This document shows positions 1 to 64,000 of a DNA stretch of 64,000 nt, piece by piece (the stretch's first letter is position 1; every line of letters begins with the position of its first letter). Under the pieces are notes generated by a model, which saw only the letters and a list, made by a program, of their open reading frames with translations, made no database searches and was not told where the DNA came from. The DNA is from Octopus sinensis (Eukaryota). Location: contig NC_043007.1 in NCBI RefSeq assembly GCF_006345805.1, positions 4,712,001-4,776,000 of the forward strand. The letters are read 5' to 3'. Position numbers and translations under genes: made by a program.

Positions 1-12856: not shown

Positions 12857-14016
12857 AAACACAATGGGGATTAACTGTTAACAGCTACAAAAAACAACAA
12901 AATGGTTTGCTGTTCTTTGAGAATAAGATACAACGGAGAATCTTTGGTGTTTTAACTTTTCATATTTTATTTGAATGAAAAAAATACTGCTTGACTGGGG
13001 GGGGGGGAGGCGGCTTGAGGAAATAGTTCCACAAGGTTCATTGTTAAAGACTGCCAAAGAACTTTCTAAATCAAATCCACATATAAATGTTGTAAGTATA
13101 TTAAATTAATAAAAGAAAAACACACAAAAAAGATGAAAATAAAAACAAACTTTTCATACAACTTTTGATAATATTAATAAAATGATATGAAAATTGCCAG
13201 TAAAATTTTGAAAATAGTTTAAGTAAAAAAGGAACAAATTGTTCTGAGACATGGAGAAGTGAAACTCCAAATTCCAACTAGAAGAAACTTAGGGTGCTGC
13301 TAGCTTTCATGATTTTCTGAAAGTCGTGTTTAAAGAATATATTACTGAATTATGATCAATAAATGAAATTTTCTGTAAAAATTATTGAAAACAAATTTTG
13401 AAAAAAAAATATGTATTGTTATTGATGTAGCTTCATTAATTTTAAGGAAATCTGTATTTGCATTTTATGTTTTTATTTTTTAAATGAGAATTAGATGATT
13501 GTTCACCAACAATGTTTCTTTATTTGGTAGAATTAGAAGCAACAACAGCAGAAGTATTCAGAATGTGTTATGACGAATGTTAAATGATGCAAAGTTTGAC
13601 ACAATATTTCAAAACATTTTTTAAATACTTTCATCAGATTTTGCTTTAGCGGAACGAATATCATGTTTGGACAAAAATCTGGAATTTTTGTAATGAGAAT
13701 AATTCAAGACTTTCCAGACATCGTAATTTGGCATTGTTAGAATCATCAATTACAATTTTTTTTTAGATTTTGTTATAAATGAAATCAATGAAACAGGTCA
13801 TTTCAATACACTTTTTTATTTTTTGACAATATTGTCTGATATTTTCCCTCAGTCCAACAAATGTTAGTTGCAGTTTGAAATAATAACAGCAAAATTATTT
13901 ATTGAAATTGCCAAAATAAAGCTGCGTATTTCTAGTTATGTTGGTCGTCTTGTGCTGGTGGAAATCAACTTGTGACCAAGACCACTTCTTAAACACAGTA
14001 AGTCCATGCAAATATT

Positions 14017-14383
14017 TCTTTCTTCATTGCCCACAAGGGGCTAAACAAAGAGGGGATGAACAAGGACAGACAAAGGGATTAAGTTTATTACATTGACCCA
14101 GTACGTAACTGGTACTTAATTTATCGACCCCAAAAGGATGAAAGGCAAAGTCGACCTTGATGGAATTTGAACTCAGAACACAGCAACAGGTGAAATACCT
14201 ATTTCTTTACTACCCACAAGGGGCTAAACACAGAGAGGACAAACAAGGACATACAAATGGATTAAGTCGATTATATTGACTCCAGTGCATAACTAGTACT
14301 TATTTAATTGACCCTAAGCATTTCACTTATTTAATGCCACTAAGCATTTCACCCAGTGCACTAACAATTCTGCCAGCTCGCCA
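14017..14383 (-). mobile_element. tRNA-derived SINE family B (Nin/Deu-like core) with internal duplication and 14 bp TSD
   Basis: Minus strand gagctggcagaattgttag...gttcaaattcc...ctttgcctttcatcctttt ggggtcgataa; TSD tccatgcaaatatt at 14003-14016 and 14384-14397. Confidence 0.8.
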
Positions 14384-15054
14384 TCCATGCAAATATTCCA
14401 AGACCCCAAGAAGTTCTTGTGCATAAATTTGTTTTGAATGGATAAAGTGTTGCACAGCAATGAACCCACATTTCAGTGCCTCCAGCTCTAAAACCAGTGG
14501 CAAAACAACAGAGGCTGAGGTGACCAGAAACCAACTGCACTTAAGGTTTTATACAGGAATTTTTCTTTTCCGAGAAAGAAGTTCAAATGAGAACTTGGGG
14601 TGCTTCAGTCTCAATGGTTAACATTAACCCAGAGCTGGGACTCCAACAGGTGTTACTTCTCTGAGTCAGAGTATACCTGGGAACAATAATCTTCTCTGTA
14701 TCGTTGTAATTTTAAAATATGTACTGCTGTAGTTAGTACATGCCAGGGAACAATAATGACTAAGACAGGGTTCCACATTTAGAATTTTAAGGTCCTCAAG
14801 ACCCAAGAACTCCCATATCAGGGCCCCACAACCAGATGCAGTTTAAAGTGAAACCATGTATTTTCAAGCCATGATTTGAGGATTTCTCCAAAGAAGTTTT
14901 GTCACATTATTATTAACAAACAAGGCATTTATATGATCCCTTGGCTTATATAAATGGGCATTTTTAGTGACCTTGCATTATGAGCAAATCAACTGCAAAG
15001 GAAACAATTGGATTTCACAAAAGCATGCAAAATACTTTTTTCATACAATTAAAC

Positions 15055-15365
15055 CAGAGCGGCTAACCAGCCTGAGCGGCTAACTGGCTTCTGTGCCGGT
15101 GGCACATAAAAGGCACCATTCAAGCATGATCGTTACAGCATCACCTTACTGGCACCTGTGCTGGTGACATGTGTAAAAAGATTCGAGCAAGGTCGTTGCC
15201 AGTAGCATGTAAAAGCACCCACTACATTCTTGGAGTGGTTGGTGTTAGGAAGGGCATCCAGCGGTAGAAACTCTGCCAGATCAGATTGGAGCCTGGTGCA
15301 GTCATCTGGTCCACCAGTCCTCAGTCAAATCATCCAAACCAAGGAAAGCGGACATTAAACGATGA
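15055..15365 (+). mobile_element. RTE 3' tail copy
   Basis: Same unit and tail sequence as the other copies. Confidence 0.8.
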
Positions 15366-15939
15366 AAAATAAAAGACAGTTTTGGTTTGCTTAAAAATAA
15401 AATAAACTGGCACAAAGTGATACTTTCGGATGCGTAAAATTTAAAACATAAAAACTTTTAAATAATTGGCACGAGAAAAAGTAAGAGAGGACATAATTTA
15501 TGAAATGAAATAAGGGTTATTAAGGGAAGAACTCATTACACTTAAAAACTGAAGAAATCAGAGAATTTTTGAAATTTGGAGAAGAAAAATTACAGGAATT
15601 AAATAAATTAAATAAAATATAAAATTGTGAAATTGATTTAAATGAATTTCATGACTATGAAGAAATTGGTAATATGGTTGAAAGAACTTCCTACCACAAG
15701 AACAATAAAGAAAGTGAAAGAAATCATGAAGAGAATTCCAGAAAGTTTTTTTGTTGGTGAATATTATTTGTAATGATGCAACAACAACAAATAAAAACAT
15801 TCTGTTTTATGAGAAGCAAAATGTTGGGGAAAATCATTAAATATAAAGAAGATATTATGAGATGTTGAAACATGTAGAACAAATGAAGTCAGTGTGTATA
15901 GGAGGAGGGACGAAAGATAAGGGTCAGGCAAATAGGGGG

Positions 15940-16233
15940 GGAGGCAAACAGACTGACACACTGACAGCAAGGCAGAGAGAGAGAGACAGATGGACAGACG
16001 AACTGACACAGACAGACTGATAGAGTGATAGAGAGAGAGAGAGGAAATGAGGGGGAAAGAGTGAGAGAGAGAGAGAGAGAGAGAGAGGCAGACAGACTGA
16101 CACACTGAGAGCAAGACAGAGACAGACAGAGTGAGAGAAAGAGACAGATAGACAGACGAACTGACACATAGACAGATTGATACACACAGACTGATAGAGT
16201 GATAGAGAGATAAGGAGGGAGTGAGAGAGAGAC

Positions 16234-16273
<40 letters not shown>

Positions 16274-16390
16274 GAACTAACACAGACAGACTGATAGATT
16301 GCTAGATAGATAGTGAGGGAGTGAGAGAGAAAGAGACTGAGAGAGAGAGAGACATACAGACAGACAGATAGGTAGACAGAGAGATAGATA
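15940..16390. repeat. Compound (AG)n/(AGAC)n microsatellite
   Basis: Visible directly. Confidence 0.9.
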
Positions 16391-17135
16391 AAAAAGAAAA
16401 CTAGATCTGTAGATGCTATAGAAAGATAGCCAGACATTTAATAGCCCTGCCTGTACAAGCATGCATTAACATCCATATGTATACAGGGACACAAACACAC
16501 ACAGATATTCAGCAGAGAGGAGCTCTGATGCAAACCCTCCACATTAAGAAAAAACAACAAAGGACAATAAACCCTTCCCTTCTGTTTTGTTATCCCAGCT
16601 GAGGTCAACTCGACTCCACCTCCCTACCCTCACCCGCTTGCCAGGCATCACCCCCACCCCTTTATGTTTTTATGTTTATAGTTCAGAATTCAAATTCATC
16701 CTGCTAACAACCCAAACCTCTACCACCACCGCCACCACCATCATCACACAGGACTGCCCCCTTGACATCATAACCGACCACCTCACCCTCCACGTACTCC
16801 TTAGTGTAAGGGCTGTTGAGGTCCTTATTTCTCTTGAAGTGCTCAGATTAGATAAGGCAACAACATGTGTGTTCATGCTATCATGTGACAGCCACTCACA
16901 ATCCTCCTCCTCCTCCCCCACCATTTCCCTTTGATGAACCTGCACCAAGCGACACACACATTCACATATTAATATGCATATTCAATCATGCTATATATAT
17001 ATACACACACATACTGTCCAGCCCGTGCTAGCGTGGAAGACAGACGTTAAACGATGATGATGATGATGATGATGATGATGTCACACGGCTGTCCATGTAT
17101 TTATCTTTCCATATAAATATATGTAACGGGGGGGG

Positions 17136-17330
17136 GGGAAGTTTACGAAAATAAACAAAAGACGAAGGCAGGTGGAATACAAACAAACAATTGTATTAGT
17201 ATGGCGCTCAGGAATAGAAATAGAAAAAGTCTTTTACGTTTCGACCCTACGCTCCTCTACAGAAAGATACACAGAAAAGAAACAAGGAGAGAAACAAATG
17301 CATGTAAAATAAAGAGAAAACGAAAGGGAC
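17136..17330 (-). mobile_element. PLE pLTR-type repeat (family C) with variant hammerhead
   Basis: Homologous to 48676-48845; minus strand tcttt-CTGTAGA-ggagcgtagggtc-GAAA-cgTA-aaaga. Confidence 0.7.
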
Positions 17331-17478
17331 AGTATATCTATATGTATATATATATATGTGTGTATATAAATTCGGGGTGAGTACTTGATAATTATAAGCA
17401 CCTGTGTATACCGTTTGGTGGTGTAGGTGGTGGAGTAAATTGATCAAAATAAAATAAAAACATGATGCGAAGGATTCA

Positions 17479-17556
17479 GCGGTACATATGTTTCGGGCCT
17501 TTATTAGACAGATTTATAACAATGCATAATGTATGTCTGTGGCCTTCTTCAGCCGC
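17479..17556 (-). ncRNA. Minimal type I hammerhead ribozyme (inverted copy)
   Basis: Exact reverse complement of 19511-19588. Confidence 0.8.
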
Positions 17557-19510
17557 GCACAACAGCTTCCACAAGGACATGTGTTACATCAAAAATTCTT
17601 AATCTTATTAACAAAAGGTCAGAGTTCAAACCATCCTGTATACATAAACTTATTAATACTTTCAAATACTACAATGCTTAAGTCTTATACCAATTCCCCC
17701 ATGCAATTTCCTCCCACCCGGTGCAACCTGTCGGCTCCAGCACATCCCGCTTTCCTATATGTGCGTGTATATGTGTATGTGTGTGTGTGTGTGCGTATGT
17801 ATGTGCACATACGTGTACGTATGTGTACGTATACATATATATGTACATGTGCGTGTGTGTGTGTGTGTGTGGGTGTGTGTACGTGCATATAGGGTTCCCT
17901 GCATTTTCCCCCTATATATACAAATTTTGTCTCCCATATATGACTTCTTTTCCCTAAATATTTCTTCTCCTACACCCATATCCTCCCTATGTAGTCTCTT
18001 TAATCCCCTATATCTATACCCTTTCACATTTCTAACTCAGATGTTGAACGCACACCGCCAAACTCCACTTCCCACCCTTCCAATTTTCAGTTCCCCCCGC
18101 CCGCCCCTACGTTTAACACACAACTTTAAACTTTACAAAATTATATTTTTATCTTATTTTATTTTATTTTTATTTTTACTTTTATTTTTACTTTTATCCT
18201 ACTTCCATTTATTTTTATTTTTATTTTTAATTTTATTTTTACTTTTATTCTACTTCCATTTATTCTCATTTTCATCCCTTACCTTAACTCTTATAATTTT
18301 TATAATTCTTATACTTCATTTCTAACTATTACATTGTATTTCTTATTTTATACTGTATTTTTTATTTCTAATCTTTACCCTTACCCTCATTCTTACCCCT
18401 AACTTATCGCTTTACACCTCTATATATGTTTATTTACTTACCTATGGATCCACCTTTGAATATACGAGCGTCCGCGTACGTGTGTATACGCATACATACA
18501 TATGCACGCGCATATATGTACATGCATACTTCGATATCTTATAGCTATACCCATGTGCGCGTGTGTCTCTGTGTGTGTATATGAGGGTATATGTGCACGC
18601 ACATACGGACACACAGCCGTGTGTGCGTGCGCGTATTGACATGAGTACGGGATTCTTTACATACGTTCTTATACACATCCTTTAATATCTTATACCTGGA
18701 CCTAGAGGCGTGGGCATATACGTGTGTGTATGTAGTGATGGGCGCGCGTATATACATGTGAGCGTGTACGCGCGTAATGTCCGTGTATATATGCGGATAT
18801 TCTGTTGTATGTATGTGTGTGTACGCGCGTGCGTGTGGTGCGTGTGTGTTTATGTACGTGTTTACACGCGAGTGCGTGTGTATGCTTATAGGCTTGGAGG
18901 CGTATATGTACGCGTGTATGTGGGTGTATATATCCATGATGATATGTATGTACTAGAAGTCCATTTAATTCAAGGAACCAGATTAAATGCTCAACAGCTC
19001 TGATTTACAACGCATTAAGTCCCCAGACGAAACTGTTGATGTACTGACAATTCTACAACTAAATTTTATCAATCTCCTGACCACCATGCTTGGTCCATAA
19101 CCTCTATACATCCCTTATCTTTACATTCTTTTACACTTTTATCATGTTTTTATCAGGTTTTTTTACTTTTATTTCTATTTCTATTTTTACTTTATATTTC
19201 TTTATACCCCCTTTACATCTACTTACAACCCTTTATCCTCTACATTTTTATATTATTCTATACTTACACTTTTTATACATTTTTTATCCCTCGTCCCGAA
19301 CTCTCGCCCCTCCATCTTCACCTCTATATATGTATTTATTTATTTACATTACCTCAACATCCAATTTTCCTCATTCTACATTGAGAGAAGAAAGAGATGG
19401 ACGCTTCAACTCTATGCTGCTGCCGCATTATGTCGTACGTGAATGAGAGGATTTGCATCCCCAACCAAGAATTTTTGATGTAACACATGTCCTTGTGGAA
19501 GCTGTTGTGC

Positions 19511-19588
19511 GCGGCTGAAGAAGGCCACAGACATACATTATGCATTGTTATAAATCTGTCTAATAAAGGCCCGAAACATATGTACCGC
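19511..19588 (+). ncRNA. Minimal type I hammerhead ribozyme
   Basis: Stem I gcgg/ccgc, core CTGAAGA 19515-19521, stem II ggcc...ggcc extended by acaga/tctgt, GAAA 19573-19576, palindromic stem III ACATATGT, GUA site at 19582-19584. Confidence 0.8.
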
Positions 19589-19610
19589 TGAATCCTTCGC
19601 ATCATGTTTT

Positions 19611-19652
<42 letters not shown>

Positions 19653-19659
19653 TCAACAT

Positions 19660-19845
19660 GTGGTGACAGTCTGTGATACTTTTGTTCTTTTCCCTCTAAC
19701 ATTTCCCCTCTTCATCTATTCTTTCTGTATTCATCTATTCTTTTTGAGCATATGCTCAAAACATTAAAATTTACTTCCAATTTTCCTGAGTATCAACCAA
19801 ATACACTGTTTGTTTTTTAACCTTACTCTTGTGCATTTTTGCTAT
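19660..19845 (+). mobile_element. Decayed family C pLTR-type repeat
   Basis: gagcatatgctcaaaacattaaaa...ttcctgagtatcaaccaaatacactgtttg matches the reverse complement of 17180-17260. Confidence 0.55.
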
Positions 19846-19909
19846 ATATATGTATGTATATATATCTCTATTCATTATCTATTTATCTCTCTATATAAAT
19901 ATATATATC

Positions 19910-20155
19910 AGCAGCAGCATTGTTTAACGTCCGTTTTACATGGGCTGTACGGTTTGACTGAAGTCTGGAGAGCCAGCGGTTGCACCATTCTCCAATCTGA
20001 CCTGGCAATGTTTCTACAGCTTGATGACCTTCCTAATGCCAACCACTCAGAGTGTAGTGGGTGCTTTTTATGTGCCACCAGCACAGGAGCCAGTCAAGCG
20101 GGCCTGGCATCGATTACATTTGGATTGTGCTTTTTACTTGCCACCAGCACGGGGG
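19910..20155 (-). mobile_element. RTE 3' tail copy
   Basis: Reverse complement of the common tail. Confidence 0.85.
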
Positions 20156-20238
20156 CCATATATATGTATATATATCCCATGTGTGTATATATGTATATAT
20201 CTCATATGTGTATATATGTGTATATATCTCATATGTAT

Positions 20239-20269
<31 letters not shown>

Positions 20270-20289
20270 CACACACATTTACATATATA

Positions 20290-21240
20290 CATGTATAGTG
20301 GTAGAAAGGCAGGTAAACTAAGAAGGCTCAATGTGTATATTACATGGAATACAAAATACAGAATAAAGGAAACAAAATAAATGAAAGGGGAAATTTGAAA
20401 GTCTTATCTTGACAGCTGTTTCAGGAAATGCTTGACACGTGTTGTAATCATGTTCATACATAATAAAGACCTATGATATTGTAGGTGAATAGAATAACAT
20501 AAGTTTCTAAAGATCCTTTAAGCAGAACCCAGTCACTGTCATCAGAAGCATATGACAAAAAACATTGAGTAGGTGGCTAAAGTGGAATTGATACTTTAAA
20601 GACTTCAGCTGACAAAAGCCAGAGCACACAGAGGTTAGGTGTATTATAAGATTGAGCGAAAAACAAAACGGTCTGTCAACGTGTGGAAAATAGCAGTAGA
20701 GAAGTGGTAAGGAGTAGACATGAGAAACAGAGGTAAGAAAAATGACAAACACTGGTCGAGTGGGAAGGGGAAGTACAGAGCATTGGTAAGAGGGGGAGTA
20801 GAGGGAAAAGTGTGCAAGAATTACTGTTTTAAAAAAAGGTGAGGAAGTTTGTTTTCTCAGAGGGATTATAAAGATTTTAGGTAATAAGAAAAGGTTTTGT
20901 AGGACTTATGACAACTCATAAAAATTGTGTCAGAGAAGTGATTTAGTAAGGAGAGGTCATTGTGGCATATTACAATGAGCAGCTCTTGGCAACACAATTC
21001 ACATGTTTGCCAACTTCCTATAAAGGAAGTTCTACCACTAACTGTGGACCGGGATAGGTTATGCCTTCAGCCATGAGGGGATATATGTGGCTGACGAGGT
21101 GGGGCAGTGTGTTTCATAGCACTATTAGAGAAAGAGCTCAGATGTGCCAGGAAATGTTGCTTAAGATTGACCATACTGCTTGTATGTACCCAGACAGGGT
21201 GGGACTGTGTCACAGTGGCTGTACACATTTATGCACAACA
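20290..21240 (-). mobile_element. Decayed Penelope-like 3' end with hammerhead motif
   Basis: Minus strand CTGATGA (20539-20545) and GAAACAGCTGTC (20411-20422), preceded by a pyrimidine-rich tract and weak FPGT...CPHL...FIG traces. Confidence 0.45.
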
Positions 21241-21360
21241 TTATAGCAGAAGCAATTACTTTTCAATTTACCATTTCCTCTTAAATTGCATGTTGTCTTA
21301 CAGTAGGTTAAACATGATCAATTATTAACTGTATTATGGTTAGTATGGTTAGCATAATTA

Positions 21361-22575
21361 CACAGGCCAACAAAAGAAAATTTTTTGCTGTTGTCAAAAA
21401 GTTTGTACCAGGACAATTGGTTTTTTGACACAAAATCCAAAAATGACATCCATTTATCACCATCACATCAAGATTTTAAGATACTGGATCCAGAGAATTT
21501 TATTACTCTCTCTCTTTTACTCTTTTACTTGTTTCAGTCATTTGACTGCAGCCATGCTGGAGCACTGCCTTTAGTCGAGCAAACCGACCCCCAAGACTTA
21601 TTCTTTGTAAGCCTAGTACTTATTCTATTGGTCTCTTTTTGCCGAACCACTAAGTTACAGGGATGTAAACACACCAGCATCGGTTGTCAGGCGATGTTGG
21701 GGGGACAAACACAGACACACAAACATATACACACACATACATATATACGACGGGCTTCTTTCAGTTTCCGTCTACCAAATCCACTCACAAGTCTTTGGTT
21801 GGCCCAAGGCTATAGTAGAAGACACTTGCCCAAGGTGCCATGCAGTTGGACTGAACCCGGAACCATGTGGTTTGTAAGCAAGCTATTTACCACACAACCA
21901 CTCCTACGCCTATTGTGTATTTTAATACAACAGTTTATGAGGAACAAGGCATAATATGCAAACATACAAAAGAATTGGTCTTTCTTCAAAACCAGAATGC
22001 TTTCTTAAAATTCTACAGGAAAACTCAAAAGAAATTTTAAACTTCTGCAAATTACATTATTGATGATGCATAATTTCCCATGAATTTGGATGATATTTAT
22101 CTGTGTTGAACCTCAGGAAAATCACAAGCCAAGTTCCAGCAATAATTCACCTCCTTATGCTAGTCTCACCTGTCTTGATACCTTTCTTGCATCAATTTTA
22201 TGTGCTGATGGAAACGGTTTCCCTGCTCATCCCTTATGCTGCCAAGATTTTCAGGGAATTTATCAAGATAACTGTGGAGATAATGCAACTTTATCTTTAT
22301 ATTTGCTCCTAACTTTTGAAAGTTCTCCAGTATTTTCTTGATTATTTCGGTAAAGTGGCTGCTTTCTTGTTGCCCAGAAAGTCGTTTACAACTTCTACAA
22401 ATGAGTTCCATGTTGCTGCTTCAATGCAGTTCTTTGAATTTACCAAGTTCCCATCTTCCATCAATTTTCTGATTTGAGGCCCATCAAATACTCCAGTTTC
22501 AATCTTTTCGCTGCCCAGACTAGGGAATGTGCTGTGGATATAGTGCGAGCATGGTCCATCTTCATCTAGAGCCGC
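21361..22575 (-). mobile_element. Chapaev3-like (CMC) DNA transposon 3' remnant, interrupted by a SINE
   Basis: Minus frames ALDEDGPC, GVFDGPQIRKLM, FLGNKKA, KLHYLHSYLDKFPENLGSIRDEQGNRFHQHIK; CAC-starting terminus at 21361. Family assigned from recalled motifs. Confidence 0.7.
21506..21910 (-). mobile_element. Family A SINE, full length
   Basis: Reverse complement of the 5055-5430 family. Confidence 0.9.
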
Positions 22576-22619
22576 CAGCATCACCAACATCATGACTTCT
22601 TCTTCGACCTGTCTTAGAA

Positions 22620-22935
22620 GTGGTGTTGATGATGTGGCCAGTAATAGTGTTGGCGGTGGTAGTTATGGTGGTGGCGGTAGCAGTGGAGATAGTAGTGGAG
22701 GTCGTAATGGTAGTGATGGAGGTAACTATGATACTGATGGCAGTAGTAGTAGTAATAGTAGTAGTAGTGGTGGTGGTAGTAGTACTGATGGAGGTAGAAG
22801 TGATACTGCTACTAGTAACAGTAGCAGTGATGGTGACGTTTGTAATGGTGGATGTAGTACTGCTGGTGGTGGTGGTAGAGGTTGTAGTTGCAGTATTATT
22901 GCCAGCAGCAGCAGCAGTAAGTGTGATGGTGACAT
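22620..22935. repeat. Degenerate (GGT/AGT)n trinucleotide tract
   Basis: Visible directly. Confidence 0.85.
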
Positions 22936-23761
22936 GGTCAGTAAACTAAGATTATAATTAGTTAATGCGGTCAATGAATGAAGATAATGGTTGATAAGGT
23001 AAAATTTAATCAGTTAACAGCATATGGTGGTCGATGAAGTTGAGAGAGTGTATTCATAGAATGGTTTTCAAAAACGATATATTAACAGACTAAACAATTA
23101 ATGGTGAAAGTGATCTGTAGGAATATTGTGGTGAGAAGTGGTCAGTGATTCCAGCCAACAATCATTCAGCTGTTGAACGGTCAAGCAACTTTGGTTTAAT
23201 CTCTTAACAGTTTGAGAAGTCATAAACTGTAATATAATTGTTACGTAAGTACGAATAGTGAGGTGGGTTATGAATAAATAAATATACCAAGTCACATAAG
23301 TTTAGATTTAGTCTCAAGTTATCTTCCACTGCTTGGTCTCAGTATATTGGGAAGCAGAGGGGAGAGAATCCTGATGAACTTTTAAATAATATATGAAACT
23401 TGTGAGTTCAAACCTCATCCAAAGCTACTGGAAAGGCCCTCATTGCCTGGATTTCACAGCAAGAATAAATTTGTATGGCTCTGAGCATGTCTATGTAGAT
23501 ACAAAAGTTTGGTTTTGTGGTTTAAAAGTCCACTTCTTAACTTGTGGGGGATCTACAGCAAATATCTTAGCAATTTCTTTAACCAGTCTGACTGAATGAG
23601 CCCTTGGAGGCAAAACAATATGTTCCAAGTCAAAACAACAGCATCAATGTTTTTGCTTCAATAAATGTAGAGAATCGCATCATCAGTAAAACGTGTTGCT
23701 GCTTTTATTCAGTTGAGCAACAAACAATACCAAATAATGCACACATGTAAACATATATTCA

Positions 23762-24170
23762 TATCATCATCATCCTTTAACGTCCATTGTGCATGCTGGC
23801 ATGGGATGAACAGTTTGATTAGAGCTGGCAAGCAGCACCAGGCTTCAGCTTCATTTAGCATAGTCTCTACAACTGAAAGCCCTATATATATATCATCATC
23901 ATCATCATCATCATCGTTTAACGTCCGCTTTCCATGCTAGCATGGGTTGGACGGTTCAACTGGGGTCTGGCAAACCCGAAGGCTGCACCAGGCCAGTCAG
24001 ATCTGGCAGTGTTTCTACAGCTGGATGCCCTTCCTAACGCCAACCACTCCGAGAGTGTAGTGGGTGATTTTATGTGCCACCGACACAGATGCCAGACGAG
24101 GCTGGCAGACGGCCACGCTCGGATGGTGTTTTTTATGTGCCACCGACACAGGTGCCAGACGAGGCTGGCG
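23762..24170 (-). mobile_element. Two adjacent RTE 3' tail copies (old 23762-23880, young 23893-24170)
   Basis: Both start with (ATC)n-ttaacgtcc. Confidence 0.85.
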
Positions 24171-24205
<35 letters not shown>

Positions 24206-24392
24206 CATACATGTGTGTATGTGTGTGTGTGTGCCTGATTTGTTGTGATTCTTAGTCATGAATCAAAAAGCATTCCACCGTAAAATCATTGAAGCTATAT
24301 AGTTTCATGACAACTGTACTAACAAACGATTCCCATGACTATTGTTTGTTAGTAAATAGTCATTAAACTATGCTTTATATATATCTTTATAT

Positions 24393-25065
24393 TTAGGCTT
24401 GAAAGAAATGAAGTTAGTATGATCCGCTGGATGTGTGATGTCAGTGTGCCCACAGGACAGAGTGTAAGTGCCCTGAGAGAAAAGTTGGGCATAAGAAGCA
24501 TCAGACGTGGTGTACAAGAGAGACAACTGCACCGGTATGGTCATGTGCTGCATATGGATGAGGACAGCTGCGTGAGGAAGTGTTACTCCCTAACTGTGGA
24601 AGGAACCTGTGGAAGAGGTAGGCCCAGGAAGATATTGGATGAGGTGGTGAAGCATGACCGTCGAACATTGGGCCTCACAGAGGCAATGACGGGAGATCAA
24701 GACTTTCGGAGATATGCCATGATTGAGAAGACCCAGCATCTAAAGTGAGATCGCAGCCACCCATGTCCAGCTTAGTTAAGGGTTCTCCTGATGCATTGTG
24801 TGATATGATGTGCTTGTGAAGACCTGTTGAATCAAGTAAAACCAATATTGTAGCTGTGACCAGTGACCCCTGACTGGCTCCTGTGCCGGTGGCACATAAA
24901 AAGCACCCACTACACTCTTGGAGTGGTTGGCATTAGAAAGGGCATCTGGTTGTAGAAACATTGCCAGATCAGATTGGAGCTTGGTGCAGCCGCTGGCTCT
25001 CCAGACCTCAATCAAACCCTCCAACCCATGCTAGCATGGAAAACGGACGTTAAACAATGATGATA
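24393..25065 (+). mobile_element. RTE LINE 3' end (ORF2 C-terminus plus UTR)
   Basis: ORF 24419-24748 MIRWMCDVS...LREKLGIRSIRRGVQERQLHRYGHV...GRGRPRK, then the tail and (GAT)n. Confidence 0.92.
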
Positions 25066-25188
25066 TATATATATATATATATCTTATAATTATTAGGGAA
25101 GATTAATTCCAGATCCACAGGAATGAGACATTCAAAATTAAAGGTACTAAAGTGAACTTCTCTCAATATTTTATTCATATATATATAT

Positions 25189-25375
25189 AAGTAGTTTTAG
25201 TGACAGAACCACCCTCAAATCAATCAACATTGAAAGATATTATACCCGACAGAGCTATAAAAAATTAAATCTGAATATAGTAAGTATCATATTTAATATT
25301 TAATGGCTTGGTCGGGTATAATATCATCTTTCAATGTGGATTAAGTTGGGGATGGTTCTGTCTCTAAAACTACTT
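25189..25375. mobile_element. Palindromic MITE in (TA)n
   Basis: aagtagttttagtgacagaacca...tatacccgac is inverted by gtcgggtata...tggttctgtctctaaaactactt; TA runs on both sides. Confidence 0.7.
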
Positions 25376-25392
25376 TTATATATATATATATA

Positions 25393-25584
25393 TTTTTACG
25401 TGCAGGTGGCACGTAAAAAGCACCCACTACACTCACGGAGTGGTTGGCGTTAGGAAGAGCATCCAGCTGTAGAAACATTGCCAGATAAGACTGGAGCCTG
25501 GTGCAGCCTTCTGGCTTCCCAGATCCCCGGTCGAACCGTCCAACCCATGCTAGCATGGAGAACGGACGTTAAACAATGATGAGG
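25393..25584 (+). mobile_element. RTE 3' tail insertion (filled site)
   Basis: Absent from the paralogous copy at about 26995. Confidence 0.9.
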
Positions 25585-25729
25585 ATATATCTCAAAAGAA
25601 TGTGTTATAATACTATTCCACATATACAAAAACAGCCATACCAACAATTCAACATAACTCCATCATCAGCAGCACCACAGATATCACTATGGTTTCGACA
25701 CCTGGGCAGTACTATTCAATATATATATA

Positions 25730-26111
25730 TCTCTATATATAAAGCTGAAGTTGTCTGTGTATGGCAGGTTTGGTAGCCTTCTCCTCCGAGACCCTGCGGC
25801 GCAAGTTGACCAAAATTGAGAGTATGATAGAAAAAGACTTGCTCTTCATTCCATAGAAGAAAAAATTCAAATCGGACCATGTTAACACCAAAAATTATTT
25901 AAAAATAATAATGAAATTATTGTATACAGTGCTCAGGTGCACCACGTCAAAAAGGTGCTTTTTTTCTATGAAAATCCCTATTTTTTACGATTTTTTTACT
26001 GCTGTGTCGCCATTTTTCGGTGTATTTCAACCAGAAAAATGTTCACTTAAAGAGAATAACAAGCTACATAATGCAGAAACAAACCCGAGCAATGCCGGGC
26101 AATACTGCTAG
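25730..26111 (+). mobile_element. Non-autonomous Helitron
   Basis: 5' TC, subterminal hairpin cccgagcaatgccggg (26084-26099), 3' CTAG, inserted between A and T; second copy at 42677-43066. Confidence 0.85.
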
Positions 26112-26173
<62 letters not shown>

Positions 26174-26713
26174 TGTTACCAGTCCAAATATGCTTGATAC
26201 ATACTGAAGCCTGTAAGAAAGCCATTCCCTACATTTTGTCATGAGAAAGCTTCTCTTGCTGCAGACAGGTGTAAACAAAGCAAATCAGTTGAGAGCGCCC
26301 TCTACCTAGAATTGATAAATGAACTTACTTACGAACGTAAGTATGTATGTATATATGTATGTATATGTTTAATTTAGACTAGATTGGTTATCTAACACTG
26401 ATATAATCAATTAACTGTGCAATGATCAGTAAAATATATAATTAATTCACTGGATAGTAATCAATATAATTAATTAACAAGCAGTTTTGGTGGTCAGTAG
26501 ACTGGTGTATAATCAAATTAATTATGTAGGGGTCAGTAGTAAGTTTGACATAATAAAATCAAACTCTGCAAGGATCAGTTAGAATATGTGATACAATTAA
26601 TTAGCAAACAGTGGTCAGTAAAACATATAATTAAGTCACAGTAAAATTGTCAGCTTAATCAATATACTAATTGGGTGATCAGTGCACTGACCAATAAAAG
26701 CTCTACTTCCCCC

Positions 26714-26760
<47 letters not shown>

Positions 26761-26905
26761 TACATACATACACATATGTACACTCACACATGTAGGGACA
26801 TTACCAATATTAAGCAGCTTCAAACACAAAATTTGAATTTTGTTCAATATGTGTGTGTATGTATATAAACACATATGTAACTATATATATATATAAAGTA
26901 TATCT

Positions 26906-27205
26906 ATATTTAACATTTGATGGCTTGGTCGGGTATAATATCATCTTTCAATGTGGATTAAGTTGAGGATGGTTCTGTCTCTAAAACTACTTTTATATAT
27001 CTCAAAAGAATGTGTTATAATACTATTCCACATATACAAAAACAGCCATACCAACAATTCAACATAACTCCATCATCAGCTGCACCACAGATATCACTAT
27101 GGTTTCGACACCTGGGCAGTACTATTCAATATATATATCTCTCTATATAAAGTTGCAGTTGTCTGTGTATGGCAGGTTTGGTAGCCTTCAACTAACACTA
27201 TCTCG
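26906..27205 (+). repeat. Local duplicate of about 25289-25781 lacking the RTE insertion
   Basis: Near-identical sequence from atggcttggtcggg to ggtagccttc. Confidence 0.9.
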
Positions 27206-27589
27206 TGAGCTGAAACTAGATAAAATAAAAAAATAAAAAATATGCACATGTATATATAAGTGCATATATAAATATATGTATATGCCTATCATCATCATCA
27301 TCATCATCGTTTAACGTCCACTTTCCATGCTAGCATAGGTTGGACGATTTGACTGAGGTCTGGTAAAGTCTTGCACAAAATATTGAACACTGTGTGGGTT
27401 ACCACTGAGTGGGAACAGAAGTGAGGTGTCTGACATTACATTGACTAACAACAATAAAATGTTGCACAGAAAGTTAACACACAAACACATACACACACGT
27501 ATACATATATGTAAGTATGTACATATATATATAATGATGAAGGAAATTGTGCTCAGGTGCACTACAACTACAAAAAAAGGCCACCACAT

Positions 27590-28350
27590 GTACTGTTGGT
27601 GGATATCAGGAAGCATGGAAGTTTTGAAGGATGTTGTGTCTAAACAGCTAACAACTGATGAGGGTAGTTTATTCCATGCTTCAGCAATTCCGAGTATGAA
27701 AATGTGTTTCCGAAAGTCATGGGTGCTGTGTTGTTTTTTGATTTTATAAGCATGTCCACGAATGTTTGTCATATGGAGTTCAAAAAGGGACCCAAGGTTG
27801 TTGTTGGAAGATGGTGGATAATCTTGTGGGTGTCAATCAAGTCAGTTGCCAGACATCTGAGCTTCAATGTATCCATGCCCAAGGAAGCAAGACGTTCAGA
27901 ATATGGTAGATGTCTGATGACGGGTATTCGTTTTGTTGCACATCTCTGGACAGTTTCCAGGAGATTTATATGCTGAGAAAGATAGGGGTTCCAGACTGGT
28001 GATGCAATTCCAAGTGTGGACATACCATTGTCATATTTTAAATAGATTGCTGGAGAGCAGCTGTCAAAGGTCTTACTGAGTGATGCTAGCACCCACTCAG
28101 CCTTCTTGACAATCTTAGAGATGTGGTTTGTCCAATGCAGATCGTGGTTTACAATAATGTCCAGATCAAGTCTGCTAGAAGACTTCTTGAAATTGGTATT
28201 GCTGAGAGAGAGTATGTAAAGGCTGGATTTTCCTCCCAAAATGCAAGGTGACACACTTGTCCAAAGCCAGCTTGAGTTGCTAATTAGAGACCCATAGCTG
28301 CATTGTATCCAGGTCTGATTGCAGGAAAGATCTATAGCACATAGGATCTG
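27590..28350 (-). mobile_element. CR1-clade LINE ORF2 C-terminal pseudogene fragment
   Basis: SPVWNPYL...LETVQRCATKRI...YSERLASLG...DLIDTHKII and RGHAYKI...FRKHIF...AWNKLPSSVV. Confidence 0.9.
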
Positions 28351-28620
28351 TTATTTTTCAATGGTTACCTTTTTGAATTCAATCTCTCTACCACCTGTGA
28401 ACACATTTACAGAATCAAAAGAAGAAAAAAAGCAGCAGTTCACTCATGGCTTTTAGAAACAATTCTTCACACTGAGGATTGGCAAAAAGTTTGGAATAAA
28501 CTGCAACTGTTTTTGCCTTTCATCCTTTCACGGTCAATTAAACATTCACCAGTGAAGCCCTGGGGTCATTGTAATTGACTGTAATCCCCTCACACCATGA
28601 AATTTCCGGCCTTATGCCTA

Positions 28621-28665
<45 letters not shown>

Positions 28666-29102
28666 CACTACCACTACCACCACCATCACAACCACCACCA
28701 CCATCATCATCATTATATTTTTCTGAGGATGATTTAATCAACTTGGCTCCCCACATTTGAAGCTTGTACCAATATTTAAACTCAATATCTGAAATAAATT
28801 GTTTTATCATGTACCAATCAATGTGAATGTAATTCTATTGGACTTTTTAAATTAACTTTTATATTTTAAATGTTACTTAATCATTTTCTTGTCTCAAGAA
28901 TTTGTGCCTACAAGGCTGCAATAGGGGCACTTGTTTCTTGACCCTTTTTAATGAATAACAAAGCAAAAAAATACACTTCCTACCTTCAATAGATTCCAGA
29001 GCAGAAACTCAAACAATCAATCAAGTAAACAAACTGTGCAAAAACTGTGGCACCCAAGATTTAATTGTTGAATATGTCAGATGTATCAGTATTATATATT
29101 TC

Positions 29103-29310
29103 AAGGACAGTGAGCTGGCAGAATTGTTAGCGTGCTGGACGAAATGCTTAGCAGTATTTCACCCGTCACTATGGTCTGAGTTCAAATTCTGCTGAGGTCA
29201 GCTTTGCCTTTCATCTTTTTGGGGTCAATAAATTAAGTACCAGTCAAATACTGGGGTCAATGTAATTGACTATCCCCTTCCCCACAAATTCCAGGCCTTG
29301 TAAAAAAGGA
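29103..29310 (+). mobile_element. Family B SINE
   Basis: gagctggcagaattgttag...gagttcaaattc...ctttgcctttcatc...aagtaccag; partial copy also at 28512-28622. Confidence 0.8.
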
Positions 29311-29328
29311 TTATCATCATCATTGTCA

Positions 29329-29332
<4 letters not shown>

Positions 29333-29366
<34 letters not shown>

Positions 29367-29566
29367 GCCAGACTCGTCTGGCACCTATGCCAGTGGCACG
29401 TAAAAAGCACCCACTACACTCATGGAGTGGTTGGCATTAGGAAGGGCATCCAGCCGTAGAAACATTGCCAGATCAAACTGGGCCTGGTGCAGCCTTCTGA
29501 CTTCCCAGACCCCAGTTGAACCGTCCAACCCATGCTAGCATGGAAAGCAGACGCTAAACGATGATG

Positions 29567-29600
<34 letters not shown>

Positions 29601-29830
29601 TATTATTATTATATTATTATTATTATTGCCAGACTCGTCTGGCACCTATGCCAGTGGCACGTAAAAAGCACCCACTACACTCATGGAGTGGTTGGCATTA
29701 GGAAGGGCATCCAGCCGTAGAAACATTGCCAGATCAAACTGGGCCTGGTGCAGCCTTCTGGCTTCCCAGACCCCAGTTGAACCGTCCAACCCATGCTAGC
29801 ATGGAAAGCAGACGCTAAACGATGATGATG

Positions 29831-29875
<45 letters not shown>
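29333..29875 (+). repeat. Tandem duplication (260 bp period) of an RTE tail between (ATT)n tracts
   Basis: 29366-29568 and 29626-29832 differ at one visible base outside the tail. Confidence 0.92.
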
Positions 29876-29878
<3 letters not shown>

Positions 29879-31689
29879 CATTTCAAACCTGATTGATTAT
29901 ACCTATGTTTAAAGGCACTCCAGCCATGACTATCTCTTTTTAGGATCATAGAAGACTTTGTGAGGTAATTTGTCCTTTTCCATATTTAAATGTTTTTGGT
30001 GTAATCTGAGGGAAATTTTGCTGCTATTTCTATCGAGTAGCCATTCCTTTGTTGACTCTGTCAGATGTGAGGAATGATGGAGAAAGAGAAGAAGGAATTT
30101 CAGCTGGCAGAGTTCAAGAGATGCGGCTTTTGCATCTCTGAGTGAAATATTCTGTGGTTTAACCATGAACTTTGCAGCAATCAAGGAACGGCCAGAGGAA
30201 CAAAACTAATGGTAATCAAGCCAATTATGAGATGTTCACCAAATTGTGACATAATTATTTCTTACACAGCAACAAAGTCAGAAATATATGCTTGAGGGTG
30301 GGGCGTATAATTAATTATGTTGGAACAAGCTGTTGTTGTTTAGCCTCAGGTCAACCTCAACTGAGATGATTTATGGTCAAAGACGTTCCACATATGACCA
30401 CCCAATCTTTTTGTAAATGCAAAACCACATTTGTTTCAGTGTGTCCTTCTTTATTTGTAAGATGGTTAGGTATGAGTATTAGTTTAGAGAATTTGACTGC
30501 TATTTTTTGCTGGCTGAACAACCACTTGGAAACTTCTTCATTGGTTCAATTTTAAACCAGAGTATATTACTGGTACTCGTTTTACTGACCGCTACTTGCC
30601 CACACACATGCCATAAAAAAAGCAATAAAAGTTTGGCCCAGAACATAAAGGAACATAGCTAAATGCCAAAATGATGTTATCTTTATCCATTTGGCATCCA
30701 TCCAGGGGCTCTCATGAACTCAGGGGTTCTTTTAAGCAATCTATTTTTTCACAGTCGACTTGATGCCAGTCCTTCACAATAACTCCATAGTGAATGAGAC
30801 CCCTGTAGATTGGAGGTATATTAAGCAGGATTTGAACTCAATGAGCCAGAACAAATATAAATAGTTAGACACTCTAACCAATGCTCCACCAAGTTTTCCA
30901 GTTCTTTGCAAAACTTTATTCTACCATTCTGATGGTTCATCTCTGAAACTGTGATAAAAACAAAACCTTCAGAGGTGCATACATAGCAGTATGGTTAACA
31001 AGTTCACATTACGATGGTTATAGGTTCAGTCCCACCACTTGGAGTTTTAGGAAACTTCTTCTGCTGTTGCCCTGGATAGATAAATACCAAATGAGTGAAC
31101 ATGGATCTATGGAAATTCTTTGAAGCCTCTTGGGTGAACTGCAACCGTTTTGAGGGAGTGGCTTCATCCATTGAGTAATTTCATCCATAGAGCAGTAGAT
31201 TTTATTGACTGTTGTAGCGTTGTGGGTTTCATTCATTGACTGGTTTAGCAGCTCTGCTTTGCCCTTAAGTGTCTTAAGCAGAATTGTTTCTGTTGCAAGC
31301 ATTTAGAGCAGGTCTCAGTTTCAAGATAACCAATGAAGGAAGGTACCTCTCTCCAGATCTTCCAGCAGTTTTGAAGGCCCTACAAAAAAGTGTGTGGTTG
31401 CAACCCCTCCCCTTTTGACTGAGCCACAAAAACAAGCAACAACCACAACAGCAGCAATAACAAAATTCAGTCAAGTTGTCCTGTTAATAGTTGTTTGTTT
31501 GCATTTCATAATATATTTTGGGATATAAAGTGGTGGATGCTATGAAAAGCAATGACATCGAGAAACTGTGCCCAAAACTGGAATGCATGAGCGAGACATG
31601 GGTCATCGAAGGAAGGCAGCAGCTCTGAATAAGGACAGACTCAAATCCATGACAATCCATCCAACACATGCCAGCATGGAAAGCAGACA

Positions 31690-32505
31690 AAATGACAATC
31701 ATAATGATGACAATGACAATGGTGATAAGAATGATGATGATGATGATGATGATGACGACGACGACGATGATGAGGAGGAGGAGGAGGTGGAGGAGGAGGA
31801 GGATGTAGAGGACAATGATTATGATGATAATCATAACAACAATGATGATTATGACAACAGTATAACATTGATGATGATGATGATGATGATGATGATGACA
31901 GCAACAACAACAATGACAAAAGTGGTGGTGATGAAGATGATGGTGATGATGATGATGATGATGATGATGATTTGTAAAGCCTGTTGTCACTGGTTCAATC
32001 CCTGTTACACTATGTTTCTATTAGTGAGAGAAACAAAAGAATGTCCATGCAACTTGGCCGCAAAAGAAAATGGTAACAAAAGAGTATTTCTGTTTGAATG
32101 CACCAGTTTATTGGTTTTTGCCATTAAATTTTACAATTTTCAAAAGCATACATACATACAGCCATATACATGTACATTTATATATACATGCACACATACG
32201 TACACACATGCATACATATGTACATACATATGTACATGCATACATAGTACAGACATACACGCACACATACATATGTTACATACATACACATATACATACA
32301 CACATACACACACATACATACATGCATGCATATGTACATATACACACACACATACATACACTCACATACATACATGCATGTACACACGCATGCATACATG
32401 CATACATACATACATACATACATACATACATACATACATACATACAAATATATATACAGACATACATACATACATAAATACATACATACATGCATACATA
32501 CATAG
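31690..32505. repeat. (GAT/GAC/GAG)n tract and (TACA)n tract
   Basis: Visible directly; explains the 314 aa ORF. Confidence 0.9.
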
Positions 32506-32585
32506 TATATGAGAACAGCTGTTCCCAATAAGAAATGATTGTGATAACCTGTCCAATTCAGGCAAGCATGGAAGCCACCATAAAA

Positions 32586-32632
<47 letters not shown>

Positions 32633-33835
32633 ATTCAAGTTTAATGGCTGTTGTTGAATATTTTCAAGTCCCATAAATCATACTTCATACGGATAACATA
32701 TGAATCTATATATATTTATATACGGAGCTAAATTTTTAATGCAATACATTCGCATGGCGATAGGAAGAGTATACCTCAGTAAAAAGAAGCCAAACCAAAG
32801 CCCAAACATATAATCACATAATACACACAAGTGACCGTTTCTTGTTGCATGCATCACATGGCAAAATGACTGCGATGAGTGGTGCAATGTTAAGCTGCAA
32901 TTCATTCCAGCAAAGAATAACAGACTGACATTAAATTTAGAAACTTATTTTAATTAAGAATTCTTTGGTTTTTATTTAGAAACTCGTTGTTGTTGTTGTT
33001 GTTGTATATTCCGGGTTGTTTTAAATTCCAACAGACATGGCATTCATTGATGTTAACCTGTGAATATATGAACGTTTAATACGATCAATACTTATGTAAC
33101 CGAAAGCTTATGAGGTGGATGGTCTGTAGGTACATAAAGTTAATCAAAGCAATTCCAATGCAAACCATCGCAACGAGTGGAATGTTGTGAGGTTGTGTAG
33201 AACGGTGTGTGTGTGTGTGTGTTCTATGTCCAATATGTTCAAACACAAACAACCAGACACAGCTGCGGTACCGCCGTTCATTATTCCAAGGATTCTCTGA
33301 TACTCTGCCTCGAGAGAAAAACACTAAATTCTTTCAACCATACTTAACAAGGCAACAGAATTGGTAAAGAGAGAGGGGAAAAAAAGTGAGAATCTTTTGG
33401 TGAGTCATAGTAGCAAGACCGAATAATCTTTCAGAGGAATTAATAATAAAAGCAGGATTTACAACCCAATGAGTGAGTTTCTACATGGCTGCTTGATTTG
33501 CTAGAAATAGTAACTAAATCTCTTTCAAACCAAGCCCTGCAGAATTGTAAACAAAGAAGGATGCAGGATAATCCTTAAAAATATGGTTGGAAGACTTTTG
33601 ATCAGAGATCTGCTTAATCAAAGCTGACCTAAAGCCAAACAACAGCTAAATATTGTCAAAGCAATAAGGGAGTAGCTATATGGATCTTTAGATTTGTAGA
33701 AATAGCAGTCAAATTTACCTTACGCTACTCTCCTCATGCTTCAAAATTGAAAGAATATTTGGGATAAGTGATCCTAGATACACTACAACCTGAAAAATTG
33801 GCAAAATGGTCACAGCTTAAATGCTTTTCAACCAT

Positions 33836-34185
33836 AGGGCCTTTGTGAGGCTCAAAGTTCAAAGGTCATGCCTCACCACCTTGTCCCATGTCTTCCTGGT
33901 TCTACCTCTGCCACAGATTCCCTCCACTGTTAGAGTTTAGCACTTCTTTACTTAACCGTCCTCGTCCATATGCATCACATGACCATTCCAATGCAGTCGT
34001 CTCTCTTGCACACCACATCTCATGCCTCTTATGCCCAGGTTTTCTCTCAAGATACTTACACTCTGTCATGTATGCACACTGACATTGCACATCCAGCCAA
34101 GCATATTGGCTTCATTTCTTTCATGCCTACTCACGTCCTCAGCAGTCATGGCCTATGTTTCACTACCATGTAGCATAACTGTTCA
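33836..34185 (-). mobile_element. RTE ORF2 C-terminal fragment
   Basis: Homologous to 11020-11370. Confidence 0.8.
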
Positions 34186-34332
34186 CAAGACCTACAACTA
34201 GTAAGCATGTAAGCCAGTATAAGTATATCTAGGACTACATTGTGCAACATGTTTTTGCAAAGTAGTGCAGCATATTCCAGAAGGAATTTGCATGGGACCT
34301 CCTTAAATCAAATGACTGTATAAAAGTTCCGA

Positions 34333-34537
34333 CATCATCATCATCATCATCATCATCATTGTTTAACGTCCGCTTTCTATGCTAGCATGGGTTGGACGAT
34401 TTTGACTGAGGGCTGGTGAACCAGATGGCTGCACCAGGCTCCAGTCTTGATCTGGCAGAGTTTCTACAGCTGGATGCCCTTCCTAACGCCAATCACTCTG
34501 AGAGTGTAGTGGGTGCTTTTTACGTGCCACTGGCACG
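34333..34537 (-). mobile_element. RTE 3' tail copy
   Basis: (ATC)n followed by the reverse-complement tail. Confidence 0.88.
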
Positions 34538-34920
34538 ATTGTTATAAGGTTGTGGATTGTAAGAATCATAGAAGTATCAGACAAAATACCTTGTGATGGT
34601 AGTGGCTGTGATGGTAGTGGAGGTAGTGGTAGTGTCATTGATGTTAATAAAATTTCTAATATTCCTTATCCTACTTTTTGTTATTGTAGTTGTTATTACT
34701 GAAGGCAATTTCTCTGATTTTTGTTTTTCTTTTTGTATTAGAGTCAATGTGGCTGTTGCCTTTTTTTATTGAATTTCTTATTTAATTATTTTTGTTTTTC
34801 TATTAAATTTTTGTTTGTTTGTTTGTCAGTGTTTTGAAATTCTCCAACCAACATTTTACAGTTGACAGTTAAGGATTTAATTTTCTACATTTTTCAATGT
34901 TCAAATAAACTATTATTAAA

Positions 34921-35009
34921 TGAAATTATCTTCATCATCATCATCATCGTCGTCATCATCAACATCATCATCATCATCATCATCATCATCGTCATCATCG
35001 TCGTCGTCG

Positions 35010-35041
<32 letters not shown>

Positions 35042-35111
35042 GTCATCATCATCATCGTCGTCATCATCAACATCATCTTCATCATCATCATCGTCATCAT
35101 CGTCGTCGTCG

Positions 35112-35149
<38 letters not shown>

Positions 35150-35610
35150 GTCATCATCATCATCATCATCGTCATCATCATCGTCATCATCATCATCATC
35201 ATCATCGTCGTCGTCGTCATCATCATCATCGTCATCGTCATCGTCGTCTTCATCCTCATCAACATCATCAACATCAGCAGCAGCATCATCGTCATCATCA
35301 TTATCATCTTCATCATCATCGTCGTCGTCGTCGTCATCATTGTTGTCGTCATCATCACGAACATCATCATCATCATCATCATCATCATCACTGTCGTCGT
35401 CGTCATCATCATCATCATCATCATCATCACTGTCGTCGTCGTCGTCATCATCATCATCATCATCATCATCCTCATCATGGTCATTATTGTTATTGCTGTT
35501 GCTACTACTACTACTACCACAAAACTACCACAACAACAACTAACACTACTGCTGCTACCACTGCTGCTGCTGCTGTTGTTGTTGTTACTGTGGTTGCTGC
35601 TGCTGCTGGT
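34921..35610. repeat. Long (ATC/GTC)n microsatellite followed by (CTA/CTG/TTG)n
   Basis: Visible directly; source of the poly-Ser, poly-Ile and poly-Met ORFs. Confidence 0.95.
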
Positions 35611-36182
35611 TATTAATGTATTTTTGCCATCAAAACTGACAGCTGGTGTCAATCATTTTTCTTTAAATGAATTTTCCTTATAGCAACACAAATTTTGGTT
35701 CCGTATCATCAGCTGTTCGTATTTATCGTTGAGGAGGTGGGGTGGGGGATGGAGTGCCATTGTTGCACAGCAAAAAGTCAAATTCAATGACCCCCAGGTA
35801 TTCTTCGACAATGAATTGTGTTATTTGGCTTAAGTTTAGTAAATACAAAACAAACAAAAGAATACAATCTATCGAAATTGATGGAAGAATTGTCTCTCTT
35901 TAGTTACCAAACATGAAATCCCACACCTTCTTGATATAAGGGAACCTTAACATATTTCATTTTTGGATTTGGTTTGCAAGATTCTTTATATAAGTTCATG
36001 TGTTGAAGCATATTCTGTTGTGTCTGGAGAGAGTCAAGACTACTGAAAAGGTTGCAAGACGCAACAAAAATCTTAAGATATTGATTTGCTAGAAATATCA
36101 GCTAAATTTCTCTCAAATAAAAATTTTTGCAAGAAGGACACATGGGATTAAGTCGTTGAGGAAAAAAATCATGGTTAACATC

Positions 36183-36575
36183 AGGTGTGGCGATGTGGCA
36201 AGATGGTTGTTTTCCAACCACAAGGTTCTGGGTTCGGTCCCACTGCAGGGTACCTTGAGCAAGTGTCTTCTACTAAAGCCGCAAGCCAACCAAAGCCTTG
36301 TGAGTGGATTTGGTAGACGGAAACTAAAAGAAGCCTATTGTATATAGATACATGTGTGTGTGTGTGTTTGACCCCACTACAGTTTGAATTGGTGTGTTTA
36401 CATCCCTATAACTTAGTAGTTCAGCAAAAGAGGCTGATAGGATAAGTATCTGCTTTACAAAAATAATAAAAATAATAAGTACCTGGGTGAATTTGTTTGA
36501 CTAAAATCTTTCAAGGTGGTGCTCCAGCATGGCCACAGTCTAATATCTGAAGTAAGTAAACAATAAAATATAAAA
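36183..36575 (+). mobile_element. Family A SINE
   Basis: Collinear with 5055-5430. Confidence 0.85.
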
Positions 36576-37304
36576 GGCAAACATTCTAAAGAAATGCTTC
36601 TTAATAATGGTTATTCCAGATTGGGTTGCTTCTTCGACCATGTGTATTTCCAGTTGTTTTCCGAACTGGAGATTTACAAGGATTTCCATAAAGGAAGAAC
36701 CCATATGAAGGAAGCAAATGCTAACATCAATTCTCGCTCCTAAGCTATTATCTTCCAAGGTTAACGTTGTCAACAGCTCCAAATATGTCAGCTTGAAGGT
36801 AGATTGTTGTTGTTGTTGTTATGGTTACTGTTTAACCTTCGACCATTTCTAATTTTTACTATAACAATCCTGTCCTTTTTATTCTTTTATTCTCTTTTGT
36901 ATCAGGAATGGTATATTGAGAACAACATTATCTAAGATATTCTTGCTTTTTTCCAAAATGGTAAATTGGCTTCTATTTCTAGCAGATCATTCCCCCATGT
37001 AGATGCTTCCTCATTGGCTCCAAATCTCAGCCTCCTTCCAGACCATATTATCTGTCTACTGAATGAATGTCATTTCATTTCTTCAGTAAATACAGGGAAG
37101 CATGGGAGCCAGTCAGGGGCCACTGGCATTGACCATGTTCATATGGTCAGGTAGCAATGGCCACAGCTAAGCTTTTGATTTTACTTGACTCAACAGGTCA
37201 TCTCAAGCATATCATATCAATAACTGATGAAGAATTAGGGTCCGGTTGTTAAACAATGATGATGATGATGATGATGATGATTGCTGTTTGCATTTATATG
37301 TTTT

Positions 37305-37942
37305 TTTCTTTTATTCTATTATTTTTTTCAGTCATTTGACTGTGGCCATGCTGGAACACCATCTTTTTAGTGGAACAAATCGCCCCCAGGACTTATTCTT
37401 TGCAAGCCTGGTACTCATTCTATTGGTCTCTTTTGCCGAACCGCTAAGTTACAAGGACCTAAATACATCAACATCAGTTCTCAAGCGATGATGGTGGGGA
37501 CAAACACAGACACACAACATACACATACACGCACACATACACACACATATACAACAGACTTCTTTCAGTTTCTGTCTACCAAATCCACTCACAACGCTTT
37601 GGTTGGCCTGAGGCTATAGCAGAAGACACTTACCTAAGGTGCCATGCAGTGGGACTGAACCAATGCCTCCTGACTGGCTCCCATGCTGGTGGTGCATAAA
37701 AAACACCTTTTGAGCATGGTCATTGCCAGAACTGCCTGACTGGCCCTCGTGCCAGTGGCATGTAAAAGCACCCACTTTACTCTCAGAGTGGTTGGCATTA
37801 GGAAGGGCATCCAGCTGCAGAAACTTTGCCAGATCAGACTGGAGCCTGGTGCAGCCTTCATGGTTTTCCAGACCCCGGTCGAACCGTCCAACCCATGCTA
37901 GCCTGGAAAGCGGACGTTAAATGATGATGATGATGATGATGA
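37305..37942. mobile_element. Family A SINE (minus, 37305-37661) joined head-to-head to an RTE tail (plus, 37665-37942)
   Basis: The SINE breaks at its B box (gggactgaacc) and switches directly to the RTE tail. Confidence 0.8.
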
Positions 37943-38589
37943 CACACATATATATTGTTAGTATTTGCGAGTATTAGTTGTTTTAATTTCAGAAAATTTT
38001 AAATGCTGTTGTTCTAATTTCAATTTATTAAGGATGAAAATGTAATTAAAACTGCAAACAAAATCTATTTATTCAATTCAAATGCAAATAAAATATATTT
38101 ACATCCCAAAAAAAAAACGCATCAGTAGACGACCCCCTCCCCCTACTCTCACTTTAATCAGTTTCTGACATTAAAAGCAAAATATTAATTAAAAAATATT
38201 TTTGGGTTTTTTTTTCTGCAAACACTGATTCTCTGATGTCCAAACCTTTAAAAATACAAAGACTTATTTTTACTCTTTTCTCTTTTTTCTAAAAGTCATA
38301 TAATAATTTGTAAGAAGGAGCTTTAAACCATCCACGTTCAAATTACTCCATGCCAGTTATTCGCCGCCCACCCATGACTGTTCCCATCTGTAATTTCTGC
38401 ATTGTTATTTGCTTCCGTTTTATGTCTTTTTTTAGAAACTCAGATTTCTCTCTGAAAGGAATTTCTGTTGTCCAACGTAAATCCTTTCAAATCCTCCATT
38501 TGGCCATATTGCACTTTGTCTGCTACTTTCATTCAACAACAGCAGCAGCTTCGACTGCAAGAACAACAAATGGTATAATCAGCAAAGTG

Positions 38590-39305
38590 AGAAAAAGTGT
38601 TCTCGACAGATTACGTCGCAAACTCCATAACAGAGTTCAAATATGAACCTGATGAAGAAATTACTTTCAAAGCATACTACAGAAAATACGAGAAAATCTT
38701 CGAGAAAGACTGTAAAGATTGGAACAACGAAATGAAAACGCGCTTAATCTTGAAAAGATTGGCAGCAACAGAACATAAACAATATGGTAATTATGTGCTG
38801 CCAAGAAGAGCTTTGGACATAAACTTTATTGACACAATAAATTACAGAGATGTACTTGCATAGCAAGTGACCTGATCTGAGATCGTGTGCTGGAACAAAA
38901 ACAATTGCAGCATGGAAGGTGTTTATAAGCCATTTAAGAAACACACAAAAACTGTTAGATTCACTTCAACATTTAAATTTAATTTGCAGCACGGAATTTT
39001 GTCAGTGAACAGGTTGCGGTCTCAAAGCGCTGAAAATATTTTGGCAAATTAAATTTAAATGTTGAAGTGAATCAAACAGGTTTTGTGTGTTTCTTAAATG
39101 GCTTATAAACACCTTCCATGACACAATAAATATATTGTGTAAAATTTTCACTGAAAAAAAGTTCATGGTTCAACACACATCGGAAGTTTTCTGGACATAG
39201 AGAAAAACAGAGATGCGGACTACATCACATATGCTCATAGAATAAACAAGGAAAGCGAGAAGTTTAAGCTGGACGAATTGACCCCAGATATGTTCAAATG
39301 CCTCA
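38590..39305 (+). mobile_element. Gypsy-type gag fragment split by an insertion
   Basis: VANSITEFKYEPDEEITFKAYYRKYEKIF...INFIDTIN resumes at 39121 as TINILCKIFTEK...INKESEKFKLDELTPDMFKCL. Confidence 0.8.
38843..39118. mobile_element. PLE-like insertion with 77 bp internal inverted repeat, 13 bp TSD and variant hammerhead
   Basis: TSD tgacacaataaat at 38830-38842 and 39119-39131; inverted repeat 38911-38987 / 39044-39120. Confidence 0.75.
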
Positions 39306-39434
39306 CAAGGAGAGAAATGAGAATGAGTTTACATATAACAGTCATAGATGTGAATTAGGTTCGATCCTAACAGTAATTCGCTTGTTTGGCACAAGATGGT
39401 GATATTCTAAAATTTATTTTCCTTTGAAAAAAGA

Positions 39435-39497
<63 letters not shown>

Positions 39498-40197
39498 TCT
39501 GTCGTTTAACTCTCAACCACAATGAGATAGAATGAATTTTTTTCCACCCTGAACTGGCCTCATGATATCTTACTGTCCAACAAGGTTAAATAACAATTTA
39601 TTTTAAAATAAGGAAAATTATTCCATTGTTTTTCTCAGGGCCAGAGGTTAAATCAGAGAAAATGATGTAACATGACAAATTATTCAATTACTTTTGAGAG
39701 TCAGAGAAGTTACCTAACATCGTTAAATATGCATATCTGCAACATTCGTGTTTAGAAAATGTAATAACGGTTCATGTTATTTTATTCTGCTCTGGTTTCT
39801 GATTGTATTTTCCGTTGAGTTTACGGCCATAATACGAAAGATCTCCCTGCTGAGATCTATCCAGTGCTTTGCTGAGAGATTTAACCTTGACTTACCTTCT
39901 TTGGCCGGTGAAAGCAATTGAATAAATTGGCATCTGTTACTCTTGTATAAAATACGGATCCATCATGAGAAGTGAATTATTTCTCTTACTTTAGAAGAAA
40001 TAGTTATTTAATTTTGTTGGATGAGGAAGCAACATAAGATCAAATTAGAATATTTCTTATTTTACTTCTAGCTCTGAGGGAAAAAAATAATTTCTTTTAT
40101 TTTAGAATAAATTATCCAATCCTGTCAAATGGCAAGACAACAGAATCCCAGATCGGACAAAGTCTGTTTCTTTGTGATCGATAATAATTAAACAAAC

Positions 40198-40434
40198 CTT
40201 TTCACTATAGGCACAGGGCCTAAAATTTTGAGTATATCAATTCTAGCACCCCCAATATTTAACTGGTACTTATTTTTTCAATTCCTGTACTTAACTGGTG
40301 TTTATTTTATCGGCCCTGAAAGGATAAAAAGCAAAGTTGATCTTGGTGAGATTTGAACTCAAAAATATAAAGATGGATGAAAATGCCACAGAGCATTTCG
40401 TCCAGAATGCAAATGATCCTACCAGCTCACTACC
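40198..40434 (-). mobile_element. Family B SINE
   Basis: Reverse complement of the 29103-29310 family. Confidence 0.75.
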
Positions 40435-40803
40435 CTAATAATAGTTAATTAATAATTAGTAATTATAATTAGTCAATTGATGTTCCTTACACAGGCACAA
40501 GACAGAAATTAGGTGGTGGTGGTGGTGGGGTGGGTTGTTTCTTTTTCTTTTTAACCAAAAACAAAAAGAGAAAACTGCTGGCCTGGACCAAATAAGCAAA
40601 TTGCAGCTGATGGTTCTGAAAGTTGGGTTATTAAGAAGGTCAGAGGTTGAAGAATATGGACCTAAATTGACTGGAAGTCACAAAAGTGAAATCTGATAAG
40701 TTAAGATGAACAAATCTATGTAAACATAACCAATTTAAAGAACATTGACAGGAGCAATGCCACCACATCCCATTAGTTCTTTTCTATTCAGCTCAGTAAT
40801 AGT

Positions 40804-41010
40804 CTTTTATTCTTTTATTTGTTTCAGTCATTTGACTGTGGCCATGCTGGAGCAACGCCTTTAGTCGAACAAATCGACCCCAGGACTTATTTTTTGTTAG
40901 CCTAGTACTTATTCTATTGGTCTCTTTTGCTGAACTGCTAAGTTTCAGGGACGGCAACACACCAGCATCGGTTGTCAAGTGATGTTGGGGAACAAACACA
41001 CACACACAAA

Positions 41011-41048
<38 letters not shown>

Positions 41049-41217
41049 TATATATGTATATATATGATGGGCTTCTTTCAGTTTCCATCTACCAAATCCA
41101 CTCACAAGGCTTTGGTCGGCGCGAGGCTATAGTAGAAGACACTTGCCCAAGCTGCCAAGATGTAGGACTGAACCTGGGACCATGTGGTTAGTAAGCAAGC
41201 TACTTACCACACAGCCG
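40804..41217 (-). mobile_element. Family A SINE, full length
   Basis: Collinear with 21506-21910. Confidence 0.9.
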
Positions 41218-42676
41218 CAGGATTATAACATTGCTCACATGTAAGTGCAGTGGCTATCATGCATCGACATGCAAATGACTATTTCCTTATCACTGGTGGT
41301 TTTTGCTGGACATGGTATGTTGGAATGGCTATTTCTCAGCTACTGTTTCTGAAGCCCTTAAAATATCCCAAGAAAGTACTATACACAAGGGGGCCTGTTG
41401 ATGCAACATAATGAGAGAGTTCTGTTAATGAAATTCAAAGATTTCACCAGTTCTTCATGTATTCTCCTTCTGAAATTATAAATAGACACTGTTGTCAATT
41501 CCAAACAATTTACTTTCATTTTAAACCCCTAAACTGCATTAACCCCAAAGTACACCCTTGCTGCAGAACAATACAGAGCACATGTGTGTGTGTGTCTTTT
41601 ACTGGTATATATTTTGGCAAAAGCGTACGTAAGATGCAGAAACTGAATCTGGTCTCCAAATTCTGAGTCGGTTCCTCTTCTGTTCTTTTCTTTCGAAAGA
41701 CATTGAATGATTTGTTTTATTTTACAGAACAGAAACCGAATTTGTCCTGTCATACAGAGTGCAGAAGAGACAGATTGCCATTTGATTGCTTTAAATGTCT
41801 TTGATCATCGATGATAATGCTGAAGAGGAGTGTTGACAACAATTATTACCAATCGCTGACTGTCATGCTGTCAGCAAGTCTTGCACAGAACAATCAAAGA
41901 GAAATTTCCTAAAATTGGCTCATACAACACATTTTTATTGTCACCAATCACAAGCAGAGAAATTTCCACCAATCAAAGAATCCTGCTGGGAAATATAATT
42001 GAGGCCATCATTTTTCAACCAATGAGAATGGCTACCATTTGGACATTCCTTTCTTTCTTTTCTTTTTCTGTTTTGCTTTCCTTTTTTCTTTTCTTTTTGA
42101 GAACTTTTGCATTTATAAAAGTCTGGATTTCACACTTTCTTTAGGTTTGTCAAGAATTCAGCCAGAAAGGCCAATCAGCTTGCACACTCACTCCATTATT
42201 CCTCTCTGATTCTATTAGAGATTCCTTTAACATCAGTCACACTCAATGTCAATGTGTTACTCTACTTCTCTCTGGTCCACTGCAAACAGTTGATCTTTCT
42301 TTTTTTTTATTCAATAATCTTCATATAAAAAAATCATTCTTACCATTCTTTTAGAGGTACCTCTTTCTAGACAACAAAAATCTTCAACTTTACACTAAAT
42401 GTTTACCCAAACACTTTTGTAGTCACATGCAAACCTTTCTTTCTCAGATGCTTTATTAGCCAAAATATGTTGTTGAAACAGCAGTCATCATAAACAGCCC
42501 CATATACTGACAAGGATGTAGATATCATGCAAGAATATTGCATAACAATGATATCACATCTCTTAGAAGTGAATTGGTTCATGTATCTGTTATTAAACTG
42601 TTATTTGCAGTAACAGGTTTTGGAACGTCATTCAAAGCTCAAGGCTCTGATTCAGTATTTTGTCCTTTATCAATAA

Positions 42677-43066
42677 CTAGCACTATCGCCCGACGTTGCT
42701 CGGGTTTGTTTCGACCCTTTAGAATTGAAATTCTTGAAAAGTAAAAATTGTGCCTTATGTAGCTTGTTATTCTCTTTAAGTGAACATTTTTCTGGTTGAA
42801 ATACACCGAAAAATGGTGACACAGCAGTCAAAAAATACTAAGAAGTAGGGATTTTCATAGAAAAAAAGCACCTATTTGATGTAAATAATGTTTGGTGTTA
42901 ACATGGTTCAATTTGAATCTTTTCTTCTACGGAAGGAAGAGCAAGCCGTCTTCTATCATACTCTTAATTTTGGTCAACTTGCACCGCAGGGTCTCGGAGG
43001 AGATAGTGTTAGTTGAAGGCTACCAAACCTGCCATACACAGACAACTTCAGCTTTATATAGAGAGA
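42677..43066 (-). mobile_element. Non-autonomous Helitron (second copy)
   Basis: CTAG at 42677, hairpin cccgacgttgctcggg, body matches 25730-26111. Confidence 0.88.
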
Positions 43067-43559
43067 AATTGTGTCATGTTTATTTGATCTCCATCAGCTA
43101 ATAAACCCACTTCGTTATCAGGAGTCACATCTGTATCACCATTTGCTTGACATGTAAATCCATTTTGTAGAAGTTCCTCATTTCATTTGCATCAAGACCA
43201 AACTGGAGCCACAGCTTCCTAGAACATTATTCCCAGGGACTGAATTTGTCTGAGCATCAAAGCTGATGGACAAAGAGATCTTCCTGAGACAGGGTTTGTC
43301 TGATAACACCAACTGAAATATGAATGTGAAGAACCTTTTACAAGGTCAGTTTGCTTTCAAATCCATTTGAACATTAGTGACCGTTCCTTTTTCAGCAAAT
43401 TCCATTTAATTTTTGATGTTATGGAGTCATTTTGATCTCATTAAGCCATGGACACAAAACATCAGGAAATTCATGGACATTATCTGTAAGTAATTTTTTT
43501 TCTGAAACAACATTTCTAGCAAACATGGACCCTAATACCTGCTTAACCATTTCTGCTTC

Positions 43560-44500
43560 TTTATTCTAAATTCTTATAACCACAGGTCAACCCAGGCATC
43601 AGCAAATATTAAGAACAAATCCTAAATTCTTGAGATAAGCATGATCCCTAGGTACACATATCCATGTTTTAATTTCTTTAGGTCATATATGCCCTGTGTG
43701 AGGGATTTCTGATTTTATTCAAGTGTATATTAGACATCTTTTTTCGTATCTTATTGTTCCACACCTTTATGGTTACCTGGTCACCATACTTCTAACTTCA
43801 GCTGATTCCTTATTGGTGCTGAACCACAATGTGTATCACGCACATATTTTACCATAAATATTCTGGTGGGACAATTAATTCCCCCTTACACAAGACAGGA
43901 TCATCAACTGTGAACATGATTTTCAATGACTTAATTGGCCTTTCAAAAACAATTACTCCAATTATATCAGATAAAATATTCTCTTAAACAGTTTCCAATA
44001 TTTCACTTTCTACAAGATTAATTTTTTTTTAAATCATCGTCATAGACCCAAATTAATGTTAAAATTGCATTCCTGTGATCTATGATCCAAGACCAATTTC
44101 AATTTTCTGTCAAGCAGACAGTATCATACTTTTCAAGAACACATACAATTGTTAAGGCTTCCATTTGCATATTTGAGTATCTTGTTTCCGCTGGGGTTAA
44201 TGCTCTTGATAAATATATCACCGGATGAACGTCTTGTAAAAGTATTCCTGATATAGCCTTTTCACCCACATCAGTTATTATGGTAACTTCTTTCATGGCA
44301 TCATATATCTGGATTTCTGGCCAATGTCAAATTTATTTGCTTAAAGGACTCTTGTTGAAGGACTCTCCACAAAAATGAGATGCCACACTTATACAGTGAT
44401 GCGAATGGTGATTTGAAGTTTAAATAATGATTAATAAACCTTCCATAGAAATTAATAAGTCCAATGAAAGATTCTAATTACTTCTTGTCCTTGCCATAAT
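43560..44500 (-). mobile_element. Gypsy pol remnant (RT end, RNase H, integrase start)
   Basis: LESFIGLINFYGRFI; IITDVGEKAISGILLQDVHPVIYLSRALTPAETRYSN; RDTHCG...LEVW*PG. Confidence 0.85.
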
Positions 44501-46469
44501 TCTCCTTCTTTTGTAATCTTATATCCACGAAAAGATAGTTTATCGATCTCTGTCACAAATTTAGCATGTCTGATCATTTTGTAATCTTATCCGTCATGAA
44601 ACATAGATTTTCAACAGTTTTTCAATTAATTCGTTTGTAGCAGACATGTTTTAGTCTCACCCAGGACTGGTTTTTTCCAGTTGGGAGAATTTCATAAACA
44701 AAAATGTGATCTTCCCTATTGAGTAATGATGTCAGCAACAATCTGACCAATGAAATTGTATAAAAATGTTTTAAATTTTCAAATGATGAAGTTGCCGTTG
44801 ATTTTTTTCAATCAGATTTGTTCTAAGGAAGAAGAAAAGGGACCAAAGAGAAAAGGGACTAAAGAGAAAAGGGACCAGAGCTTGATGGGCAGAGTGTATG
44901 AATGTGCAGTGAAGTGTAACAGCTGGCAAATTCTTTCATTTGGTAGTTCCCATATGTCACGACTGTCAAAATACTCTGTTGTAAAAAGAAGCATCTGCAC
45001 TAACACTGGCACACTCACCATTTCCACAGACAAATTCTTGCTGCTCCCTCAACACACATTCTAGAACTGTGAACAGAACTGATTTGATAATACAGTTCTA
45101 TATTTAAATATATGAACAGAACTTTCCAACTTGATTTTACTTTCTGTTCTTGGAACAGTCATGTCCTATATAAACTTTTAACACTAAATTAATTAGTGGA
45201 CTAAAAACAAAAAACTATTTTCCCCATTCATCTAACATCTCACCCATTAACAAACATCATTCTGATAAACAATAATATTGTCAAAATATTTTTCAGGATG
45301 TTCAATTGCTCTCTGAAACATAATACTGTCTATTTCAATGTCCACCTTAAAAGATGCATTGGAGTATGCAGCAGTAACTTCAAAAGCTATTTCTCTCTGA
45401 TGATAAACACCTTTCAATATAGTTCAGTTTTTCATTTTATGTCCCTCACTTCATGCAATGTTTACCAGTTACAGAACATTTTAAGGGTTGCATCCTTATA
45501 TCCACAAAAACAACATTTTTAATCAGATTTACGCTTGTTTCTATTAAGATGTGATGGTCACATCATCAAGATCATTCTGACTTTCTATATTTTTTTTTGT
45601 ATTTCAAACATCTGAGATTTTAAAAATCATTTTAAGCTGTTGAATTAATTTTATGCATGCATTAAGCTTCTGATCATCTGACTAAAGATATTCTAATGCT
45701 TTTACATAATGCTCAGATGACTGGATGCCATCTTTGAATCTCATTTGAATCATTTTCTGTACTCCGTCCTTTGGTTCCAGTTTTATTAAATTCATAAAAG
45801 CGAGCTGACTCGTGTAATTTCTGAAAATAACTTTGAAGAGATTCACTTAGATTGTTGTCACAAGAAGCTGATTCCTTCAGCAATTACCGATTTATTTTGG
45901 AGACAATCTAATGGCATTATCGCAGATCTTATGCTTCTAAAATTCATTGTTATGAAATACTCGGGTTTTATCATTACTAAAACTCCTCATGGGGAAATAT
46001 AACACACTTTAGATAAAAAAAACAAGTTTGATATTTGTTTCCTTTATTAATTCCCAAATCTTCCATTCTTGCTGTAGCAGCAAAGAATTACAACCATGCC
46101 TCCGCTGCATCTGAAGTATTGAACAGAAACTCACTGTTATTGGCTGACAATGCCATTGCTGTGCCATATACAGTGTTCAGCCAAATACAGTTGAGGTCTT
46201 TTACAATTCTTTCTCTTGAGATGCTTCTTTGTCTAATTGAATAACCAAAGAGTTTCGTTGGACACACAACCACTTTAAACAAACTCCACCACTCGCAAGC
46301 ATGCTAAATGCATGCAATGGTATTAACATGTAGCAATGCTTATGCCTAGATTTGAACCAAAAACCACATTAGATTTCCATTCAGCCAGCTTTGTGAACTT
46401 CCCTATATTTCTAGGAAAAGTATGAAGACCAGAATCTACATGACTTAGTGGTTCAGCAATCTTCTGCTA

Positions 46470-46675
46470 AATCACTGAATTGCAGAGATGTAAACACACA
46501 CACACACATACATGACAGGCTTTCACACAGTTTCCGTCTACAACATCCATTCACAAGGCATTGGTTAGGCCAGGGACTATGGTGGGAGGCACGTTCCCAA
46601 AAGTGATGGGCACTGGGAAGGAACCAAAAGCCAAATGGTTGTGAAGTGAACTTCTTAGCCAGACAGCCATGCCTA
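46470..46675 (-). mobile_element. Family A SINE, decayed
   Basis: acaggctttcacacagtttccgtcta...cttagccagacagccatgcc; similar decayed copy at 49105-49262. Confidence 0.7.
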
Positions 46676-46874
46676 CCACTTGTGTGGATTTTGTTTTAGT
46701 CAAGAGTATTTTTGTTAAATATTAAAAAAAAAAGAAACAGCCATCTGTATACCATACATAATGTATGTACCCTATTGAAAGGCGTGATGCTGTGGTTTTT
46801 GTGTGAGAGAAAATCTCTTCATAAACAGGTTGGGTATTGATTGCATATATCCAGGAATAAAGAAATTATTCAAT

Positions 46875-47248
46875 AACAAGAACACTCACAGAGCACAAAC
46901 CTCTGCCAGGGTAACACCAACATCCTCTCAATGGTTTGCCGGAGAGGATTTTTAAAATGAGAATATCTGAAATATACGTGACTGCTCTCACAAATAAGAA
47001 TACTAAAATGAATCCGACTGCTCTCAAACATTAAGTAAAAAAAAAAAACTGGAAGAATAATCCAGAATCCTTGTTCGGTACCAGATCAATCCCAAAATCT
47101 AGTCAGTTTGTGCCAGTCATGAGGCCAAACATCCCTGAAAGTTTCATCCAAATCCATCCAGTGGTTCTTGAGATATCTTGTTCATGGACAAACAAGCAAA
47201 CAAATACCAGTGAAAACAATACCTCCACCTTCGCTAAGGAGGAGGTAA
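46875..47248 (+). mobile_element. Helentron-associated (DINE-1/HINE-like) non-autonomous element
   Basis: 5' aacaag...acctctgcc subterminal repeat, short (ACAA)n, and 3' hairpin tacctccacctt-cgct-aaggaggaggta. Confidence 0.7.
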
Positions 47249-48154
47249 AAAATATTCTTGTAATAATTTTGATTATTTTACCTCCTAAAAACAAAACAAA
47301 AAATTCTATATTTTCTGTTTAACTATGTTTTTACCTGACAAAAATGCAAAAATAAAATAAAGCAAAACAATAAATTTCAAACACAGAAATAGTTTCAAGT
47401 TTTAGCACAAGGCCAGCAATTTAAAGGGGAGAGACAGAAATACTAACAAGTTTTTTTTTAGTTGTATTATATTCCTTTATGTCCAAACAGTAAAACTTGA
47501 AAAATAGACAGATAGGTAATAGGAAATGGGTTCGGGAAGTAATAGGTGGGAGCACAGATGACATGAAGTGTGATAGTTGCACAGTGCCAGGGACAAAGTT
47601 AGAGGTACATAGGGGAGAAAATAGTTGGTGAAAATAGGTGGTGAGCAAAAACAGTGGGGACTATCTTGAGAGGGTGTACAGGGGAAAGGAGTAGTAAGAG
47701 GGACATTCCCTAGAAAATAGCATGAGGGATTCTATTGAAAATGTGGGTGACAAAAGGGAGTGGCTCAAAGGAGAGTGATTACAGGTAATTCAAAAATGGG
47801 AGGAAAAAGTTTGTTGATCACATCAAAAATATCCCCCAAGGAAAGCAAACAGGCTGGAGCAACAAGTACAAAAAAGAAAGAAGAAGAAGGAAAATTTTCT
47901 CCTGCAGCTACAAAACAAACCAGTCTTCTGATTACAGGATGGGATGGTCTTATATTGTAAAACCAAAATAGAAACAAATCCTTTTTTCTTTTACTGATTG
48001 TGTATCGGCGTTAGAGAACGTTAACGTCATTAGCTATAGTTTTCTAGTGGACCAATCACTGGCTTCATTGCATTTCTGACAGATGCACACGATTATGATT
48101 GAGATATACATGTGTGCAGAGGGGTTTGTGTGGGCGTATTTATATACAATGTAC

Positions 48155-48675
48155 ACATGTATGTATGTGTGTATGTATGTATGTATTGTATGTAAGTTAT
48201 GTATGTATGTATGTATGTATGTATCTATGTATGTATGTATGTATGTATGTTATGTATGTTATGTATGTATGTATTGTATGTATGTATGTATGTATGTATG
48301 TATGTATGTGTGTATGTATGTGTGTATGTATGTAAGTATGTATGTTATGTATGTTATGTATGTATGTATTGTATGTATGTATGTATGTATGTATGTATGT
48401 TTGTATGTATGTGTGTGTATGTATGTATGTATGCATGTATGTATGTGTGTGTGTTTGTGTGTATGTATGTATGTATGTATGTCATTGTTCAGTTTTATTT
48501 AAAGATTTCTTGCCAATAGAGAAAGAACCAGTTTCTAACCTAGATCCAAGGTTCCTTCATTGGAATTTCAACATCAACAGGGCATTTTTGTATGTATGTA
48601 TGTACGTATGTATGTATGTATGAATGTATGTGTGTATGTATGTATGTATGTATGTATGTATGTATGTATGTATGT
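48155..48675. repeat. (TATG)n microsatellite blocks
   Basis: Visible directly. Confidence 0.9.
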
Positions 48676-49068
48676 AGGGACAGTTCACGAAAAAAACAAA
48701 AGACAAAAACAGGTGGTGTAGAAAACAAACAGATGTATTAGTATAACGCTCAGGAATAGAAAAAGTCTTATGTTTCGAGCCTACGCTCTTCCACAGAAAG
48801 GGACACAGAAAGAAACAAGGAGAGAAAAAAAATGTGTGTAGTGGCTAACGATCTATCATGGCGAGACCTCGTGTGTACCGTTGGCGATTTTCTTCCCTCT
48901 GTCTTCCCTTCTCTGGATCTTTCCTTCTCCTATGTTTCCGACGAAGAGCTCCGCTCGAAACGTTAAACCCTCCTTCTTTCCTTTTGTCCTGAACACTCAA
49001 TAATACTATATTTGTTCCACGTCCTCGCGTTGTTGTGTTTTTTTGTGCTTTCTTGTTTGGATTAACTT

Positions 49069-49070
<2 letters not shown>
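48676..49070. mobile_element. Two-armed PLE pLTR-type mini-element with outward-facing variant hammerheads
   Basis: Minus arm CTGTGGA-agagcgtaggctc-GAAA-caTA; plus arm gttt-CCGACGA-agagctccgctc-GAAA-cgTT-aaac. Confidence 0.7.
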
Positions 49071-49100
<30 letters not shown>

Positions 49101-50375
49101 CACAAGTTTCTACTCAGTTTCTATTCCCAAATTCCACCTGCATGACACTGATCAACCTGAGGCTGTGAGAGATGACACTTACCTGTAGTGCTTTTCAGTG
49201 GGACCGAACCTGGAACCATGGGATTAAAACAGAAGCTAACTCCTTAACCCCACAGCTATGCATGCAGACATTTTATTTCGCCACATGTCAACTCTGACCA
49301 AACAAAAACTCCACCTGTCATTTTTTCACGACACCTCAGACTTCATTATCTAATTACCCTTCTTTTTTAGGAGTTGAAGGGATCATGAAGAGTGAAAGTC
49401 TACCCCTGCTGCATAAGGCAAGCTTGTTTCTGATAGATACAATGATTTTTCAGGCTAGATACGATGAATTTTCTCTTAAATTACCCAGGTGATGAGACAA
49501 GAAAATCAGTTTTATAAAACCATGTATTTATCTGCTTCGTTTGAAATAACTACTGTTTTTATTCCATTCCATTTCTGTGAGTCTTATACTAAAAGTAATG
49601 CTGAGAACATAACGTTTTGATTGACAGTTAGAGATCGTTCAAGTGGTTTGTTTTGCTGGAGTAATTCTTCTCCCATACGAAGTTACTGCTCAACACAGGC
49701 TTCATCACAAAGGATGAATTTGCACCATCTTTGAACAGAACTTTCAACTTCATGTCATCTGTGCTCCCACCTATTACTTCCCGAACCCATTTCCTATTAC
49801 CTATCCGTCTATTTTTCAAGTTTTACTGTTTGGACATAAAGGAATATAATGCAACTAAAAAAAAACTTGTTAGTATTTCTGTCTCTCTCCTTTAAATTGC
49901 TGGCCTTGTGCTAAAACTTGAAACCATTTCTGTGTTTGAAACTTATTGTTTTGTTTTATCTTATTTTTGCATTTTTGTCAGGTAAAAACATAGTTAAACA
50001 GAAAAATTTTTGGTGTGCCTTGTTTTCCTTACTCTTCAACCACTTTCGAACAGGTGGAAGCTGGAGGACATCCAGGCTCTTCAGGGTTTCAAAATTGGTT
50101 AATTGTTTGATTTGTGTGTGGACAAAGATTGTCAGGGTGAATGAGGATCGTTTTCAGATCCTTGTTCCCTGCCGTCTTCCGATTGGTTTTTCTAAGCTTG
50201 TTCTTCTTTTTTAAGATGGTAAAGTGTGGTTTTTAGGAAGATTTGGGTGCTATTTCTAACATGACTCTCTTTATTGGCTTCTGACAAACCTGGTGGCGGA
50301 CATCGTGGACACAATGAAGTCCTGAGTATACAAACCACCGTATACTTCTTTCCACATCGCTTCTGTTTGTCTCTT

Positions 50376-50423
50376 TGTCTTTCTGCTTCTCTCTCTCTCT
50401 CTTTATCTCTCTCTCTCTCTTTA

Positions 50424-50485
<62 letters not shown>

Positions 50486-50549
50486 CCTCTCTCTCTCTTT
50501 CTTTCTCTCTATCTCTCTCTCTTTCTCTCTCTTTCTCTCTCTCTCTCTT

Positions 50550-50607
<58 letters not shown>

Positions 50608-50647
50608 CTCTCTGTCTCCCTCTCTCTCATCTCTCTCTCTCTCTCCC
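50376..50647. repeat. (CT)n microsatellite
   Basis: Visible directly. Confidence 0.95.
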
Positions 50648-51559
50648 TTATAATATCGTTGACAATGAGCGTTCTATAATGACCAAATAAGTGACACAAA
50701 TGAAGTTGAAAAAGACGGAGAATATTCAGTATCGATGTGTTTTAATTGGTTTCCTAGTTTATTTGATATTATGCGGATTCCCGTCTTTCTTGGTTCGGCG
50801 ATCTTCAGCATCCACACTGATAAGCAATCCAAATCACATCCAAACAGACAGCTAAAGCAATCTATTTGCTTCTGTGATTCGACATTTACTTTTAATGGGG
50901 GAAACCCAACACGTATTGTATCTTAGCATTCTTGTCTTACTCAATGCTTCCCATAAGAAGGAAAATTGGATTTCGTTATATACGCCGAACTTTAAACTTG
51001 TCATAAATATGGAAGCCTATAAATACAACCAAATTATCGATTTTATGTTGAATGCAGTGAATGAAGTGCTGGTCAAAATATTGTAACACAATATTTTGTA
51101 TTCTGAAATGATTACATTTTGGAATATTGATTTTTTTTAAACGTTGGCCCAAGATCACACGATTTTGGGGTGAATTTAAAGTCGATTATATTGAAACCAA
51201 TATATTATTGGCACTAATTTTATAGGTTCTGGAAGAATGAAAGACAAAAATAAACCCCACTCTGATATGTACTCAGAACCAAAGAGGTCAGCAACCTTAT
51301 ATTTGGAAATATATATTTCTTACTCTGGCATGAAGCCACCACCTTTTTTAATTTTATTTATTGCAAAGATTTAATTAATTGAATCTCCTCCAAAATAAAC
51401 TCAATACCCATTTTCTTGACCCAAGAAGGAAGAAAGATGGTCATCTAATAAGATTTGAATTTTTGCCGAAGAGGGTTGCAATGGAAATTTCAAGTTAGGG
51501 TTCTACTGAGTTTTGAACCATCTCACAGACATCTCCACTTTAGAACCACGGCTCAACTA

Positions 51560-51932
51560 TATTCTTTCTTTTGCTTGCTTTAGTCATTTGACAGCGGCCA
51601 TACAGGAGCACCGACTTAAAGGGTTTTTAGCCGAAGAAAGCAACCCTAGGACTTATTATTTGTGAGCCTAGTTCTTATTCTATCAGTGTCTTTTGCTGAA
51701 CTACTAAATTTGGGTTCATAAACACACCATCGAGTGATGGCGGAGGAACAAACACACACACACACATCTAAGACGGGCTTCTTTCAGTTTCTGTCGACCA
51801 AATCCACCCACAAGACTTTGGCTGGCCCGATGTTACAGTAGAAGACTCTTGCCCAAAGTGCCATGCAGTGAGATTGAACCCGGAACCATGTGGTTGAGAA
51901 GCAACCTTCTTACTACACAGCTGCACCTGCAC
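51560..51932 (-). mobile_element. Family A SINE
   Basis: Collinear with 21506-21910. Confidence 0.85.

Positions 51933-64000: not shown

What the first reader, a model, noticed from the sequence alone, without database searches (positions are those of the whole stretch)
17454..19613. Young 2.16 kb Penelope-like element bracketed by perfect inverted hammerhead-bearing repeats
Seen: the 147 bp arms (17454-17600, 19467-19613) are exact reverse complements. Each holds gcgg-CTGAAGA-stem II-GAAA-CATATG-TA-ccgc, an intact hammerhead core with a palindromic stem III. Right after the left arm lie 26 codons (NLINKRSEFKPSCIHK...*), then about 1.8 kb of non-coding DNA with CpG-rich dinucleotide tracts. 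Established: PLE pseudo-LTRs carry minimal hammerheads that cleave as dimers, and inverted partial LTRs at PLE 5' ends are known. Inference: a recent insertion of a Naiad-like PLE with an unusually long 3' region, or a retrozyme-like non-autonomous unit with a ribozyme on both strands.
Basis: partly seen in the sequence, partly recalled or inferred. Interest (0 to 1): 0.75.

Follow-up and report, generated by a model that had tools for sequence, protein, structure and literature searches.

The report
Two-ended Hydra-clade Penelope retrotransposon insertion
This is a recent, cut-short copy of a protein-coding Penelope-type jumping gene joined back-to-back to a copy of its own ribozyme-motif-bearing end, a known layout, but across the family the two ends of such insertions were different fixed ends in every case typed, which likely records how the enzyme primes copying on both DNA strands.

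Summary
The parent encodes a telomerase-like RT with a C-terminal GIY-YIG-type domain and all Hydra-clade motifs. It is therefore not Naiad, and not a retrozyme. The genome holds 1,310 exact copies of the hammerhead 28-mer. Inverted ends, a one-sided tail and hammerheads on both strands are all published for Penelope-like elements. Added here: 62 of 62 typed inverted insertions pair one short end with one long-tail end about 70-75 nt further on; the two arms come from one source; 13 of 32 are near-perfect palindromes (2.5 expected); truncations pile up at an Inr-like site (19373). The unit is 4.4-4.8 kb, against at most 3.0 kb for described Hydra families. The likely mechanism is priming of both nicked strands at two sites of one RNA, which is inferred only. 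The scan has noted this layout, and the two fixed ends, before on other octopus DNA (unchecked notes). New member of a known kind.

The parts
17368..19613 (+). Whole insertion (2,246 bp): inverted 233-bp long-tail arm joined head-to-head to a 2,013-bp 5'-truncated direct copy
   Evidence: BLAST to full-length copies; end typing; direct part 96-97% identical, with only 10-27 mismatches plus microsatellite gaps, to the closest fetched copies
17356..17367 (+). Left copy of a likely target-site duplication (10-14 bp, core GTGTGTATAT) in a (TA)n tract
   Evidence: Sequence; 9 of 27 informative insertions show such a duplication, 7 of them at most 14 bp; shuffled mean 1.2, maximum 5 in 300
17368..17453 (-).
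   Evidence: Matches the 5' UTR between hammerhead and ORF of full-length copies; fold -9.6 kcal/mol, z -0.6 to -1.0, not significant
17454..17600 (-). Inverted arm, exact copy of 19467-19613
17479..17556 (-). Type I minimal hammerhead motif, minus-strand copy
   Evidence: Mirror of 19511-19588
17601..17681 (+). Last 26 codons and stop of the RT-endonuclease ORF; blunt junction to the inverted arm at 17600/17601
   Evidence: 25/26 identical to the parent's C-terminus; junction overlap 0
17682..19372 (+). 1.69-kb non-coding spacer of (TG)/(CG)-rich and (TATTTT)-like pyrimidine tracts, conserved in the family
   Evidence: 1,453-1,866 nt in the 11 long copies measured; CpG o/e 1.14; shared with other copies
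19335..19376 (+). Candidate core promoter: A/T-rich TATA-like tract about 30 nt upstream of an Inr-like TCA(+1)TTC, +1 at 19373 (inferred)
   Evidence: 5' truncations pile up at this base; the Inr consensus is recalled, not from a call; no transcript start data
19467..19613 (+). Direct arm ending at a short (S-type) end, about 16 nt before the usual S site
19511..19588 (+). Type I minimal hammerhead motif with palindromic stem III, A-C mismatch at the base of stem II and a 41-nt stem II insert; predicted cut after 19584
   Evidence: activity untested
19612..19623 (+). Right copy of the likely target-site duplication (first two bases shared with the element end), followed by (TA)n

Best explanation
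This is a recent 5'-truncated insertion of an autonomous Hydra-clade Penelope-like retrotransposon, made of two head-to-head copies of the element's 3' end that were likely primed on the two nicked strands of a (TA)n target at two different fixed sites of the element's RNA. Shown: the parent ORF, clade motifs, copy number, (TA)n targeting, one short plus one long end per inverted insertion, a shared source for both arms, and a truncation pile-up at 19373. Inferred: the transcript starts at 19373-equivalent, carries the hammerhead at about +212, the S site at about +250, the L site at about +320 and the ATG at +404; the endonuclease nicks both strands about 12-14 nt apart; one RT starts at S and one at L; each cDNA runs 5'-ward until it falls off or reaches the RNA's 5' end; the two free ends are then joined, mostly without microhomology. 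In this window the L-primed cDNA stopped after 233 nt and the S-primed one after 2,013 nt, just inside the ORF. The hammerhead would cut only as a dimer or with protein help, and may not be needed for insertion. Confidence: identity about 0.95, two-site priming on one RNA about 0.55.
For: Parent: 836-aa ORF open in 3 fetched copies; model's top seven PDB matches are telomerase RTs, best E 1.4e-9; Hydra motifs. 1,310 exact 28-mers, control 0. End rule: 47 of 47 and 15 of 15 further inverted insertions with both ends typed are one S plus one L. Neither arm type is systematically longer: S longer in 18, L in 14, within 30 nt in 15 of 47. In the contig-1 sample 13 of 32 have arms within 30 nt of each other, against 2.5 in 20,000 shuffles, maximum 9. 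In 12 of 21 insertions with long arms the partner arm is closer than all 40 other arms; typical own difference 0-6 against medians of 15-32. Only 12 of 62 junctions have 3 nt or more of overlap. 13 of 104 arms start in the 15-nt bin holding the Inr-like site and 6 within 1 nt of it; 5 of 5 truncations in an independent set of 16 arms fall within 3 nt of it. In vitro, the anole PLE nicks and extends both strands and starts RT at two internal sites that match the tail ends (PMC11167929, parts 1-2 read).
Against: About 28 of some 69 contig-1 insertions show no partner arm within 6 kb (a few 5' ends unresolved), so double priming is not obligatory. One pair (L125) has an S arm plus an arm ending upstream of the hammerhead's GAAA, and some ends sit up to about 20 nt off the usual sites, including this window's right end. 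Arm identity could also come from gene conversion or from one active source at a time; 9 of 21 insertions had other arms at least as close. Some junctions at the Inr-like site lie on a natural 4-bp hairpin and fit fold-back priming (L163, L154, L168). 18 of 27 informative insertions show no clear duplication. The start site is not shown by reads, and long arms need a read-through transcript or a template jump that I could not observe.
Confidence: 0.8

Rival explanations
1. Fold-back or self-priming: one cDNA (or an antisense RNA) snaps back and copies itself, and the endonuclease later trims one end of the palindromic intermediate from L back to S.
For: Proposed for Adineta PLEs (PMC3846280, Discussion read); the tail was ascribed to endonuclease resolution (PMC8557442 passage). 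Explains identical arms and the excess of near-perfect palindromes. 12 of 62 junctions have 3-8 nt overlap.
Against: Without trimming it predicts that the L arm is always the longer; S is longer in 18 of 47. 12 junctions are blunt, 10 overlap by 1-2 nt and 21 carry 1-25 unmatched bases (7 more unresolved). It gives no reason why exactly one end is trimmed in 62 of 62.
Confidence: 0.25
2. Two RNA molecules, paired through the palindromic hammerhead stem III, are packaged with one enzyme dimer and each templates one arm.
For: Two copies co-fold into the symmetric dimer in silico; metazoan PLE hammerheads are thought to act as dimers (PMC4209133, parts 1-2 read).
Against: A symmetric dimer gives no reason for a strict S/L pairing or for matched stopping points, and should yield arms of mixed subfamily, of which at most one candidate (L149) was seen among 21. 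Hammerhead mutants did not alter insertion of the anole PLE in vitro.
Confidence: 0.15
3. A non-autonomous retrozyme-like unit with a ribozyme on each strand.
For: Most copies are short and lack the ORF: 1,310 hammerhead 28-mers against 78 candidates for the 5' part of the ORF.
Against: The window copy starts inside the ORF; copies end at scattered points along a coding unit; no tandem array of short monomers, which defines non-LTR retrozymes (bioRxiv 10.64898/2026.07.22.740005, part 1 of 5 read), was seen in the fetched loci.
Confidence: 0.03
4. The inverted arm is an assembly artefact.
For: Perfect inverted repeats are hard to assemble; no reads could be laid on this locus.
Against: The arms have different outer ends, unique flanks and a target duplication; the same layout recurs in 62 loci with varying arm lengths; S and L ends also appear as loose ends in contigs of public runs.
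Confidence: 0.02

Closest known systems
Hydra clade of Penelope-like elements, including Hydra-1_Obim and Penelope-13_HM (Craig et al. 2021, PMC8557442; passages, section 11, supplementary File S1/S2 part 2 and alignment passages seen)
   Same: RT then C-terminal endonuclease; RW(K/A), DKT, CxCx5C linker, CxxC..E and N..CxH, no CCHH; sense type I hammerhead near the 3' end; (TA)n targets; Penelope-13_HM also has an inverted 5' copy with the hammerhead on both strands.
   Different: Unit 4.4-4.8 kb against 1.1-3.0 kb listed; 1.5-1.9 kb spacer after the stop codon; 836 aa with two disordered N/R/T-rich inserts (about 485-550 and 628-693) against about 700-720 aa in most homologues; hammerhead and protein differ from Hydra-1_Obim (compared by eye only); tail 70-90 nt against 30-40.
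PAc (Poseidon of Anolis carolinensis; Frangieh et al. 2024, PMC11167929; parts 1-2 of 4 read)
   Same: Two internal end sites that bound the tail, downstream of the hammerhead; AT-rich target; both strands nicked and extended in vitro.
   Different: There the sites lie inside the ORF and the tail between them is the short PLE type; here they are in the 5' UTR about 71-76 nt apart. The parts read do not test whether the two strands of one insertion use different sites.
Adineta vaga Penelope families (Arkhipova et al. 2013, PMC3846280; passages and Discussion read)
   Same: Inverted pLTR, tail on one of the inverted repeats, 8-10 bp target duplications, palindromic junctions, N-rich ORF inserts, and in Pen1 a 0.9-1.5 kb spacer before the 3' pLTR.
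   Different: Low copy number; Pen1 spacers differ between copies (captured host DNA), whereas this spacer is shared across the family; explained there by self-priming.
Naiad clade (PMC8557442)
   Same: PLE layout, (TA)n targets, present in cephalopods.
   Different: N-terminal endonuclease, DKA motif and no canonical hammerhead; all three fail here.
Metazoan non-LTR retrozymes (bioRxiv 10.64898/2026.07.22.740005, part 1 of 5; PMC7229834 search listing only)
   Same: Type I hammerhead with palindromic stem III.
   Different: Non-coding tandem monomers; this element is a truncated coding unit.

Membership tests
Penelope-like elements (EN+) | Single ORF with telomerase-like RT | tested here: met
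   836-aa ORF; model pLDDT 77.8; top seven PDB hits are TERT, best E 1.4e-9, TM about 0.3-0.4. Pfam and PDB sequence searches gave no RT hit.
Penelope-like elements (EN+) | GIY-YIG endonuclease domain | tested here: met
   VIY..YIG, R, E and N aligned across 18 sequences; Pfam GIY-YIG weak in 2 of 18 members, best E 0.012, none in the family's own protein.
Penelope-like elements (EN+) | Partial tandem (pLTR), inverted 5'-truncated copy and one-sided tail | tested here: met
   L087 shows inverted arm, pLTR, ORF, pLTR and tail.
Hydra clade | C-terminal endonuclease | tested here: met
   Endonuclease motifs at about residues 710-820.
Hydra clade | RWK and DKT motifs | tested here: met
   RRIRWA (K replaced by A) and PADKT against the definition.
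Hydra clade | CxCx5C linker; CCHH absent; CxxC and CxH beside the conserved E and N | tested here: met
   CNCRCASEC; a single C between VIY and YIG; CQLCCIE; NKRSE..CIH.
Hydra clade | Canonical type I hammerhead near the 3' end | tested here: met
   Motif and fold, comparable to rows of File S2; activity not tested.
Hydra clade | (TA)n insertion preference | tested here: met
   (TA)n or a TA-rich or (CT)n run at the typed outer ends of nearly all insertions listed.
Hydra clade | Generally short (<3 kb) | tested here: not met
   Hammerhead-to-hammerhead unit 4,366-4,769 bp in four tandem loci. The paper gives this as a tendency, not a diagnostic.
Hydra clade | Groups with reference Hydra proteins in an RT phylogeny | not tested
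   Reference proteins were seen only as supplement text and compared by eye.
Naiad clade | N-terminal endonuclease, DKA motif, no canonical hammerhead | tested here: not met
Non-LTR retrozymes | Non-coding tandem monomers each with a hammerhead | tested here: not met
   Coding unit; ORF remnant in the window.
Hammerhead ribozyme (type I, minimal) | Self-cleavage at the NUH site | not testable with these tools
   Only fold and conservation: none of the 11 positions with a variant in 9 or more of 183 arm rows lies in the core, stem I, stem III or proximal stem II; the 3' half is biased by how copies were picked.

The most novel reading that the evidence does not exclude
Every inverted insertion of this family is the footprint of one enzyme complex that primes both target strands on a single RNA at two start sites flanking a tail stem-loop, with run-off at the RNA's 5' end giving twin 'strong-stop' arms; this would make the PLE inverted repeat and tail products of obligate asymmetric double priming rather than of self-priming or endonuclease trimming.
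Probability: 0.45. Interest if true: 0.6.

Novelty: new member of a known kind. Interest (0 to 1): 0.35.

Why it matters
How Penelope-like elements make their inverted repeats and one-sided tail is still open; the published ideas are self-priming, endonuclease trimming and internal RT initiation. A young family with over a thousand near-identical ends, open ORFs, two well separated end sites and a strict pairing rule gives sharp predictions for an in vitro test. It also widens the Hydra clade to units near 5 kb, and warns that the short palindromic copies can be mistaken for MITEs or retrozymes. The locus itself is an ordinary copy.

Tried and rejected
Rfam at gathering score: 0 hits in the window. 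Pfam on the protein and PDB sequence search with the alignment: no informative hit. Folding the motif with flanks gave no hammerhead and no advantage over shuffles. Tail hairpin (lead from earlier notes): predicted in 4 of 5 folds but z only -0.2 to -1.1; the 5 subfamily substitutions inside or after it all fall on unpaired bases, which is weak. Expression: no RNA holder listed on record; contigs of 4 of the 22 listed runs, guessed to be RNA, showed no splice joint between tail and ORF, so an intron was neither found nor excluded. Presence/absence of the insertion in other samples remains untested. Homodimer prediction of residues 1-470: no verdict. Genome-wide nested patterns across the Inr-like site gave 415 against 571, but 10 of 16 inspected misses were sequence variants, so this count is not used as evidence. 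The 7 arms ending near 265 are mostly a reference break at a subfamily variant, not a second hot spot. One search's stricter typing mislabelled L123 and L153, whose printed flanks show the tail; these and L141 were left out. The spacer shows only low-complexity self-similarity and only simple-repeat ORFs; no function found. Fixed-length terminal inverted repeats (DNA transposon) rejected: arm lengths vary from about 70 to over 2,000 nt. Sequence look-up in earlier findings returned nothing.

Full report
Observation. The two 147-nt arms are exact reverse complements. The right arm holds a complete type I hammerhead motif at 19511-19588 with palindromic stem III and a predicted cut after 19584. 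The 80-nt motif folds to the hammerhead shape, and two copies co-fold to the dimer form; with flanks it does not, and it is no more stable than shuffles. Rfam has no match in the window. The spacer is CpG-rich (o/e 1.14 against 0.45). A 10-14 bp duplication in a (TA)n tract flanks it; 9 of 27 informative insertions show such a duplication against a shuffled mean of 1.2.

Parent. A search of the window's own 2.72-Gb genome gave 1,383 first-look candidates for the arm and 1,310 exact copies of a hammerhead 28-mer, control 0. Long copies carry an ORF that ends in the window's 26 codons. Of 20 loci fetched around the ORF's 5' part, three have it open over 842 codons stop to stop, 836 from the ATG. 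The predicted structure (pLDDT 77.8, two disordered inserts) matches telomerase RTs best. The protein has RWA, DKT, a CxCx5C linker, a C-terminal VIY..YIG domain without CCHH, CxxC before E and CxH after N. These are the Hydra-clade features in section 11 of PMC8557442, and the supplement's Hydra alignment looks the same by eye. Nearest database proteins are 30-39% identical, the named ones from molluscs and a bryozoan; earlier scan notes call this genome an octopus. The unit is 4,366-4,769 bp in four tandem loci, with 1,453-1,866 nt between stop codon and the Inr-like site, whereas the Hydra families listed run to 3,045 bp.

Insertion anatomy. I fetched loci for nearly all of the first 100 pattern hits on contig 1 (one hit not fetched, one only narrowly) and further loci from other searches. 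About 40 of some 69 contig-1 insertions are inverted pairs with both 3' ends facing outward; about 28 show one arm only. Ends fall at two sites, S about 40-45 nt and L about 110-117 nt after the predicted cut, and both also appear as loose ends in contigs of public runs. Of inverted pairs with both ends typed by motif, 47 of 47 and 15 of 15 more have one S and one L; two further loci had only one end in view. Six more pairs typed by BLAST agree, and one (L125) has an atypical second end. S is the longer arm in 18, L in 14, and 15 of 47 are within 30 nt; in the contig-1 subset 13 of 32 are within 30 nt against 2.5 by shuffling. Over 380 nt the two arms of an insertion differ far less than arms of different insertions; in 12 of 21 the partner is closer than all 40 others. 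Of 62 junctions, 12 overlap by 3 nt or more, 10 by 1-2, 12 are blunt, 21 have 1-25 unmatched bases and 7 are unresolved. The window's junction is blunt.

Likely start site. Among 104 arms, 13 begin in the 15-nt bin around 19373 and 6 within one base of it (five insertions), against 0-6 in the other bins below 265. In an independent set of 16 arms that reached this point but lacked the upstream pattern, all 5 true truncations lay within 3 nt of it. The base sits in TCA(+1)TTC with an A/T tract about 30 nt upstream, which resembles an initiator (recalled consensus). I infer that this is the RNA's 5' end; no read data show it.

Mechanism. The anole PLE nicks and extends both strands and starts RT at two internal sites that bound the tail, and its hammerhead is dispensable for insertion in vitro (PMC11167929). 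The simplest reading of the pairing rule, the shared source, the matched stops and the lack of arm bias is that one complex primes the two nicked strands at S and at L of one RNA, and that the cDNA ends are then joined. Fold-back with later trimming, and two RNAs held by the hammerhead dimer, remain possible. I put the three at about 0.55, 0.25 and 0.15. All these steps are inferred.

Comparison with print. Inverted 5'-truncated copies and a tail at one end are described (PMC8557442 Fig. 2 legend; PMC3846280; PMC8969392 passages). Opposite-strand hammerhead pairs are described (PMC4209133; Penelope-13_HM). N-rich inserts and a long spacer have precedent in Adineta. Six literature searches gave no paper that counts S/L pairing or describes this family; the 2005 and 2006 PLE reviews were not read, bioRxiv supplements are closed, and Repbase and Dfam could not be searched. 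Earlier notes of this scan report the same layout in octopus DNA several times, one with two fixed end sites in another repeat of this genome; they are unchecked and I reached the rule before seeing them.

Verdict. A real, young, ordinary copy of a Hydra-clade PLE family that is longer than those described. The family-wide end rule is a useful, testable addition, not a new kind of element. Interest 0.35.

Noticed in passing
window 47311-47569 and 49747-50005: 259-bp inverted arms, 97% complementary, 2,177 bp apart; the full arm matches nowhere else among the 40 candidates scored, so it looks like a local inverted duplication rather than a transposon end.
   Followed up: partly
window 48680-49070: A different repeat with two unlike hammerhead-like motifs head-to-head (minus strand near 48790, plus strand near 48944), both with altered cores.
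   Followed up: no
window 17120-17322: Worn fragment of that same other repeat, with a hammerhead-like motif on the minus strand near 17256, directly left of the insertion's target site.
   Followed up: partly
window 5573-5640: Another hammerhead-like core (CTGATGA...GAAAC...TA) on the plus strand.
   Followed up: no
window 8393-8930: 173-bp inverted arms, 93% complementary, starting after a (TA)n tract with TACGAGGG; resembles a folded-back Tc1/mariner-type end (recalled resemblance).
   Followed up: no
window 29310-29874, 63270-63820 and 13 dispersed sites: A 261-bp tandem duplication at 96-99%, a 23-bp minisatellite of 24 copies at 99%, and a dispersed SINE-like repeat ending in (GAT)n.
   Followed up: no
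L035, L042, L140, L141, L145, L176 (long ends): Several long ends run into a (CT)n tract before the (TA)n flank, which may be slippage or non-templated repeat addition at the start of copying.
   Followed up: no
L141:370-2133: Two near-identical palindromic insertions side by side, 1.1 kb apart, with matching junction region; local duplication or assembly error.
   Followed up: no
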